This document shows positions 1 to 64,000 of a DNA stretch of 64,000 nt, piece by piece. Source of the stretch: a virus; IMG/VR virus record IMGVR_UViG_3300013132_000031, positions 1-64,000 of that record, one strand, 5' to 3'. A program made the translations under genes and the position numbers. The notes below the pieces were generated by a model. The model made no database searches and was not told the DNA's origin. It saw only the letters and a list, made by a program, of their open reading frames with translations. Position 1 is the stretch's first letter; every line of letters begins with the position of its first letter.

Positions 1-123
1 ACCCTGCGCACATTTTCAAACAAAGATCTTGAAATCCTGCACGGACCGGTGTGCAGTTTGATAGACATTGCTCGCAAAAAGAGCAAAAGAAAATCGATTA
101 CACTGGTTCGTCGACTTGATTGA
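1..123 (+). CDS. C-terminal fragment of a hypothetical protein, truncated by the window edge
   Basis: Frame 1 is open from base 1 (TLRTFSNKDLEILHGPVCSLIDIARKKSKRKSITLVRRLD) to TGA at 121-123. It overlaps the next gene convergently. Translated by hand. Confidence 0.6.
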   Translation, partial: TLRTFSNKDLEILHGPVCSLIDIARKKSKRKSITLVRRLD

Positions 124-676
124 GAATGTTCATATGTAGTGCAACTAATGCCGCGTAAGAAATTGAGTGGCTCTGTTTAAACGTATACCCACGCGATTCA
201 TCTCCATCCCATACTGACGCAAATACTTCTGCCCAGGGTCGACGTTGTAGGTGAGCCTTGCCTGGTCTAATTATACTAATAAACGCAGCCATCCTGGGTA
301 TGCTGTCAGGTTGCATTGCTGCCAACAAGTCCACATAATTGCCGATGTGAACCAGTTGCCGAGTCCAGACTGGATCTGTCCACAGTCGCGACCACGGAGG
401 TGTGGCTGATAGCATGTCTTCATAGTGCGAGGGATCGCGGATCAATTGGTACACACTCATGTTTAGCAGGTCAATTTTGAAGTAGCCACGCTGTTCTGCT
501 GACTCATAGTCTATGGCAGCACAGCCATGTTCTACGTCCCGGGGAATGTCTGTGACATAAATACCTGAATTGTGCCGGCGTGGCTGACCGTCTACCACCT
601 GTCTGGCAGCGGTATATTGAATCAGTTCTAAAATTTTATAACGATCTGGAACATCCAAATCTATGTCTGCACTCAT
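98..676 (-). CDS. Miniature DnaE/PolC-family (DNA polymerase III alpha) catalytic-core protein
   Basis: Motifs ADIDLD, HNSGIYV, GYFKIDLL, ISIIRPG and GYTFKQSHSISYA match, in order, the DnaE motifs PDxDxD, HAxGxVI, GLxKxDFL, xALxRPG and GYGFNKSHAxAY. Only 192 aa. Confidence 0.8.
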   Translation of the reverse strand: MSADIDLDVPDRYKILELIQYTAARQVVDGQPRRHNSGIYVTDIPRDVEHGCAAIDYESAEQRGYFKIDLLNMSVYQLIRDPSHYEDMLSATPPWSRLWTDPVWTRQLVHIGNYVDLLAAMQPDSIPRMAAFISIIRPGKAHLQRRPWAEVFASVWDGDESRGYTFKQSHSISYAALVALHMNILNQVDEPV

Positions 677-724
677 ACCTTACACAGCGCCACTTTGCTG
701 ACTGTGTTGATTGATTTGATCATG

Positions 725-1414
725 TTACCATCCTGCTTGTTTCAATATTTCTCGAGCATACTCAGCATCAGCTGCATAGTCTGAGAACTTTTTTTGCCAT
801 ATATCCGAATCTATGTAAGGCCATATCATGGCCACTTGATCTGAAGACAGTTCACCCAAGAACTTTTGTCCCGATTCTGAATTGTATATCACCCAAGGAC
901 TGATTCGGCCTGTTGTGACAGCATGGCACATGGCATGTGGGCTGCCATAACGCAAACAATCGTTGGCAGCGGCTGAGTGCTGTTCACCCCAGTCTATACC
1001 AAACTCCACTGCTCGTGCAAGTGCATCTGCCACTGTTTCTACTTTCAAGTAATCCAATAGATAATCAGTGTAGATTTTGTCACTACCCCAATTGTCAATT
1101 TTCTTGTTGTGTTTCAGCAGCCATTCCAAGAACTGTCTGGGATTGATTACTCTAGTGGCAAAACAATATCTACCAAATTTTACGAATGCTCGGTAGTAAG
1201 GAGAATCAGCAAAGTTGTCAAAGGTTTTTAACTTTGCACTGCCTTGTGCTATTTCATAGAATCTGATGTAGGCCTGAAATCCCAGTTCCACACCACGTTC
1301 TGACTTTTCTGATCTACGACGTTTGGGCTCGCACATGTGCACGGCCATGCTTTCATGCCGCTTGAAAGTCCGGTGACAGTAGCCACAGGTCAGTTCACTT
1401 AGTGTCTCGGCCAT
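725..1414 (-). CDS. Hypothetical protein with N-terminal C2H2-type zinc finger
   Basis: CGYCHRTFKRHESMAVHMC near the N-terminus. The ATG at 1414 is preferred over the TTG start in the ORF track. Confidence 0.7.
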   Translation of the reverse strand: MAETLSELTCGYCHRTFKRHESMAVHMCEPKRRRSEKSERGVELGFQAYIRFYEIAQGSAKLKTFDNFADSPYYRAFVKFGRYCFATRVINPRQFLEWLLKHNKKIDNWGSDKIYTDYLLDYLKVETVADALARAVEFGIDWGEQHSAAANDCLRYGSPHAMCHAVTTGRISPWVIYNSESGQKFLGELSSDQVAMIWPYIDSDIWQKKFSDYAADAEYAREILKQAGW

Positions 1415-1841
1415 GATCTCGAATGTACTGGTCAATTTCTTTTTTGGTTGTAATCTTGGCCAACAAATCTATTTCATCCGGTTTGTATGTGGGAAACAAT
1501 TCAGCCAGTTGTTTTTTCACAGCCGACGCACCTGCTTCTTTCTTTTTGGGTGAGATCCAATTGTGTCTGGGTGTGCCCATGTCTGGACTCACAGCAGTGG
1601 CACATAACCATTGCAGTTCAGGGTGCTGATTGATTGTGAAAAAGTGTTTGTTGAGTCGTTCATTGGTGGCAATCAAATAGAATTCTTGCATGTCTTTACT
1701 GCCTTCCACGCACGACGCCCAACGAATCATGAGATAGTTTGAGAACTTCTTGCGTTCTTCTTCTGTAAGTTCGCGATAGAAGTTTCTGTTTTTGCGATCC
1801 AGTTGTCGCATCTCATTCACAATGTTTAGTTTATCACTCAT
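1395..1841 (-). CDS. Putative clamp-loader small subunit (T4 gp62-like)
   Basis: 148 aa. The FSNYLMIRWAS...NERLNKHFF...WISPKKK pattern and the size resemble the gp62 family. Confidence 0.55.
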   Translation of the reverse strand: MSDKLNIVNEMRQLDRKNRNFYRELTEEERKKFSNYLMIRWASCVEGSKDMQEFYLIATNERLNKHFFTINQHPELQWLCATAVSPDMGTPRHNWISPKKKEAGASAVKKQLAELFPTYKPDEIDLLAKITTKKEIDQYIRDHGRDTK

Positions 1842-2551
1842 CGTTCAAATACCAGTCTAACATTTCCATCCAACCAGTTATCCAAGATATCTAAATTCAC
1901 ATCAAAAATTAAGTATTTGCAAGGCAAATTATCTAGCTGCGATCTTACGTACGATTCGTAATCTATTAGATGTACACTAGGCCTTGAAATACTCTCATGG
2001 TCAATCATGCGTTGTATGTTTACTGAAAGAAATCCTCGACCACCAGGTGCTACCATACTAATAAATTCTTCGTATACCAAACGAAGTTCAGTCAATGGTC
2101 TAAAATGCAAAGAATTGATTGAAAACACTGATTCAAAAAAAATCTGATGATTTCTAACATATTCTTTATCAATTAACTCTTCTATATCAGGATAAACTCT
2201 CCAACCTAGCCAATCAGGCTTGACCAGCAAAGGTCTAGTATGACTATAGCTCTTGTCAACTCCAATGATATTAGGAATATATTTTTTAAACAAGTTAGCC
2301 CCACATCCTAAATCATATATTGAATTTGGATTTTTTTCCAACAAATATCTCAAATAATAAAATGGTGTCATGGAAAATCCTGCATTGGTACCAGCTGCCA
2401 TTTGTCTAGGAGTGATGCTATCAAAAGATTTAATAAATTGTTGATCCCACCATAAATTATTAAAATCTTTGGCGACACTACGACATATATCTGTAGATTC
2501 AAATTCTTTTTTAAATTGTACAGGATCGTAAGGATGAATATTTTGTTTCAT
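1838..2551 (-). CDS. Class I SAM-dependent methyltransferase-like protein (AT-rich)
   Basis: IYDLGCG motif I, SINSLHF and VAPGGRG. Confidence 0.7.
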   Translation of the reverse strand: MKQNIHPYDPVQFKKEFESTDICRSVAKDFNNLWWDQQFIKSFDSITPRQMAAGTNAGFSMTPFYYLRYLLEKNPNSIYDLGCGANLFKKYIPNIIGVDKSYSHTRPLLVKPDWLGWRVYPDIEELIDKEYVRNHQIFFESVFSINSLHFRPLTELRLVYEEFISMVAPGGRGFLSVNIQRMIDHESISRPSVHLIDYESYVRSQLDNLPCKYLIFDVNLDILDNWLDGNVRLVFER

Positions 2552-2847
2552 TTGTCTACCTTGATTAACCGGTATATCATTATAACACGTTCCAGGGCAT
2601 CTTGTAAAGCAGGCGTGGTCTTGGCCAGCCGCCGGATGTCAGCCCACATTTTATTTTCCTGGAGGTGATCAAACAAGGGCCTGCCATCTGATGTTCTGCT
2701 ATCGTAATCAATGTGATGCCCAGTCACAGGATCATATGAATGGCCTATTAACCGTCGAGTGCTGGGCTCAGCACCTGACTCACGGGCATACACTTCATTG
2801 CCCACACGCTCATAGATATATGTGGCACCGGGCTTAAGAGTTCCCAT
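2548..2847 (-). CDS. Hypothetical protein
   Basis: ORF track. The likely start is MGTLKPG at 2847. Confidence 0.65.
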   Translation of the reverse strand: MGTLKPGATYIYERVGNEVYARESGAEPSTRRLIGHSYDPVTGHHIDYDSRTSDGRPLFDHLQENKMWADIRRLAKTTPALQDALERVIMIYRLIKVDK

Positions 2848-2977
2848 ACCGGTATCCATATTGAGTATAAGCCCAGCGTAGGAAGCGTTCTAGTCCTTCC
2901 TGATCTTCTGGGTAACTTTCCAGATAAATCTTCACCAAGCGATTGAATGTTTCAAATATTTGGGGTTCAGTGTACAT
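2834..2977 (-). CDS. Small hypothetical protein, 47 aa (below the ORF-track cutoff)
   Basis: MYTEPQIFETFNRLVKIYLESYPEDQEGLERFLRWAYTQYGYRYGNS*. It exactly fills the gap and overlaps both neighbours. Confidence 0.6.
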   Translation of the reverse strand: MYTEPQIFETFNRLVKIYLESYPEDQEGLERFLRWAYTQYGYRYGNS

Positions 2978-3668
2978 CTGTCTTTATAAAAATATAATCA
3001 TGTTTTGCTACCTTTGCAACACAATTGTAGCCTAGTTCATTTAATATTGTCACAGGATCAGGCATATCGATGTGTTGCCGATCTCTAATGCTTAGTTTAT
3101 TTTCTAACATTATTACTGGAGAATTGTTTTCTAAAAATTTTCTAGCACCATCTAATACGTACCCTTCATGACTGTCAACGTCAATTTTAAAAAAATCAAT
3201 ATTTTCAAAATTATAATCATCTAGTCTAATTGATTCGACTGCAATGGATGTTTGTTGATAAATTTCAGGAACATTGCCTTCAACAGTGTTTATCCATCCA
3301 CTGAATGTACCAGAACCATTGAACAGCAATTTCTGACCTGTAACATTGCTCAAACCTTTGTTGTATACCACAACGTTTTCAACTGTTTTTTCTTGTAAAT
3401 TCCTAATGCAACATTCATATACCACAGGATTTGGTTCAAATCCAATTACATGTGCAAATCGTCGACACATATATTCAGTGCTATCACCAATCCAGGTGCC
3501 AACATCAATGGCTCGATCAAAGTTTAAAACTTTTTCAAATGCTTGGTCTAACGAAGTATAGCATTGAAAATTATCTGACATAATCATATTCATTAATCTG
3601 CCACTGGCAACTTCAACATTCCACCAATTGCCGTCTTTTTTAATATTGTTAAACGCATACATAGGCAT
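2967..3668 (-). CDS. FkbM-family methyltransferase (AT-rich)
   Basis: AIDVGTWIG, VIGFEPN and IDFFKIDVDSHEGYVLDG. TGATG coupling to the upstream gene. Confidence 0.85.
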   Translation of the reverse strand: MPMYAFNNIKKDGNWWNVEVASGRLMNMIMSDNFQCYTSLDQAFEKVLNFDRAIDVGTWIGDSTEYMCRRFAHVIGFEPNPVVYECCIRNLQEKTVENVVVYNKGLSNVTGQKLLFNGSGTFSGWINTVEGNVPEIYQQTSIAVESIRLDDYNFENIDFFKIDVDSHEGYVLDGARKFLENNSPVIMLENKLSIRDRQHIDMPDPVTILNELGYNCVAKVAKHDYIFIKTDVH

Positions 3669-4168
3669 CACCATGATTTATTGTAGTCTACTATCTCACA
3701 ATTGCGGCTGATGTCTTTTACAAAGTACACACAGTCTGGATCTGGATCATCGTCTAATGGCACTGCCAACAACTGTCCATTTTTCAGTTTGGGCGCATAC
3801 CATGCTACTTCGTGATACACATCCAAGATTTCAATGTCAGGGAAACTGGGGCGGAAACTTGTGAGTGGATTGAACTGAAACACTCTAAAGCCACGATCAT
3901 TGATTGATGTCAATGGCAACACTTCCAAATCACCTATTTCGGGTTCTCCTATGAGTATTTGCCAGTCCATGGGCATCTTGATGGTGTTTTCTCCAATGCG
4001 TAGCACAAGTGCAGGAGCATTGAAACTTTCCAAAAAGATCAGCGGAATAAAATGATAGTCTGGCTCTTGTGGATTTGAGTTGTCTAGTATGGCAAATCGC
4101 ATGTCATCTACTTCTTCAGGCAGGTGATCTAGATCGTAATGAATGTTGTCTAGGGTTAAAATTCGCAT
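3668..4168 (-). CDS. Hypothetical protein
   Basis: 166-aa ORF in operon context; no recognised motif. Confidence 0.7.
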   Translation of the reverse strand: MRILTLDNIHYDLDHLPEEVDDMRFAILDNSNPQEPDYHFIPLIFLESFNAPALVLRIGENTIKMPMDWQILIGEPEIGDLEVLPLTSINDRGFRVFQFNPLTSFRPSFPDIEILDVYHEVAWYAPKLKNGQLLAVPLDDDPDPDCVYFVKDISRNCEIVDYNKSW

Positions 4169-4191
4169 GTGTTTAGTTTACAGGGTTTGTG

Positions 4192-5091
4192 TCAATAAGT
4201 CAACCGCCAGTTGCGTATCTGCGGATCATAACGAAACTCAATGTCGGTGGTGGCTCCCATGATGTGTTTGCTGATATTGCCAAACCAAACATCTCTACAG
4301 TCCATTATTATCTCGCCGTATTTGGCTTGCCAAAAAAACACCACATACATGCTGTGTTGGAATTTTTTCACGTCATTGAAGGGGATAGTGACAGTGATGT
4401 CTGACTCAGTGTTAAACTGATTTAAATCAATAGTGATGGGTCGAGTTTGATAATATTTTGTCAGTTTTAGATCAGTAAACTGTGGCAACATTGTAAACAA
4501 TCTATTGAGTTGATTGGCCCGGTAACGTGGGTCATTCAAGCTGTGCTGTTGTTGAAAATCAGTATTAATGATTTTGGCAAAAGCAGGATCAACATCAATG
4601 TCAGGTTGATATTCAAATGCTTCTGATCCTGATTGATCGACTACAAATATTGGATGCATTTGATACACTTCTGCATGAATTTGAAATTGTCCGGGTATGA
4701 ACTCGCCGCCATGTCGCTGTGCATGGTTGGATAATTTTATTATATCTTCGCCGAATATTTGTGTGTTGATAGTTTCTGACACGTACACATCTGCTTTGAT
4801 GTCAAGGTTGAGAAAATCCCCGTGGATCAATTCAATGCGGTCGGTCATCTGCAATTTTTCAATGATTGATTTGGCATATTGATATCTTTGCAAATCTCTT
4901 TCAACTGCAATCACGTGCTTTGCTCCAGCATGTGCTGCCAGCACACTTAAAAATCCTGTGCCTGTGCCAATGTCGCATACTGTTTTCCCTGGTACTGCTG
5001 CTTCAATAGCAGTTTTATAAAAAATATTCCGCCCAGTGTCATTGAGCATGGGCATGAATATTCCGTCATCGTTAAACCAATCCATGCTCAT
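4192..5091 (-). CDS. Protein-arginine-methyltransferase-like (PRMT-like) SAM methyltransferase
   Basis: MLNDTGRN..Y, VCDIGTGTGFLSVLAAHAGAKHVIAVE, and ADVYVSETINTQIFGEDI resembling the PRMT double-E loop. Confidence 0.7.
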   Translation of the reverse strand: MSMDWFNDDGIFMPMLNDTGRNIFYKTAIEAAVPGKTVCDIGTGTGFLSVLAAHAGAKHVIAVERDLQRYQYAKSIIEKLQMTDRIELIHGDFLNLDIKADVYVSETINTQIFGEDIIKLSNHAQRHGGEFIPGQFQIHAEVYQMHPIFVVDQSGSEAFEYQPDIDVDPAFAKIINTDFQQQHSLNDPRYRANQLNRLFTMLPQFTDLKLTKYYQTRPITIDLNQFNTESDITVTIPFNDVKKFQHSMYVVFFWQAKYGEIIMDCRDVWFGNISKHIMGATTDIEFRYDPQIRNWRLTY

Positions 5092-5678
5092 AATTCAATC
5101 TCCAAAGGGTATTGCATAATTACACCGCAATCTAGTGTTTGATGTACCACTTGCCAGCCTTGTGCCTTTAAGTAAACCACAACAGGTCCGCATTTGCCAA
5201 TCCAGCAATCGTTGATGCAGTAAGTGTCATCCATGACTATTGTGCTATGCCGATTTAAACAACCACGCAGTGCAAGAATCTGTGCCATGTGTTCTGTTTG
5301 ACAGGCTTGGTTGCTCATCACTTGTCCACGACTGTTGTATTCTTCCATTTGCCTTTGTATAGCCGGACGTATGTCATTTATGTCCCAGATATAATCAAAA
5401 TTGTCCAAGTACAGGCATGCAATATCTGTGGGTATGTTGCCAAAATCCTGAGCCCATGCACTGCCCGGAGCCACAACAAATTCCACATCAGGCAATTGTG
5501 TTTGATATCTGTTTTTTGCTGAGTCAGAAATGTCCACACTGATCAACTTGGTGCCGTGCAGTTTGGCCAGTCTGTCCAGTTCATGTGTGCTGCCTTCGCC
5601 GCGCTCTGACCCAATTTCCACAAACACACCCGAAGTTGGTTTGACAAAATTTTTTATTTCTTTAAATATGGTGCCCAT
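5088..5678 (-). CDS. Methyltransferase-like protein
   Basis: FVEIGSERGEGST, LISVD, LYLD and IVMDD. Likely start MGTIFK at 5678. Confidence 0.6.
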   Translation of the reverse strand: MGTIFKEIKNFVKPTSGVFVEIGSERGEGSTHELDRLAKLHGTKLISVDISDSAKNRYQTQLPDVEFVVAPGSAWAQDFGNIPTDIACLYLDNFDYIWDINDIRPAIQRQMEEYNSRGQVMSNQACQTEHMAQILALRGCLNRHSTIVMDDTYCINDCWIGKCGPVVVYLKAQGWQVVHQTLDCGVIMQYPLEIEL

Positions 5679-6345
5679 TGAGTTTGTCCTTGATATATCG
5701 ATCAATGTTGGCAGCAACAATTTCTTGTGTGGCTCGATCTGTGTGAAATGGAGTATCGTAGTTGGTGTTGGCGTCACTAAATTCATAGGCCACTGCACCT
5801 ATTGTTTCATCATTGAATTTAATTGGCAAGATACCGTGTTCTATTGTGCGTTTGTGCCAGTAATCCAGCAACCACCCATCAATGATCTGTTGTAGTCCTT
5901 CATCAAACATGTATTTGATACGCAACTTCAATGCCAACACTTGTTCGTGACTCAACAAAGCATTTTGTTCTGCTCCTTGCCACACAGTAGACAACACCGG
6001 AGAGCTCTGATTTCCTACCAAGTCGCTGTGTGTGGATGGATGATGCACATTGTGATAATAAAAATTTTTCAAACCGCGGCGGTCATCGAACCCTGACCTG
6101 ATCATTTCAAATCTGCCAGACCATGTTTGATTGTACACAATCACATCCACTTGTTGATTCACAGCTTCTTGTATTTGAAACGCTATGGCAGTGTTGCTGA
6201 ATCCGCCGTGTGCTAAATGCAATACTTCATAGCCATACACATCTTCCAAAATCTGACTGAAGTGCGCACGTTTTCCTGCGCCTGTTTTGACCAAATCCTC
6301 AGTACAGGCTGTGCAAAAACTATCTCCGCATACTGCTATTTTCAT
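5662..6345 (-). CDS. SGNH/GDSL hydrolase-like protein
   Basis: MKIAVCGDSF block I, LAHGGFSN block II and a C-terminal FH. ATGA overlap with the uvsW stop. Confidence 0.65.
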   Translation of the reverse strand: MKIAVCGDSFCTACTEDLVKTGAGKRAHFSQILEDVYGYEVLHLAHGGFSNTAIAFQIQEAVNQQVDVIVYNQTWSGRFEMIRSGFDDRRGLKNFYYHNVHHPSTHSDLVGNQSSPVLSTVWQGAEQNALLSHEQVLALKLRIKYMFDEGLQQIIDGWLLDYWHKRTIEHGILPIKFNDETIGAVAYEFSDANTNYDTPFHTDRATQEIVAANIDRYIKDKLNGHHI

Positions 6346-7811
6346 CCCAGTTTCATCCAATCCAGTTTCTCTTGTGTAAAAGGATAGTTGGCTTCTTTGT
6401 AAAATTGTTTGCGCTTGGTCAAGTGACGCTTGGCAAATTTGCACGTTGATGTTATGTCCCAGATTTGAACATGGTCTTTGTCTTCTGCTCGGCGTATGCC
6501 ACGACCAATACTCTGGATGACTCTAACAAAGCTCTTGCCAGGTTCAACAAGCACAAGATTAAAAATCCTAGGAATATTAATACCCACGGCAGCAACACCA
6601 TAAGTTGCCACAATAATTTTATCGGTTGCATCAGCCACTTCGTCATATTCTGCTTGCCTTTTTGCGCCCTTGGTTGCTCCTGATATAAAAACAGCACGGT
6701 CGCCTAGACGTTCCGCCAAGGCTTGACCAGCTGCCACACGGTCCACCAGCACCAAGGTATTGCCAGTTTCATTTACACGCTGTACAAGATCAGCCATGGT
6801 GTCCAAGCGTCCAGACTCTTCCAGCAGGTATCGGAGTTCGCTTTGATAGTCTCGGTACTCCACATGATCAATTAGTTGCACAATGTTCACATGGCAGCGG
6901 GCCAGCACACCTTGTTGTTGCAATTCGTTGGCACTGAGTCTGCCAATCACAGGACCTAAACTGACCAGCAGTGCTTGGCTTTCAAACTTTTCTTTGGGCA
7001 CTGTGCCAGTCAATCCCCAGCGAATTGGCACCCTTGCCATGACACCTGTGAGCAAGGTTTTCAAGGCATCTGCCTTGGCCATGTGTACTTCGTCTACTAT
7101 CACACATATCACATCTTCCAGGAATTCGCCTATGGTGCAGTCGCCCACTCCTGCCTTGGTATTCTTCAAGAGATTGTTGAGGCTTTGCCATGTGCATATT
7201 GTGTGCTGACGTCCGTATTCTTTTCTATCTCCAAAGTACACGCCCACATCCTGTTGCATGTTGATATAATCTGCTTCGGTCTGTGTCACAAGACTCTTGT
7301 TGGGCACAATAACAATACTGCGTCCATAAGGAGTAACAGCATTGCTCAAGGCCGCTGTCATGATTGTTTTACCTGCACCTGTGGCCACTTCTTGTATGCA
7401 CTGCGGGTTGGCCAAAAAGTTGTTGATGATTTCCACTTGATAGTCACGTAGGGTGATAGGCTCACCTGCAGCCGGATGTGTTCGAGGCCACTTCACATGT
7501 TCAAAACTTGTTTCAGTCACTTGCTCAAAATTGAATGTGTTTGAGTAGTCGCGTTGGTCATCCAATTCAATGTCATAATTGAACCTCTCCAATATGGGCA
7601 TGATCTCTGGCAACAGGTTCACATAGGTACTGCCACCAAGTTGGAAATATGCTACCTTGCCGTCCCAACGACCCAGTCGCACTGCTGGCAAATAACGTGC
7701 GGCAGGGTTTTCGTATTTGAAAGCTGTGACTAGGGCCTTGCGAGCATCCAAGTCTAGGCCTTCGATCTTGATGTTTACTTCGTCTTTAATAACAATAGTT
7801 GCTTGTTTCAA
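6342..7811 (-). CDS. uvsW: UvsW-like SF2 DNA helicase
   Basis: LRDYQ, ATGAGKT, DEVH, GLTGT and QSIGRGIR. The TTG start overlaps the upstream stop. Confidence 0.9.
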   Translation of the reverse strand: MKQATIVIKDEVNIKIEGLDLDARKALVTAFKYENPAARYLPAVRLGRWDGKVAYFQLGGSTYVNLLPEIMPILERFNYDIELDDQRDYSNTFNFEQVTETSFEHVKWPRTHPAAGEPITLRDYQVEIINNFLANPQCIQEVATGAGKTIMTAALSNAVTPYGRSIVIVPNKSLVTQTEADYINMQQDVGVYFGDRKEYGRQHTICTWQSLNNLLKNTKAGVGDCTIGEFLEDVICVIVDEVHMAKADALKTLLTGVMARVPIRWGLTGTVPKEKFESQALLVSLGPVIGRLSANELQQQGVLARCHVNIVQLIDHVEYRDYQSELRYLLEESGRLDTMADLVQRVNETGNTLVLVDRVAAGQALAERLGDRAVFISGATKGAKRQAEYDEVADATDKIIVATYGVAAVGINIPRIFNLVLVEPGKSFVRVIQSIGRGIRRAEDKDHVQIWDITSTCKFAKRHLTKRKQFYKEANYPFTQEKLDWMKLG

Positions 7812-8665
7812 AATATTTTTACTTCACGCACAAGTTGTTGTGACCTTATTTGGGATATTAGGTGTTCCTGAGTGCCTGCATATTCTAAATCTGCCACAGG
7901 AAATCGCAATGGTAGTGCTTGTACATTATACACATTTTCAATGCTGTGAGCAAGAAAAAATTCTTGATGTTGCTGAATGTATTGTTGCATGCCGGACAGT
8001 TTTTGATTTAGGTCTTGATCGTAAAATGCCACATTAAAATCTGCACTGTAGTGGCCAAATGGCCGGAATGCATCATTTTCTATGTATATATCATTGTCGT
8101 GTGCAAGGTCTTCCACAGTCTTGCCAATCTCACAGTAGTTGAGATACACTGTACCAAATTTGATTTGTAATTCGCCATGTGTTTGTATTGTTTCAACGTC
8201 TAACTGTTTGGTCTTGGGCATGCCAAACCAAGTGCAAACGAATCTTGGGCAAGGTGCAACCATGGCTGTTTCACATCTATGCACGGCTAAATTTAAATTG
8301 GCCAATGCTTGTCTAACTGTGTCGGGTGCTGAGTGCCAATATTTAGATGTTTGCTGATCTAGTAGACCGTGATAGCGTTCAAATATATTGTGCAGATAAT
8401 TGAGACCATCTTGTGTGTATTCAAACTCTCGATCAATAATTGGATCATGTGCATTGATTGTGACAATGCATTGTTGAATCATGTCAACTGCACGTTGTTG
8501 TTCTTGTTGGGCGGTGTGGAATCCGTAAAACCTATCTGGATTGTCCATGGGCCAAGCATGCCGCATGCGCATGCGTTCAATCCACAACTCAGCCAAGAGT
8601 GTGTCTCTTATTTGAAAACGTAGTTCAAGATCATGGCCTAATTTGATTACAAGGTACTGAGACAT
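7808..8665 (-). CDS. Hypothetical protein
   Basis: ORF track. The ATG at 8665 lies 5 nt downstream of a -10 box. Confidence 0.7.
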   Translation of the reverse strand: MSQYLVIKLGHDLELRFQIRDTLLAELWIERMRMRHAWPMDNPDRFYGFHTAQQEQQRAVDMIQQCIVTINAHDPIIDREFEYTQDGLNYLHNIFERYHGLLDQQTSKYWHSAPDTVRQALANLNLAVHRCETAMVAPCPRFVCTWFGMPKTKQLDVETIQTHGELQIKFGTVYLNYCEIGKTVEDLAHDNDIYIENDAFRPFGHYSADFNVAFYDQDLNQKLSGMQQYIQQHQEFFLAHSIENVYNVQALPLRFPVADLEYAGTQEHLISQIRSQQLVREVKIF

Positions 8666-8670
8666 AGCAC

Positions 8671-8699
8671 AGTATATACTCTTGCAAAACAAAAGTCAA
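8671..8699 (-). promoter_or_regulatory. Sigma70-type promoter
   Basis: TTGACT-17 nt-TATACT. Confidence 0.7.
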
Positions 8700-8723
8700 A
8701 AAAACAGGGACCACAGTCCCTGT
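8698..8723 (-). terminator. Rho-independent terminator
   Basis: ACAGGGAC-TGTG-GTCCCTGT followed by a T run on the minus strand. Confidence 0.8.
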
Positions 8724-8730
8724 GTAAAAA

Positions 8731-8758
8731 CCCGAGGCGGAGCCAACCAATCCTCGGG
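8731..8758 (-). ncRNA. Candidate regulatory RNA hairpin with anti-RBS loop
   Basis: Stem CCCGAGG/CCTCGGG. The loop ATTGGTTGGCTCCG is complementary to the GGAGCCA(A/G)CAAT leaders of nearby genes. Confidence 0.45.
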
Positions 8759-8765
8759 GTAAACC

Positions 8766-8855
8766 TTACTCAACCATCAAAATCAAAAACGTCAACAATA
8801 CTGCTAACATGGGATGGCCGAAAAACACTAGCATTAATACAGCCACCCAAGCCAT
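8766..8855 (-). CDS. Small hydrophobic membrane peptide, 29 aa
   Basis: MAWVAVLMLVFFGHPMLAVLLTFLILMVE*. Starts 1 nt after the ATPase stop. Confidence 0.5.
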   Translation of the reverse strand: MAWVAVLMLVFFGHPMLAVLLTFLILMVE

Positions 8856-8856
8856 A

Positions 8857-9885
8857 TTAGGCTGCCTTCATACATGTAGTTTCAGCCATGCGCTTCCAGT
8901 TGCCTTCAAAACTCTTGCGCAGGTCCGCAATCTTCAATGCCATGCGCAGACTCATCTCACGCAAGCGATTCTGATTTGTTTCCATAAACTCCACAATCTC
9001 GTCCTGCACACAGGGCTCAAAGTCATAGTCTGCAAACAGCACACCGTCTCGGGCAATCTGCTTGATACGGAGTACCTTGTCACGCATGGTGTCAAGTGTC
9101 AAGTCAAGATAGTGACAGCGACTTTGCAGTGCATCCAAGTGATCACGCAATTTTTGCGACTTCATACCATCAAACTTCAAGTTGGTGATAAAGATTACAG
9201 AGCCTTTGAACTCAAAGCCATCAGGGATGCCGTCACGACGCAGAGCACTAGATTCACTCAACCATGAAATGGTACGCTTTTTGCCGGAGTCCAATGCACC
9301 CTTCAACAAATTCAGGGCCACGTCGTCCAGTAGGATACTGTCACAGTCATCAAACACCAACACACAATTGGCATCAGAATACTTGTACAGGGTTTGGTAC
9401 AAGCCAATGGGTGTTGCTGAGCCTTTGACAACTTCGGCACGAAGGCGCTTGCCTGCCAATTTGTCAAACAAGGTGGCCTTTTCAATCTCTTGCTCAACAC
9501 CAAACGATTTGCCAACTCCGGGAGGGCCTGACACAATCATGGCGCGGATGTCACCGTTGACACAGGCCTTGGTCATCTCATGCAGGATGTCAAAACGCTC
9601 ACGAATACGTGTCATGATTTGTTCTTCTGTTTCAGCTTCTGCTTGGGGGGCAACGAATGCCACTGTATTTTCTTTGCTCACTGCTTCTCCATTGACATAC
9701 TCGATGTCGCTAATGTTGTTGACTCGGATACGGATAGTGTCGGGGCAGTTGGGAAATACACCGTTGTTTTCTACTGTCACGAAATTGCCTTTGGCGCCAG
9801 ATTGAAAGCCTGACACTAGATTGAAAGCGATGTTGCGCACGGGTCGGTTGCGATACTCACCTTTGATAACACGAATTGCACTCAT
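8857..9885 (-). CDS. AAA+/P-loop ATPase
   Basis: Walker A GPPGVGKS, Walker B LVFDDCD, IFITN sensor and ALQSR arginine finger. Confidence 0.85.
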   Translation of the reverse strand: MSAIRVIKGEYRNRPVRNIAFNLVSGFQSGAKGNFVTVENNGVFPNCPDTIRIRVNNISDIEYVNGEAVSKENTVAFVAPQAEAETEEQIMTRIRERFDILHEMTKACVNGDIRAMIVSGPPGVGKSFGVEQEIEKATLFDKLAGKRLRAEVVKGSATPIGLYQTLYKYSDANCVLVFDDCDSILLDDVALNLLKGALDSGKKRTISWLSESSALRRDGIPDGFEFKGSVIFITNLKFDGMKSQKLRDHLDALQSRCHYLDLTLDTMRDKVLRIKQIARDGVLFADYDFEPCVQDEIVEFMETNQNRLREMSLRMALKIADLRKSFEGNWKRMAETTCMKAA

Positions 9886-9928
9886 TGTTGGCTCCTTAGA
9901 AATGCGGTTGTTTACTGTTTATGTCTCT

Positions 9929-9957
9929 ATTATAGCAAATTGTGACTTATTCGTCAA
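9929..9957 (-). promoter_or_regulatory. Sigma70-type early promoter
   Basis: TTGACG-17-TATAAT with extended TG. Confidence 0.85.
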
Positions 9958-10129
9958 CCGGAGCAAACAGTTCTTGCCCTTGTTGCATAAAAACAACAAA
10001 CGCTTCCATTGTGCGCTCACTGTACATCATGCCACCATGTTGTTTGATGTCTTGCAGTGTTTCCAACAGGCCCATGCCCTGGAACTCTGCTTCTTTTTGT
10101 ATTTGTTTGATTGCTGTGGTGATCTGCAT
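9947..10129 (-). CDS. Small early hypothetical protein, 60 aa
   Basis: Start MQITTAIK with an AAGGAG SD and its own promoter. Confidence 0.7.
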   Translation of the reverse strand: MQITTAIKQIQKEAEFQGMGLLETLQDIKQHGGMMYSERTMEAFVVFMQQGQELFAPVDE

Positions 10130-10159
10130 TGCTGGCTCCTTTTTGCTTTGTATGCCATT

Positions 10160-10188
10160 ATTATAGCATTTCGGGAATATTCGGTCAA
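10160..10188 (-). promoter_or_regulatory. Sigma70-type early promoter
   Basis: TTGACC-17-TATAAT with extended TG. Confidence 0.85.
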
Positions 10189-10212
10189 CCAAAAAACAGT
10201 ACTACAAAAGTA

Positions 10213-10422
10213 TTACTTTTTGAACTGTTCAAAAAAGCGGGCGTTGATCTCGTCCATTTCTGCCTGCTCCACATAGAAGTCAGTAGCGGGATCGTAGTAC
10301 TGACCTTGTTTGTTGTCATAATACAACACACGACCTGAGAAGTTGAACGGACCTTCCAGTCCTGCACGAGCACTGTATCGGTTGCGCATGACGTCTATGG
10401 TGTCGACTACACGATATCCCAT
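10213..10422 (-). CDS. Small early hypothetical protein, 69 aa
   Basis: AAGGAG SD and its own promoter; LEGPF...LYYD..GQYYDP..D.Y pattern. Confidence 0.75.
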   Translation of the reverse strand: MGYRVVDTIDVMRNRYSARAGLEGPFNFSGRVLYYDNKQGQYYDPATDFYVEQAEMDEINARFFEQFKK

Positions 10423-10454
10423 TGCTGGCTCCTTTTTTTGTTTGGTATGCCACT

Positions 10455-10483
10455 AGTATAGCAGAATAGGATTTATTGGTCAA
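10455..10483 (-). promoter_or_regulatory. Sigma70-type early promoter
   Basis: TTGACC-17-TATACT with extended TG. Confidence 0.8.
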
Positions 10484-10497
10484 GTACTACCAAAGTA

Positions 10498-11241
10498 TTA
10501 CCGCCAAAAGTTTTGTATCACAGGATCATTTATTTCATGCGGCTTGGGACGTCCGTGAAATATCAACACACTGGCCTGGCTATTGAGCTTGGCACCACTG
10601 CCTGGGTTGATGGCTTTTCGTTGTTGGAAATTGTAACCACCGTCGGCCACTTCCCAGCGCCAACTTTGCACACGCGGTGTTTCAAAATATCTACGCCGAT
10701 TGTGATCAATCACCACACCTAAATAATCCTGATCACCTTGGTATTGACGCACAACATTGTCAATGGGTATCTTGCAAAAATCTTGCCATATGTGTTCAAA
10801 ATTTTTAGTGTTCCACCACATTATACTGCTGTTCATTCCTGTGTATGCTGATTTCTGTAGATATCTAAAGTCTTTTATGGTCCAAAAATAATCTGTGTGC
10901 AAGCACGGAATCCAAGACACATCATCAATAATGACCACATCCAAGTCCATGTACAACAAATTGCCCGAATAGTGCTCAGGATTGAACAACTGCATCTTGT
11001 ACCACCACTCGCGTTTGGGTCCTGCTATGCCTGGCCATTCTTGCAAGGCATGTTTTATCATATGATTGGGCACAGGTCTTGTGGCTTCGGTATACACATG
11101 AAAACGTATGCCATTGGGCAAATTACGGTTCAGCATGTTGTAGAGTTTTTCCACATATTGCCAGTCGTATCCTGTGCCGTGTATCACACAAGCACAATCA
11201 GTTATGCTGTCAACAGTGCGGGCTCGATTCTTTTTAGCCAT
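10498..11241 (-). CDS. GT-A glycosyltransferase (GT8-like)
   Basis: WWYKMQLF, YMDLDVVI (DxD), NSSIM, GDQDYL and IFHGRPKP. Confidence 0.8.
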   Translation of the reverse strand: MAKKNRARTVDSITDCACVIHGTGYDWQYVEKLYNMLNRNLPNGIRFHVYTEATRPVPNHMIKHALQEWPGIAGPKREWWYKMQLFNPEHYSGNLLYMDLDVVIIDDVSWIPCLHTDYFWTIKDFRYLQKSAYTGMNSSIMWWNTKNFEHIWQDFCKIPIDNVVRQYQGDQDYLGVVIDHNRRRYFETPRVQSWRWEVADGGYNFQQRKAINPGSGAKLNSQASVLIFHGRPKPHEINDPVIQNFWR

Positions 11242-12056
11242 AGTCCTTGTCTTAGTTCTTCCACAGTGTATTCAGTGTGGCATATTTTTGCCAACCACAA
11301 TTCTCTATCTACCGTGTAAGGTTGTTCAATGTCAGGCATGCCCACTGCCACAGGATATGCCAAACTGCTGTGTGCCACAATAGGCCTGCATCCTGCAATG
11401 CCTGCTTGTATGCCCGGTCCTGAGTTGTGGTTAACCACAGCGTGACAGTTGAAGTGCATGTCAAAACTGTCGTAGGTGTTGGCCACGGGTCTAACAACTT
11501 CCATCATGGTATTTTCAGGCATGTATGGCATACGCAGTGGGCTTCGTGGATGTGCTCTGATGCGTATGGGACGATCAGTTGAGTTGCGTAACTGTTGAAT
11601 TTGCATCAACACCCACGATTCCATGCTGCCTATGCCAGCCACTTGCAGGCTGTTTTGGTGTTGTGCGGCAATGATGATTTCTGGTCCAGGGTTAGTTTGT
11701 GTTGCCAGGCTTATTTGCAGTTTTCTAGGACGACTCATATCTAAATTGTGCTGGTGTCCATAGTAACCATCCCTGGTGACGTGGTTAACTGCCACTTTCC
11801 AAGTTTGTCCGCGATACAACGCACCAATGTCTATTACAATTACCGGTCGATGTTGACTGCGATAGTGTTCGTATACCCCTTGGTTGGGTCGCATTCGACC
11901 ATGCCACAACACTGACCAAATCACAGCAGCATCTGCAGTCATTGAATTCTCTTGTGTTTGTATGCCCGCGGCTTGGCAACAATCCAAGAATGCACTCATC
12001 ACAGGCTTGGAATTCAATGCACATTGGGCAGGAAAATAGGCTATGCTTTTGATCAC
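11202..12056 (-). CDS. KpsS/KpsC-like (capsule synthesis) glycosyltransferase 1
   Basis: IRAHP and VVNHNSGPGIQAGIAG. Likely GTG start at 12056. Confidence 0.65.
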   Translation of the reverse strand: MIKSIAYFPAQCALNSKPVMSAFLDCCQAAGIQTQENSMTADAAVIWSVLWHGRMRPNQGVYEHYRSQHRPVIVIDIGALYRGQTWKVAVNHVTRDGYYGHQHNLDMSRPRKLQISLATQTNPGPEIIIAAQHQNSLQVAGIGSMESWVLMQIQQLRNSTDRPIRIRAHPRSPLRMPYMPENTMMEVVRPVANTYDSFDMHFNCHAVVNHNSGPGIQAGIAGCRPIVAHSSLAYPVAVGMPDIEQPYTVDRELWLAKICHTEYTVEELRQGLWLKRIEPALLTA

Positions 12057-12058
12057 TG

Positions 12059-12064
12059 TAAATA
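12059..12064 (+). promoter_or_regulatory. T4-late-like promoter TAAATA
   Basis: TAAATA 5 nt before the ATG at 12070. Confidence 0.55.
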
Positions 12065-12069
12065 CGCTT

Positions 12070-12870
12070 ATGAAATACACTGTAGTTACCACTTTCAACG
12101 CCGAAGGTTACAACAATTACGGTGCCAGAATGATTGAAACGTTTTTGGCCACGTGGCCCAACACTGTTGAACTACTGGTGTATGCTGAAGATTGTACGGT
12201 GCCAACTCAAGCCAGCAACTTTCAAGTAATTGATTTGCACACTGCCAGTCCTGAATTGGTGGCATTCAAACAGCGTTATCATCTGGATCCCAGAGCCAAT
12301 GGACAAAGTCCAGATCCCAAACGACGTGATGCTCACAAACCATTCAAATGGCATGCCATAAGATTCAGTCACAAAGTCTACAGCATCATGGCTGCTGCCA
12401 AAACGACCAATGCAGATTGGTTGATATGGATGGATGCTGACATGGTGTGTCATACTGCCATAATGCAACAAGATCTTGACCGTATGTTGCCCGCGGATCG
12501 TGATTTGTGTTTTTTGGGTCGTGCAAACAAATTCAGCGAATGTGGACTGTACGGCATGAACTTGCGATCGCCTGCCACACAAGATTTTTTACAAAAATTC
12601 CAACGCATGTATGATCAAGCCGAAACAGGAATTTTTACATTGATAGAATGGCATGACAGTTTTGTGTTTGATGCTGTGAGAAAACAATGTGCTTTGAAAG
12701 AATTAGACTGGACCGGACACATGATCACTGGCGAAGGCCATCCCTTGGTCAACTGCGAATGGGGTCGCTGGCTGGACCATCTCAAAGGCGCAAGGAAAAA
12801 CAGCGGACAAAGCTGGGCCAAAGATTTTAAAATTCCCAGGTCTGAAAGTTATTGGCGCAACATCAAATGA
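12070..12870 (+). CDS. GT-A nucleotide-diphospho-sugar transferase
   Basis: RFSHKVYSI, LIWMDADM (DxD), WHDS and DHLKG. Confidence 0.75.
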   Translation: MKYTVVTTFNAEGYNNYGARMIETFLATWPNTVELLVYAEDCTVPTQASNFQVIDLHTASPELVAFKQRYHLDPRANGQSPDPKRRDAHKPFKWHAIRFSHKVYSIMAAAKTTNADWLIWMDADMVCHTAIMQQDLDRMLPADRDLCFLGRANKFSECGLYGMNLRSPATQDFLQKFQRMYDQAETGIFTLIEWHDSFVFDAVRKQCALKELDWTGHMITGEGHPLVNCEWGRWLDHLKGARKNSGQSWAKDFKIPRSESYWRNIK

Positions 12871-13691
12871 CCAACTGGATCTATCTCAGCAAAAAAGGCG
12901 ACGATGAATACATGGACTTGTTGGCTCAGGGTGCTGGCACACAGCCCACTGAGTTAGAAACTTGGCAGTACGAATCCAGCACTGATCCTTTGGTGTTGCG
13001 TGGCATCATGAAACACAAGATCATCAAACAGTGCTGGCAAGACAGTCGTAGATTTAGATACATGGATTCTGGCTATCTAGGCAATCGTCCCAGTTATCAA
13101 AATCCACATGGATGGAAACACTGGCATCGCATAGTGGACAACGATCTGCAACACAACACTGTGTTGCCCAGACCCAGTGACCGTTGGAATCGACTGGGCA
13201 TTGAACTGCATGCTCGACGCCGTGGCAGCAAGATTCTAATTGTAGCGCCAGATGAAAAACCCTGTGTGTTTTACGGCATTGAATTGGCTGCCTGGCTGCA
13301 ACAAACCACAGATACCATCAAGACATTTACTGATAGACCCATAGAAATTCGTGATCGTGCTCGCAGTCGTACCAGTCGTAAAACCAACACGGTGGAACAT
13401 GCTTTGCAAGATGTACATGCTGTGGTCACATTCAATTCCATAGCTGCCACTGAAAGTGTGATTGCCGGCGTGCCTGTGTTTGTGCTGGCTCCATGCAATG
13501 CTGCTCGTCCCATGGCCAATGTCAGTCTTGATCGCATAGACGATCCCTGGTTTCCCAATCACGACGCCAGGCTGGCCTGGGCACATCATTTGGCCTATGG
13601 GCAATTTCACATTGATGAATTAAAAAATGGCACTGCTCTAAGGATATTGAAACAGACCGAAGAGCTGATGCTGGACAAAATAGATCAATAA
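12867..13691 (+). CDS. KpsS/KpsC-like glycosyltransferase 2
   Basis: MDSGYLG, VVTFNSIAATESVIAGVPVF and HLAYGQF. ATGA coupling. Confidence 0.7.
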   Translation: MTNWIYLSKKGDDEYMDLLAQGAGTQPTELETWQYESSTDPLVLRGIMKHKIIKQCWQDSRRFRYMDSGYLGNRPSYQNPHGWKHWHRIVDNDLQHNTVLPRPSDRWNRLGIELHARRRGSKILIVAPDEKPCVFYGIELAAWLQQTTDTIKTFTDRPIEIRDRARSRTSRKTNTVEHALQDVHAVVTFNSIAATESVIAGVPVFVLAPCNAARPMANVSLDRIDDPWFPNHDARLAWAHHLAYGQFHIDELKNGTALRILKQTEELMLDKIDQ

Positions 13692-13725
13692 ATAGGCAAG
13701 AAATAAAAATTCTTTAAGGAACAAT

Positions 13726-14385
13726 ATGTATCAAAAGCACGAATGGTGGTTTCCCGATGGAGAAACTCATTTCCCAAAAATGCTAGAAAAAAGTGTCAGC
13801 AAAGGGCTTCCCCCTGAATATCAAGTGGCTGTGAGGCAACTGAGTATGAAGTTTTGTAAACAACGGGGACTGGCATTGGACATTGGTGCCAACGTTGGTT
13901 TATGGTCACGGGACCTGTGCAAAGAGTTTGACACAGTGATAGCTGTGGAACCTGTCAAACAGTTTCGTGAATGCTTGACCCGCAATGTGCCTGCGAAAAA
14001 TTTCACTGTGGTCAATTGTGCGTTGGGAGCCGAAAATTCTTGGATTGACATGGTAATTGATAAAGACAACTCAGGTCACAGTCATGTGAACACACAAACC
14101 ATGGGACAAGGACAAATACAAATGATGACCCTGGATGAGTACATGGAAACCATTGAACGTCCCAAAGTGGACTATGTAAAAATTGACTGCGAAGGTTACG
14201 AATATCAAATCATCCAAGGCGGCAAGCAAACACTGACCAGAGACCGTCCCATCATGGTAGTAGAAGACAAGAAACACCAGGATGTGGGTCATGTGTTTTA
14301 CGATCGTGCCATAGCCACATTGATATCTTGGGGAGCCAAAGAACTGGGTCGTGTCAGAGCCGATGTGATATTGGGATGGTCATGA
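13726..14385 (+). CDS. FkbM-family methyltransferase
   Basis: ALDIGANVGLWS, VEP and KIDCEGYE. TAAATA at 13689 and an AAGGA SD. Confidence 0.9.
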   Translation: MYQKHEWWFPDGETHFPKMLEKSVSKGLPPEYQVAVRQLSMKFCKQRGLALDIGANVGLWSRDLCKEFDTVIAVEPVKQFRECLTRNVPAKNFTVVNCALGAENSWIDMVIDKDNSGHSHVNTQTMGQGQIQMMTLDEYMETIERPKVDYVKIDCEGYEYQIIQGGKQTLTRDRPIMVVEDKKHQDVGHVFYDRAIATLISWGAKELGRVRADVILGWS

Positions 14386-14939
14386 TAGATCCAGCATATC
14401 AATTACAACTTCGCGAATTGCATGGTCAAAATCGTTTTGATCGAGGTCGAAAAACCTATGGCATAGTAAAAGATTTTATACGCACTTACCGGCCAGTCAC
14501 TGTGTTGGATTTTGGTTGCAGCCAAGGTGGACTGATGTCAGTGATCAATCAAGAACATCCTGACATAAAAACCACTGGATATGATCCAGGTGTGCCTGAA
14601 TATCAACACTGGACTGGGCAATTGGTAGACGCTGTGATCAGCACAGATGCCATAGAACACATAGAACCTCAGCATCTCACAGAGACTTTGATCAAAATAA
14701 ATTCAGTCATGCGGATGGGTGCTTGTTTTCGTATTGCTTGTTACCCAGCCAAAAAGTTCTTGCCTGATGGGCGCAATTGCCATCTCACTGTGCAGCATCC
14801 TGACTGGTGGAGACAACAACTGTTGACTCACATGCAGGTGTCAATTGCCAAAGAAACTGTGAGTGTGGTAGATGAACGTCACAAATGGTCGCATGTGGTG
14901 GGTCACAATTACGATGTGGTCTTGGTCAAAAAACCTTAA
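14382..14939 (+). CDS. Class I SAM methyltransferase
   Basis: VLDFGCSQG, GYDPG, STDAIEHIEP and DGRNCHL. ATGA coupling. Confidence 0.8.
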   Translation: MIDPAYQLQLRELHGQNRFDRGRKTYGIVKDFIRTYRPVTVLDFGCSQGGLMSVINQEHPDIKTTGYDPGVPEYQHWTGQLVDAVISTDAIEHIEPQHLTETLIKINSVMRMGACFRIACYPAKKFLPDGRNCHLTVQHPDWWRQQLLTHMQVSIAKETVSVVDERHKWSHVVGHNYDVVLVKKP

Positions 14940-15875
14940 TTATTTTTTTATCAACGGCAAAAATTTCTGGTAGATTCTACCAGTGCGGCCGTCTTCGTCA
15001 CTCCAGTGTGCCGCAGCCAAATCATACAACCACTGCTCGCGCTCAAACTGTTTGGGATTTTCTATGTTGTTGATGGCATGATTGGCCACTTGCCAACTCA
15101 CACAACTTTGATCATCCACAAACACAGGAATGCCTTGTAGCACCGCAGCCACGCTGGCGCTGCTGTTGAAAAATACAGCACTGTGAGCTCCTGCAAGATT
15201 GTTCAACAATGATGTGTTCACACAGTCTAGCACATGCACATTCATTTTTTGAAAATATTTGGTACGGCGAAATGGATCAAAATCTACAGCTCGATAGTCC
15301 CCAGGATGTGGTCTTATGTAGATTGTTCTGTTGGACACTTGACGAATCTGTGAGATTTTTTCTGCCAGCCATGTCATGGGCTGCAGACTTTTCATTGCAA
15401 AGCCGCCATCACGTTGCATGCAAATCAACACATGGCCGTTTTTTGCACTGTTGTACGGCTGCATACCTACTCCCACTGCGGCACTGATTTCTTGCCATTT
15501 GTGTGCAGTGCTGTTGGCATTGGCATACTCAGCACGATCATAAAATGGACCATTCAAGCTGTATCTTAGATAGGTTCCGGCATTGTCAAGATATTTCCAA
15601 CACGAAGCATCAATGCACAAAGTATGGAAACCTCTGCGTTGTTGTTCGGCAATGATTTGTTTGCGTAGAGTTATATTGGGACCACCAGTGTTGGTGGTAG
15701 CCCATCCCAGTATCACCGCCAATCGACTGGGTCGATACTGTGTGTCCCATTCTGTGATCACAGTGTCGCCTGTGGCTACCACACCCTGTGCAAAATTTTC
15801 CAAACAAGAAATTTTACGTGGATGCTTGCGTGGATTGGCCACACTGCTTATGTAAACTGTGCAGTCAGTGGTCAT
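14940..15875 (-). CDS. KpsS/KpsC-like glycosyltransferase 3
   Basis: IRPHP and AVFFNSSASVAAVLQGIPVF. Confidence 0.65.
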   Translation of the reverse strand: MTTDCTVYISSVANPRKHPRKISCLENFAQGVVATGDTVITEWDTQYRPSRLAVILGWATTNTGGPNITLRKQIIAEQQRRGFHTLCIDASCWKYLDNAGTYLRYSLNGPFYDRAEYANANSTAHKWQEISAAVGVGMQPYNSAKNGHVLICMQRDGGFAMKSLQPMTWLAEKISQIRQVSNRTIYIRPHPGDYRAVDFDPFRRTKYFQKMNVHVLDCVNTSLLNNLAGAHSAVFFNSSASVAAVLQGIPVFVDDQSCVSWQVANHAINNIENPKQFEREQWLYDLAAAHWSDEDGRTGRIYQKFLPLIKK

Positions 15876-16941
15876 TCAATATTCTCCAGGCAGTGCCATC
15901 TCTCATGTCTTGCTCTGTGAACTGACAGTAGGCCAAATGCGCTGCCCATTCTTCAACTTCATCCATGGTGGGTATGTTGAGATCTTCAATGGCCGACACT
16001 GTCCGGCTGCACAAACTCTGCGCAGCATTGGGTCCTAGTGTTATGGCCGGTTTACCAAACAACAATGCTTCTGTGGCAGCAATGCTTGAAAATGTGATCA
16101 AACAATGTATGTCATTGCTCAGAGCCATTTCCATGGTATCTGTATTCACACGCACACTCCGACTTTGTTTGCGTCTCACAACAACTTCTCGATCAGTGTA
16201 AGCATTGATTTCTGCTTGCACTGATTCTAGCCAGGTGTCCAAATTGATGTCATAGAGATTCAGCAGCTTTTGGCTGGGAGGTGCCAACAAAATTTTACTG
16301 CCGCGAGAGAACTTCTTGGGTTGCCACCCAGTGGCTGCCAGGCGGTCTCTAGGTCGAGATATAACCGGCCCAACGTTTTGAACGTCATTGCGTGTGATAC
16401 GGTGATAGAGTTTTTTCTTGCCGTTGCCAAAATATCCAGTGTCGATGTAATAAAAATCTCGTCCTACTTCACGGCATGCGTTCATTTCTTTGCGTTTGGT
16501 TATACCACGCAACACTGCTGGGACCGCTGCACTTTGGCTCTTGGCCCATGTGGTAATTTGTCCGCCACAGCCTTGAACAAAACTTTGCAAAATAGGGTCA
16601 AACATTTGACCTTTCCTTTCATATCTATATTCACTGTCTATGGCATGTACAGTTTGGGTGTCTAATGCTTGTATTTTTTCAGTCAACACTTCCAAACTCA
16701 ATCCATAATAGTCGCCTGCTGGGTCCACACGATATTTGATTAAATCTCTGAACAGTTGTGCCAGTGCTGGTGGCACCATGTCCAGTTCATGCTGGGGCAG
16801 TGGTGCTAGTTGTTGTTCTAGTTCTAGTTCTGGTGCCACTACATCTAGTTCTTGTTCAGGCAGTGGTGCTAGTTGTTGTTCTAGTTCTGGTGCAACTACA
16901 TCTAGTTCTTGTTCAGGCAGTGGGTTTTGTTCTTGTTCCAT
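15865..16941 (-). CDS. KpsS/KpsC-like glycosyltransferase 4 with acidic N-terminal repeats
   Basis: IDTGYFG, LITFSSIAATEALLFGKPAI and HLAYCQF. Confidence 0.7.
   Translation of the reverse strand: MEQEQNPLPEQELDVVAPELEQQLAPLPEQELDVVAPELELEQQLAPLPQHELDMVPPALAQLFRDLIKYRVDPAGDYYGLSLEVLTEKIQALDTQTVHAIDSEYRYERKGQMFDPILQSFVQGCGGQITTWAKSQSAAVPAVLRGITKRKEMNACREVGRDFYYIDTGYFGNGKKKLYHRITRNDVQNVGPVISRPRDRLAATGWQPKKFSRGSKILLAPPSQKLLNLYDINLDTWLESVQAEINAYTDREVVVRRKQSRSVRVNTDTMEMALSNDIHCLITFSSIAATEALLFGKPAITLGPNAAQSLCSRTVSAIEDLNIPTMDEVEEWAAHLAYCQFTEQDMRDGTAWRILNDH
16771..16923 (-). repeat. In-frame tandem repeat, about 2.5 units of 57-63 bp
   Basis: Encodes PLPEQELDVVAPELEQQLA, PLPEQELDVVAPELELEQQLA and PLPQHELDMV. 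Confidence 0.85.
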
Positions 16942-17626
16942 GTGATGTTCTTTGCTGACAGTAGTCAGTTAGTAGTCTTTCCTTGTGCCAATCTTCTGCA
17001 AAATCTCCTGCATTAGCAAACTCATGAAAGCAAGGTGTGCCCAAGGTATAGTGTACCAATTTGGCCAGGGGATTCCATTCATATTCGACATCCAACCAAT
17101 TCCATTCTGGGGGCAGTTCTCCAATGCGCTCATCTTCTATCCAGGAGAATCTGTGCAGTTCTGCACCTGTTGATTTCTGTACAAACTCAGGAGTTAATTT
17201 TCGATTAGGAAAACTGTTGCAGTTCCATAGTATGACACTTGACCAGTTCTTGCGTGGATAATCTTCGTTCTTTGAACCTAGATACTTTTCGGTCATGCAT
17301 GTTTTGTAATCATGCTTGACTACCATGACATCTTTGAAAGGATTTTGTAAGTTCCACAGTTTGACAATGTCGTCACGTAGGATCATGTCGCCGTCAATGA
17401 ATATGGCCCAGCCGTGGTAATCCATCAGGTGCGGTACAAGAAAGCGGCTGTAGATAAATTGATTGCTGCCGTCAGTGTGTGTTTCGTCGTAGTCCCGGAA
17501 CAAGTTCAAAGCCACAGGAACGATGGCTACTGGCCTACTGGCATGTCTAATGATTGAATTCACGCATGTGTGATATGCAATGGCTTCTCGTGGATCGTAT
17601 CCCACAAAAACAGGAATTGGTGTCAT
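16913..17626 (-). CDS. GT-A glycosyltransferase (GT8-like)
   Basis: VFVGYDPRE, SRFLVP, FIDGDM, YPRKNWSS and HYTLGTP. Confidence 0.85.
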   Translation of the reverse strand: MTPIPVFVGYDPREAIAYHTCVNSIIRHASRPVAIVPVALNLFRDYDETHTDGSNQFIYSRFLVPHLMDYHGWAIFIDGDMILRDDIVKLWNLQNPFKDVMVVKHDYKTCMTEKYLGSKNEDYPRKNWSSVILWNCNSFPNRKLTPEFVQKSTGAELHRFSWIEDERIGELPPEWNWLDVEYEWNPLAKLVHYTLGTPCFHEFANAGDFAEDWHKERLLTDYCQQRTSHGTRTKPTA

Positions 17627-18390
17627 TTTTTACGTTCTATGTCATCTTCAACACAGCGGTCACCGTATTGTATTTCAATCAACTTCAAGGGTTGATCAGT
17701 TTCGTTGCACAGTTGATGCCACTCATTGACTTTGATAAATGTATGCTCATGCATGGTCAGTTGGCATTTGACTTCTTGATCAGTTGATGCTTCATCTAGT
17801 GTGTACACTGTGGCTTCGCCTTCAGCCACAAACCAAAACTCTGCACGACTGTCGTGTCGTTGCATGCTTAGGCATGTCTTGGGCATCACAGTGAGTTCTT
17901 TGAGTTTGGTGTTGGCGCCTACTTCGTGCAGCACACGATAGTATCCCCAGGCACGATCAGTTCGGGGTGTTTTCCACTCTGTCAGTATCCATGAACTTGA
18001 ATTCATTTTGTTCTCGCCACCAACACCAAATTGAAAGTCCACATCATCAATCACCATTTCTGGAATGTTGTCAGCAGTGCGATCACCACCATTGGCAAAG
18101 ATAAACTTGGTTCTAGGCACAGTGTAGTATGTGCGAGCAACACGTATGGCATCAATAGCAGTGTTGTCTGAGTCGTCAAACTCAATCACACGATCTACCA
18201 TGCGTAGGTTGTCAATAATGGCTCGGCGTTCGCTCATGGGCATGAATGGTCGCCCTTTTTTTCGTGTGAGCCAGGCGTCAGAGTTGATGCCTACCACAAG
18301 CCTATCTCCCAAGGCTCGAGCTGCTTCAAAGTAGGCTATATGCCCAGAATGTAGCGGATCAAAGCCGCCGGTGACAATTACTATTTTCAT
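17623..18390 (-). CDS. Cytidylyltransferase-family nucleotidyltransferase fused to a type II mannose-6-phosphate-isomerase-like cupin
   Basis: TGGFDPLHSGH, FANGGDR and NSSS, followed by RAWGYYRVL, LSMQRH..RAEFW and IEIQYG...EDDIER. Confidence 0.85.
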   Translation of the reverse strand: MKIVIVTGGFDPLHSGHIAYFEAARALGDRLVVGINSDAWLTRKKGRPFMPMSERRAIIDNLRMVDRVIEFDDSDNTAIDAIRVARTYYTVPRTKFIFANGGDRTADNIPEMVIDDVDFQFGVGGENKMNSSSWILTEWKTPRTDRAWGYYRVLHEVGANTKLKELTVMPKTCLSMQRHDSRAEFWFVAEGEATVYTLDEASTDQEVKCQLTMHEHTFIKVNEWHQLCNETDQPLKLIEIQYGDRCVEDDIERKK

Positions 18391-18398
18391 GTGGGTAT

Positions 18399-18512
18399 TT
18401 AACTCTCATGATGCACACACCACCAAAAAGCCACCCAGGCTTCAAAAAAGAACAGCAGCAGAAAGATTTCCATTTCTGCTAAATCTCGCTGCCAGCGTTC
18501 TTCATCCGTCAT
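18399..18512 (-). CDS. Small hydrophobic peptide, 37 aa
   Basis: MTDEERWQRDLAEMEIFLLLFFFEAWVAFWWCVHHES*. Starts 1 nt after the upstream stop. Confidence 0.45.
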   Translation of the reverse strand: MTDEERWQRDLAEMEIFLLLFFFEAWVAFWWCVHHES

Positions 18513-18513
18513 T

Positions 18514-19167
18514 TTAAGTTAGTTTTATTTCCACTGTGGCTCTTTTTTTGCCGCCAGCATGTGACACTACATCAACAACTTCAAACCCATCCACACCTAT
18601 GAAATTAGTTTTGGTGCCTTTGCATCGTATGTCCAATATAATGCGGGTGTTTTCGTGCGAATGCTTTTTCATTAGATCAATATAGGTCTTTACAGGATAG
18701 TGATGTCCACAGCTGAGCCAAGATGTGATCAAATCAAATTTACAATTTTCATCAATATTGATGTTGTTGGCATCAACCAGGTGATAATTTTTTGTGCCAA
18801 GTTCTTGCAGTTTGGCATCTAAAAAGTCAAAAGTGTGATAAAAATACAGATCATCTGCGGTGGTATTCCACTTGCCGTAGGAGGCTGTGTTGGACTTGTC
18901 AACGTTGTGTTTTTGATTACCGTCCAACAGCCATAACTCTGTGCCGTACTTTTCCCCAAACCAGCGTGATTCGTGAGCAAATCCGCAACCAATGTCCAAC
19001 AACTTGCCAATGGGTTGAGACAAATAAGAATCAACCAACTCGAAGTTGGCTCGTTTTTTGGCAGTGTATCTTTCTGTGGTCCATTTTCCTGACCATTGTG
19101 CAGAGTCGTGTGCGCCTTTGTCTGGATTGTCTACGTAATTGTTCAAAGGATCTTTTGTTTGAGTCAT
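18514..19167 (-). CDS. Class I SAM methyltransferase
   Basis: LLDIGCG and FDLITSWLSCGHHYP. TAAATA 7 nt upstream. Confidence 0.75.
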   Translation of the reverse strand: MTQTKDPLNNYVDNPDKGAHDSAQWSGKWTTERYTAKKRANFELVDSYLSQPIGKLLDIGCGFAHESRWFGEKYGTELWLLDGNQKHNVDKSNTASYGKWNTTADDLYFYHTFDFLDAKLQELGTKNYHLVDANNINIDENCKFDLITSWLSCGHHYPVKTYIDLMKKHSHENTRIILDIRCKGTKTNFIGVDGFEVVDVVSHAGGKKRATVEIKLT

Positions 19168-19185
19168 AATAATATATTTAGTTTA

Positions 19186-19638
19186 TCAAACCGTTATATC
19201 TTCCATGCCTGCTGTGCGCAGTCGAACCACGTGACCCATTTGCCACTGCTTGGTATCCAGGCCCTTCATGATACCCAGCCAACGATTGCGTAACAGTGCC
19301 ACTTCGTTGATGATGGTTTCAAAGTCCACAACTTCTTCTTCACCGTCCACATACTTTTCAGCATCACGTGCTGTCAAGGCACGAGCATAACCTTCCAGAT
19401 ACTTCTTGAAATGTCGGGTACGTATCTTTCTCAGTTGAATGTTGAGGTAGTTCAACACAGCTTCAATCTCTTGTAGCTGGTTGAACCTGTGCTCAGTTAT
19501 GCCTGGTAAGGCTGTGATGTTTTTTTCTACCAGGCCGCCAATTCGGCAGTCACGTTTGGCATCCGTGATTTCTGACTCAAAATGTGCAATGAAGTCAGGT
19601 ATGTTGCCAAGGTCTGCTACAACTTTGCTATACCACAT
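19186..19638 (-). CDS. uvsY: UvsY-like recombination mediator
   Basis: 150-aa helical protein near uvsX and gp32; KYLEGY.R.L..RDAEKYVDGE pattern. Confidence 0.7.
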   Translation of the reverse strand: MWYSKVVADLGNIPDFIAHFESEITDAKRDCRIGGLVEKNITALPGITEHRFNQLQEIEAVLNYLNIQLRKIRTRHFKKYLEGYARALTARDAEKYVDGEEEVVDFETIINEVALLRNRWLGIMKGLDTKQWQMGHVVRLRTAGMEDITV

Positions 19639-20869
19639 ATTTTTTATATTCCGTTAGCCAGGGAAACAACGTCGGCCAATGTGTGCCACGCCTGCGATCT
19701 TTTTCGTCAAGAAAATCCAATAACTTAACTACTTCTTTAACATCTATGGTTGATTTTGTAACTTTAGAAGCTATACTGGCCATGTAATTGTAAGTAGTTT
19801 TATCCTCATCAGACACTTGAGGCATTAAATTTAGGATTTGATCAAAATCATCTTTGAATTGATCGCCGCCCAGTACACCTGGTTCAAAATAACTTGGTCC
19901 CGGTGATGCTATGCTAAAATGTTGATGAACTGGACGTGTGCCGTTCCATTCTTTTATTTTTGCTAGCAACTCAGGCATGGTTTTAATAGTTAGTCCAGTA
20001 ATAGTCTGATTGATACTGAGATACAACCATTTGTTGTTAAGTAGTATTTCAAAGTTTTTTTGCCATTGATGTAGTTGAAGTCCCCAACGCACATATTCTT
20101 GTTGAGGTCCCCAACAATCTATACTGCATGTTACGTCAATTTTTTTTATTTTTTTTGTTAGTATCAATTTTTTAAATCGATCAATAAACATACATAACCT
20201 ATCAGTTCCAACCATGAGATTGGTCACAATATACAATTCACAATCAGGATTGGGATATTGTTCTATCATGTCTAACAATTTTTCAAATTCTTTTTGATAC
20301 AACGGTTCGCCACCTAACGCACCAAACCTTTTGAGTTTTGGAAATCCAGTAACAAACCACTGCCAAAAATAAGGAGTTAGATCTTTGTGATGAGTTTCTA
20401 CTTTTGTAAGCTGTAAATCGCCTTTGATAAACGTACCAAATTTTTGATTTTCGTTGTTGATAACAGAACTCAAATATGGCGAACAATACAAGCAACCTAA
20501 ATTACAAGTGTTGTCAAAAAACACTTCTACTATGGTTGGAGAAACTACCAATGCAGTAGCATCACTGTCCAGTTCGGGTGGCACCTGATTAGGAATGTCA
20601 AGGTGCCTTAGTCTGTCGCTAAACCCACCAGCTTTTTCAAGATTTTTGCAGTAAGAACAACTTTTTTCAGGCCATAATCCTTGTAGCATTCTTCTACGAT
20701 CATCTAACACAACTTCAGTATTATGAAAGTTGTTAAAATTTTCAGGTGTCAATGCAGTTTCGGCAGTGCGATGACAGGTCATTGACACTCCACCATCTAA
20801 ATATAATGTTGTCCAATTCCATTTTAGTTGACATGCAGTAGCAGTCCTAATAGGAAAAAACTTTTGCAT
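19628..20869 (-). CDS. Radical SAM protein with N-terminal Cys-rich (twitch-like) region (AT-rich)
   Basis: CNLGCLYC, GGEP, SID and EYVRWG. Confidence 0.85.
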   Translation of the reverse strand: MQKFFPIRTATACQLKWNWTTLYLDGGVSMTCHRTAETALTPENFNNFHNTEVVLDDRRRMLQGLWPEKSCSYCKNLEKAGGFSDRLRHLDIPNQVPPELDSDATALVVSPTIVEVFFDNTCNLGCLYCSPYLSSVINNENQKFGTFIKGDLQLTKVETHHKDLTPYFWQWFVTGFPKLKRFGALGGEPLYQKEFEKLLDMIEQYPNPDCELYIVTNLMVGTDRLCMFIDRFKKLILTKKIKKIDVTCSIDCWGPQQEYVRWGLQLHQWQKNFEILLNNKWLYLSINQTITGLTIKTMPELLAKIKEWNGTRPVHQHFSIASPGPSYFEPGVLGGDQFKDDFDQILNLMPQVSDEDKTTYNYMASIASKVTKSTIDVKEVVKLLDFLDEKDRRRGTHWPTLFPWLTEYKKYVV

Positions 20870-21135
20870 TAGTAATCATCTTCTTTGTTGTAGTTGTCCT
20901 CATCATCAAACTCTTCTTCTTCCTCTTCTTCTGCATAGTCTTTGTCATTGTCAAGATATGCGGCCAAGGCTTTTTTGATGTCTGAATCACCTTTGAAGGC
21001 TTCCCGGATTTCTTCAACGTCATGGTCATGATCAATCAGGATGGCCACAATGCTTTCGGCAGCGTCTATACGATCTACCACATTGACATATCTTTTTAGT
21101 TCGCCCCAAATTTCGCTTGCTACTTCTGCTGACAT
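20869..21135 (-). CDS. Small acidic hypothetical protein
   Basis: 88 aa with an E/D-rich tail. Confidence 0.7.
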   Translation of the reverse strand: MSAEVASEIWGELKRYVNVVDRIDAAESIVAILIDHDHDVEEIREAFKGDSDIKKALAAYLDNDKDYAEEEEEEEFDDEDNYNKEDDY

Positions 21136-21136
21136 T

Positions 21137-22192
21137 TTATTCCTCCACAGCGTCGGCTGTACTTACCTCGGCCTTTTGATTGCCAAAATCTGCCATCACA
21201 CGGTCCAAGCACCCGTCTTCATTTGACTCCCAGGCCTTGCGAAACTGCTTGATGATTTCGCCATCGCTGGTGGTAAAAGTCAATCTGTTGCCGTCTTTTT
21301 TCAGCATGCCTTTTTTCTCAGCCAGGTCCACCAGGCCTGAGTAGGGATTCATGCCTGTTTCATAGGGAATTTTGACCTGCACACCTTCAAAGGGTTTGGC
21401 ATAGCGTGTTTTCATGACCTTGCAGGCACTGCGTATGCCCATGACTTCCGACACTTTGTTGCCGTCCTCGTCCTCTTTGAGTTTGAGTTTTTTCATGGCC
21501 ACCACAATCGAACTGGCATAGATAAAGCCTTGCCCACCACTGATCTTGTCATCGGGGTCAAACATGTCCTGGCTGGCATAAGTGTGATTGGTACAAACCA
21601 AGCCCACATTGTAGGAGCCAAACATGTTCACACAGTTACGAACCAAGGCTGTCAGTGCTTTGGGTTTGCGACCCAGATCGCCCTTCATCTCGCCAGCATC
21701 AAACTGGTTCACATCAGTGGGAGTCAACAACATGCCCAGTGAGTCAATCACAAACATGACCTTGGGACGTTCGCCATCGGGCAAGGCCTTGTAGTCGCTC
21801 ATGAATGTACTAATGGTCTTGGCCACGTCGTCAATCATGGCCATGCTCAATTTCAGCAATTTGCTTTCTGATGTATCTACACCCAAGGCCCGGAGCCAAT
21901 CTTCATCCAAGGCATTTTCCGAATCAATCAGCACCACAAAAATGCCTTGCTCTTGTGCGTTCTTGATGATGTTGCCTGAACAGATGTAACTTTTACCTGC
22001 TCCAGACTCACCAGCAAACACAGTGACCTTGCCCAAGGGAATGCCACGATTGAAATCGCCAGAGATCAAATAGTTCAAGGCATAGTTACCTGTAGAGATC
22101 CAGTCTGTGGGATCATTGAAGCCAATTGACAATCCGTCAATGCTTTTTGTTATTTCTTTACGGAATTTGGAAACGTCGAAAGGTTTTCCCAT
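21137..22192 (-). CDS. uvsX: UvsX/RecA-like recombinase
   Basis: ISTGNYALN, GESGAGKS, IDSENA, VIDSLG, NHTY and SGG. Confidence 0.95.
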   Translation of the reverse strand: MGKPFDVSKFRKEITKSIDGLSIGFNDPTDWISTGNYALNYLISGDFNRGIPLGKVTVFAGESGAGKSYICSGNIIKNAQEQGIFVVLIDSENALDEDWLRALGVDTSESKLLKLSMAMIDDVAKTISTFMSDYKALPDGERPKVMFVIDSLGMLLTPTDVNQFDAGEMKGDLGRKPKALTALVRNCVNMFGSYNVGLVCTNHTYASQDMFDPDDKISGGQGFIYASSIVVAMKKLKLKEDEDGNKVSEVMGIRSACKVMKTRYAKPFEGVQVKIPYETGMNPYSGLVDLAEKKGMLKKDGNRLTFTTSDGEIIKQFRKAWESNEDGCLDRVMADFGNQKAEVSTADAVEE

Positions 22193-22217
22193 GTATCACC
22201 TATGATAATAATTTGAG

Positions 22218-22242
22218 ACACAGAGGGAGCACCCCTCTGTGT
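22218..22242. other. Intergenic hairpin between gp32 and uvsX
   Basis: ACACAGAGGG-AGCAC-CCCTCTGTGT with no clear U tail. Confidence 0.55.
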
Positions 22243-22254
22243 GATTGCTGTCAA

Positions 22255-23250
22255 TTACTTGGCTTGACGGCTACGGATCATGGCCAGGATGTCCTGGGCA
22301 TTTTGACCTGAAGCGGCAGGCCGGGCCACAGGGGCTGATGCTGCAGGAGTGTCGTCCTCGTCAAAGTCGCTGACCGGTGCAGGTGCTGCCACTTTGAGTG
22401 CAGGCCGGGCTGCTGGTGCAGGAGTGTCCTCATCCGCATGTGCGGCTCCGGCACCACCAGGTGCTTGCACACCAGCAGGACGGAAGTATTGACCCCAACG
22501 TTCTGTGTCGTATGGTTGTCCATCCACTGATGCCTCAAACATCTCTTTGATCACCTTCAACTCAACGTCGCCTGGTTTCTTGGGCAGGAATGTGCTCAAG
22601 TCAAATGCACCATGTGTGGCAATTGCAGCCTGTTCTGCTTCTGTGAGTGCTGACTCTTTACGTGCCCACTTTGAAGTTGAGTAGTCAGCGTAGCCACCTT
22701 TGGCAGTTTTGGTGACGCGGAAGTCCAGGCCACGCAGGGTGTCTGTGGGCATTTCTTCCAGTTCAGGATCCATCAATGCGCCCTTGATAGTGGCAAAGAT
22801 TTGTGGTCCAATGATGAAACGTCTGATGGGGTTTTCTGGAGCCTTGTCGTCGGCCAAGGGATTCTCACGCACAAAGCCTTGGAAAATGTAACTGCGTTTC
22901 TTCCAGTATTTGCGACCCATTTCTTCAAGGCTCTTGTCCTTGAACCAGGTGCGTACTTCGGCCAAAATCGGACATGCTTCGTTCCACATTTCCACACAGG
23001 GTACTTGTACGTAGACCTGTTTGGATTCCATTTCACCTCGGATGCCAGCGAAAGGCAGCCGAATCATCTGTCGTTCTTGCCAGAAAAATGTGTTTTTGGT
23101 GTTTGCGTCGGGAAGGAATCGCAGTGTTGCACTTTGCCCTTCTTCCATGTTCCAGTGTGGGTAGATCGAATTGTCTCCACCTGTTTGTCCGCCGCCTTTG
23201 TTGCTTTCTGCTGCCTGTAGTCTTGCTCTAATCTCCGCCAATGATGCCAT
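22255..23250 (-). CDS. Single-stranded DNA-binding protein (T4 gp32-like)
   Basis: ATLRFLPD, CPI, ADYSTSKW, an acidic Ala/Pro tail ending DILAMIRSR, and position next to uvsX. Confidence 0.85.
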   Translation of the reverse strand: MASLAEIRARLQAAESNKGGGQTGGDNSIYPHWNMEEGQSATLRFLPDANTKNTFFWQERQMIRLPFAGIRGEMESKQVYVQVPCVEMWNEACPILAEVRTWFKDKSLEEMGRKYWKKRSYIFQGFVRENPLADDKAPENPIRRFIIGPQIFATIKGALMDPELEEMPTDTLRGLDFRVTKTAKGGYADYSTSKWARKESALTEAEQAAIATHGAFDLSTFLPKKPGDVELKVIKEMFEASVDGQPYDTERWGQYFRPAGVQAPGGAGAAHADEDTPAPAARPALKVAAPAPVSDFDEDDTPAASAPVARPAASGQNAQDILAMIRSRQAK

Positions 23251-23266
23251 AGTTTTTCTCCTTTAA

Positions 23267-23384
23267 GTTGCCTATGTATGTTGCCTATCTAATGTTTAGA
23301 TCTTTTGTTGCCTGTGCCACAAAAGAAAAAGCGCAAACACTAGAGTAGTATATGCGCTTTTGTCTACTGTGTCAAGAGTATTTA
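23267..23384 (-). promoter_or_regulatory. gp32 control region: late TAAATA, sigma70 promoter, inverted repeat and 3x AGGCAAC
   Basis: TAAATA at 23379-84; TTGACA(23370-75)-17-TATACT(23347-52); AAAAGCGCA/TGCGCTTTT inverted repeat; AGGCAAC at 23267, 23280 and 23307. Confidence 0.75.
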
Positions 23385-23386
23385 TG

Positions 23387-26293
23387 TCATTTGATCAAAG
23401 CCAGTGATTTTATTCTTGCCAAAAGTGCATCGCCGTCTTTGGATTCATAGTATGCGCCAGTCATTGCACTGTTTGAGTTTATGGGGTCGTCGTTGCCTTC
23501 CGCCACATCTTGCTCTGGTAATACACCTTTGGGACCTGCCATGGGTTTTGTTTGAATTCGCTTCTTAATCTGACTTTGTTTTGTTTTAGTCCAAGAATCA
23601 TCTGGTGTGCCAAAAATATCATCTAACTCGGTTTCTGCACGGCGAAGTCTTTCCATGTCTTTGTTGGACCATTGACGATCTTTTGCACTACCTTCCGCCA
23701 TGCCTTGCTGTTTGGCCGTCTTAAACGTGCCAACACCAGTATTCATATTGTATTGACCTATCAGTTTATCGCCTATCATGGCAACACTTTTTACATGTCT
23801 GCCATCTTCGGTGCGTTTCTTGATGATCCTGACCTGAGCCGGGTGATAGGCATCTTTGACATTATCTACCCATTCACTGTGTTCGACACCTTGAGTGACT
23901 TCGTTCAAGGAACCTTCCGCCACACCTTCGTCTATTTCGGGTTCATAATACCAGCCCATTCCAGGATCATTGTCGCCGTTCTTTGCAGGGTTATCAAATT
24001 TGAAATAACCAATCTGAATCAGACCGTTAGGAGCATCTTGATCAAACCAATATCCTTTGAATACACCTGTCTTTTCATCAAAGTCTTCTCGGTCAAACCA
24101 ATTGGCTTCAAACTGCGAAAAGTAATCTATGCTACGACGATAATGTTCTGGCTTGGGATATTTGTAAAAAGAATCATCATCTGGGCCGTCATTGCCGCCC
24201 CAAGGATCGCGACCTCGTCCACCTGGCCCGCGAGGTGTGTTGCCGCCGCCGCCAGCAGGAGCAAATTCATTCAATTTGCCTTCGCCCATGCTGTAGGGCA
24301 TGCCCACTGCACCACCATCTTCATACATGCTGCCACATTCTGCCAATCCGTGTTCTGGGCAGTATTGACCTTCCATGGTCATGTTGCAAGAGCCTTCGCT
24401 CACAGGCATGATCTGTGGTGCAATTAGGTTTTCATCTAGGCCAATGTCTTGAGCAAAACGGTCTGCTACCCATTCATAGGGATCACCGGTTCGGGCTTTC
24501 TTTGTGCCATAGGGCATGTCATCAAAGTAGTAGTCATATAGTGCATCGTACAAATCGTTGTCCATGTCGCCAGATTGCATGAATTTTCTCACTTCGGGAC
24601 CAAAGCGGTCCTGGATGTGGTCCAAGGTGTTGCCTGTGGAATCTGTGAGCACACCTTCGCTTACTGGCACGCCGGCGTGACGCAGCATGCGAGTCAAATC
24701 TGCTTCTACGAATGTGGCTGTGTTGTCGCCTTCCGCCACACCTTGCTGATTTATTCTTTTGAATACTAAACTGGCTACACGATTATAAATTGTTTCTGGA
24801 ATATTATTCTTGACAAAATAACGATCTAACGCACGATATACGGTACTGTCATAAGCCATACCACGTAATCTTTCTAGATTTTTTCCAGTTGTTAACTTGT
24901 CAGCAATCTCCATGGCCTGTGATGAGTCATCAGTGTTCGCCACAGTTCCTGGTGAAGTAGTATCTCGTGATTTGCTAGGGAACTTCAAATTAACGCCTTC
25001 CGCCACACCTTGCTCTTTTATTTCAGGTGCAGTGTCTTGGTCAACATCAGCAGGTTCTGATCGAGTGCTTTCGGGAGTTTGAATGCCCAGTTCGGCCAGT
25101 CTGCGTTGCACATCTGAATCCGCCCAGATGTTGGCTCTTGGATCATTGTCAGCCAAGTCGTTTAGGATGTCAAACAGCTCGTCATCGCCAACCAAATCAT
25201 ACAACTGTTCAGTGGCATTCATGGCGTCGGCGCCTACAATGAGTTCGCCGGTCATGAGCTGTTGTAGTTTTTCATAAGCTTCGGGAGTGTCGGGCAAGGC
25301 CCAAGTGCCTTCGCTCAAACGGTTCATGTAATTTTCAAATATTTCGGCTTCTTTCATTTTGGTTCCTTGCTGTTGTATCTTGGCTAAAGTTGGCAATGCT
25401 GCTTCAATTCTAGTGTCCAATGTTTGTTGCACAAACATGTTTTTTAAATCTTCAACCAGACTCTCTTGTTGATCAATTTGATCTGGTGCCCACGACTCAA
25501 AGTAGGTGTGATATCCACGTGACGAAGACAGTCGTTTTAGATTTTCTTGAAGGCTGCGATAGTAATGTGCAGCCGATTCTACCAGTTCTTGTGTGATGCC
25601 TTCATACACATGATGTTGCTTGGCACGATTGAATCTTGACAGCACTGACAGCTCTTGAACCATTTCGTTGATATGGTTGCCGCGCACATCATAGGGGCGG
25701 CCACCTTGTCGCACATGTTCCAACATGGCACGACCGTGTATGAGACGATTGCTCTGCAGTTTGAATCGTTCTCCGTCAGCAGTTTCAATAAAAATGCTTT
25801 CAATGTAGCGATAGCGTTTGTCATCTTCGCCAATTATTTTGTTGTGTTTGATCAGTATTCTGGCCTCTGTGGGCTCGCCTATAAAGCTCTCACGGCGGCT
25901 GCCATAGTAGCCTTCAAACAGGCCTTCTTTTACAGCAGCCTGCCCAGCCAATGAGTGTTTGAGTCTGCTGAGATTTTGAGGGCTAAAGGTGTATCTGTGT
26001 GTTTGAGCCAACTTGCGCATTTGATTCAAAAACGCAAACCATTCGTCTTTGTCTTGGTCTTGCATGCTGCGACCAAGATTGTCTCCAAAAAACAACAGCA
26101 GCTCGTTGTCATCGCCTATCACTGCCACAGCAGATCCATAGTTGTTGCCGCTGGTGCTGCGATAGTCAAAACTTATGATATTGGCATCAGCAGGACCACT
26201 GCTTTGGCCACCTTCGTCCCGATATTCAGGATCAAAGTTGTTTGTGACCAGCAGGTCCGCCAGTTCTTGGGAGATTGAATTTTCTTGGGCCAT
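23387..26293 (-). CDS. Large acidic modular probable virion/head-internal protein
   Basis: Likely start MAQENS at 26293 behind TAAATA (26301-06). Five (Q/E)(G/D)(V/M)AEG repeats; C-terminal LARIKSLA. Follows the terminase. Confidence 0.65.
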   Translation of the reverse strand: MAQENSISQELADLLVTNNFDPEYRDEGGQSSGPADANIISFDYRSTSGNNYGSAVAVIGDDNELLLFFGDNLGRSMQDQDKDEWFAFLNQMRKLAQTHRYTFSPQNLSRLKHSLAGQAAVKEGLFEGYYGSRRESFIGEPTEARILIKHNKIIGEDDKRYRYIESIFIETADGERFKLQSNRLIHGRAMLEHVRQGGRPYDVRGNHINEMVQELSVLSRFNRAKQHHVYEGITQELVESAAHYYRSLQENLKRLSSSRGYHTYFESWAPDQIDQQESLVEDLKNMFVQQTLDTRIEAALPTLAKIQQQGTKMKEAEIFENYMNRLSEGTWALPDTPEAYEKLQQLMTGELIVGADAMNATEQLYDLVGDDELFDILNDLADNDPRANIWADSDVQRRLAELGIQTPESTRSEPADVDQDTAPEIKEQGVAEGVNLKFPSKSRDTTSPGTVANTDDSSQAMEIADKLTTGKNLERLRGMAYDSTVYRALDRYFVKNNIPETIYNRVASLVFKRINQQGVAEGDNTATFVEADLTRMLRHAGVPVSEGVLTDSTGNTLDHIQDRFGPEVRKFMQSGDMDNDLYDALYDYYFDDMPYGTKKARTGDPYEWVADRFAQDIGLDENLIAPQIMPVSEGSCNMTMEGQYCPEHGLAECGSMYEDGGAVGMPYSMGEGKLNEFAPAGGGGNTPRGPGGRGRDPWGGNDGPDDDSFYKYPKPEHYRRSIDYFSQFEANWFDREDFDEKTGVFKGYWFDQDAPNGLIQIGYFKFDNPAKNGDNDPGMGWYYEPEIDEGVAEGSLNEVTQGVEHSEWVDNVKDAYHPAQVRIIKKRTEDGRHVKSVAMIGDKLIGQYNMNTGVGTFKTAKQQGMAEGSAKDRQWSNKDMERLRRAETELDDIFGTPDDSWTKTKQSQIKKRIQTKPMAGPKGVLPEQDVAEGNDDPINSNSAMTGAYYESKDGDALLARIKSLALIK
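23496..25015 (-). repeat. Five dispersed 20-bp direct repeats, consensus SASSAAGGTGTGGCGGAAGG
   Basis: Copies at 23496-23515, 23691-23710, 23913-23932, 24729-24748 and 24996-25015. TGGCGGAAGG is invariant and all copies are in the same frame. Confidence 0.85.
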
Positions 26294-26303
26294 AGTGCAA
26301 TAT

Positions 26304-27890
26304 TTACCTAAGTATAGAAATGAACGGCATTGGATCAATGTGATTGTCTGTGTGATCTTTGAGATGTGTGTCCAGTTCTGCATGATAAGTCTGCAGCAAC
26401 ATCAGCATGCGGACCGCCAACAACGAGCTCATCACCAAATCGTCTGTTTCTCCAGGTTTGGCAGCATAACTGCCGCCGTTGGCCACAAACGTTTTGAGTT
26501 CACTGATCAAGGGTCTGCTGTACAGCTTCATGCGTCCAGATTCTACTAAGATTTTTAACTTGCTGCAGGCAGTGAGTTTGGCTTTGTTTGTGGTGTTGAA
26601 TCCTTTACGAAATCTACGTCCTGTAGTGCCTGTTACTGAATTGTCGCTGAGAAAATACCCTCGGATGTTTTCTTCTCCGTACTCGTTTATGCTGATCAGG
26701 GCGGCTTCGCCAATGGTATTGTTTTCTACTGAGTAGTATATCTTTTTGTCATCTTTGGTAATTTCATACAATTCATTCACAATATCAGCCAACAGTTTGA
26801 CCTGTGTAGGAATATCTGTTCGGTTGTGGCGCCATTCAGCCACTTGCTCTGTGGTGTCTGCTTCGAACACTTGTATGGCTGCAGGGTCGCCGCCGGTGCC
26901 CAGGCTAGGGTCTAGAGCTACAATATACATTTTGTCTGGGTTTGGTGTTTTGTACCAGCGCACTTGTCCTGTGCGGCGATTGGGTTCTACCCCTTCCAAG
27001 TCCAGCAGTCGGGTGGGAGCAATTAGTGTTTCATCATTGATAACAAATTCACATTCCATTTCTCGACGGAATCGATCTTCGCCCAGTTGTGCCAGCTGTT
27101 CCAGTCCCCATTGTTCATCACGATCTGGGTGCTCGCGCCAGTTGCTTCTAAATGCGCGGAATCCATTGATACCTAACTTTGTGGTGTTGCCATGTTCGTC
27201 TTGAGTCTTGTTAGCACCTTTCCACAAATACGCAAATTGATCTTCGTCTGAGTTGGGGGTACTTGTAATAATAGCCTTACCACCTGTGGCCAAAGTAGGG
27301 CTGATAGAAGTCCAAAATTCTCGAGCAATTGTGGGCCTTACAAACGCAAACTCGTCAGCGTACAGGAGTGAAATACTCATACCCCGTCCAGTCGTTTCAG
27401 TCGTGGTCTGCGCCACAATACGAGATCCGTTTTCAAACTCTAGACTGTTTTTGTTGTAGCTGGTGGCACCAGCACGTATGTGATTGGGGCACAATTCATA
27501 GGCATAGCGGATACGTTGCATGATCTCCTGTGCGCCGGTGTATTTGTGTGCGGCTACTAGAATAGTTGAATCTGGTACAAACATTGCATACCACAACAGG
27601 TAGCCAGCAGCTGAGGTTGACTTGCCTGTTTGTCGAGGCATCAGACTGATACTGTATCTGTAGTTGTGATAGGTTTCAATCAGTCGAGTTTGATACTCAA
27701 ATGGATGATACAACATCTTGCCGCGTGTGGGATGCTGAATATTAAAGAAGTTGTCCATAAAGTACAATGGACCATTCACAGGATCTGCACAGGCAGCAAA
27801 CTCCAGGAGTTCTTGTTCGGTGTATATTTCTTTCCGGTGCGGTGCTTTGACCAACACTGTTTCTAAATTTTTATATGGCGGCAAAATCAT
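26304..27890 (-). CDS. terL: Terminase large subunit (T4 gp17-like)
   Basis: PRQTGKST, LYADEFAFV, ITSTPN, ALDPSLG and DDLVMS. Confidence 0.95.
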   Translation of the reverse strand: MILPPYKNLETVLVKAPHRKEIYTEQELLEFAACADPVNGPLYFMDNFFNIQHPTRGKMLYHPFEYQTRLIETYHNYRYSISLMPRQTGKSTSAAGYLLWYAMFVPDSTILVAAHKYTGAQEIMQRIRYAYELCPNHIRAGATSYNKNSLEFENGSRIVAQTTTETTGRGMSISLLYADEFAFVRPTIAREFWTSISPTLATGGKAIITSTPNSDEDQFAYLWKGANKTQDEHGNTTKLGINGFRAFRSNWREHPDRDEQWGLEQLAQLGEDRFRREMECEFVINDETLIAPTRLLDLEGVEPNRRTGQVRWYKTPNPDKMYIVALDPSLGTGGDPAAIQVFEADTTEQVAEWRHNRTDIPTQVKLLADIVNELYEITKDDKKIYYSVENNTIGEAALISINEYGEENIRGYFLSDNSVTGTTGRRFRKGFNTTNKAKLTACSKLKILVESGRMKLYSRPLISELKTFVANGGSYAAKPGETDDLVMSSLLAVRMLMLLQTYHAELDTHLKDHTDNHIDPMPFISILR

Positions 27891-28629
27891 TTAATATTCT
27901 TTCTGCAAACAGTTCATGCCCAAGTGGGCCAGCATGCATGCGATCTCTAGCATACTCCACTTCTTCGCGACTTTTGGCAAACCAGTCGTGTGCATTGTAA
28001 GTTAAACAGCGTATGCCTAATCGAGCGCACAGGCCTTCCACTGCCAGTCGATTACGTGCGTTATTTAAGTCTGCATTGCGGTCATTCAAGAACCAAGTTT
28101 TTATAAAATTGTCAGTGTCTGCTTGACCAATTTCGCTGCCTGGCAAGTAAGTGTCGTGATTGTGATTGACGTTTTCTGATATCAGATCAAATCTGTGTTT
28201 GGGCGGTGCTGCCATTACCACCAACTTTGGGCGTAGTACAGGCAACCAATAGTCTGCCAGCATGAAACAGGTATCTGCACTGGTTCCGCCCCAAGCCAGA
28301 TTGTAATTTTTCAAACCCAAGGCCTGTGCGACCAAATGACTCCATGTGGACTGTTCTGGCAGACCAATGCCAATGGTATAGCTGCAACCCAATGATATCA
28401 TACTGTTGGTTTGCGGATCAAACTCTTCTGATCTGAATCCCTCACTGTTTATACGGTATGTTATGGCATCAGGCTCAAGCCATCCTTTGGCGCGAAAATA
28501 CTCACGGTATTCTTCGTTTTGTACCAGCTGCTGAAAACTTTCTGCTGTGTCAGTTGGCAACCATTTCAAAGTCTGGTGGCGATATTTTGACATCATACCA
28601 AAATGCCAAGGAGGCTGATTATTGGTCAT
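27871..28629 (-). CDS. SGNH hydrolase-like protein
   Basis: NSEGFRS, LGCSYTIG, NLAWGG and RDRMHAG. Confidence 0.6.
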   Translation of the reverse strand: MTNNQPPWHFGMMSKYRHQTLKWLPTDTAESFQQLVQNEEYREYFRAKGWLEPDAITYRINSEGFRSEEFDPQTNSMISLGCSYTIGIGLPEQSTWSHLVAQALGLKNYNLAWGGTSADTCFMLADYWLPVLRPKLVVMAAPPKHRFDLISENVNHNHDTYLPGSEIGQADTDNFIKTWFLNDRNADLNNARNRLAVEGLCARLGIRCLTYNAHDWFAKSREEVEYARDRMHAGPLGHELFAERILNDFAAI

Positions 28630-29765
28630 TGTAATCCTTTTCCTATGTTGGGCCACAAGTCCACAAACCTTGTGGTTTTTTTCAATGTTGTTTCCATGTC
28701 CTGGTGCCAGGTCAAAATATCTGGCACAAAATCTTGATTGTTTAGATAACTGTTGTTTACCAAAGTTACACGATATCTTTCAAGCACATCAGTGCTCAAC
28801 TGTTTTTGATCTTGATATTTGGCCACCACACTATCAATTTCTGCTATGGCAAGTTGTCTCAGTCTAGTAGACTGCCTTCTGATATCCAAGTCCCAGGGGT
28901 TGGTCAACTCACACCAAAAAATATCTAACTGTTGCTCAGCACAAAAGTCATAATACTCCATCAGATCCAATGCACAGTAAACAGAATAAGCAGGATGTGC
29001 TTGAACTTTTTGTTGATCGCTCTTCATTACTTGTATGTTATCAACAAACTGTGTCCAACTGGCACCGTGCCGCACATATTCAAATTTGTCCTGGTCAGCA
29101 TTGTCAAAGCTGATCATCCAACTCACGTTGGGCCAAGTTTTTAGACGTTGATAGATGGCATTGTTGTTGAGATCCATGCTGAGGTTGCTTGTGACCATCA
29201 CGCTGACTTTGCTGGCATCAATGTAGTCTAAAAACTTCTCTAGTCCCCGTTGCAACAGCGGCTCACCTCCGCCCAGGCTGAGTCCTTGTATGTTGTGTCC
29301 TTGAGTGCGAGCCAGTTCAATTAGATCAGCATGTTCGTTTTTGACATGATTGATGGGAATCTTCTTTATGCTTTGCCACGCTGTGCTGGTTTCTGGATTG
29401 CAGTACACACAAGCAAGATTGCACAAGTTGCTCCAGTTGACCACTAGGTGTTCCAGTTTGAAAAAGTCTGGATCTGTGTTAATAGCAGCTAGGGTTTCTT
29501 TACTAGTAGTGCGTACAGTTCTACCACTGACTCCTGTGGTTTCTTCCAGACGTTTACACCATGAGCACCCTGGTGCCCACTCACCACGTGCCATGGCCTG
29601 TTTCATGCCTGTGACTATGGGCCCTGTGATAACTTCTTGTATGGTGTTTTGCTTGATGTTGCCAATCATGTCCACGCAATGAAAGCAAGGACTTACTTCC
29701 CCAGCTTGATCAATGTTGAGGCTGGTCCAAGGTGCAGGACAGAACGTGGGACTATCGGATATCAT
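28626..29765 (-). CDS. Radical SAM protein with N-terminal twitch/SPASM-like region
   Basis: FCPAPW..SPC..CSWC, CNLACVYC, GGEP and FEYVRHG. Confidence 0.85.
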   Translation of the reverse strand: MISDSPTFCPAPWTSLNIDQAGEVSPCFHCVDMIGNIKQNTIQEVITGPIVTGMKQAMARGEWAPGCSWCKRLEETTGVSGRTVRTTSKETLAAINTDPDFFKLEHLVVNWSNLCNLACVYCNPETSTAWQSIKKIPINHVKNEHADLIELARTQGHNIQGLSLGGGEPLLQRGLEKFLDYIDASKVSVMVTSNLSMDLNNNAIYQRLKTWPNVSWMISFDNADQDKFEYVRHGASWTQFVDNIQVMKSDQQKVQAHPAYSVYCALDLMEYYDFCAEQQLDIFWCELTNPWDLDIRRQSTRLRQLAIAEIDSVVAKYQDQKQLSTDVLERYRVTLVNNSYLNNQDFVPDILTWHQDMETTLKKTTRFVDLWPNIGKGLQ

Positions 29766-30319
29766 TGTGGTGTCATCCATGTGTATGAAGTCACTCTATA
29801 AGAGTCTACGGGTGTGAGCATGGCATGCCACAACAGCGGTCTATAACCCGTTGCATCTGCTTGATTGATCATGATGTAACCAGCGTTGGGTTGCGAAGGT
29901 GTTTGATACCGCAAGGTTGAGGGATTCTTGTGCCAGTAAAAAGCTGTGCCCGGGCCGCGCCAGGTCAAGTGCATGCTGCCTGGCATTTCTCCATCAGTAT
30001 GCATGCCGCAGGTAAATCCTGGTTCGTCCACCCACCATGCTGTTCCAAAATAAGGTTGTAATTGTCTGCCAATTGTTGATTCAATTGTTGACCATTGCTG
30101 GCCAAGTTCACGGTGCCACTGGTCAATCCATGGTATGGCTGTGTCAGTTATACGTCTACGCGACCAGTTCTCTTGTCCTTCCTGACGTTGCCAAGGCAAT
30201 GCTAACCAGTCTGTTGTCACAACCAATTCTGCCAGGTCAGCACTTACAGCATGCTCTACCCTAAACAAATTGTTTTCCGCATCCACAGGGGTCACAAGCA
30301 CAATTGTATCTCCGGCCAT
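29762..30319 (-). CDS. Putative 2OG-Fe(II) oxygenase
   Basis: HTD, GTAF, NAGY, WH and R in 2OG-Fe(II) order. Confidence 0.55.
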   Translation of the reverse strand: MAGDTIVLVTPVDAENNLFRVEHAVSADLAELVVTTDWLALPWQRQEGQENWSRRRITDTAIPWIDQWHRELGQQWSTIESTIGRQLQPYFGTAWWVDEPGFTCGMHTDGEMPGSMHLTWRGPGTAFYWHKNPSTLRYQTPSQPNAGYIMINQADATGYRPLLWHAMLTPVDSYRVTSYTWMTPQ

Positions 30320-31431
30320 AACTGCTCAAACTGCCCCTGTGTGTCAGGGTGATACTTTGTTTCAATGTCTTGTATGTGTTGTTGAAACTGGCGTGTGATG
30401 CCTGCTTGTTCTTGCGTTATCTCACGATAGTTATCCAATGCCTGATCAAAAAACTGTTGCTCAGCAGGTGTGGCGATTCCTAGTGCATAAAACCGTTCAA
30501 TCTCTGCGGCTGCTAATTTGGCCACAGCAGGTCCGTGCAAGAATGGATCCAAGTATGCAGGCTGAAACAAGTTTTGCCATAGCACTGTGGCACCGGCTGA
30601 TTCCGTAAACTGTCTAAACTCACACAATCTTGTGGCATTATAGATACTGTAAACTGCATGCACACCACCCCACTGTCCTTGTGACTGCATCAAGCCTTGT
30701 ATGATTTTCAAGTTTTCCTGCAACATGGCCCATGAGCCACCATACCGCACATATTCAAAACGATTGCTAATGTTGTCAAAGCTCATTGACCAACCTACAC
30801 GGTTGCGTTCGGAGAGTTTGCGAAATATCCGGTTGCTCTGCAAATCAACATTTAAGTTTGTGATCAGTGTGACAATGGCAGACTCGGGTATCACATCCAG
30901 CAGTCGTTCATTCTCGTGCAGCAACAAGGGTTCGCCGCCCACCAGTGCCACTTCGTGTATGTGGTCATGGTGTTGTTCAATGAAATCACACACTTGTTCA
31001 TAGTAGGGTCTTGAGCCTGACTTAAACGAAACTTGCTTTAGCTGTGCCCACTTGGAACTAGCACTGGGGTCGCAGTAGTTGCAACTGAAATTGCATGTGG
31101 TGTTCCATCGCACATCCACTATCACAGGATAGTGATATCGATCTCCAGCGGCAGCATAATCAAACTCGGAATTGACATTGTTGTGCCAGGCACGTTCTGA
31201 GTCTGCACCAAAACGTTCTGCTCGCACACAGTTAGAGCAATAGTCATGTGCTTGTCCTTGTGAGAGACTGGTGCGTATTTCTGTCATCAACTTGCTGTTG
31301 AGTATTTGTTCAATGCTCTGTGAGTTGAGGTTGCCCAGCATGTTGGGATTGCCAGCACAGCAGGTTTTGACATCACCACGGGGATTGATGTGCAAACCCC
31401 GCCAAGGGGCTGCACAGTAAAAATTGCTCAT
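30292..31431 (-). CDS. Radical SAM protein with N-terminal twitch/SPASM-like region
   Basis: YCAAPW..TCC..CSNC, CNFSCNYC, GGEP and FEYVRYG. TAAATA 4 nt upstream. Confidence 0.85.
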   Translation of the reverse strand: MSNFYCAAPWRGLHINPRGDVKTCCAGNPNMLGNLNSQSIEQILNSKLMTEIRTSLSQGQAHDYCSNCVRAERFGADSERAWHNNVNSEFDYAAAGDRYHYPVIVDVRWNTTCNFSCNYCDPSASSKWAQLKQVSFKSGSRPYYEQVCDFIEQHHDHIHEVALVGGEPLLLHENERLLDVIPESAIVTLITNLNVDLQSNRIFRKLSERNRVGWSMSFDNISNRFEYVRYGGSWAMLQENLKIIQGLMQSQGQWGGVHAVYSIYNATRLCEFRQFTESAGATVLWQNLFQPAYLDPFLHGPAVAKLAAAEIERFYALGIATPAEQQFFDQALDNYREITQEQAGITRQFQQHIQDIETKYHPDTQGQFEQLWPEIQLCL

Positions 31432-31438
31432 GTCTTAT

Positions 31439-32509
31439 TTACAGGTTGCTCAAGGCTTGGTGTAGTTTTGGTTGATACCTTGCGTACCATCCAGTGGCTT
31501 GATATGAATCATTACCAAAATCAGCCCAGTTGTAGTTGTGTTGTATTTGACGCATTTGTTGCTGTCGATAGTCCATGGCCAGTGCTTCGGTATCAATTTG
31601 TCGGCACAGATTGATCAAAGGTTTGATGTTGGTATCATGTGCATGATCACGAAAAAATCTAGGTTCAAATCCCAGTTGTTCCAACACGCGATAGCCCACA
31701 TCACTCATGTATATACTAAAACAACTTTTACTCAAGATTCCTTTGGCTGTTTTTTCTGACAGAATGGTGTCCTCTCCAGGTTCTGTTTCGGTAATAATTG
31801 ATATGCCAGTACCCCATGCAGGATGATTTATGGTGTAGTCATTGGGGAAATTGTCAGGGTTGGTGGCAAACGAGCTGGGCCCTTGTCTAATTTCATCATT
31901 GATGCGGACGTCAATATTGCCAGCAGATTTCAACCAACCCTCAACATCTATGTACGCATTGTCATACAGTCCAACGTGACTCACGCTGTACACATCTCTT
32001 TCAGCGTCAATCAACTTGTCCCGCATCAAGGTGTGCATGAGCCAGGATCTGTGTGATTTGGCATTGCGGTTCAAACACCCAATACGTCCCGAGCGTGGAT
32101 GGTCTGCAAGATTTTGCCAATTTGGATATTGGTGATAAGGGATCATCAAGAAGGCTGGATAGTACACACAATTGGGCATATTGTCAAACCAGTGTTGAGC
32201 ACGTGAACTCAACAGCACTATGCGAGATTTTGGAAAATACGGTTTTAACTCTTCAAGATAATTTTGTATCTGCTTGTTGCTTAGTCGTATTGGATCCCAG
32301 GTAGCATCAATGAAAATCAGTCGAGCATGACTGATGCTGTCACGCAGTGCTCTGCACTTGGAAAAAAAGGCAGGGAAGTCAGCTTTTTTCAAACTGTGTA
32401 AAAAAGGAGTGTTTCTAAAAATCACACTGTGCTGTGGCAGTGCCCGTCCTACCTGCCACGGGGTTTGGTCAAGTTCAGCTTGACTGTTGCTAAAGGAAAA
32501 TACAAGCAT
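31439..32509 (-). CDS. Hypothetical, possible GT-B glycosyltransferase
   Basis: CLNR..SHR, IITET..LSEKT and LGF. Paralogous to 46249..47319. Confidence 0.45.
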   Translation of the reverse strand: MLVFSFSNSQAELDQTPWQVGRALPQHSVIFRNTPFLHSLKKADFPAFFSKCRALRDSISHARLIFIDATWDPIRLSNKQIQNYLEELKPYFPKSRIVLLSSRAQHWFDNMPNCVYYPAFLMIPYHQYPNWQNLADHPRSGRIGCLNRNAKSHRSWLMHTLMRDKLIDAERDVYSVSHVGLYDNAYIDVEGWLKSAGNIDVRINDEIRQGPSSFATNPDNFPNDYTINHPAWGTGISIITETEPGEDTILSEKTAKGILSKSCFSIYMSDVGYRVLEQLGFEPRFFRDHAHDTNIKPLINLCRQIDTEALAMDYRQQQMRQIQHNYNWADFGNDSYQATGWYARYQPKLHQALSNL

Positions 32510-32526
32510 GAAATGCTGTCAATGAG

Positions 32527-32964
32527 TTATTGGCACCAGGACGTTTTGGCTTCGCCGTAGTATTCTCTGGCATAGCCATTGGCGATCAGCATCTGTCGCA
32601 GACTTTGGCCATTTAGAATGACATCTCCCAGTACACGACCACCGTACTTGTCCCAATCCATGAGAATGATCTGACGCTGGGTGGCCTGTGCAACAGCATT
32701 TTTAGTGAAAGCGGAGGCGGCTTGCCCTCGAGCGTTTTCACTTTCGCATTGAGCTCGATGTCCTTTTTCTGGAGTATCAACGCCAAACACTCGGATTGAG
32801 AGTTCAGGCTTGAGTGGGGCTGGTAGAAAGGGTGCGCGAAAGGCCACTGTGTCACCGTCTATGACTCTGGTGATTTCAGCGTCATAGGTCACACCAGGTC
32901 GTTGTTTGGGTTGTGCTAGAGCCAATGTAGGCACTATGAGTAACAGCAGGAGTAATTTTTTCAT
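32527..32964 (-). CDS. Thermonuclease (SNase-like) with signal peptide
   Basis: MKKLLLLLLIVPTLALA signal, RVIDGDT, IRVFGVDTPE and DKYGGRVLG. Confidence 0.9.
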   Translation of the reverse strand: MKKLLLLLLIVPTLALAQPKQRPGVTYDAEITRVIDGDTVAFRAPFLPAPLKPELSIRVFGVDTPEKGHRAQCESENARGQAASAFTKNAVAQATQRQIILMDWDKYGGRVLGDVILNGQSLRQMLIANGYAREYYGEAKTSWCQ

Positions 32965-32968
32965 AATG

Positions 32969-33355
32969 TTATCGAGGATATCCTGCAAAGGCTTTGACAG
33001 GACTGGTGGTGGCCACAAAATCAGGCTCCTCACTGTCTGGAGTTGAGACCGGGCGTTTGCCGCCAGGAGTGTCGGTCATGGTCAAAGCAGCGTCAATGAT
33101 TTTTTCAATGCCCCCATTGAATCCGGCTACCACAGCATGCTCACCAAATGCAGTTTCTGCAGACCATTCGGGCATGTGTGGGTTTACCCCATCCTTGCGA
33201 TATTCACTTCTGGCACGAGCCATGGCCACGCCCATGCGATATGTACGATAAGGATCGCTAGAACCCAACCCTGGCAACGTGTAGGTCCAACGCATGGGCT
33301 CTCGGCTCTCATCTGGCAACTCACGTTGCTCTGTGATAAATTCTTGAGCTCTCAT
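32969..33355 (-). CDS. Putative head-internal protein, paralog A
   Basis: N-terminus MRAQEFITE; C-terminus TTSPVKAFAGYPR. Confidence 0.6.
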   Translation of the reverse strand: MRAQEFITEQRELPDESREPMRWTYTLPGLGSSDPYRTYRMGVAMARARSEYRKDGVNPHMPEWSAETAFGEHAVVAGFNGGIEKIIDAALTMTDTPGGKRPVSTPDSEEPDFVATTSPVKAFAGYPR

Positions 33356-33723
33356 CTGGGATACCCTGCAAAGGCTTTGACAGGGCTGGTGGTGTGCACC
33401 GCAGGATGTTCTTGACTGCGCAGGTCACCGTGATTGATATCAACATAAGTGCTGCCAATGGCTTTGTATGCCATGTTTAATTTTTGTTGATCTTGCTTTG
33501 TGTATGCTGCTGCAATATTGTGGCGTCCTGCCCATGACTCGCCATCCAGGTCAGGAACAAATGTGCCGTCAGTTGAGGCCGCTGCCATCATCACACGGTT
33601 GAGTTCGTACACACGGTCAGCAAACTTGTTGTCGCGAAACTTGTTCAAGCCCACCGTGGCCTGATTCTGACGCTTGCTCATTTTGCCCACCGTGTCTTCG
33701 GTCACAAACTCAGTTGCTCTCAT
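33352..33723 (-). CDS. Putative head-internal protein, paralog B
   Basis: N-terminus MRATEFVTE; C-terminus TTSPVKAFAGYPR. Confidence 0.6.
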   Translation of the reverse strand: MRATEFVTEDTVGKMSKRQNQATVGLNKFRDNKFADRVYELNRVMMAAASTDGTFVPDLDGESWAGRHNIAAAYTKQDQQKLNMAYKAIGSTYVDINHGDLRSQEHPAVHTTSPVKAFAGYPR

Positions 33724-33724
33724 A

Positions 33725-34072
33725 TTATGTGGCTGGAGTTGCTATACCATTACTGGCTGCTGTGGCACTTGATGCAGTGCCCAAGGCAGTGGCAGTAAAG
33801 CCGCCTGCACCTGTGAGAATGTTTAGGTAGTTGCCTGTACCCACATAGTATTGTGTCACAGTATTACCTGGCACAGCAATGGCATTGGCATACAAGTTGC
33901 CCACTGGTGTGGTCATGGTGGCGTTGGCAGGTGTGCCATTGACCTGTTGGTACGTCAACTGCACAGCACTGACTTGGAATGTTACATTGCTCAAAGTGGT
34001 GGCAAACTCTACCCGGTCAGTGGTCCATGCCACATTGCTGACTGCGTTGACTACTTGTACTGTTGTGGCCAT
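33725..34072 (-). CDS. Hypothetical T/A/V-rich beta-strand protein, probably structural
   Basis: Amino-acid composition and late operon context. Confidence 0.55.
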   Translation of the reverse strand: MATTVQVVNAVSNVAWTTDRVEFATTLSNVTFQVSAVQLTYQQVNGTPANATMTTPVGNLYANAIAVPGNTVTQYYVGTGNYLNILTGAGGFTATALGTASSATAASNGIATPAT

Positions 34073-34245
34073 TATTTGTCACCTTGAGGTTTGGACACAA
34101 CTGGTTGAAGCAGTTCTCGTGCTTGATACATCACACCTGGGATTTCCACAGGTGTTTGTTTTACTGCAGGGATTGAGGGTGGCACATAGTTGTTGGCTTT
34201 GCGTTGTGCAATTTCTGCGGCTACTTCACTGTAAGGTCTCATCAT
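34072..34245 (-). CDS. Small hypothetical protein
   Basis: Likely start MMRPYSE; TAATG coupling downstream. Confidence 0.55.
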   Translation of the reverse strand: MMRPYSEVAAEIAQRKANNYVPPSIPAVKQTPVEIPGVMYQARELLQPVVSKPQGDK

Positions 34246-34250
34246 GATGG

Positions 34251-36653
34251 TTATCCCTTGTATGTTTTCCATTGGTTGGTGAGAGCAAAAATGCTTTCAC
34301 GAACTTTTTCCATGTCGCCGTCACCGTCTAAATCAGCTTGTTTTTTGCCGGCTGCTTTGGCTTTCAGTACATTGTGTGCAAACTTGTTGCCTTCTTCCAT
34401 GTCGGCTTCGTCAACTTCTTTTTTGGCTTCGCGGATGCCGGCCATTTCACGCATGCGCTGAATGCTTTCTTTCACGCTGTCTTCTTCGTTCATATCATCA
34501 GCAGCGTCTTTCATGCTTTCTTTTTTGTTGCCATCTTTGTCCATGTCCAAGAAGTCAGGCTTGGCTGCTTCTGCCAGTCCAGCCATTTCTATCATTCTAC
34601 GCAAGGCATCTTCGTCTTGTGTGTGAACTGCTGTGTTGGGAATGGTAGTTTGTCCATCACCAGCAACATCTGTCTTGGGCTTGTTAATGCCACCTGCGTA
34701 TTGCAGTGCATCACTGGAAGTTTGAGTGTTGGTAGGATAGTCTGGAGCATTTTCATCCACTGCTTCGGCCATGCCACTGTGCATGTCATGATCATGACCG
34801 CCCACACCAGCTGATTTCAGCATCATGGCCAATTTCAAGGCGTCTTCGTCTGTGGCTGTGACTGTGAGGCTTTTGCCGCCTTCGGTTGAGTTACTCATAT
34901 TGATGCTCATGCTTTCGGCAATCATGGTTTCCAATTCACGATTCATTGAGTCGTAAATGCCTTTGCCAAAACTCATGCCTCCAGATTTGGCTGGTTTGAC
35001 ATCTACTTTGCCTTTGTCTAATGTGGTACTGATTCTACCGGTGCTGGAACTGGTTGAAGTTTTTCCTGGTCCAGTTTGTGTAGTAGTCAATCTACCGTCT
35101 TTAGAGTTCTCATCAACTTCTTTCTTGTCGACCTTGTCTGGCAGGCCTTTGTGCTTGGTCTTGGCAAAGTCTTCAGTGTCTTTTGGCTTCATGGTCCGGG
35201 CAACTTTTTTCAGCTCTTTGCTGGCGCCTTTGATCTTTTCACCTTTTTGCATGGCATGTGCCATGCCCATGAACTTTTGTTGTTGCTTGCTGACAGCTTT
35301 TTCAGCAATGGGTTCTTGATCATTGCCTTGTGCTGCCATGTAATCACGTGCGGTGTCCAGGTAATCCATGGCCTTGTTGATCTTGCTCTGCACCCATTCT
35401 GGCAAGTTGTCGTCAGCGTCAATGATGCTTTGCAGTTCGTTGGCTGCTGATTCAATGGTGTCAATGTCATCAAGAGCCATGTCGCCTTCGCGATCGTATT
35501 CGCCTTTTTCTGCTGGATCGTCTTCACCTTCCCGGGTCATCAACTTGGATTTTCTCTGAAAAACTTTTGCCTTGCTGCTGACATTTTTGGAACCTTCAGG
35601 ACGACCAGCTTTGGTCTGCTTTTGTTTTTTGTTGCCTTCGTCATCGGTTTCAGGATCCACACTGAGACCTTGATCATCTGTACGACGTGTCACAACACGG
35701 CCTGTGGCTGTGTGTTTGATGTCATGCTTGTGACCACGTTCAACTGAACCAACCTTGGGTGCATCTTTTCTTGGTGACTTGTAGTCAAATGCGTTGTCTT
35801 CATCCATCTCAGCGTCACGACCTCGACCGCCACCCAGGGCACTGCGCATGGCTTCGGCAGCCACATCGCCTAGCATTTCGTCAACTTCTTTTTTGGCGCC
35901 GGCAATCTTGTCGGCAAAAGTGATTTTGTCGGCAGGTGGTGCCAGTTTGGCAAATGACTTTTGCTTGGCAGTCATCGGAGCACCGGCTTCAGGCAAGTTG
36001 GGTTCTGCATGGGTGCCACGTGCGGCTTTGATGCTGCCTTTGAGACTGGAGATTTGATCTCTTGATGGCATGCCTTTTCTTGGTCCACGATCTAATATGT
36101 TATTTTTTATTCCTGAGCGACCAATACCTTGTCCTCTTTTTAACGGGTCAGTACTGGGAAATTCGCCTCCACCTATTTTGCGTTTTCTACCAGCATAGTC
36201 ATCGGGTTTTGGATTATAGTAGGCATCATCCATATCAGGACCGTACGTGTAGTCTGGTGGTTCCTGGGTGTACAACTTGTCTTTGTACTTGGGGGCGCGG
36301 TACTTGGCTGCTTCTGTGGTTTTTTGTTCAGGTTTCTTGTCTGTTTCCTTGACGGGTCTGCCTTGCTCAGCAGCCTTGCGCTTATAGGCTGGAATGTTGA
36401 CGGGGTTAGTAGGGTCCAGATCCTTTAAACGATCTTCGATACCTTCATCGTACTTGTCGTATTTTTTTCTAATGGGATCAAGAGCTTTGCCTTCGCGACC
36501 AGCCTTGGCCAATGCTTCCATGCCTTGTTTGCCATACTTTTCATAGCCCTTGGCAGCACGACTCATGTCACGCTCATTTAGTTGTTGATGTGTGACTTCG
36601 GGTGTGGCACGAATGCTGTCTAGTTTTTTATTTAAATCGTAAAAGAAACTCAT
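34251..36653 (-). CDS. Large charged low-complexity probable head-internal/scaffold protein
   Basis: 800 aa, K/E/D-rich. 3x KKEVDE, LPEWVQSKI, KAVSKQQQKFMGM and DxDxDG motifs. Confidence 0.6.
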   Translation of the reverse strand: MSFFYDLNKKLDSIRATPEVTHQQLNERDMSRAAKGYEKYGKQGMEALAKAGREGKALDPIRKKYDKYDEGIEDRLKDLDPTNPVNIPAYKRKAAEQGRPVKETDKKPEQKTTEAAKYRAPKYKDKLYTQEPPDYTYGPDMDDAYYNPKPDDYAGRKRKIGGGEFPSTDPLKRGQGIGRSGIKNNILDRGPRKGMPSRDQISSLKGSIKAARGTHAEPNLPEAGAPMTAKQKSFAKLAPPADKITFADKIAGAKKEVDEMLGDVAAEAMRSALGGGRGRDAEMDEDNAFDYKSPRKDAPKVGSVERGHKHDIKHTATGRVVTRRTDDQGLSVDPETDDEGNKKQKQTKAGRPEGSKNVSSKAKVFQRKSKLMTREGEDDPAEKGEYDREGDMALDDIDTIESAANELQSIIDADDNLPEWVQSKINKAMDYLDTARDYMAAQGNDQEPIAEKAVSKQQQKFMGMAHAMQKGEKIKGASKELKKVARTMKPKDTEDFAKTKHKGLPDKVDKKEVDENSKDGRLTTTQTGPGKTSTSSSTGRISTTLDKGKVDVKPAKSGGMSFGKGIYDSMNRELETMIAESMSINMSNSTEGGKSLTVTATDEDALKLAMMLKSAGVGGHDHDMHSGMAEAVDENAPDYPTNTQTSSDALQYAGGINKPKTDVAGDGQTTIPNTAVHTQDEDALRRMIEMAGLAEAAKPDFLDMDKDGNKKESMKDAADDMNEEDSVKESIQRMREMAGIREAKKEVDEADMEEGNKFAHNVLKAKAAGKKQADLDGDGDMEKVRESIFALTNQWKTYKG

Positions 36654-36659
36654 TTTGTA

Positions 36660-37268
36660 TTATCCTCGGGGTTGTGCGCCAGTGCTTGGCTTGGGTGGAC
36701 GTTTGATATTGCTCATTGGACTCTTGTTGCCCGTTGGAATATCATTTGTGGTTCGGGCTGCAGGTGTTCGACCACCAGCCACTGTGAAATCTGTACGGTA
36801 TGCGTTTTTCAACACAGCATGATCGTATGGACCGGTAGCATAGTCTTTCTTCAGGGCTCGCTGTTCAGCATCGAGCGCAGGATAATCAGTGTCAGTCAAC
36901 AGGTCTTTGTTTTCTGCTTCAACCTTGTTGGCCTCGTCAACCAGGCCGTCAACATAATTTTGTGTTTGCATCACAATGTGATTGGGATCAAAGCCCAACA
37001 ATTGTGCCAGTTGTTTAATCTGTGGCTCAATGGCTGGATACTTGAAACTTACATCAAACATGGACACACTGTCATTGGGATTGTTGGGAAAGTCAGTCAG
37101 CACTTTTTGTATGGGTGTGGTTTTTACGTCGCCCATGCTCACTGGATCAAATTGATCCAGTTTTTGTTTGAGATCACGAATCAACTCCGCAGACGGTTTG
37201 CCCAGAAGTTTAATACGATAATCGTAAGTGCGCTCACTTTCGGCTAGGTATTGTGCAAATTTTTTCAT
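36660..37268 (-). CDS. Putative head protein
   Basis: N-terminus MKKFAQYLAE; TAAATA at 37286-91. Confidence 0.55.
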   Translation of the reverse strand: MKKFAQYLAESERTYDYRIKLLGKPSAELIRDLKQKLDQFDPVSMGDVKTTPIQKVLTDFPNNPNDSVSMFDVSFKYPAIEPQIKQLAQLLGFDPNHIVMQTQNYVDGLVDEANKVEAENKDLLTDTDYPALDAEQRALKKDYATGPYDHAVLKNAYRTDFTVAGGRTPAARTTNDIPTGNKSPMSNIKRPPKPSTGAQPRG

Positions 37269-37288
37269 GTCAGGTTCCTGTAGGGTAT

Positions 37289-37810
37289 TTATTCTTTTTT
37301 GTCATTTTGATCTTTGCTGAGTCGCAATCGGTCCAAGAGATCATTACGACTCAGCACCATGCCCTGTGCTGTTTGCATGGCTTCGCCCGTGCCAGCATCT
37401 GCTGCTTTGGCGTCTATAACTTGTTGTTGCTGATCCAGGCGCATTTTTTTCATCTGCAGATCAATCATCTTGAGCTTTTTGTCTAGCTTGGCTGTTTTTG
37501 CTGTGATTGCATGCCCCAGCATGTTGCTGGCCACTGAGAATATTTCGCTGGCAAATCTTGAATCAACTTGCATGCCAAGGTCCATGAGATCTTTGTAGCT
37601 GTCTTTGGCCAGTTCAGCCAGGCCGTCCATTTCTTCATCACTGCTTTCAAGTCCGCGCACACCAGGTAAAGCAGTGTCTATTTTGTCTATGTTTTCGTCC
37701 AGGATTTGCAGTTGTGTGCGCAGGTCCGCCACAGGGGGGCTGCCAGCATCAGTTTCGGAGGAGTCCTCTGATGGGGGTAATTCAAACAGTTCTTCCAGTT
37801 TACGAGTCAT
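37289..37810 (-). CDS. Possible terminase small subunit (gp16-like)
   Basis: 173 aa, helical. EIFSVASNML...KLDKKLKMIDLQ and terminal SRNDLLDRL resemble gp16 architecture. TAAATA 4 nt upstream. Confidence 0.45.
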   Translation of the reverse strand: MTRKLEELFELPPSEDSSETDAGSPPVADLRTQLQILDENIDKIDTALPGVRGLESSDEEMDGLAELAKDSYKDLMDLGMQVDSRFASEIFSVASNMLGHAITAKTAKLDKKLKMIDLQMKKMRLDQQQQVIDAKAADAGTGEAMQTAQGMVLSRNDLLDRLRLSKDQNDKKE

Positions 37811-37824
37811 GCCATATTTAGTGG

Positions 37825-38256
37825 CTATTTTTTTCCGTTATGAAACATTTGGTCTTCAGTGATCACTCTAAAAGTGATGCCATTTTTCTGAGCCCATTTG
37901 GTTGCAGCCGCCCATTTGGCATAGTTGATGGCCACAACAGCACGGTCTCGACTGCTCATTTTTGATTCAACCACACTTTGTTTTTTGGGTTTGATTTCAA
38001 TCAACTCTGCTCGCATGATGTTGTCACGTGTGCGATAAGTGATCAGAAAGTCTGGAATGTACTGTGTGCCTTTGCCAGTGAGTGGGTGCCGATAAGGTAT
38101 GGCAATGCTTTCACTGGCCCATTGCAAGATATGATCATTGGTGTCGCAGAATTTCATAAAACTGAATTCCCAACCAGATCTATAACGCGGCTTGCCTTTG
38201 CCCACGTATTTGTCTGCGTTCAGCACTTCATAATATCCCTGGGCCCAGTGACTCAT
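37825..38256 (-). CDS. Head completion nuclease (T4 gp4-like)
   Basis: YRSGWE, WASE, IPY, YIPDF, IEIKP, NYAKW and ITE. Confidence 0.9.
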   Translation of the reverse strand: MSHWAQGYYEVLNADKYVGKGKPRYRSGWEFSFMKFCDTNDHILQWASESIAIPYRHPLTGKGTQYIPDFLITYRTRDNIMRAELIEIKPKKQSVVESKMSSRDRAVVAINYAKWAAATKWAQKNGITFRVITEDQMFHNGKK

Positions 38257-38612
38257 GGCAGTACATTTCTGGCTTGATAAAAGTTTGGCACCACTGCTGA
38301 CCCCACGCCCAGCAGTGTGGCTCGTGATCGTATGTTGTTGAGATAGTAGGCTAAACTGACATCAATTTTCAATCCTGTGTTGGACTGCATTTGTTGCAAC
38401 AATGTCAGTGCTGAGATTTGGGTTTGTTCAGCAACTCTAAACAAGCTCACAGTAAAATTTCCTGCGGCTTGTTTGGTTTTCATCACGCTTAAAAAATAGC
38501 TGTACACAATGTCATATTCAGCAGCAGGAATGTTGGCGTCATAGTCATAAAAACTGTCAAACACACGCACAGTTTGATCAATGTTGGTATTGGCATAATT
38601 TACTGTGGTCAT
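38253..38612 (-). CDS. Hypothetical protein
   Basis: 119-aa ORF in the tail operon. Confidence 0.65.
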   Translation of the reverse strand: MTTVNYANTNIDQTVRVFDSFYDYDANIPAAEYDIVYSYFLSVMKTKQAAGNFTVSLFRVAEQTQISALTLLQQMQSNTGLKIDVSLAYYLNNIRSRATLLGVGSAVVPNFYQARNVLP

Positions 38613-38615
38613 GAT

Positions 38616-39818
38616 TTAGATAGCCCCAGGGTTTTGTCTTCGAGCAGCGGCTTCGTTGGCTTGTTTGGTGGCTTGATCACGCTCAGCCTGTGCTCGAGGA
38701 AACAACCAACCATCAGCTTTGTTGGTCACTGCTTTTGTGGCGTCAGGAAGACCTTGAACCAAAACATTCTTGCCCAGGGCCTTGGCTTCACTGCGAGCAA
38801 TGGAGGAAATGTTTTTGTTCTTGTATGTTTGATTTAGTCTGGCACCTTTTTGCACAGCACCAATCAAGCCCAGCACTGAACCACTTTGCAGATCGCCAAT
38901 GATGCCAGCGCCAGTTTCCAACAGCCCGCCTTGTCCAAACACTGTGGTAGTGCTGCCTGGTCTAGCAATAGGACTGGTGGTTTTGTCATAGTGTGCAGGA
39001 TCAGCAAAACCTATCACATTGGCGTCGCCACCGTTGCGTGGATCTCCAACTGCACCAGAATAATATTTCACAGTTTCGTAAGCCACGGTCATTGAATTTT
39101 GCATGATGCCGCCACCTTCAGCATAGTTGTATTGGTCATGACTCCAGTTTGTAATCAAGGGATTGATCAAGATGTACTCAGCAAACTTGTGCTGATCCAT
39201 GCCGTAGATTCTGATGTCGCGGAAGAAAGGTGGCTTGCCTGAAGTCAATGTTGATGCGCCATCATTGTATGCTTCACCAATATAGCCCCAGTCGTTGACA
39301 TTGCCCAGACGTTGTTGACTGTAGAGGTCGCGACCAGTGTAGCCAAATCCGGCCACGCGACTGGCATCTTGCCCGTTGCTGCCGTTGTTGTTGTTGGGTT
39401 CTAAATATCTTTGAGCTGGATCTTTGTAGTAATAGCTCATGTAGTAGTACCAAAGTTTTCGTATAAGGTCGTTGCTGGTGTCATGAAACACCACACTCAC
39501 AGGTTCATAGTTTAACTTGGTCTGTACGATTCTTTTGCGATTGTATTGATTTAGTGTTTCTGTTTCAATGTTGTACTTGGGCAAGTCCACAGTTTTCACT
39601 GCTAGGCTTATGTTTTTGATGTCGTCTGGATCAGCAAAGGCGCCGCGCAAAAAAGGCACTTCGGCTGTGTTCAAAGTAAAACTCACATGGAAAAGAAACT
39701 TGAATCTGGGTTTGAGTTCGTAGGCGTTGGTGGTAAACGTTTTGCTTGCGTGAGTGTAATCACGCAAGCTGTTGTTGCCTACGAACCCTTTTAAGAAGTC
39801 CTGGCCAAATGACGGCAT
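38616..39818 (-). CDS. Tail-tube-like baseplate/tube initiator protein
   Basis: VKTVDLP, NQYNRK, FHD and VAYE (gp19/gp54 fold); directly after the tail tube gene. Confidence 0.6.
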   Translation of the reverse strand: MPSFGQDFLKGFVGNNSLRDYTHASKTFTTNAYELKPRFKFLFHVSFTLNTAEVPFLRGAFADPDDIKNISLAVKTVDLPKYNIETETLNQYNRKRIVQTKLNYEPVSVVFHDTSNDLIRKLWYYYMSYYYKDPAQRYLEPNNNNGSNGQDASRVAGFGYTGRDLYSQQRLGNVNDWGYIGEAYNDGASTLTSGKPPFFRDIRIYGMDQHKFAEYILINPLITNWSHDQYNYAEGGGIMQNSMTVAYETVKYYSGAVGDPRNGGDANVIGFADPAHYDKTTSPIARPGSTTTVFGQGGLLETGAGIIGDLQSGSVLGLIGAVQKGARLNQTYKNKNISSIARSEAKALGKNVLVQGLPDATKAVTNKADGWLFPRAQAERDQATKQANEAAARRQNPGAI

Positions 39819-39820
39819 GT

Positions 39821-40447
39821 TTAGACGCCTGAGCCAGTTACCACATCACCTAACGCACGCCCAATTTCAGTGCCAACGCCAGAGCCTTCAGGAGTCTGAT
39901 TGGCATTGTCGTAAGCAATGGTCATGGCAATGGTCACAGCTTCGTTGGTGCCATAATTGAGTTCACCGTAGTCAGCACCTTTGAGGTAGCAGCCATACAA
40001 TTCCCAGGTTTCAAGTATCACAGGTGCATTGGCACCGTTGCCACCATCCAACACTTCAATCTTGGTAAGGAATTTGTAGTCAATGCCAGCTGCGGCTGAA
40101 CTCATTTCCAAGAAGTCCATTTGTTTCTGGAACTGCTCGCCGATCAAACGGCTCACTGCGCCTGACGCATCATCTCGTATGGTACAAGCAATGTCTGTCC
40201 AGGTGTGTCGACCAGCCAGCTTCAATGTTGAGTTGTAGATGGGCAGTGCAATTTCTTCAAAGGTCAAGTTGGGTCGTGCCACGCTGAGCACTTGTTTGGT
40301 TAATTCAGTTCTTGGAGTGCTTACCCCAAAGTTTTCAAACATCACTCTAAAGCGATATCTAAGTTTGGGCATCAACAGGCCTTGAGTGGTAGAACTTTGA
40401 TCACTTGCCAAGGGTACTGTCATTCGCTGTAATGATGAAACGGCCAT
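39821..40447 (-). CDS. Tail tube protein (gp19-like)
   Basis: PKLRYRFRV, LAGRHTW, WELYGC and IAYDNA; follows the sheath gene; TAAATA at 40467-72. Confidence 0.85.
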   Translation of the reverse strand: MAVSSLQRMTVPLASDQSSTTQGLLMPKLRYRFRVMFENFGVSTPRTELTKQVLSVARPNLTFEEIALPIYNSTLKLAGRHTWTDIACTIRDDASGAVSRLIGEQFQKQMDFLEMSSAAAGIDYKFLTKIEVLDGGNGANAPVILETWELYGCYLKGADYGELNYGTNEAVTIAMTIAYDNANQTPEGSGVGTEIGRALGDVVTGSGV

Positions 40448-40479
40448 TTGTTATCTCCTATATGTTTATTTAGCTGAAT

Positions 40480-40505
40480 AGGTGACCGGAAAAATCCGGT
40501 CACCT
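40480..40505 (-). terminator. Hairpin after the sheath gene (terminator or processing site)
   Basis: AGGTGACCGGA-4 nt-TCCGGTCACCT. Confidence 0.6.
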
Positions 40506-40508
40506 TTA

Positions 40509-43500
40509 TCATTGTCCAGCTGCAATGGCTCCAGTATTCTTGATACGCAGTGGAATGTAAATGAATTCCACGGACTTTACAGGTTCAATGGCCACATCCA
40601 AATAAAGTTCATTGCGATCAATTCTAGCAGGTGTATTATTGCTTTCGTCACACACCACCAGATAGTCATAGATGGCACGTTTGGCTATCAAGTCAATCAT
40701 CAGACTATTTGTGGTGTTGAGTATTTCATTGCGTGTGATCTGATCATTGGGTTCAAACAAGTACAGTTTGCCAATTTCTTCCAGGCGTCCACGCAAGAAC
40801 ACTATGAGTCGGGCCACGTTGATACGATCCAAGGCCGTGGTCGTAGTCTGACGTGTTTTGTTGCCAAAGTTGGTTATACCCACTCCTGGAATAAAGGTAA
40901 TGGGGTTGATGTTGTTTTCGTACAATACATCACGCAGTCCTTGACCTATGGCAGTTTGCACAAATTCACCTGTGGCAGAGTCAATGTAACCAATTGCACT
41001 GGCATTGTCAATCACACCGCGGCGTGTGCCAGCTGGTGCCAACCATGGAAAACTAACAGCATCACTGCGCAGTATGGTGCGTACCATCATGTGACTGGGC
41101 GGTGCAACCACTGTGTTGCCTGACAGATCATTAGTTTGACAGCTGGGATAGAACACAGCAGCATAAGCTGATCCAATGGTCAATCCATCTTCTGTTGGCA
41201 ATCCAAGTCCGCCATTGTCGGTGGCATAGGTTGCAAGGTCAGTGCCATTGGCTGCAAGACGCATGGGAGTGTCACCCACAACAAACAATGTGTTTGATCG
41301 TTCATTGCTGAGCGCCACTAGATTGGTGGCCAGTTCAGGATACCCAGGTGCTGCTATCAAATTGAATTGATTTTGTTCTTCTCTGGCAGATAAGCTGGTA
41401 TCTATACCAGCTCGCATGGCTCTGATTACCAGTGCTCGTTGGGCTTGACGTCCTGCATACATGCTACCGTTGTCTTTGTTACCGCTGGTGGTAACCCAAG
41501 TGTAACTGTACAATGGCAAGTTGGCATTGTTTGTAGGGGCAGCAGGATTGTAAGCACCAGCATCAGGATAATTGGCTGTGGTAAAGTAGTTGGTTGTAAA
41601 CTCTTTTACATTGTAACCGCTTCTACGTGTGTTGAACAACAGCATGCCTTGGGGATACAGTGCAGGATCGGGCGCATCCAGATCCAAGTGGTCGCTGGTC
41701 AACAAACTCTCAATGGTAGGAATGTCATCAGTCACAGGATTGGTGGCGCCTGTTGTGCTCCAACGTGCATCAGCAAACAAGATACCATTTTGTGTCACTT
41801 GGTCTGTGGTATCCACTGCTACCCATTGCTCCAGTCCGTCTACCTGTTCCCAACGATACAGGGCAGGATACGCTTCTAGGTCACTGGTGTCAATCCAAAG
41901 GTCGCCCAGTTCTAGTGGTGACTCAGCTGTGTCATTTTGTGTGAGCGGAGCCGATGCAGCCACTATGGGACCACTGGCATTGGTCAAGCTGAGATCAAAG
42001 CCGCGAACATCATTTGTGACGTTTTGATAACCAAGCCAGGCGCCATTTTCTTGTATCATGATGTCTGCTTCGTCCACAGTGCTGTAGTACCACAATCTAC
42101 CGTCGGTAGGATTTTGATCTGGTGCATTGTCGCTGGCAGTGTAGGTGAACAGTGGGCTTGTGACCCAATTAGACAACACAAGATAGCTGCCGCCCAATGG
42201 ATCAGCTCTGACGTATGTGGTGTTAACAGAAAATCCTGCAGTGGCCAATGGTGTACCAGTGTCGGGTCCCACAAAAATAGTACCGCCTTGTGAATGTGTG
42301 AACACAATCTTGCCTGCGCTGTTTACACTGGCGCTGACAAATGGCACATTGGCCAAGCTCACTGCTGAGATAAAGTTGGCCACTGAGCCTGTGCCTGCAA
42401 TGGTCACTGTGGCTGTGGTCGTTGTGGCTGTGCCAGCTTCTGTACCAATCAAAACAAAAGTATTGCCTGGAGTAAATGCGTTGCCAGTGGGAGTGGTTGT
42501 GCCTGTGACCACTGTGGCCCCCAATGCAATTCTTTCCAACAGAAGGAAAGCACTGTTGGCATTTGGTGCAGTTGTTGACGCCAAGCTGTTGTACTGTGTA
42601 TAAGTTGTGCCTACAGGTATGTTCTTGCCGCCGCCTGTGGGGTCAAGACTGAATATGGCCTGTGCATCGTCTTGGAACACAAGAGAATCTTGACTCACAA
42701 ACACATCCAATGCAGCTGAATATTTTTTAACTTTGAGACTCATGCCTGCATTAACAGGGCTGAGATTTTGCCACACACTGCCGGTGGGATGCGGTGCTGT
42801 GCTTACGCCAGTGCCTGTGTCTGTGGTTCTCCAACGTGGAGCCTGATAACTGTAGCCTGGGAAATAAGCAGGTGAACGATATTCCAACGCTGTGATACCC
42901 AAGGCAGTCAACAGTGCTGAACCACCATTGGGACCAGGGATGATAGAAACCAGTCCGCCAGACGCAGTGGATCCGTCATTGGTGGCCAGGCTGTTGGCAT
43001 AGATGGCCAGGCTGCCGCCCACATTCGCAGCACTCACACCAGTGATGGCTGCTGCATTGATGGTGTTGGCAAATCCTGTCACAGTGTTGGTAGCACCCAC
43101 CGCAATCAAGTTGCCGTTGATGTAGATATTGGCGCCAACGGTTAGAGTGGTCGGAGTGGTTGATCCAACCACTGCTGGCCAAGATATTTTCCAAGCGTCT
43201 GTGCCCACTTGTACCCAGTCATTGTCTTCGTTTTTGTAGTACATGGGGTTGTTTAACGCCACCGCACTCACTGCATAGTCTCCAACACTGCCAAATGATG
43301 GGATGGGAGTATAATCGTCAGCATCAAAGTCTACTACATTCACAGTGTCTACAATTACCAGTGGAGTTTTTGTGGTAAATGTTGCCGAAGTTTGATTCCA
43401 TTCTTGTACTCCCCACACTGTGGTAGAAGTATCCAACCAATAAGTTCCGTTGTCGGGGTTGCCAGTGGGACGACTGAGAGTAGCTGTCAATTCAGTCAAG

Positions 43501-43844
43501 TCAATGTCAACACGTTGAATATAAGCACGATTTGACACGCCCAGTGCAGAGTATGCTGCCAACAAACCGTATTCGTTGAGCTCGTAGCCGTTGATGGGAG
43601 TACCAGTGGTAGTGCTGTAGAAAAATGGCACGCCAAATGTGGCTGCAAGATCACGTTGACTGGTTATGAGATATGTTTTGTTGGCGTTGGCAGCAGTAGT
43701 GCCTGCTGCAATGCCTATACCTGCAGCATCAGCTTTGTTTTGTGCTGTGGCCACAAGAAAATAGGGTACTGTGTTTACCGCGGAAGGGATATATTGACTC
43801 TCGTCAATTACTGTTACTTCTACGCCAGGTGATGTTAGTGCCAT
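40509..43844 (-). CDS. Contractile tail sheath protein (gp18-like), 1111 aa
   Basis: MALTSPGVEV, PWLAPAG..RG, INPI, RINVARL, FEPND and IEPVKSVEFI. Confidence 0.95.
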   Translation of the reverse strand: MALTSPGVEVTVIDESQYIPSAVNTVPYFLVATAQNKADAAGIGIAAGTTAANANKTYLITSQRDLAATFGVPFFYSTTTGTPINGYELNEYGLLAAYSALGVSNRAYIQRVDIDLTELTATLSRPTGNPDNGTYWLDTSTTVWGVQEWNQTSATFTTKTPLVIVDTVNVVDFDADDYTPIPSFGSVGDYAVSAVALNNPMYYKNEDNDWVQVGTDAWKISWPAVVGSTTPTTLTVGANIYINGNLIAVGATNTVTGFANTINAAAITGVSAANVGGSLAIYANSLATNDGSTASGGLVSIIPGPNGGSALLTALGITALEYRSPAYFPGYSYQAPRWRTTDTGTGVSTAPHPTGSVWQNLSPVNAGMSLKVKKYSAALDVFVSQDSLVFQDDAQAIFSLDPTGGGKNIPVGTTYTQYNSLASTTAPNANSAFLLLERIALGATVVTGTTTPTGNAFTPGNTFVLIGTEAGTATTTTATVTIAGTGSVANFISAVSLANVPFVSASVNSAGKIVFTHSQGGTIFVGPDTGTPLATAGFSVNTTYVRADPLGGSYLVLSNWVTSPLFTYTASDNAPDQNPTDGRLWYYSTVDEADIMIQENGAWLGYQNVTNDVRGFDLSLTNASGPIVAASAPLTQNDTAESPLELGDLWIDTSDLEAYPALYRWEQVDGLEQWVAVDTTDQVTQNGILFADARWSTTGATNPVTDDIPTIESLLTSDHLDLDAPDPALYPQGMLLFNTRRSGYNVKEFTTNYFTTANYPDAGAYNPAAPTNNANLPLYSYTWVTTSGNKDNGSMYAGRQAQRALVIRAMRAGIDTSLSAREEQNQFNLIAAPGYPELATNLVALSNERSNTLFVVGDTPMRLAANGTDLATYATDNGGLGLPTEDGLTIGSAYAAVFYPSCQTNDLSGNTVVAPPSHMMVRTILRSDAVSFPWLAPAGTRRGVIDNASAIGYIDSATGEFVQTAIGQGLRDVLYENNINPITFIPGVGITNFGNKTRQTTTTALDRINVARLIVFLRGRLEEIGKLYLFEPNDQITRNEILNTTNSLMIDLIAKRAIYDYLVVCDESNNTPARIDRNELYLDVAIEPVKSVEFIYIPLRIKNTGAIAAGQ

Positions 43845-43869
43845 GATTACTTCCTTTTCAAGTTATTGA

Positions 43870-43936
43870 TATTTATAGGCATACCCAAAAAAACTCAGTT
43901 TACACTGCCCTTTGCCCAAGGTCCAGGCGCTAAATA
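43870..43936. promoter_or_regulatory. Divergent late promoters
   Basis: TATAAATA on minus (43870-77) for the sheath; TAAATA on plus (43931-36) for the HNH gene. Confidence 0.7.
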
Positions 43937-43940
43937 TCGT

Positions 43941-44285
43941 ATGAGACCCATTTGTCAAGCCTGCAATCAACGGCCATGTGCTGTGAATTACATTAAGGAA
44001 GATACAACACACTATCGCAGTCGTTGCGAAACTTGCCAGCGCCGGGGACGAGGAATCAAGCCCAGGGAGCCACGTTGGAAATCTTCAGGATACAAGAAAA
44101 AACCCGCATGTGATAGATGCGGGTTTCGAGCAAGACTTGCCAGTCAGTTGTTGGTGTATCACATTGACGGAGATCTCAACAATGTTGCATTGAGAAATCT
44201 CAAAACAATCTGTAAAAATTGTGTAGAAGAAGTGTCACGCACAGAAGTTACTTGGCGGGCGGGTGATCTCGAACCAGACGCTTGA
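43941..44285 (+). CDS. Zn-finger HNH-like protein
   Basis: Four CxxC pairs and HIDGDLNN..NL..ICKNC. Start ATG at 43941. Confidence 0.7.
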   Translation: MRPICQACNQRPCAVNYIKEDTTHYRSRCETCQRRGRGIKPREPRWKSSGYKKKPACDRCGFRARLASQLLVYHIDGDLNNVALRNLKTICKNCVEEVSRTEVTWRAGDLEPDA

Positions 44286-44898
44286 CCTGCTGGTACAAGT
44301 CATCTAATGTACCGTTGTTGTCCAGTACCACATCGAACTTAGTGCCCACCCAAGCAGTTTCTGACGCATGCACACCCAGTTGCTCTAATTTTCTGCCGCT
44401 GAGAGCCCAGGTTGGATTGCCATCAGGGCCACGATTACGACTCACAGCCGCATCGTACCACTCGGGTTCGGGTCCGCGCACCACACGTACCACCCGGCCG
44501 CCAGCAGCACGAATGGCATGAATTTCGTTGGGAAATCTGCAATCGCTTATGACCACATCATCCCGGCTGTTGCGCAATTTGTTTTCTAGGCTGGCAATCC
44601 AGATGTCATCGTGGAAGCCTTTGCGGCATACTTCGGTGCCCCACTGTTGCAGGATCCAACGCGGGGTCAAGTGTGGTATGTCCAGTCGTTGGGCCCACCA
44701 GGGATCCACCTGCTCGCGCCACTCACGGGCCATCTTTGTACGGCCCTCCAGCATGGTTCTGTCCCAGCCAAACACCTGTGCCACAGCGTCTTTGAGTGTG
44801 TTGGCAAAACTTTCTCGTCGAAAGTGATGTAGGTTCACTAGATAGTCTGCAATAGTATCTTTGCCTGAGCCAATAAATCCACAAACTCCAATGATCAT
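44248..44898 (-). CDS. Deoxynucleoside monophosphate kinase (T4 gp1-like)
   Basis: GFIGSGKDT, SFA..LK, TPR..LQ..GTE, ISDCRFPNE and HASE. Confidence 0.9.
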   Translation of the reverse strand: MIIGVCGFIGSGKDTIADYLVNLHHFRRESFANTLKDAVAQVFGWDRTMLEGRTKMAREWREQVDPWWAQRLDIPHLTPRWILQQWGTEVCRKGFHDDIWIASLENKLRNSRDDVVISDCRFPNEIHAIRAAGGRVVRVVRGPEPEWYDAAVSRNRGPDGNPTWALSGRKLEQLGVHASETAWVGTKFDVVLDNNGTLDDLYQQVKRLVRDHPPAK

Positions 44899-45416
44899 GC
44901 CAGTTCCTTGATATTTAAATGAATCAGGGTTGCTTGCAACATGTCAATTTGTCTGCGGCAGTCTTCCAACGCATGATGGCTGGTAGGCGGTCGGGGCAAC
45001 CCTGGATACAGCTTATATACCGTTCGTGCATCACAGATCTTATAATATTGCCATGGTAATGGTTTACCATAACTCTTGTAGGCATGCTCTAGGATGTTGG
45101 CATCGTATGTGGGACCATTCATCCAGATGCGATTGCACTTCCAACATAATTTATGCAGTTCATCCAAGGCTTGATCCAGTGGGATACGACCCTGTTCATT
45201 GAACGCTTCGTCACGTGCGGCTGCAGGTTGTGTGGTCCACCAGTTGATGGTGCCTTGTTCAATAGTACGGTTTTCTTGGCTTTCAAAATCAACTCTGGCA
45301 TAATACTTGTGCTCGTAGTAACCAGTGCCAAGGGGATCAAATGCCTGGGCCGCAATGGTTAGAATTGTGGTCTCAGGGCCTGTTGCCAAACCTTCAATGT
45401 CGATCATTAGGTCCAT
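44895..45416 (-). CDS. DEDDh 3'-5' exonuclease
   Basis: LMIDIE, WMNGPTYD and HHALED. Confidence 0.85.
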   Translation of the reverse strand: MDLMIDIEGLATGPETTILTIAAQAFDPLGTGYYEHKYYARVDFESQENRTIEQGTINWWTTQPAAARDEAFNEQGRIPLDQALDELHKLCWKCNRIWMNGPTYDANILEHAYKSYGKPLPWQYYKICDARTVYKLYPGLPRPPTSHHALEDCRRQIDMLQATLIHLNIKELA

Positions 45417-45421
45417 GCTGT

Positions 45422-45430
45422 ATTATAGCA
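45422..45430 (-). promoter_or_regulatory. Extended -10 promoter
   Basis: TGCTATAAT 5 nt before the ATG; no -35 match. Confidence 0.55.
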
Positions 45431-45456
45431 GGAATTTTGATAAAAGTGTGTGCAGT

Positions 45457-46227
45457 TTAGCCAATAACCCAGGTGATTGGTTGTGACCCATCCACATAGT
45501 TTACCAATTGAACAACCAGCGCATCCATCTGGGCCTGTGCTTCGGTTTTCATTGCAGTGCCATTCAACGCACTGCCGCCCTGCGGTCCAGCAATGGTACC
45601 AAACTTTTCACGTGCTTCGCCAATGATCATTTTGCAGTTGGCCACCATGTAGTCTCGTAACCATTGTTTTATTTGGTGATCACTCAACAGGTTGAATTCA
45701 GGTTTCAAGTTGTAGGTCCACAGCAACACAGTTTCGCCGGAGCCTTTGGGATCACGAATCAGTTGCAATTTTTTGGTCACAGGATTCCAGGTGTAGTTCA
45801 TGTAGGCGCCAAACATGCGTCCGGCCAGCTCAATGTATTGACTGTAGAAATCATATGTGGCCAGGCCTCCTGCCACGTTGAAGTTCATGAGATACACATT
45901 GATACTTGCTTGTGCAAACGGGTCAAAGTTTGACGCAAACGGTCCCGAACTGTCGCCAAATGTTCTGCGGAATATTTGACGCACACTCACAACTTCTTGA
46001 GGCAGTTCGTAGATGTTGACATCTTGTACCAACTGCATGAAACTGTAACTTTCCTCGTAGGCGTTGTTGGCTCGTTGGCGATAGGTGCCAATGGTTTTTT
46101 GATAGGCCGCTTCGTAGTGTGAGGGGTCTAGTTCTAGGTCAATGATATCCCCGCCCAACTGAAGTTTGACATACTCTATCAAGTTTTGTTTCAGTGTAGG
46201 CAGTGATTGCTGTTGCTGTTCTGGCAT
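45457..46227 (-). CDS. Neck protein (gp13-like)
   Basis: LQLG..IIDLEL, GEAREKF..IAGPQG...LNG; TAAATA at 46246-51. Confidence 0.8.
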   Translation of the reverse strand: MPEQQQQSLPTLKQNLIEYVKLQLGGDIIDLELDPSHYEAAYQKTIGTYRQRANNAYEESYSFMQLVQDVNIYELPQEVVSVRQIFRRTFGDSSGPFASNFDPFAQASINVYLMNFNVAGGLATYDFYSQYIELAGRMFGAYMNYTWNPVTKKLQLIRDPKGSGETVLLWTYNLKPEFNLLSDHQIKQWLRDYMVANCKMIIGEAREKFGTIAGPQGGSALNGTAMKTEAQAQMDALVVQLVNYVDGSQPITWVIG

Positions 46228-46248
46228 CTGGAACTCCGGTTCCTGTAT

Positions 46249-47319
46249 TTATTGAAGTTTTGCTATCGTGTTGGGCAACCATTGGGCAAAATCCACGGGC
46301 CACTGGCGTTGCATTTGTGCCAACAGTTGTTGATTGTGTGTGGCCGCTGCGTGACATCTCACAGCCAATTTGATTTGATCAGAATTTTTTATGTTGTGAT
46401 AATTTTGTATGTTGAGTCTGACAAATTCTGTGATTTTTCCATGCCCGTACATGGTGTTACTTTGTGTCAAACGGTCATAACTGTGATCTACCACATCATC
46501 CAACACATCAAACCCCAGTGTTTTCAAATACTCCACAGCGTGTTTTGCTGAAAACACAGCCCAAGGTGCTGGCGTTACCAGTGCTCTAAATATCTTTTCG
46601 CTGAATGCTACAGTGGCGTCTCCAGCATAGGTTTCAATTACCAAATTGAGGCACGCACCAACCTGCGTTTGCTCAACTGTTAGTGCATGGTTTCTAATGG
46701 GTATGTGGGGTCGGGTTTGATCAAACCACTCGGCATATTCGGTGTTGTGCAATTGATTCAACTGTGTCCAACAATGTGCAAAACTGTGTTGAGCATGTTC
46801 AGCAGTGTGCTCATTGCCCTGTGCTCGTGCATTGAAATTCACATGATCCAATTGTTGCACTTGATCAATCCCGCCCGACTGTTTTGTCAATTCTAATAGA
46901 ATCAACTGTCGCTGACTGTCTAGCCTGTTGACTGAAAAATTAAATCGCCGACTTGGTGTCCAATTTTGATCTGCTGGCACATAACTAAACACTCCAAAGT
47001 AACTTGATGGCAACTTTAGAATCTCATAATTGGTAGCAAAGGGCATGTGGTTGTCAGTGACGATTGTGGTGTCAGTATCAAACCACTGATCAGGTGGCAG
47101 GCTCCAATCATCTCGGTTGACTCCAAAGTCATCGGCCAAACACACAATGACCTTGCGACTACCGCGCCCCCATGCTCTGGCACTGCCGGGTATTTTTCGA
47201 TAGCCCATGTTCATCAACACACTTGAAAACAAATGAACCATTGCATGCTCATGATACATGCAGTGACTTTGCTGAAATATTTCTCCAAGATCAATTCGAT
47301 AAAACTCTTGGTCAAACAT
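46249..47319 (-). CDS. Hypothetical, possible GT-B glycosyltransferase
   Basis: SVNR..QR, LVIETY..FSEKIFRAL, LGFD and DHSYD. Confidence 0.45.
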   Translation of the reverse strand: MFDQEFYRIDLGEIFQQSHCMYHEHAMVHLFSSVLMNMGYRKIPGSARAWGRGSRKVIVCLADDFGVNRDDWSLPPDQWFDTDTTIVTDNHMPFATNYEILKLPSSYFGVFSYVPADQNWTPSRRFNFSVNRLDSQRQLILLELTKQSGGIDQVQQLDHVNFNARAQGNEHTAEHAQHSFAHCWTQLNQLHNTEYAEWFDQTRPHIPIRNHALTVEQTQVGACLNLVIETYAGDATVAFSEKIFRALVTPAPWAVFSAKHAVEYLKTLGFDVLDDVVDHSYDRLTQSNTMYGHGKITEFVRLNIQNYHNIKNSDQIKLAVRCHAAATHNQQLLAQMQRQWPVDFAQWLPNTIAKLQ

Positions 47320-48211
47320 TGCTGGTTCCTTTGATCACTGGAAATATTTTTTGAAATGTGTACTGCTCAGGACAAAATTTACACTGTGCAATGGGATTAT
47401 CCAATTGAGCAAAAAATTCTTGTTGATAAGTTTCAAAATTGTCCACGCTCAGTGGCTGATACGAATTTAACAATGCTCGGTCTGCAGCAGATATATCCAA
47501 TGTGTGTTGTTGATCAAACTCGGGCATCAGTGCCACTGGCGCACACTTGTACAACTGGCCGCGTATGAAATGATAACTTTTGAATGTGGCAAATCCACAA
47601 TTTTGATGTGCAAAAAATGGATCGCTGTTGTGCAATTTGAACACTGGTTGGGTGCTGTTTTGCCAAGAATGAGTGATGGCGGCCGAATGAAACGTATCAA
47701 CGTTCATCACCGTTACCACTATGCCATTGCGGTCAACAAACAAATAATCACTACTCCAAAAATTTTTTGGATGTCCTTTTGGATATATTTGCACTGGTCC
47801 TTTAAGGAACCATAGTATGTCTTCTTTTAATTTTTCAAACTGATCAGGGTTGTGCAAACTCACACCAATGTAATTGTGCGGACGAGTCTGATGTGGAAAA
47901 AACAAAGCATCATAAAGATCAGGATTGTGTCTAAATCTAGTACCATTAGTGAGTATTTGTACTTCAATTCCAAATATGCGATTAATGCCACGCACCCAGT
48001 CTATCAGGGTGGGGTTCAAAAAAGGTTCCCCGCCCATGATAGTGACTGCTGTGAGATTAACTAACTTACCCCACTGCTGGTATTGATCTTCATAGTCGCC
48101 CCAACGCTGCCAACCTTTAAAATTGAAATTGTTAAATCTATTGCAGTGCTGGCAGGTTAAATTGCATACGTTGGTAATGTATACGTCTACTTTGTTGGGG
48201 ATTACATGCAT
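47312..48211 (-). CDS. Radical SAM protein
   Basis: CNLTCQHC, GGEP, TNG, LYKC and CKFC. Confidence 0.85.
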   Translation of the reverse strand: MHVIPNKVDVYITNVCNLTCQHCNRFNNFNFKGWQRWGDYEDQYQQWGKLVNLTAVTIMGGEPFLNPTLIDWVRGINRIFGIEVQILTNGTRFRHNPDLYDALFFPHQTRPHNYIGVSLHNPDQFEKLKEDILWFLKGPVQIYPKGHPKNFWSSDYLFVDRNGIVVTVMNVDTFHSAAITHSWQNSTQPVFKLHNSDPFFAHQNCGFATFKSYHFIRGQLYKCAPVALMPEFDQQHTLDISAADRALLNSYQPLSVDNFETYQQEFFAQLDNPIAQCKFCPEQYTFQKIFPVIKGTSNV

Positions 48212-48218
48212 CCACTAC

Positions 48219-49355
48219 TTACCAGGCTTTTAGCACCACCAAGTTCTCTGTACCACGCCCGTTGAATGGAGTCTCAGTTGTGGTAAGGTCTTTGTAGATC
48301 TTACGTGCGGCTGGCTTGCCTGCGGCTTGCACTGCTTTCACAACATCTGCTGGCTTGCGCACAGTTTTTTGCATGGTCTCAATGGTACTGAAACCAATGA
48401 TGCTGTTTGACTTCACAGTAAACGCCTGTGTGTGACTGTCGGCCACAATGTGGATCAACTTGCGCTTCTTGGTATCGTACAACCATGCTTCGGCTTTGTC
48501 CACAAGACTTGCGGCTGGCAAGCCTCGGAGTTTGAGTTCGGCAAATTCCATCATGACTTTGAATTTTGCGGCACGTTTTTCAGGTGGCACTGACCGGACC
48601 TTGCGTGGCTTGCGTTCCACTTTCTTGATTTGTACGTATGCACCGCAGTCATTGATCACTGCTTCGCAAAACTTCACAATGTTGCGCATTTGAATCTTTG
48701 AAAAATTGCTGTAGCCTTCCGCGAGTTGTGCGTCTTTGCCTTCCATAGCAGTTTCAAATTCTGCCAGTTTGGCCTTCCACAAGTTGGCAATGTCCGAAAT
48801 CATTTGCGGTGCTACATTTAGCCCACGGATCACTGTGATAGGTTTGTAGTCTGCTGACATCTTGACACCTGCAACCACAAACTCATCAAACATGCCATCC
48901 AGTTCTCCAGCACATTCTGATACCTTTTCACGCAGGCGATCCTGAATGTTGGGCTTGGTCACTGGGGGTGCGGCGTCTACTACTACCACTTCGGGTTCAC
49001 GTGCTCGTAAAATTTCTTGAATGTAGCCTTCTAATCGAACTGTCTCAGTGTCTGTGAGTTCCAGGCCTACCATACTCATACGGCAAAGCCATGCAGTGGT
49101 CAAACGAACTGCCGAGTCAGGCACGCCTTTCAATGCACGAACATCTGCTCGGCGTCCGTTGTGCTCTAAGTAAGCCACCAACATCTCACGTGCGTCTTTT
49201 TTGCCGTAGAAGTAATTGTACCATGAAAAGGCAGCACTGAGCTGGCTGGTGCGATCATCTGTGGGTTGCACACGCCATGTTGGTTCCAGTCCTGTGTATT
49301 TGGTATCGGGACTGCGAGGGTTCAGTGGCTTGACAACGGCTCGTGTTGCGTTCAT
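48219..49355 (-). CDS. Early hypothetical protein
   Basis: 378 aa with its own sigma70 promoter and an AAGGAG SD. Confidence 0.7.
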   Translation of the reverse strand: MNATRAVVKPLNPRSPDTKYTGLEPTWRVQPTDDRTSQLSAAFSWYNYFYGKKDAREMLVAYLEHNGRRADVRALKGVPDSAVRLTTAWLCRMSMVGLELTDTETVRLEGYIQEILRAREPEVVVVDAAPPVTKPNIQDRLREKVSECAGELDGMFDEFVVAGVKMSADYKPITVIRGLNVAPQMISDIANLWKAKLAEFETAMEGKDAQLAEGYSNFSKIQMRNIVKFCEAVINDCGAYVQIKKVERKPRKVRSVPPEKRAAKFKVMMEFAELKLRGLPAASLVDKAEAWLYDTKKRKLIHIVADSHTQAFTVKSNSIIGFSTIETMQKTVRKPADVVKAVQAAGKPAARKIYKDLTTTETPFNGRGTENLVVLKAW

Positions 49356-49378
49356 CGGGGCTCCTTAAATTATATGTA

Positions 49379-49407
49379 ATTATAGCAGAATGGCCATTGT
49401 TGGTCAA
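49379..49407 (-). promoter_or_regulatory. Sigma70-type early promoter
   Basis: TTGACC-17-TATAAT with extended TG. Confidence 0.85.
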
Positions 49408-49700
49408 CCCATTCTTTTTGGCAAATCTTTGACTAGATCGAACAAATACGAAGCTCGATTGATATTGAAGTTTTTGTGTCGATACATGTATGCTTTTTTG
49501 CGCTCGGCTATCTCTAGTGCGTCCATGAGTTGACATTTCAATTTGAAATCTCGTGTGCTCATCATCTCTGATTGCATGTCTTTCACATCTAGTGCATACT
49601 CCACCCATTTTTCGGTGGCTTTTACTTTGTCATATGGCACTATTGCTTTGCTGCCATTTGAGGTAGCATATTTGCTTACAAAATTGTGTGCTTTCATCAC
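49404..49700 (-). CDS. Small early hypothetical protein
   Basis: 98 aa; AAGGAG SD. Confidence 0.7.
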   Translation of the reverse strand: MMKAHNFVSKYATSNGSKAIVPYDKVKATEKWVEYALDVKDMQSEMMSTRDFKLKCQLMDALEIAERKKAYMYRHKNFNINRASYLFDLVKDLPKRMG

Positions 49701-49723
49701 TCACTCCTTTGTTGTCAAGCTGT

Positions 49724-49752
49724 ATTATAGCAGTTTAGGAATATTTGGTCAA
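49724..49752 (-). promoter_or_regulatory. Sigma70-type early promoter
   Basis: TTGACC-17-TATAAT with extended TG. Confidence 0.85.
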
Positions 49753-49778
49753 CCCATTCAATGGTAAACCCAAAGTAC

Positions 49779-49786
49779 TATAAATA
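49779..49786 (+). promoter_or_regulatory. T4-type late promoter
   Basis: TATAAATA 4 nt before the ATG at 49791. Confidence 0.75.
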
Positions 49787-49790
49787 TAGC

Positions 49791-51131
49791 ATGCCACGCT
49801 TATCCCTATACCGTCCAAATCGCACTAAAGATTATCAATTTTTTGACCGCACCATTCGTGAAATGTACACTGTTGGCGGGGTCGACATGTATGTTCACAA
49901 ATATATGGGTCCACAAGCAGGCGGTGCAGACTCTACTCTAAGCGGCAATTTTGACGCCACACAGCCTGTGTACGAAGATCAAAGTGAGTTGAACATTCAA
50001 GACTTGCTGTTGTTGGAAAACCGTGATCGGATCTACTCCACAGACATATATACCATGCGTGGTGTGTTCAATCATCAAGACATTGATTTTGATTTGACAC
50101 AATTTGGATTGTTTTTGAACAACGACACCCTGTTTATTACGTTTCACTACAACACCATGATTGACGAATTTGGGCGCAAGCTCATGAACGGTGATGTGTT
50201 GGAACTGCCCAATTTGAAAGACTATCATCCGCTGAACAGTGACATACCCCTGGCTATTCCTAGATACTATGTGATACAAGATGCTGACTTTGCAGCTGAA
50301 GGATTTAGTCGCACCTGGTTGCCGCACTTGTGGCGTGTAAAAGCAACACCGTTGCAAAACCAACAAGAATACAATGACATACTCAAACGCCCATTCATGC
50401 CCGAAAACATCTGGGACAACGGCAATTACTATCCCACTGGCACAGTGGTCAATTACGGTGATGTGTACTACACTGCTCAAAAAAATGTCGCAGCAGGCAC
50501 TGACATCACAGACACCACGGCTTGGCTACCAGTGACCAATCCGCCCAGCATCAGTGATGTGATCAGTACCAGAAGCAAAGATTACCAGATCAACGATGAC
50601 ATTTTGATTCAAGCCGAGGTGGAGACTCCTGCATCTGGATACGACAGTAGCAAATTTTACATTGTGCCCACACAAAACGGCGAGCCAGCCAACCCCAGTG
50701 GCATCACTGCCGATGGCACTACCACAGTGGATGGCACACAAGGTGGCATGGATGTTACGCCAAAAGGCCAAGGCTATGCCGCAGGTTACATGACTGGTGG
50801 TGCAGTGGCACCCAATGGCCTGCCTGTGACACCAGCTGTGTCATTCCCGCCCAGTGCTGTGGCTGGCGATTATGTGTTGCGCTTGGACTACAAGCCCAAT
50901 AGACTGTTTCGTTATGATGGCAAACGTTGGGTCAAGATTGAACAGAAAGTCAGAACTTCTCTTGACAACGGGCCACAAAATCAAAGCCTGCGCAGCACTT
51001 TTGTAAATAACACAGCCACGGTGAATACCAAAGATCTAGGCAACATTCCAAGTAGACAAAGCCTTAGTGAAGCATTGAAACCCAGAGCCGACAATGGCGA
51101 TCAGGGTGGCTTCTTACCGCCTGGCACCTAA
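49791..51131 (+). CDS. Neck/head-closure protein (gp14-like) with C-terminal extension
   Basis: GGVDMYVHKY, LTQFGL and GDVLELP; lies just upstream of the gp15-like gene. Confidence 0.6.
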   Translation: MPRLSLYRPNRTKDYQFFDRTIREMYTVGGVDMYVHKYMGPQAGGADSTLSGNFDATQPVYEDQSELNIQDLLLLENRDRIYSTDIYTMRGVFNHQDIDFDLTQFGLFLNNDTLFITFHYNTMIDEFGRKLMNGDVLELPNLKDYHPLNSDIPLAIPRYYVIQDADFAAEGFSRTWLPHLWRVKATPLQNQQEYNDILKRPFMPENIWDNGNYYPTGTVVNYGDVYYTAQKNVAAGTDITDTTAWLPVTNPPSISDVISTRSKDYQINDDILIQAEVETPASGYDSSKFYIVPTQNGEPANPSGITADGTTTVDGTQGGMDVTPKGQGYAAGYMTGGAVAPNGLPVTPAVSFPPSAVAGDYVLRLDYKPNRLFRYDGKRWVKIEQKVRTSLDNGPQNQSLRSTFVNNTATVNTKDLGNIPSRQSLSEALKPRADNGDQGGFLPPGT

Positions 51132-51180
51132 CGAAAGACCATAGACTGTAAACGAGTGTATATGGACTAGGAGAATTAAA

Positions 51181-52578
51181 ATTAATCAATATTTTTATGA
51201 CGCTCAAATACGCAGATTCCTGTTGCAGTTCACTAGAATTTTTTCAGGGTTTCAAGTGGAATATGGCAACGAAACCGACGGTGTGAACGCTGCTGCCTTG
51301 TTGCGTGTGCCTGTGCGCTATGGTGATGCCAGTCGCAATGCTCAAACAATCATACAAGAAAACAGTCGCAATGCTTTGCCGTCAACTCCCTTAATGACTT
51401 TTTACATCACTGGATTGGACTATGAGCAAACACGTTTGCAAGATCCAACTTTTGTCAGCAGAATCAATGTTCGGCAACGCACCTATGACTCGGCCACAGA
51501 AAGCTATGAAACCACTCAAGGCAATGCATTCACAGTTGAGCGACTCATGCCTGTGCCATACAAGCTCACTATCAACTTGGATATTTGGACATCTAACACC
51601 AGTCAAAAACTTCAATTGCTGGAACAGGTACTGACCATGTTCAATCCCAGTTTGGAAATACAAAGCACAGACAACTACATTGACTGGACCAGTTTGAGTG
51701 TGGTATTTTTGGAACAGGTCACTTGGAGTTCAAGAACCATTCCTGTGGGCACTGACAATCCCATTGACATAGCCACTTTGAGATTTAGCTTGCCAATTTA
51801 CATCTCACCACCAGCCAAGGTACTGAAACTGGGTGTGATTGAACGAGTGATAGCGTCAATCTATGACGCACAAGGCGACCTAAATGATGCTGTGCAAAAT
51901 AATGATTTGTTGTTGGGCACCAGACAAGTTATCACTCCTTACAACTATGCCACTGTGTTGATTGGCAACAAGATTCAAGTTTTGCAGGCCAGAGACCTGG
52001 CACAAGAACCTGACAATGACCTGCTCACCCCTGCAGGCATTGTGTCTGACAGTAATTTGATGTGGCCTTCAGTGATCGATTTGTATGGATCCTTACGACC
52101 AGGTGTGAGTCAAATCAGACTGATCCAAGCAGACGAATCTGAAATTGTGGGCACTGTGGTACTGGATCCCAATGACGATAGATTTTTATTGTACAGTGTG
52201 GACATTGATACTACCCCACAGAACACCCTGGAACCTGTGGATGCTGTGATCAATCCCCTGACTTCAGGTCCAAGACCCGAAGACAGTGTGCTAGCCGGTG
52301 TGCGGTACCTGCTGACCGAAGACACTGGCGAAGGCGTCAATCAAGATCCAGCACAGGCCTGGGTAGGCGAAAACGGTCGGCCTCTTGTGGCCCATGCCAA
52401 TGACATCATTGAATATCGCAACGGTGCCTGGCGAGTGGTTTTCATGGCCAGCACTGCCAACGAAATTCAGTATGTCACAAACATAACCACAAGTCTGCAG
52501 TATGAATGGACTGGTGACAGTTGGGTCAAAAGTTATCAAGGTGTGTATCCAGGAGGCACCTGGAGGCTGGTACTGTGA
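51181..52578 (+). CDS. Tail sheath stabilizer/terminator (gp15-like), probable ATT start
   Basis: YFYDAQIRRFLLQF, VPVRYG, PVPY and QLLEQVL..FNP. AGGAGA SD 6 nt before the ATT. Confidence 0.75.
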   Translation: MNQYFYDAQIRRFLLQFTRIFSGFQVEYGNETDGVNAAALLRVPVRYGDASRNAQTIIQENSRNALPSTPLMTFYITGLDYEQTRLQDPTFVSRINVRQRTYDSATESYETTQGNAFTVERLMPVPYKLTINLDIWTSNTSQKLQLLEQVLTMFNPSLEIQSTDNYIDWTSLSVVFLEQVTWSSRTIPVGTDNPIDIATLRFSLPIYISPPAKVLKLGVIERVIASIYDAQGDLNDAVQNNDLLLGTRQVITPYNYATVLIGNKIQVLQARDLAQEPDNDLLTPAGIVSDSNLMWPSVIDLYGSLRPGVSQIRLIQADESEIVGTVVLDPNDDRFLLYSVDIDTTPQNTLEPVDAVINPLTSGPRPEDSVLAGVRYLLTEDTGEGVNQDPAQAWVGENGRPLVAHANDIIEYRNGAWRVVFMASTANEIQYVTNITTSLQYEWTGDSWVKSYQGVYPGGTWRLVL

Positions 52579-53006
52579 AGGCCGTGGGTGTTTGGTTCCG
52601 CAGTGTGGTCACTGGACGTTATCTCTATCTCCTACGCAATGACGCAAAAAATCCCAGTACCTGGGGCTTGCCTGGCGGCAAAGTAGAATCAGGCGAAACA
52701 CTACTTGGTGCCATGGAACGTGAATGTATTGAAGAACTGGGTCACATGCCTGAATATCAACGCCTGGTTCCCTTGGAAAAGTTCACATCAGCTGACGGTG
52801 TGTTTGAATATCATACCTGGATATGTGTTGTATCTCAGGAATTTGTGCCCACACTCAATCACGAACACCTGGGCTGGGCTTGGATTGATCGAGGCACCTG
52901 GCCTCGACCCATGCATCCAGGTCTGTGGAACACAGTGAATTTAACCACTGTGCAAGACAAGATACACACTGTAGAGCAGTATCTTGCTGCAGATTCTCAA
53001 GCCTGA
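52575..53006 (+). CDS. NUDIX hydrolase
   Basis: Nudix box GGKVESGETLLGAMERECIEELG; GTGA coupling. Confidence 0.9.
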   Translation: MKAVGVWFRSVVTGRYLYLLRNDAKNPSTWGLPGGKVESGETLLGAMERECIEELGHMPEYQRLVPLEKFTSADGVFEYHTWICVVSQEFVPTLNHEHLGWAWIDRGTWPRPMHPGLWNTVNLTTVQDKIHTVEQYLAADSQA

Positions 53007-56000
53007 CTTTCTTGGAATTGCAACTGCACTTCGCCAACTGGAGTGACGCTGGTTGTCAACGCTGTGATGGTCACTGCCAACACTTCGGGACCATTGGGAT
53101 AGGTACCTATGCCAGGAACAGCACTGGTTCCAATCTGCTTGACGTTGGTCAAGTCCAGCACCCCAGAATTGGTTGTTGAAATAGGTATGGCAAACAGTCG
53201 TTCGCCTCCTGAAATTTCTGCTGAAATATTTTGCACAATCAATGACATATCATTTGCAGGGGTAGAACCACCTATCACATTGCCAAGGATCTTCAGTGTA
53301 TCGCCCACCGCATAGCCTGTTCCTGGATTTTGAATCTGTATGGCTGTGGTGGTAATTCCATAGGAGGTGCCTGTTCGTGTCAACTGCACAGTAAGGTTGG
53401 CTCCTGTGCCTGCACTGGATACCACAACTGGAGTCAAGTTAGCAAAACTCTGATTTGAACTGAATGTAACCTTGGTGCCTGTGCGAGTAAAACCGCCTGT
53501 AGTACTCAATGGTGCAGATTGCACACCGCCAGTACTGACACCTGAGAAAACTGGCGCTGTGGAAAACTGTGTAAAGCTGGGCTGGAAACCACCGCCTGCA
53601 TTGTTTAGTCCTGCCCATACAGTGTTGGCTGAGTCAATGTTGTTGGGATTCAAGATACCAGCTACCAAGAATCTACCAGCAGTGATGTTGACAGTAATAT
53701 TTACTAGTGTCAACTGTGCTCGATTTATAAGATCTTTAATGCCTAGATTTCCAATCACGCCATTGCTGACACTGGGGCTGAGACGCATAGCAAACGCCAC
53801 TTGTTGTGCGCCCACTGTGGCAGGGAGGCCATAATTGGTGCGGTTGAACTGGAAGCTGTAGCCTTCGTCGCCGTCAAAGTTGCCGTCCATGATAATGGCT
53901 GAACCCCAGTGATTTACCAAGGGTGTACAGGTGTTGCTGATCAAAATCACACCGGTGTTGATGGCATGTGTGGCAGCCGCTGAGCTGGTGTAACTGCGAC
54001 TTTGTCCTTCTTGCCATTGAACAAACGTTGCAGCTCTAGTACATCCAGTCAAATTGTTGCCTGCTTTGCCAGAATATTTTATAACTTCACTGTCAATCAT
54101 CACAAACACTGGATAAGTCACTGACGCTGAGGGATAATCTGTAGCGTCTACTAGAGTAATTGTGGTCTGGCTGGCGTCAATAGCACTGGCAAGACTGCTG
54201 TTGGGTGTTTCATTGATGGCTTCATAACGTGCTGGCAAGTTACCTGAACGCATGAATGCTTCGTTGTTAAAGTTGTTGTTGGGACGACGATGTGCATGAA
54301 TAAATCTACCATCTTGACCACGTACCATCCACGTTATATAACCCGCACCGTACCATGAATATTCAATACCCAACATCTGCATTTTGGTGGCGTTGATGGT
54401 GTATCCTGATTGACCTGTTCCGTCTATCTTGTCTATGTTGAAACTGGATTGTCTCACACGTAATTCAGTACGCAAACACATTTTTACACGACTTTGATTG
54501 CTGACTCCGCGAAACGGAGGAATCACTGTCATTCTGTTGTTGTTCAGAATGCTGGTAACATAGTGTGACATACCTTTGATAATGACCAAATCACCAGTGT
54601 TGATTTGATCTTCAAATCTACAAGTTCCATCTCCTGTGACAAGATTAGATCCTACCCCTACACTGACCAGGCCAGACAACTGATTGGTTGAAGTACGCAG
54701 AACTGCGTTCAAACTTTGCCCGTCATGTTCCCAAAACATGCCGTTTTGGTCGTCAAACATGCCGGCACGAATACTGGCACCATGCCAACTTGATACGTTG
54801 ATTCTTGGTTGTTGACCCAGTGTGGGAGTAGCACTGCCCAAGATAGCAATTGCATTTACTGTGAAAGAGGTGTCGCTGACAATGGCAGTGACAGTGTAGC
54901 CAGATTGGTCGTAGCCCGATGTGGTAATTCCACTGAGTACAATCACTGCTCCAGCATTGAGACCGTGTTCAAGATCAGTTGTGATGGTTATGGCAGATCC
55001 TGCTGCGGTTCCTGCTGCGGTCACTGCTGTCACATCCAGGGTTGGCTGTAGCATGGTACCTGAGGTAAACAACAGGCCTTTACCTGATTGGTAACGGAAA
55101 TATTTTTTTGTTTGTCGCACAGCACTGGCACCACGAGTGGGATTACCAGGACCAATGATCACACCACCGTCAAACGGTCTGGGCAAAAAGCTGGCATTGC
55201 TGCGTATGTTGATTTGTCCCACTGCTGGGCTAACAACTATTGCACCGGCTTTGGCGGTGTATTGGAATGTGGTAGTACTGGGAATAGCAGTGACAATAAA
55301 CGAACCTTCAGCATAAGACTGGTTGGTTCCTGCACTGAGAACACAAAGAATAGGAGTGCCTGGAACCAGGCCGTGGGCAAACGTTGTGGTCACTGTGATA
55401 ATACTGGGGTTGCCGCCATCGCTGGCCATGGAAATCACATCAAGGTCAGCACCGGTGTAAGGGAAGGCCTGACGCACAGTGCTGTCAGTTTGATTGAGTG
55501 GGTATCCCACCGCCACACCAGGGTTGCGTCTTGGGTAAAAGCTAAAATTGTTGGTTTCTGCAAAGTTGACCAAGCTCGTACCCTCAGCATTGCTGAGCAC
55601 AGTGTTCAAAACACTGACATAATTGTCTGTGACCAAGGCACTGTCTGTATAGTTTACTGCCACTTCAGGAATGTTAGAGTTGCCAGTGGCATTGAAAATA
55701 CCAGTCATGCGAATGAACGGTGATCCGACCCCGGCACCAGTGAGTATGGTGCTGTTGAATTGTCCACGGGTGATAACCTGACTGCCGTTGACTGCGGTGC
55801 TAACTGTGGTGTGTTTGACCAGTTCAACATTGCCGCTGAGTCTTTGAAACACGGAACCTGTGGCGTATGAATTGGCCGCTGAAATATTGTACCAGCCACG
55901 ATTGAGTTGCAGAGTAGTGGCATCAGTGACTTCTTGAACCTGTGCAATTTCTAAGGTATTGACTGCATAGATGTTGGCACCAATTATGATGTTGGCTGCC

Positions 56001-56959
56001 CCAGAATTGGTACCATTGCTTTGACGCACCACTGTGAGTGCATTGGCGGCCACACTGGTCACAGCCATGACTTCATACACGTTGTTGGTGATGGTTTCAG
56101 CAATTACATAAATGCCAGCTCCAGCCACTATTGTTGCAGCGTTGGCCACGTTCACAGTGGTGGTAGCATTGCTGGTAATGTTGGCCACTGCAATGGTAGT
56201 ACCGCCTGAGGTGGGACGACCAATCAATAAAATATTGTCCAGTGCTGTAACGCCAGTGGTTGATGCCACAGTGAATGTGCGTTCAGCTGAACTGGCCACT
56301 GCAGAAGTAAGGTGACTGGTCACAAAAGGCGCAACGTTGCCTTGTGTTTGACTGATCATCAATGCAAAGTCATTGGCTAGCCAAGGTGCTGTGCCTTGGT
56401 TGCTCAAGCGCACCGCAGTGTCCACGTTACTGGCAATAAAATCAGTACTGGCCAACAATGTTGCGTATCCGTTGGTGTTGTACACCAAATCTGCACCAAT
56501 GTCTTCGAAAAAACCTGGAACATAATTTATCAAGCTGACGTTTTGCCATTTGGTATTTTGCAAGCCGTATTCAAAGTCAGCGTCAATCAAACTTTCTGGT
56601 TGACCCACACGAGCTCGACCAATTGCATCTTCACCGAATGACCAAGGCTGTGAGGTCAGGCCGTTGTAGTCTTCTACATATATGGCCAGGTCGTCTGAGC
56701 TGCTCAGTGACGAAGTATCAGCGTACAACGACAGTGTGGTCACTCCAGCATAGGCTGCAGGGAAAGTTGCAGTGGTTCCTGCTGCCCATGTGACAGAACC
56801 GCCCAATGTGGGCTCGGCAAAATTGTAGATATTTTGATCAGCAGTTGTATCATACACAGCAAGAAAATCTGCCAGGTTGTAACGATTTGGCACTTGGATA
56901 GTGCCCAGTCCGCTGGTACCTGGTGTGAACGAATATTCGTATAATCTTTTTCTAGCCAT
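52997..56959 (-). CDS. Large virion structural protein (baseplate/fibre-associated)
   Basis: 1320 aa, T/G/A/S-rich beta repeats, two HGL..G modules, LIDADFEYGLQ and RQTKKYFRYQSGKG. Confidence 0.7.
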   Translation of the reverse strand: MARKRLYEYSFTPGTSGLGTIQVPNRYNLADFLAVYDTTADQNIYNFAEPTLGGSVTWAAGTTATFPAAYAGVTTLSLYADTSSLSSSDDLAIYVEDYNGLTSQPWSFGEDAIGRARVGQPESLIDADFEYGLQNTKWQNVSLINYVPGFFEDIGADLVYNTNGYATLLASTDFIASNVDTAVRLSNQGTAPWLANDFALMISQTQGNVAPFVTSHLTSAVASSAERTFTVASTTGVTALDNILLIGRPTSGGTTIAVANITSNATTTVNVANAATIVAGAGIYVIAETITNNVYEVMAVTSVAANALTVVRQSNGTNSGAANIIIGANIYAVNTLEIAQVQEVTDATTLQLNRGWYNISAANSYATGSVFQRLSGNVELVKHTTVSTAVNGSQVITRGQFNSTILTGAGVGSPFIRMTGIFNATGNSNIPEVAVNYTDSALVTDNYVSVLNTVLSNAEGTSLVNFAETNNFSFYPRRNPGVAVGYPLNQTDSTVRQAFPYTGADLDVISMASDGGNPSIITVTTTFAHGLVPGTPILCVLSAGTNQSYAEGSFIVTAIPSTTTFQYTAKAGAIVVSPAVGQINIRSNASFLPRPFDGGVIIGPGNPTRGASAVRQTKKYFRYQSGKGLLFTSGTMLQPTLDVTAVTAAGTAAGSAITITTDLEHGLNAGAVIVLSGITTSGYDQSGYTVTAIVSDTSFTVNAIAILGSATPTLGQQPRINVSSWHGASIRAGMFDDQNGMFWEHDGQSLNAVLRTSTNQLSGLVSVGVGSNLVTGDGTCRFEDQINTGDLVIIKGMSHYVTSILNNNRMTVIPPFRGVSNQSRVKMCLRTELRVRQSSFNIDKIDGTGQSGYTINATKMQMLGIEYSWYGAGYITWMVRGQDGRFIHAHRRPNNNFNNEAFMRSGNLPARYEAINETPNSSLASAIDASQTTITLVDATDYPSASVTYPVFVMIDSEVIKYSGKAGNNLTGCTRAATFVQWQEGQSRSYTSSAAATHAINTGVILISNTCTPLVNHWGSAIIMDGNFDGDEGYSFQFNRTNYGLPATVGAQQVAFAMRLSPSVSNGVIGNLGIKDLINRAQLTLVNITVNITAGRFLVAGILNPNNIDSANTVWAGLNNAGGGFQPSFTQFSTAPVFSGVSTGGVQSAPLSTTGGFTRTGTKVTFSSNQSFANLTPVVVSSAGTGANLTVQLTRTGTSYGITTTAIQIQNPGTGYAVGDTLKILGNVIGGSTPANDMSLIVQNISAEISGGERLFAIPISTTNSGVLDLTNVKQIGTSAVPGIGTYPNGPEVLAVTITALTTSVTPVGEVQLQFQESQA

Positions 56960-56961
56960 TG

Positions 56962-57354
56962 TTAAACTCCAAAAATAATCTGATTAGCAGTCAATCTTGC
57001 CTGAGTAATACTGCTAAACTTGTTGTAACTGATGGTGCCCACAGCAATCTTGCTGTCTGTAACTGTGCCATCACTGGGTGTGCCTGTATATAGTGTGTCT
57101 CCAAATATCAACGCAAAGAAAGGAGTCAATGCCGCAGGTGCCACTGCAAAACTCAGGTCAGCTGCTGATATTGAAAAATTGATACCAGGATTTTGTGGCA
57201 CGCCGTTCAGTACCACCAGCATGGCAAACGCAGTTGAGGGTGTGACACTGACCCCATCAATGGTCATGGCAAACGTGGTCTGCACACCATTGAACACAAG
57301 ATTGTCCAACTTTCGATACTGGCCAATTGGTGGCTGATTTCCCAAATAACTCAT
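56962..57354 (-). CDS. Tail-associated structural protein
   Basis: MSYLGNQP, FNGVQTTF and VVLNGVPQ. Confidence 0.65.
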   Translation of the reverse strand: MSYLGNQPPIGQYRKLDNLVFNGVQTTFAMTIDGVSVTPSTAFAMLVVLNGVPQNPGINFSISAADLSFAVAPAALTPFFALIFGDTLYTGTPSDGTVTDSKIAVGTISYNKFSSITQARLTANQIIFGV

Positions 57355-60300
57355 TATAGTCTTCCCACAACAATTTCAATCATGCCTGAACCGCCTGGAT
57401 GATCTTGTGCGGCTTTACCAATCACACTTCCCATTCGGGGTTCAGCACAGGCCTGCGCCACACCGCCGCCGGCAGTGACCATCATGTCACCTTTGCGTAC
57501 GACTCCTATCACTGAAGTTGGCACACGACCAGTCAGTGCAAGAGCCGCGGTGTGAGCACTTTGCAAAGTGCTGTTCATCAAGTGAGCAGGGTTGGTACTG
57601 ACCACTCCAGCCACTCGCACACTGTTGATACCAATGCTCAATGTGACTTCATTGGCACCGCCAAAATCCAATACTGTTCCTGGTGCATATTCTGCGTCCG
57701 CAGCATACAGCTCGGCCAAGTCAGCGTACTCTGCTGTGGTTGCTTTGGCAAACACTGTGTTAAAACCAGTTGTGCTGGTTCCAATATTGCCCACACCGTT
57801 GGTGCCGCCATTTACAATGGCCGTGACTGCATTACCGCTGTTCACTGTGATTGCGCCGCTGACTGCCAGTGCGGTGAGTGTGCCCAGTGATGTGACATTG
57901 GTCTGTGCGGCTGTGGCCAAAGTGCCGGTTAAGTTGGTAGCTGTGACATTGCCACCTGTGATCAAGCCTGTAACTGAAACTGTGGTGCCTGTGTGTGTGG
58001 TGGCATTGACATTGGCACCACCTAATACATTGCCACCAATAATATTGCCTACTGCACTGATCAAATCAGCAGAATTAATATTGCCGCCAGTGACATTGCC
58101 AGTCACATTCAAGCTACTGATCACATTGCTGGTCAAGCTCAATCCAGCTGCATTGAGGTTTCCTGCAACAACATTGCCTGTGGCACTGAGTGTGGCAGCT
58201 TGTAATAAATTGGCAGTGACCAAATTGCCAGCAATCACATTGCCAGCAGATGTTATGTTGCCAGTGGCTGTGATCAGCCCGGCTGTTTGAATATTGCCGC
58301 CAGTGACATTGCCAGTGGCACTGATCAAGCCGCCTGTCCGCACGTTGCCACCAGTGATGTTGCCTGCGGCACTGTAACTACCTGCGGTACTTGCACCTGT
58401 GGTGCTGCTGGTTCCTGTAGAGATCAAATTACTACCTGTGACATTGCCTACGGAATATACCTCCGAGTATGCATAGAGGGTGCTGCCAATTACAAATCCT
58501 GTAGCTGATACTTGTCCAAGAGTGCGAAAATTGCCACCAGTGATGTTGCCACCTACACTCAGTGCTGATCCACCAGTGTTGGCAACAACCACTTTGGTGG
58601 CGGTGTTGAATGTTGCTGTGCCTGCTGCTGTGGTTGCTGTCACAGGACCAATGCCAATCAATGTAGTTGAGCCAGCAGCACCGCCAACACCAATGTGAAC
58701 GCTCTTTGTGCTGCCCGAACTGGCCACACCGTTACCAATGCCCACAGTCTGACTGCCTGTGCTTTGCCCAATTAAAATTGTTCCAGTCTGTGCTGTGCCA
58801 CCTACTGTGGTTGTGCCTGTGGTCTGACTGGTTCCAATGTCGATATTTTGTGTGGTACCTGAGAATGTGACTGTGCCAGTTGCACTGAGATTGGCCGCAT
58901 TTGTGGTACCTGCAATGGTGGCACCCAGCGGGCTGAACACTGCTATATTGGCCACTCCGTTCACTGTCACGGCCACATTGCCAGCTGAACTGACCACTCG
59001 CACATTGCTGTTGCCAAACTGTATGCTGGTAGCATCAATGCCTGTGAGTGCAGCACCGTTGCCTATGAAATAAGGTGCAAGTATGTTGCCTGTGGCTGAC
59101 ATGATGCCAGAACTCAACACATTACCAGCTATGACATTACCAGTGACACTGGCATCAAGGGGCACATTCAAATTGGCAGACAGATTGAAATTGGCACCAA
59201 ATATATCGCCGGCTGCTGACACAAAACCGTTGGTTTTTATGTTGAGACCAGTGACATTTCCGCCTGTGCTCACAGCCGAGGTACCTATGATGTTGCCACC
59301 GGTGATGTTGCCTGCGGCACTGATCAATCCGGTGATCAGTGCATTGCCTGCTGAAACATTGCCTGAGACCGTGGTTATGTTGCCAGCGGCACTGATAATA
59401 TTGCCTGCGTTTACATTGCCTGCCACAATGTTGCCAGTGATGCTGGCAGTGGTTGATCCAGATATGGCCCCAGTCACTGCCAGGCCGCTGCTGGACACAG
59501 TCACAATGTTCACGTTGTTAACATTGCTGAGAATGTTGCCGTTTATGGTTGGTATATTCACAGCAGAATTGCTGTTGAATATGGTGGTGGTCAACTGTGC
59601 AATTCCGGAGAGTTGACTACCATTACCGGTAAAAAATGCAGCCTCCACATTGCCAGTGGCGCTGACATTGGCCAACACTAGATCTGTCAGTTGAAAACTG
59701 GGATCAGTGGTATCAACCACTGTGGTGGGTTCTGTCAGTAGATTGGTAAACAACTTGTATTTGGCATCAGTTACATCTCTAAACAAGCCGTTGTATCTGG
59801 TATTGGCACCATCATAGTACTGTGCCACTAGACCTGTGTCAAATGTGTCTCCAGGATTGTTTGCAGCCAAAAAGATAAATGGATCTGCCACTGCAAGACT
59901 GTCTACACCAGTGGTGGTAAAGTTGCCATTGACCACAAAGTCGCCCACGCAAGTTAAGCCTCCACCCACATTGATATTGCCTACTACGCCTACGCCACCG
60001 GCTACCAACAATGCACCACTGGTAATGCTGGTGCTGTTGCTGGTACTGCCTACTACAACTTGTCCGCCAGCGTATAAGTTACCAGTTATGCCAGCACCGC
60101 CAGTGACTCGCAAGGCTCCTGTAGTGCTGCTGCTGGCGTTGATGTTGGCGCTGAATGTGGCACGATTGGCTCCTGCTGTGGTCACTATCACTGTTTGTGC
60201 ATCAGACCAATACAGTCCCGAATTGTTGGCAGCTACTGAGTACACACTGGGCGCACCCACTGTGCCTGCGCCAAACGCATTGGCTGCTTGTAGATCCAAG

Positions 60301-60560
60301 CTGTTGAGCGCACCAGCACGATATGTTACCGCAATGTTGTCGCTGCCAGAAGCAGGTGGAGTGGTGAATATCAGTACAACATTGCCTGCTATGTAATCAG
60401 TGAATGGTACTTTTAATACATTGCCCACAATTACATCAAGGTCACTGGCTGACGCTACACTTCTATTGAGGTTGAACTGTGTGGCCACTGAATTGCCACT
60501 GAAAAACTGTGTGCTAGTATTCAGCAGTGTTTGCTGAGGATTAAGACCAATATAACTCAT
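57354..60560 (-). CDS. Tail fibre with GN(I/V)TGGN repeats and a C-terminal chaperone-like domain
   Basis: Repeats of about 16-17 aa; C-terminal YADLAE.Y...GVVSTNP...GRVP...KGD...VIGKA. Confidence 0.75.
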   Translation of the reverse strand: MSYIGLNPQQTLLNTSTQFFSGNSVATQFNLNRSVASASDLDVIVGNVLKVPFTDYIAGNVVLIFTTPPASGSDNIAVTYRAGALNSLDLQAANAFGAGTVGAPSVYSVAANNSGLYWSDAQTVIVTTAGANRATFSANINASSSTTGALRVTGGAGITGNLYAGGQVVVGSTSNSTSITSGALLVAGGVGVVGNINVGGGLTCVGDFVVNGNFTTTGVDSLAVADPFIFLAANNPGDTFDTGLVAQYYDGANTRYNGLFRDVTDAKYKLFTNLLTEPTTVVDTTDPSFQLTDLVLANVSATGNVEAAFFTGNGSQLSGIAQLTTTIFNSNSAVNIPTINGNILSNVNNVNIVTVSSSGLAVTGAISGSTTASITGNIVAGNVNAGNIISAAGNITTVSGNVSAGNALITGLISAAGNITGGNIIGTSAVSTGGNVTGLNIKTNGFVSAAGDIFGANFNLSANLNVPLDASVTGNVIAGNVLSSGIMSATGNILAPYFIGNGAALTGIDATSIQFGNSNVRVVSSAGNVAVTVNGVANIAVFSPLGATIAGTTNAANLSATGTVTFSGTTQNIDIGTSQTTGTTTVGGTAQTGTILIGQSTGSQTVGIGNGVASSGSTKSVHIGVGGAAGSTTLIGIGPVTATTAAGTATFNTATKVVVANTGGSALSVGGNITGGNFRTLGQVSATGFVIGSTLYAYSEVYSVGNVTGSNLISTGTSSTTGASTAGSYSAAGNITGGNVRTGGLISATGNVTGGNIQTAGLITATGNITSAGNVIAGNLVTANLLQAATLSATGNVVAGNLNAAGLSLTSNVISSLNVTGNVTGGNINSADLISAVGNIIGGNVLGGANVNATTHTGTTVSVTGLITGGNVTATNLTGTLATAAQTNVTSLGTLTALAVSGAITVNSGNAVTAIVNGGTNGVGNIGTSTTGFNTVFAKATTAEYADLAELYAADAEYAPGTVLDFGGANEVTLSIGINSVRVAGVVSTNPAHLMNSTLQSAHTAALALTGRVPTSVIGVVRKGDMMVTAGGGVAQACAEPRMGSVIGKAAQDHPGGSGMIEIVVGRL

Positions 60561-60892
60561 TAGGTAATTTCCAATATGCTCATCACGGTATCAATGCTGG
60601 TACCTGCGCTGCTTTGAACGTACATTGTGTCGCCAGTTATCAGTACCAATTTCTGATCCCCACCGCCCACTACCAAACTGGAACCAGCCGGCACTGGACC
60701 TCTAGCAATTATGTAAGTGTTGGCCACCCCGTTGTTGATAAACACATTGGCTGTGATAGCACTGCTGGTGGTGTTGGTCACGCTGAGACCAACCACTATG
60801 GTTTTGGTGCTGGCTGGCACCGTGTATGCGCCCACTGGATCAGCCGTAGTACCAGTGTTTTGTTGTAGTTTTCTCGTGAAGGTATTTGCCAT
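60560..60892 (-). CDS. Small virion structural protein
   Basis: MANTF..YTVP...K.VL..GD...SILEIT; lies between fibre genes. Confidence 0.65.
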   Translation of the reverse strand: MANTFTRKLQQNTGTTADPVGAYTVPASTKTIVVGLSVTNTTSSAITANVFINNGVANTYIIARGPVPAGSSLVVGGGDQKLVLITGDTMYVQSSAGTSIDTVMSILEIT

Positions 60893-60895
60893 TTT

Positions 60896-63800
60896 TTATC
60901 CTAATGCTATTGATAATGCTATTGCATCATCCACAGTGGCTGCCACTGCTCCTGCAATATTTATGGAGGTTGTGGCTGCGATGTTGTTGGCTGTGATGTT
61001 GCCTGTGGTAGTGATGTTGGTGGTCATGTTCAGCGCACTAAGCACATTTCCACTCAAACTCAATCCTGCAGCCCGTAAATTGCCACCAGTGATATTGCCA
61101 GTGGCCGAAATTGCCCCATTGGATATGACGTTTCCGCCAGTAATATTGCCAGTTACACTGATTGCAACACCCTGCAATTGACTTGTGGCATTGATCACAC
61201 TGCCAACTATGTTGCCAGTGGCTGTGATAGAACCTGCTGTGTTGATATTGCCACCAGTGATGTTGCCGGTGGCTGTGATTAATCCTGCTGTGCTAACATT
61301 GCCACCTATAACATTGCCTGTGGCACTGATTGTTAATCCTTCAACCAGTGCGCTTGTTATGATGTTGCCGCCTGTTACATTTCCTGTGGCTGTGACCAGC
61401 CCCGCAGTTTGAATGTTACCGCCGGTGATGTTGCCTGTGGCACTGACTGTGCCAGACTGCATCAAGGCAGCAGTGACTAGATTTCCACCTGTGACATTGC
61501 CAGTTGCTGTAATCAGTCCAGCTGTGACAATATTGCCGCCTACAATGTTTCCTGTGGCAACGACTTCACTTGCAGCATTTAAATTTCCACCGGTGATGTT
61601 GCCCACAGCAGTGATCAAACCTCCAGTTACCAAATTGGCACCAACTATGTTGCCTGCTGACGACAGCAGTGTGGTAGCCAATATATTGCCGCCATCAATA
61701 TTGCCAATCACTGTGCTGATATTGCCTGTTACTGTGGTTTTACCAGCCACAGTCAAATCTCCACCGCTGGTTGTGGTTATTGCACCAGCTATGGTCAATG
61801 CATTGGCTGCGTAGTCAAATACCAATCCAGCGCCGCTGCCAATGGATCCCAACTGGTTATACAACACTTGACTGTTGGCGCCAGTGAGAGTCAAACTGCC
61901 AGTTACGTTACCAATAAATGTATGAGCCTGAATATTACCTGATGAAAAGATATTTCCAGTAGCACTGATTATACCATTGGTCAGTACATTGCCTGTCACA
62001 CTAACTTGACCTGCAGTGACTATGTTACCACCAGTTACATTGCCTGTGGCGCTGACTTGTCCTGCTGTTAAAAAATTTGCACCAGTGACATTGGCTGCGG
62101 CAGTGATTTGCCCCAATGTACTGATGTTTCCGCCAATCACATTGCCTGTGGCATTTACAATTGCTGCAGATACATTGGCCACGGCCGACACATTGCCACC
62201 AGTGATGTTGCCAGTAGCAGTGATTGTGGCAGTGCTTACTGAATCAGAACTCACAGCAAGAACAGCTACTAAGTTCCCGCCAGTGATGTTGCCTGTGGCA
62301 CTGACTTGGCCTGCTGTACGCACATTGCCTGATTGAGTGTTGCCAGTTATGCTAATGCTGGACAGCACTCCCACATTCACAGCCGTGACATTGGTAACCA
62401 ATGTGCCATTGCCGATCAAATTGTTGCCAGTGATATCAGCTGACGTGGTAATGTTGTTGGTTGAATTCAACACACTCAATACATTGCCAGTGAGACTGAG
62501 ATTGGCTGCATTCACTGCGTTGGCTGCCACGTTGCCTGTGGCACTCACAATGCCTGCAGTGATTATGTTGCCGCCAATCACGTTGCCCACTGCTGTGACT
62601 CGATCAGTTGCAACTAAATTTGCGCTGGTGATATTGCCAGTGGCAGATATTGATGCCACTGCAATTGTACCTGTTGTGATCAAATTACCGCCAGTGATGT
62701 TGCCAGTGGCCACCATGGACGCTGCTGACACTGCTGATATTGCTATCACATTGCTGCCAGTGATGTTGCCTGTGGCTGTGACCAGGCCTGTGGTGATCAA
62801 ATTGCCACCAACAATGTTGCCAATCACAACTCCAAATGCTGCACTCAACGCAGCGCCAGTTATCAAATTCCCACCAGAGACATTGCCAGCGGCTGCTACA
62901 AATCCTCCAGTGGTGATATTGCCAGCCAGTAATGCTCCTGTAGCAGACATTGATGCAGCTGAAACTGCTCCTGATATCACTGCATTGCCGCCAGTGACAT
63001 TGCCACTCACTGACGCAGACTGTGCATAAATTCCTAGATTGGCATTGACGTTGGAACCACTAACATTGCCGGTCATTAAAGTAGAAGTGCCAGTGAAGAA
63101 CTGTGCGTTTATAGTGTCAGCTGCTATTACGTTGCTGCCGCTGATGTTGCCTGATACTGACACTGTAAACCCAGTGTGTGTGACAGCATTGACATTGGCT
63201 CCGCCTTGAATGTTACCACCAATGATGTTGCCCACTGCTGAGATCAAGCCTGCTGTGCGCAAATTTCCACTGTTGACGTTGCCTGTAGCACTGACTGCCG
63301 CAGCTGACACAAGAGATACAGCTATCACATTGCCGCCTGTGACATTGCCTGCAGCCGAAATCAATCCTGCTGTCAAAATATTGTCGCCAGTGATGTTGGC
63401 TCCAGTAATTGCGCCTGTAGCCGAGATAATACCACCAGTAAGCACATTGCCACCGGTAATAGTTCCTGTGGCTGTTATTAGTCCAGCAGTGCGAACATTG
63501 CCACCAGTGACGTTGCCTGTGGCGCTGACGGCTGCATAGCTGTTGACGTTGCCGCCTATGACATTGCCACTGGCACTCAAAGATACCGAAACCACCAACA
63601 CATTGGCTTGAATGTAATTGGTAACAAAATTGTTGGCACCAGTGATGTCATTGATCACAGCCAAGTTGTTGCTGACTATGTTGCCTGTGACATTCAACGG
63701 AGTCAACACATTGCCCGACAGGCTCAATCCTGTGGCTTGCAAATTTCCGCCAGTGATATTGCCTACGGCGCTTATTTGTCCCAGTGAATTGAGATTACCG

Positions 63801-64000
63801 CTTGTAACATTGCCAGTCACACTCAAACTGGGCAACACTCCCACATTGGTAGCCACCACACCAGACAGTTGTGAACCGTCACCAACGAACACTCCGCCTA
63901 CTATGCTGCCAAGTGCAGTGATTTTGCCTGCTGTGATAATGTTGCCACCAGTGACATTGGCCAAAGTAGTGATTGCGCTGACACTGTTTAGTGCTGACAT
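60896..64000 (-). CDS. Long repeat-rich tail fibre, 5' end beyond the window
   Basis: Dozens of TAGLI(S/T)ATGN(I/V)TGGN(I/L) repeats; C-terminal DDAIALSIALG. Confidence 0.75.
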   Translation of the reverse strand: MSALNSVSAITTLANVTGGNIITAGKITALGSIVGGVFVGDGSQLSGVVATNVGVLPSLSVTGNVTSGNLNSLGQISAVGNITGGNLQATGLSLSGNVLTPLNVTGNIVSNNLAVINDITGANNFVTNYIQANVLVVSVSLSASGNVIGGNVNSYAAVSATGNVTGGNVRTAGLITATGTITGGNVLTGGIISATGAITGANITGDNILTAGLISAAGNVTGGNVIAVSLVSAAAVSATGNVNSGNLRTAGLISAVGNIIGGNIQGGANVNAVTHTGFTVSVSGNISGSNVIAADTINAQFFTGTSTLMTGNVSGSNVNANLGIYAQSASVSGNVTGGNAVISGAVSAASMSATGALLAGNITTGGFVAAAGNVSGGNLITGAALSAAFGVVIGNIVGGNLITTGLVTATGNITGSNVIAISAVSAASMVATGNITGGNLITTGTIAVASISATGNITSANLVATDRVTAVGNVIGGNIITAGIVSATGNVAANAVNAANLSLTGNVLSVLNSTNNITTSADITGNNLIGNGTLVTNVTAVNVGVLSSISITGNTQSGNVRTAGQVSATGNITGGNLVAVLAVSSDSVSTATITATGNITGGNVSAVANVSAAIVNATGNVIGGNISTLGQITAAANVTGANFLTAGQVSATGNVTGGNIVTAGQVSVTGNVLTNGIISATGNIFSSGNIQAHTFIGNVTGSLTLTGANSQVLYNQLGSIGSGAGLVFDYAANALTIAGAITTTSGGDLTVAGKTTVTGNISTVIGNIDGGNILATTLLSSAGNIVGANLVTGGLITAVGNITGGNLNAASEVVATGNIVGGNIVTAGLITATGNVTGGNLVTAALMQSGTVSATGNITGGNIQTAGLVTATGNVTGGNIITSALVEGLTISATGNVIGGNVSTAGLITATGNITGGNINTAGSITATGNIVGSVINATSQLQGVAISVTGNITGGNVISNGAISATGNITGGNLRAAGLSLSGNVLSALNMTTNITTTGNITANNIAATTSINIAGAVAATVDDAIALSIALG

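Follow-up and report, generated by a model that had tools for sequence, protein, structure and literature searches.

In an uncultured lake phage, a putative virion gene combines a fixed backbone with unrelated, in-frame modules, and module turnover far outpaces the divergence of the backbone. We favor, with some reservation, the explanation that the gene product is a capsid-associated carrier of swappable modules that recombine through a shared linker and are released by the prohead protease. The gene lies in the window, by which we mean the whole stretch of 64,000 nucleotides that was analyzed, positions 1 to 64,000 of IMG/VR record IMGVR_UViG_3300013132_000031 (record length 108 kb). The source is a T4-like freshwater jumbo phage of ~350 kb. 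Its protease, capsid protein, and terminase are all T4-type, and among cultured phages it is closest to PA5oct and Rak2-like phages.

A Pfam search at an E cut-off of 0.01 gave no domain for the product of this gene (hereafter the array gene). The protein N-terminus reads MAQENSISQELADLL..., followed by a conserved domain of 430 aa (N). An earlier note on this DNA had started the gene at 26383. This start is wrong: the database gene call (P0002) and the homologs place it at 26293 (MAQENS..., M31). Pfam and PHROGs identify the neighbors as a T4-type large terminase directly upstream (26304-27890, minus strand) and gp32-like SSB and UvsX-like genes downstream, and the synteny around the homolog in Pseudomonas phage PA5oct is the same. 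The N domain matches PHROG 13484 "virion structural protein" (E 1.3e-10) and is 27% identical to the PA5oct homolog gp278, which also adjoins the large terminase and is annotated as a virion protein by ESI-MS/MS.

Five 20-mers had been described in the gene as delimiting unrelated segments, and all five are there, with exactly the coding-strand letters given earlier. The in-frame copies of their core TGGCGGAAGG, on the minus strand of the window, start at the lower coordinates of the linker repeats in Table 1, and the 20-nt repeat has no copies beyond these five in the 108-kb record. Between the E↓G boundaries (the arrow marks the module edge), which fall at gene nt 1386, 1653, 2469, 2691, and 2886, lie 267, 816, 222, and 195 nt, each a multiple of 3 as claimed. 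In a within-protein BLASTP, each segment matched itself only, in agreement with the view that the segments are mutually unrelated. The motif Ala-Glu is indeed encoded by GCG GAA in all five repeats, whereas the other four Ala-Glu pairs of the gene use GCC or GCA GAA; genome-wide, GCG accounts for 6.3% of Ala codons. The linker consensus bounding M1, M3, and M4 is K-[EKQ]-Q-G-[VM]-A-E↓G. The claim that the modules are bounded by QGVAEG thus stands for these three but not for the left edge of M2b, which reads GEGKLNE↓F. Nor is the 816-bp segment a single module: it consists of two units, a conserved core (M2a) and an accessory module (M2b). Two modules do open with LNE; more precisely, GSLNE starts M3 and KLNE starts M2b.

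Table 1. Features of the array gene, in window coordinates (arrow, module edge).
Feature	Coordinates	Strand	Description
Whole gene, 968 aa + stop	23387..26293	minus	From the ORF list and translation; virion-protein backbone with cassette tail
N domain	24995..26293	minus	aa 31-463 of the long frame; the family's conserved carrier domain
Linker repeat 1	24996..25015	minus	GAGCAAGGTGTGGCGGAAGG = E-Q-G-V-A-E↓G; N/M1 junction
M1, 89 aa	24728..24994	minus	Accessory, helical; GC3 29%
Linker repeat 2	24729..24748	minus	CAGCAAGGTGTGGCGGAAGG = Q-Q-G-V-A-E↓G; M1/M2a junction
M2a, about 150 aa	24275..24727	minus	Conserved backbone core with cysteine motif CNMT.EG.YCPEHGL.EC; not a cassette
M2b, 121 aa	23912..24274	minus	Accessory; opens KLNE↓FAPAGGGG and ends at the linker; GC3 36%
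Linker repeat 3	23913..23932	minus	GACGAAGGTGTGGCGGAAGG = D-E-G-V-A-E↓G; M2b/M3 junction
M3, 74 aa	23690..23911	minus	Accessory; opens with GSLNE
Linker repeat 4	23691..23710	minus	CAGCAAGGCATGGCGGAAGG = Q-Q-G-M-A-E↓G; M3/M4 junction
M4, 65 aa	23495..23689	minus	Accessory; GC3 31%; ends ...KPMAGPKGVLPEQDVAE
Linker repeat 5	23496..23515	minus	GAGCAAGATGTGGCGGAAGG = E-Q-D-V-A-E↓G; M4/tail junction
C-terminal tail T, 35 aa	23390..23494	minus	...GDALLARIKSLALIK; part of the backbone; in nearly all homologs

The backbone is shared by a large family. We found 2083 homologs of 608-1144 aa, built on fixed N, M2a, and C-tail with hypervariable inserts, the minimal form being N-M2a-T. The N domain is 50-97% identical in more than 100 of the homologs listed. 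M2a is present in nearly all of them, directly follows N in the minimal forms of 608-623 aa, and has a helical part predicted at pLDDT 88-94. The codons of the C-tail are almost invariant over 24 distinct DNA contexts with the exact peptide GDALLARIKSLA; frozen codons are therefore not unique to the linker. The accessory modules, of about 65-120 aa, occupy two hypervariable sites of this backbone, and some inserts at site A and within M2a carry no linker. Among 37 relatives with an N domain at least 92% identical, we counted at least 13 site-A classes and 19 architectures. Gain, loss, and swapping of mini-domains had been proposed from the sequence, and the aligned orthologs bear this out: module content is variable, not fixed, and the same modules turn up in other genes and positions, with M1, M2b, M3, and M4 each recurring in non-orthologous phage proteins. 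Of 162 internal module families, 24 were found in two or more neighbor contexts.

M1 is unique among 183 family members, but a relative (85% aa, 90% nt identity) sits in a non-orthologous ORF headed by a cytidylyltransferase-like domain, with the edges AVAE↓G and QGVAE↓G; its helices in the array gene are modeled at pLDDT about 57-85. M2b is missing in most family members, and its relatives (55-72% identity, 7 viral loci) belong mostly to other proteins, open at an L-N-E-type site, and include one carrier with a Zeta_toxin-type kinase domain. M3, also unique within the family set, has a relative (75% aa identity) in an unrelated 903-aa ORF with the edges GMAE↓N and QGVAE↓E, and its nucleotide homology runs from gene nt 2475 to 2692, motif to motif. 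M4 is 97% identical in P0003 and in P0061, although the N domain of the latter is only 66% identical. It lies before M2a in P0004, P0061, and P0105 and after M2 here; relatives occur at 33 viral loci, and in complete relatives of the phage the module belongs to a different gene. The M4 family counts 9 members in 7 neighbor contexts. None of the four modules matched any known family in Pfam or in further searches.

The 267-bp module was said to be AT-rich relative to its flanks, and M1 does have a GC content of 39.0% and a GC3 (Table 1) below those of the N domain (GC 46.8%, GC3 46%) and M2a (GC 50.8%, GC3 53%). GC3 is also low in M4 and M2b, and this property of M1, M2b, and M4 is a compositional foreignness. 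Beyond the family, other linker-bearing ORFs contain GNAT, Zeta_toxin-type kinase, or cytidylyltransferase-like domains, and some ORFs that carry related modules have an enzyme domain at their head. In relatives we saw glycine zippers and a sub-threshold RMF-like unit (24 bits versus a cut-off of 27.9). Around two other polyprotein genes, the neighboring genes are not of a clearly structural kind.

The linker DNA extends far beyond this family. An exact 17-mer gave 162 matches at 120 viral loci, 32 of them with at least two copies. Among 125 ORFs, only 8 are homologs of the array gene; the carriers of the 17-mer on viral contigs are mostly unrelated polyproteins. In 52 distinct motif instances from protein-ascertained loci, synonymous sites proved to be held over distant phages: GCG encodes Ala in 41/52 (background 8%), GTG encodes Val in 32/35 (28%), and GGT encodes the preceding Gly in 40/52 versus a background of 44%. 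At conserved residues of M2a, 4-fold sites vary freely. Free variation of the motif codons across homologs, which the earlier note had named as a refutation, is seen in part: GCA or GCC is used freely in the PPVAEG and QDMAEG dialects. Linker codons agree more within an ORF than expected from shuffling (concordance 0.81 versus 0.57, p about 0.0005, some rows being near-duplicates). Breakpoints also fall at the linker: 26% of internal blastn HSP ends lie within 20 nt of it versus 3.6% at random, counting HSPs that are not independent events, and the ends peak at the two linker edges. For M1, M3, and M4, nucleotide homology ends at the motif, as the idea of a recombination joint had implied. These sequence comparisons support the view that the linker bounds exchangeable in-frame modules. 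The uniformity of its DNA may reflect concerted evolution or nucleotide-level selection for another function.

We wondered whether a head protease could act on the linker. T4 gp21 cuts after Glu in (L/I)-x-E, and the T4 capsid targeting sequence (CTS) ends ...I-A-E. The phage encodes a PF03420 protease (Peptidase_S77, T4 gp21-type; E 2.1e-23, 78.8 bits) at 75110-75562 of the record, in an ORF at 74972-75610. Its gene stands between the portal gene and the scaffold and capsid genes, in a head cluster (72.6-78.6 kb of the record) that encodes a gp23-type capsid protein, scaffold, and portal; PF03420 proteases were found in 4/5 large relatives. The linker peptide fits the hydrophobic-x-Glu pattern, and L-N-E and P-V-S-E sites are present too, but the linker P3 is Val or Met rather than the Leu or Ile of the T4 consensus. 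We collected 427 distinct sites with the pattern [VMLI]AEG, which itself sets A-E-G: their P3 residues are V (337), M (70), L (12), and I (8), while 310 have G at P4 and 271 have Q at P5. The density of the tripeptide [LIVM]AE in the scaffold (0.82 per 100 aa), an acidic core protein (0.73), and the array gene (0.70) exceeds the genome-wide value (0.146) by a factor of 5-6. In the structure model, of mean pLDDT 52 overall, the linkers lie in segments with pLDDT <50 between confident helical units. From alignment to T4 gp23, we take the likely maturation site of the capsid protein here to be I-L-E↓N, not x-A-E↓G. In T4, gp21 cleaves core and internal proteins and strips their targeting propeptides (reviewed in PMC9026906). 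Cleavage at V/M-A-E↓G by the phage head protease is thus plausible on sequence grounds, and the linker peptide together with its DNA conservation in more than 100 other phage genes points to modular loading of small proteins into the capsid. That released modules are injected as anti-defense effectors is speculation.

Taken together, these results suggest the following scheme. The gene product would be a capsid-associated carrier, with a fixed backbone and the in-frame accessory modules M1, M2b, M3, and M4. Ordinary homologous recombination between co-infecting relatives, carried out by UvsX-type machinery, would account for the gain, loss, and swapping of modules, with the linker of 18-25 nt serving as microhomology, and repeated exchange or gene conversion would keep its DNA uniform. 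The carrier would then be built into the prohead, where the gp21-type protease would cut after the Glu of V/M-A-E and also at L-N-E and P-V-S-E-type sites, releasing the modules as separate small internal head proteins. Speculatively, some freed modules might accompany the DNA into the host and have an early role in infection. A broader version, in which abundant freshwater jumbo phages use a genome-wide in-frame cassette system whose joint doubles as DNA recombination site and protease cut site for injected modules, is tentative and in our view doubtful. If it were true, a pool of hundreds of modules (zeta-toxin-type kinases, GNATs, an RMF-like unit) would be shuffled among several capsid-loaded polyproteins, a coding-sequence analog of the integron needing no integrase. 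We found no published description of a linker-cassette system in the literature.

The protein might instead be packaged uncleaved, as beads on a string, with the linker a flexible or structural joint and its DNA conservation reflecting module exchange. We consider this unlikely but the most serious of the alternatives. The N4 virion RNA polymerase, a polyvalent protein, is packaged unprocessed (PMC5512222), the distant matches of a BFVD fold search include a single "large polyvalent protein-associated domain" protein, and the Val or Met at P3 departs from the T4 rule. However, a mere spacer would not usually have an invariant A-E-G core and a hydrophobic P3, tripeptides of this class reach their highest density in the scaffold and acidic core protein, which are classic head-protease substrates, and a gp21-type protease is encoded. 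It is improbable, to a further degree, that the frozen nucleotides act at the RNA or translation level, through a ribosome pause for folding or through mRNA processing, the peptide being secondary. Such a role would account for synonymous sites constrained well beyond neighboring conserved residues and for a motif that the structure model always places between folding units; GCG is rare (6-8% of Ala codons), and a pause is also conceivable at the SD-like AAGG...GGAAGG. Yet genes with PPVAEG, QDMAEG, or GCA only keep the peptide and change the codons, and no start codon consistently follows the motif. A "slow codon" model covers only one of six positions, given that GTG, GAA, and CAA are common. 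Moreover, the QGVAEG frame is kept in 161/162 matches of the viral 17-mer, and the peptide is therefore under selection.

The earlier note had called the array integron-like, and a true integron- or shufflon-like system would have a dedicated site-specific recombinase acting on the 20-nt repeat. The repeats are direct, DNA-conserved, and in frame, they bound cassettes, and copies in one gene resemble each other more in dialect than copies in different genes do; like integron cassettes, the units are unrelated, bounded by a conserved repeat, and rapidly gained, lost, and reordered. But we found no tyrosine (PF00589) or serine (PF00239) recombinase in this record (G000) or in four large relatives (G001, G002, G003, and G005; three 99-100% complete), although the same search matched control genomes (14/14 for PF00589, 12/14 for PF00239). 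Excision joints with matching flanks were absent from contigs of four lake runs, a weak negative because contigs drop rare variants; the reported "joints" in these runs are other arrays sharing the 18-25-nt repeat only. The array arrangement is also identical in two runs from different studies, both possible sources of this DNA, and the repeat, judged by eye, has no obvious dyad symmetry. Unlike integrons, the array has no integrase, attC-like folded site, promoter-driven separate ORFs, or excision products, and its resemblance to them is formal only. The integron-like mechanism of the earlier note is thus not supported, and we regard a dedicated recombinase as very improbable. Chance, codon bias, or an assembly chimera joined at a shared 20-mer has a negligible probability and was rejected. 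A 20-nt repeat in many genes of one metagenome could mislead an assembler, and the exact 17-mer occurs at least 120 times in bacterial genomes. However, those bacterial matches occur singly in GC-rich DNA, mostly in another frame (QGVAEG frame in 42/120), the five copies of the core compare with a mean of 0.02 in shuffles (0/100 shuffles reach 5), and the probability of five GCG codons in five is about 1e-6 from genome codon frequencies. An independent Logan contig (19.7 kb, k=31), from a run that is possibly the source of this DNA, spans the whole stretch and reproduces the gene with zero differences; all sampled words are present in a second run from another study, likewise a possible source; and contigs from other lakes span single junctions.

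The scheme of a cleaved carrier has partial precedents. The T4 proteins IPI, IPII, IPIII, and Alt are likewise small, diverse proteins of the prohead core that are freed after hydrophobic-x-Glu, a step that is predicted here. T4 IP1-3 are injected and block GmrSD-type restriction, and the IP repertoire varies strongly between related T-even phages (PMC9026906, PMC3012670, PMC12373910); short conserved DNA elements at these hyperplastic IP loci were proposed to mediate shuffling (Repoila et al. 1994, as cited in PMC2839356). However, each T4 IP has a gene of its own and an N-terminal targeting peptide of 10 aa, whereas the modules here are internal parts of one ORF, fused behind a 430-aa carrier and lacking an N-terminal CTS of their own. 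The conserved element here is an inter-module linker within coding sequence, common to many genes, and we detected no homology to T4 IPs or the CTS with Pfam or PHROGs. The inner-body and ejection proteins of phiKZ, 201phi2-1, and SPN3US also come from jumbo phages, whose prohead proteases (gp175, gp245) cleave many head proteins behind the Glu of a short S/A-X-E motif, with redundant sites in the propeptides; once processed, the proteins are packaged together with the DNA and later ejected (PMC9026906, PMC5694885, PMC10052503). What these proteins lose, however, are propeptides. Neither a chain of unrelated, exchangeable units nor a linker conserved as DNA has been reported for them, and their lineage differs from the T4-type one here.

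Polyvalent proteins have 2-15 domains in variable architectures; many have their genes among those for the virion, and their predicted fate is packaging and delivery along with the DNA, sometimes after proteolytic processing (Iyer et al. 2017, PMC5512222). The array gene resembles them in adjoining the large terminase, in the diversity of architectures among its close relatives (19 among 37), and in the enzyme domains (GNAT, kinases) of related arrays. However, polyvalent proteins are defined by known conflict domains and often have their own peptidase, whereas this protein lacks those Pfam domains, relies, if at all, on a separate head protease, and has a uniform DNA-conserved linker.

Motif-mediated recombination is known from the "His-box" of T-even tail fibers. 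The PeSL elements of T4-type phages, which are mobile regulatory cassettes, have variable modules between short conserved DNA motifs, for which a role as recombination joints in modular shuffling has been proposed (PMC2839356, PMC4122927). PeSLs, however, are intergenic promoter/stem-loop elements that move whole genes, whereas the element here is an in-frame coding linker of 18-25 nt that bounds sub-gene modules and, judging from its sequence, probably doubles as recombination joint and protease site.

The virion-protein gene carries exchangeable modules joined in frame, and the linker at their boundaries is conserved in both DNA and peptide. The motif TGGCGGAAGG of the 20-nt repeat reported in the earlier note occurs five times, always on the coding strand of this gene (0.02 copies in shuffles), and a search of the whole 108-kb record returned no further copies. 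The five 20-mers encode E/Q/D-Q/E-G/D-V/M-A-E-G, and their spacings are 267, 816, 222, and 195 nt, as claimed. The Ala-Glu codons are indeed frozen: GCG GAA is used in 5/5 copies, the other four Ala-Glu pairs of the gene have GCC or GCA, and GCG accounts for 6.3% of the Ala codons of this genome. The 267-bp module (M1), described as AT-rich, has a GC3 of 29%; GC3 is also low in the accessory modules M4 (31%) and M2b (36%) and is 46–53% in the backbone parts. The 816-bp segment kept its length but not its status as a single module. We split it into a core, M2a, and an accessory module, M2b, which opens between E and F of GEGKLNEF, because M2a belongs to the fixed backbone in homologs.

We placed the real start at the ATG at 26293 (MAQENSIS...), a position supported by the database gene call (P0002) and by all homologs; 10 nt then separate this gene from that of the large terminase. 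Nearby genes encode a T4-type large terminase, a gp32-like single-strand DNA-binding protein, and a UvsX-like recombinase. The IMG/VR record is 108 kb long, with an estimated completeness of 31%, and its first 64 kb make up the window. A T4-type head module lies beyond the window in this record and comprises a portal, a scaffold, a gp23-type capsid protein, an acidic protein of 275 aa, and a prohead protease of the gp21 type (Peptidase_S77; G000 74972-75610). Relatives judged complete are 340–360 kb. The phage occurs in metagenomes of lakes and estuaries, and at full length in runs X1 and X2. These features make it an uncultured T4-like jumbo phage of fresh water. In Pseudomonas phage PA5oct, the counterpart order is terminase gp280, structural gp279 and gp278, and UvsX-like gp274, and this common order connects the freshwater lineage with PA5oct and the Rak2-like jumbo phages. 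PA5oct gp278, the cultured homolog of the N domain, is annotated as virion-found by ESI-MS/MS; it adjoins the large terminase and has no cassette tail. Two ORFs beside the head module are listed in the table. Local gene conversion in T4-type phages can be driven by homing nucleases.

Coordinates of the cassette gene, its surroundings, and features of related arrays
Feature	Location	Strand	Observation
Large terminase, virion protein, (SSB), UvsX-like	window 21137-27890	-	gene order common with Pseudomonas phage PA5oct
Cassette gene, long frame	window 23387-26383	-	
Cassette gene, P0002	window 23387-26293	-	968 aa
Conserved C-tail (...EGDALLARIKSLAL)	window 23390-23494, homologs L006-L085	-	synonymous sites almost invariant; 24 distinct DNA contexts with the exact peptide
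Last 57-70 nt of M4 (...KPMAGPKGVLPEQ-GVAEG)	window 23495-23570; loci L103, L107, L142	-	96-97% identical DNA in otherwise different arrays
213-aa protein	G000:C1:70469-71110 (whole record, outside window)	-	mostly Pro/Gln/Thr-rich tandem repeats (QPTQQPEPTQQPAQPA...); just downstream of head module
252-aa ORF	G000:C1:71774-72532 (whole record, outside window)	-	adjoins major capsid gene; GIY-YIG homing endonuclease-like beginning, repeated K-G-K-P-type motifs (by eye)
Zeta_toxin/AAA_33 kinase ORF	L245:1198-3600	+	E 1.7e-16; TAT-signal-like stretch; M2b relative present, without [VM]AEG linker
ORF with GNAT acetyltransferase domain	L156:3029-7474	+	linker or module relatives in same ORF
ORF with GNAT acetyltransferase domain	L186:10711-14457	-	linker or module relatives in same ORF
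ORF with weak cytidylyltransferase-like head	L242:1933-3390	+	
Second carrier family	L137:4139-6520	-	linker-bearing polyprotein
Second carrier family	L151:236-2887	-	linker-bearing polyprotein
Second carrier family	L164:5795-8269	-	linker-bearing polyprotein
RMF-like cassette, site-A region of close relatives	P0003 aa 433-476; P0073 aa 437-480; P0036 aa 507-550		resembles ribosome modulation factor (PF04957)

Searches for known domains and folds returned little. The gene had no blastn match among 50,697 cultured phage records, and tblastn matched the N domain only (24–29% identity). The protein has no Pfam domain and no Foldseek match in the PDB at E ≤0.001; a BFVD fold search gave uncharacterised phage relatives only, and the ESM Atlas gave nothing usable (TM ≤0.30). 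No fold was assigned to any module because the full-length AlphaFold model was poor (pLDDT 52).

The homolog search yielded 2083 proteins of 608–1144 aa. We kept 80 viral loci from 185 encoding a relative and mapped the parts of the query on 183 distinct sequences. The fixed backbone in these sequences consists of the N domain (∼430 aa), M2a (∼150 aa, with a CNMT.EG.YCPEHGL.EC motif), and a C-tail (T) of 35–40 aa; the shortest family members are exactly N-M2a-T. Extra material lies mainly between N and M2a (site A) or between M2a and the tail (site B), and sometimes within M2a. This gene carries M1 at site A and M2b, M3, and M4 at site B, and its cassette tail occupies window 23390–25015. Among 37 proteins whose N domain is 92–97% identical to the query, we counted at least 13 site-A contents and 19 architectures, so orthologs differ in module content, which changes at a much higher rate than the carrier sequence.

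Each of the four accessory modules was also found in genes that are not orthologs of this one. The homolog P0061 has an M4 of 97% identity and an N domain of only 66% identity; M4 stands before M2a in P0061, P0004, and P0105 and after M2 in this gene and P0003, and complete relatives carry an M4-like module in a gene other than the N-domain ortholog. An M1 relative (85% aa identity) lies within an ORF with a cytidylyltransferase-like head, an M3 relative (75%) within an unrelated 903-aa ORF, and M2b relatives at seven loci, including a Zeta_toxin-type kinase ORF. The flanks of M1, M3, and M4 in such proteins are again x-[VM]-A-E plus G, N, or E, and M2b opens there at an L-N-E-type site. The nucleotide homologies stop at the linker. 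That of M1 (90% over 194 nt) ends 3 nt beyond the linker, that of M3 begins 6 nt past one linker boundary and ends 1 nt past the following one, and those of M4, read from copies more distant than the 97%-identical ones (P0003, P0061), begin within one linker and stop 3 nt beyond the next. In the linker-bearing ORFs analysed, 26% of internal blastn HSP ends, which are not independent events, fall within 20 nt of a linker versus 3.6% of random positions, and the peaks are the two linker edges. Splitting 310 proteins at the linker gave 811 segments, which fall into 422 families. The median internal module is 91.5 aa long, and 24 of the 162 internal families occur in at least two neighbour contexts (the M4 family in seven). 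The consensus over 427 sites is K-[EKQ]-Q-G-[VM]-A-E-G-[SD], with the boundary between E and G. Taken together, these results make cassette exchange at the linker well supported and, in our judgment, very probable. The M4 end is a junction element longer than the 20-mer. The peptide PKGVLPE also terminates other modules.

We wondered whether DNA conservation of the linker extends to other genes. The exact 17-mer CAAGGTGTGGCGGAAGG occurs in at least 120 viral-contig stretches. Among the matches listed, the QGVAEG frame of the longest local ORF contains 161 of 162 occurrences, two or more copies are present at 32 loci, and homology to this gene was seen in only 8 of 125 ORFs; the proteins are chains of small unrelated modules with the linker between them. 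Chance matches were ruled out by a bacterial control (596 Gb of genomes), in which the 17-mer matches listed were single only, had a median GC of 65%, and were in the QGVAEG frame in 42 of 120 cases. An assembly chimera was also ruled out: a separate 19.7-kb contig, from a run that is possibly the source of this DNA, reproduces the arrangement, and contigs from other lakes cross single junctions. For synonymous sites we tallied 52 distinct G[VM]AEG sites; since their loci were ascertained by protein similarity, the tally is unbiased for DNA. Ala is GCG in 41/52 (8% background share), Val is GTG in 32/35 (28%), and the preceding Gly is GGT in 40/52 (44%), and 4-fold sites of conserved M2a residues use three to six codons. 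Synonymous conservation holds for the main form of the linker but not for the dialects PPVAEG and QDMAEG, which use GCA/GCC. The Ala codon is shared more often by copies in the same ORF than by copies in different ORFs (0.81 versus 0.57, p about 0.0005, some rows being near-duplicates), and other contigs from the same lake samples match the 18–25-nt repeat only, at two or three places and with different spacing. The codon bias, the within-ORF agreement, and the repeat-only matches together are the signature of concerted evolution of a recombination joint. It is possible that the linker nucleotides are instead under selection for another purpose; the C-tail is nearly frozen as DNA too (AGA, ATA, GCA, and GCT each 24/24), so frozen codons are not confined to the linker. 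The C-tail may act as a targeting or anchoring peptide or as a second recombination anchor, or its sequence may overlap a downstream signal.

How would modules be exchanged at such a joint? The earlier note had proposed an integron-like mechanism, which is not supported: no tyrosine or serine recombinase was found in this record or four large relatives, and no excision joints or variants were seen in contigs of four lake runs, stretches without cover in runs X3–X5 being left out of this reading. Apparent joints in the runs were rejected as excision, being other arrays that match the repeat only. Modules would rather be exchanged at the linker by general homologous recombination, for which the phage encodes UvsX and gp32, and T4-type phages offer precedent for short conserved motifs as shuffling joints (PMC2839356, PMC4122927).

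The linker peptide would also serve as a gp21-type protease site. Internal translation starts after the motif were rejected because a start codon is not consistently present there. Cleavage by gp21 follows the Glu of (L/I)-x-E, and this motif also closes the targeting peptides; the linker has V or M at P3, A at P2, and E at P1. [LIVM]AE occurs 0.70 times per 100 aa in this gene, 0.82 in the scaffold, 0.73 in the acidic core protein, and 0.146 genome-wide. In the AlphaFold model (pLDDT 52 overall), linkers lie in low-confidence segments between the confident helical units M1 and M2a. T4 gp21 cuts core and internal proteins and takes off their targeting propeptides, and phiKZ-type proteases cleave at S/A-X-E (PMC9026906). 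From these sequence likenesses, it is plausible, and somewhat favoured, that the linker is a prohead-protease cleavage site. The released modules would then act in the host, a speculative step drawn by analogy with T4 IP1-3 (PMC12373910). Related arrays contain enzyme and RMF-like units, the RMF match being below the Pfam threshold (E about 4e-5, 24 bits versus a 27.9-bit cut-off, 43/53 profile positions covered); such a unit, carried in a virion polyprotein, would be a candidate for shutting off translation. The neighbourhoods of two other polyprotein genes have no clear structural context.

In working, the closest known system is that of the T4 internal proteins, with the processed inner-body and ejection proteins of phiKZ and SPN3US; polyvalent proteins (PMC5512222) have a similar architecture. 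In membership tests the cassette protein fell outside all three groups. Unlike them, it has cargo units fused in frame behind a carrier, and one uniform linker, DNA-conserved over many genes, at every junction. No earlier description of a GVAEG linker or of a jumbo-phage polyprotein or cassette was found in literature outside subscription journals. If the linker is cut, the array would be a simple plug-in system that loads varied small proteins into the capsid: a module that recombination places between two linkers would need no promoter, start codon, or targeting peptide of its own to be expressed, packaged, and released. Cleavage would also account for the tail turnover beside a carrier 92–97% identical, point to where injected counter-defence or take-over proteins may be sought (most of the 422 module families in the sample have no known domain), and give a design rule for packing foreign proteins into phage heads, as with the T4 targeting peptide. 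Even if uncut, the linker remains a clear natural example of a DNA-conserved, in-frame junction mediating sub-gene domain shuffling over many genes, which bears on protein evolution and on the annotation of the large "hypothetical" fraction of jumbo-phage genomes.

The second carrier family has a common N-terminal helical unit of roughly 60 aa (DHE..MA...L....L..WV..KI..A.DYL..V..YL), which could be another capsid-targeting domain. In its L137 member, one short module (SKYPWLD.PRK.P...EKDVAEG) occurs three times.
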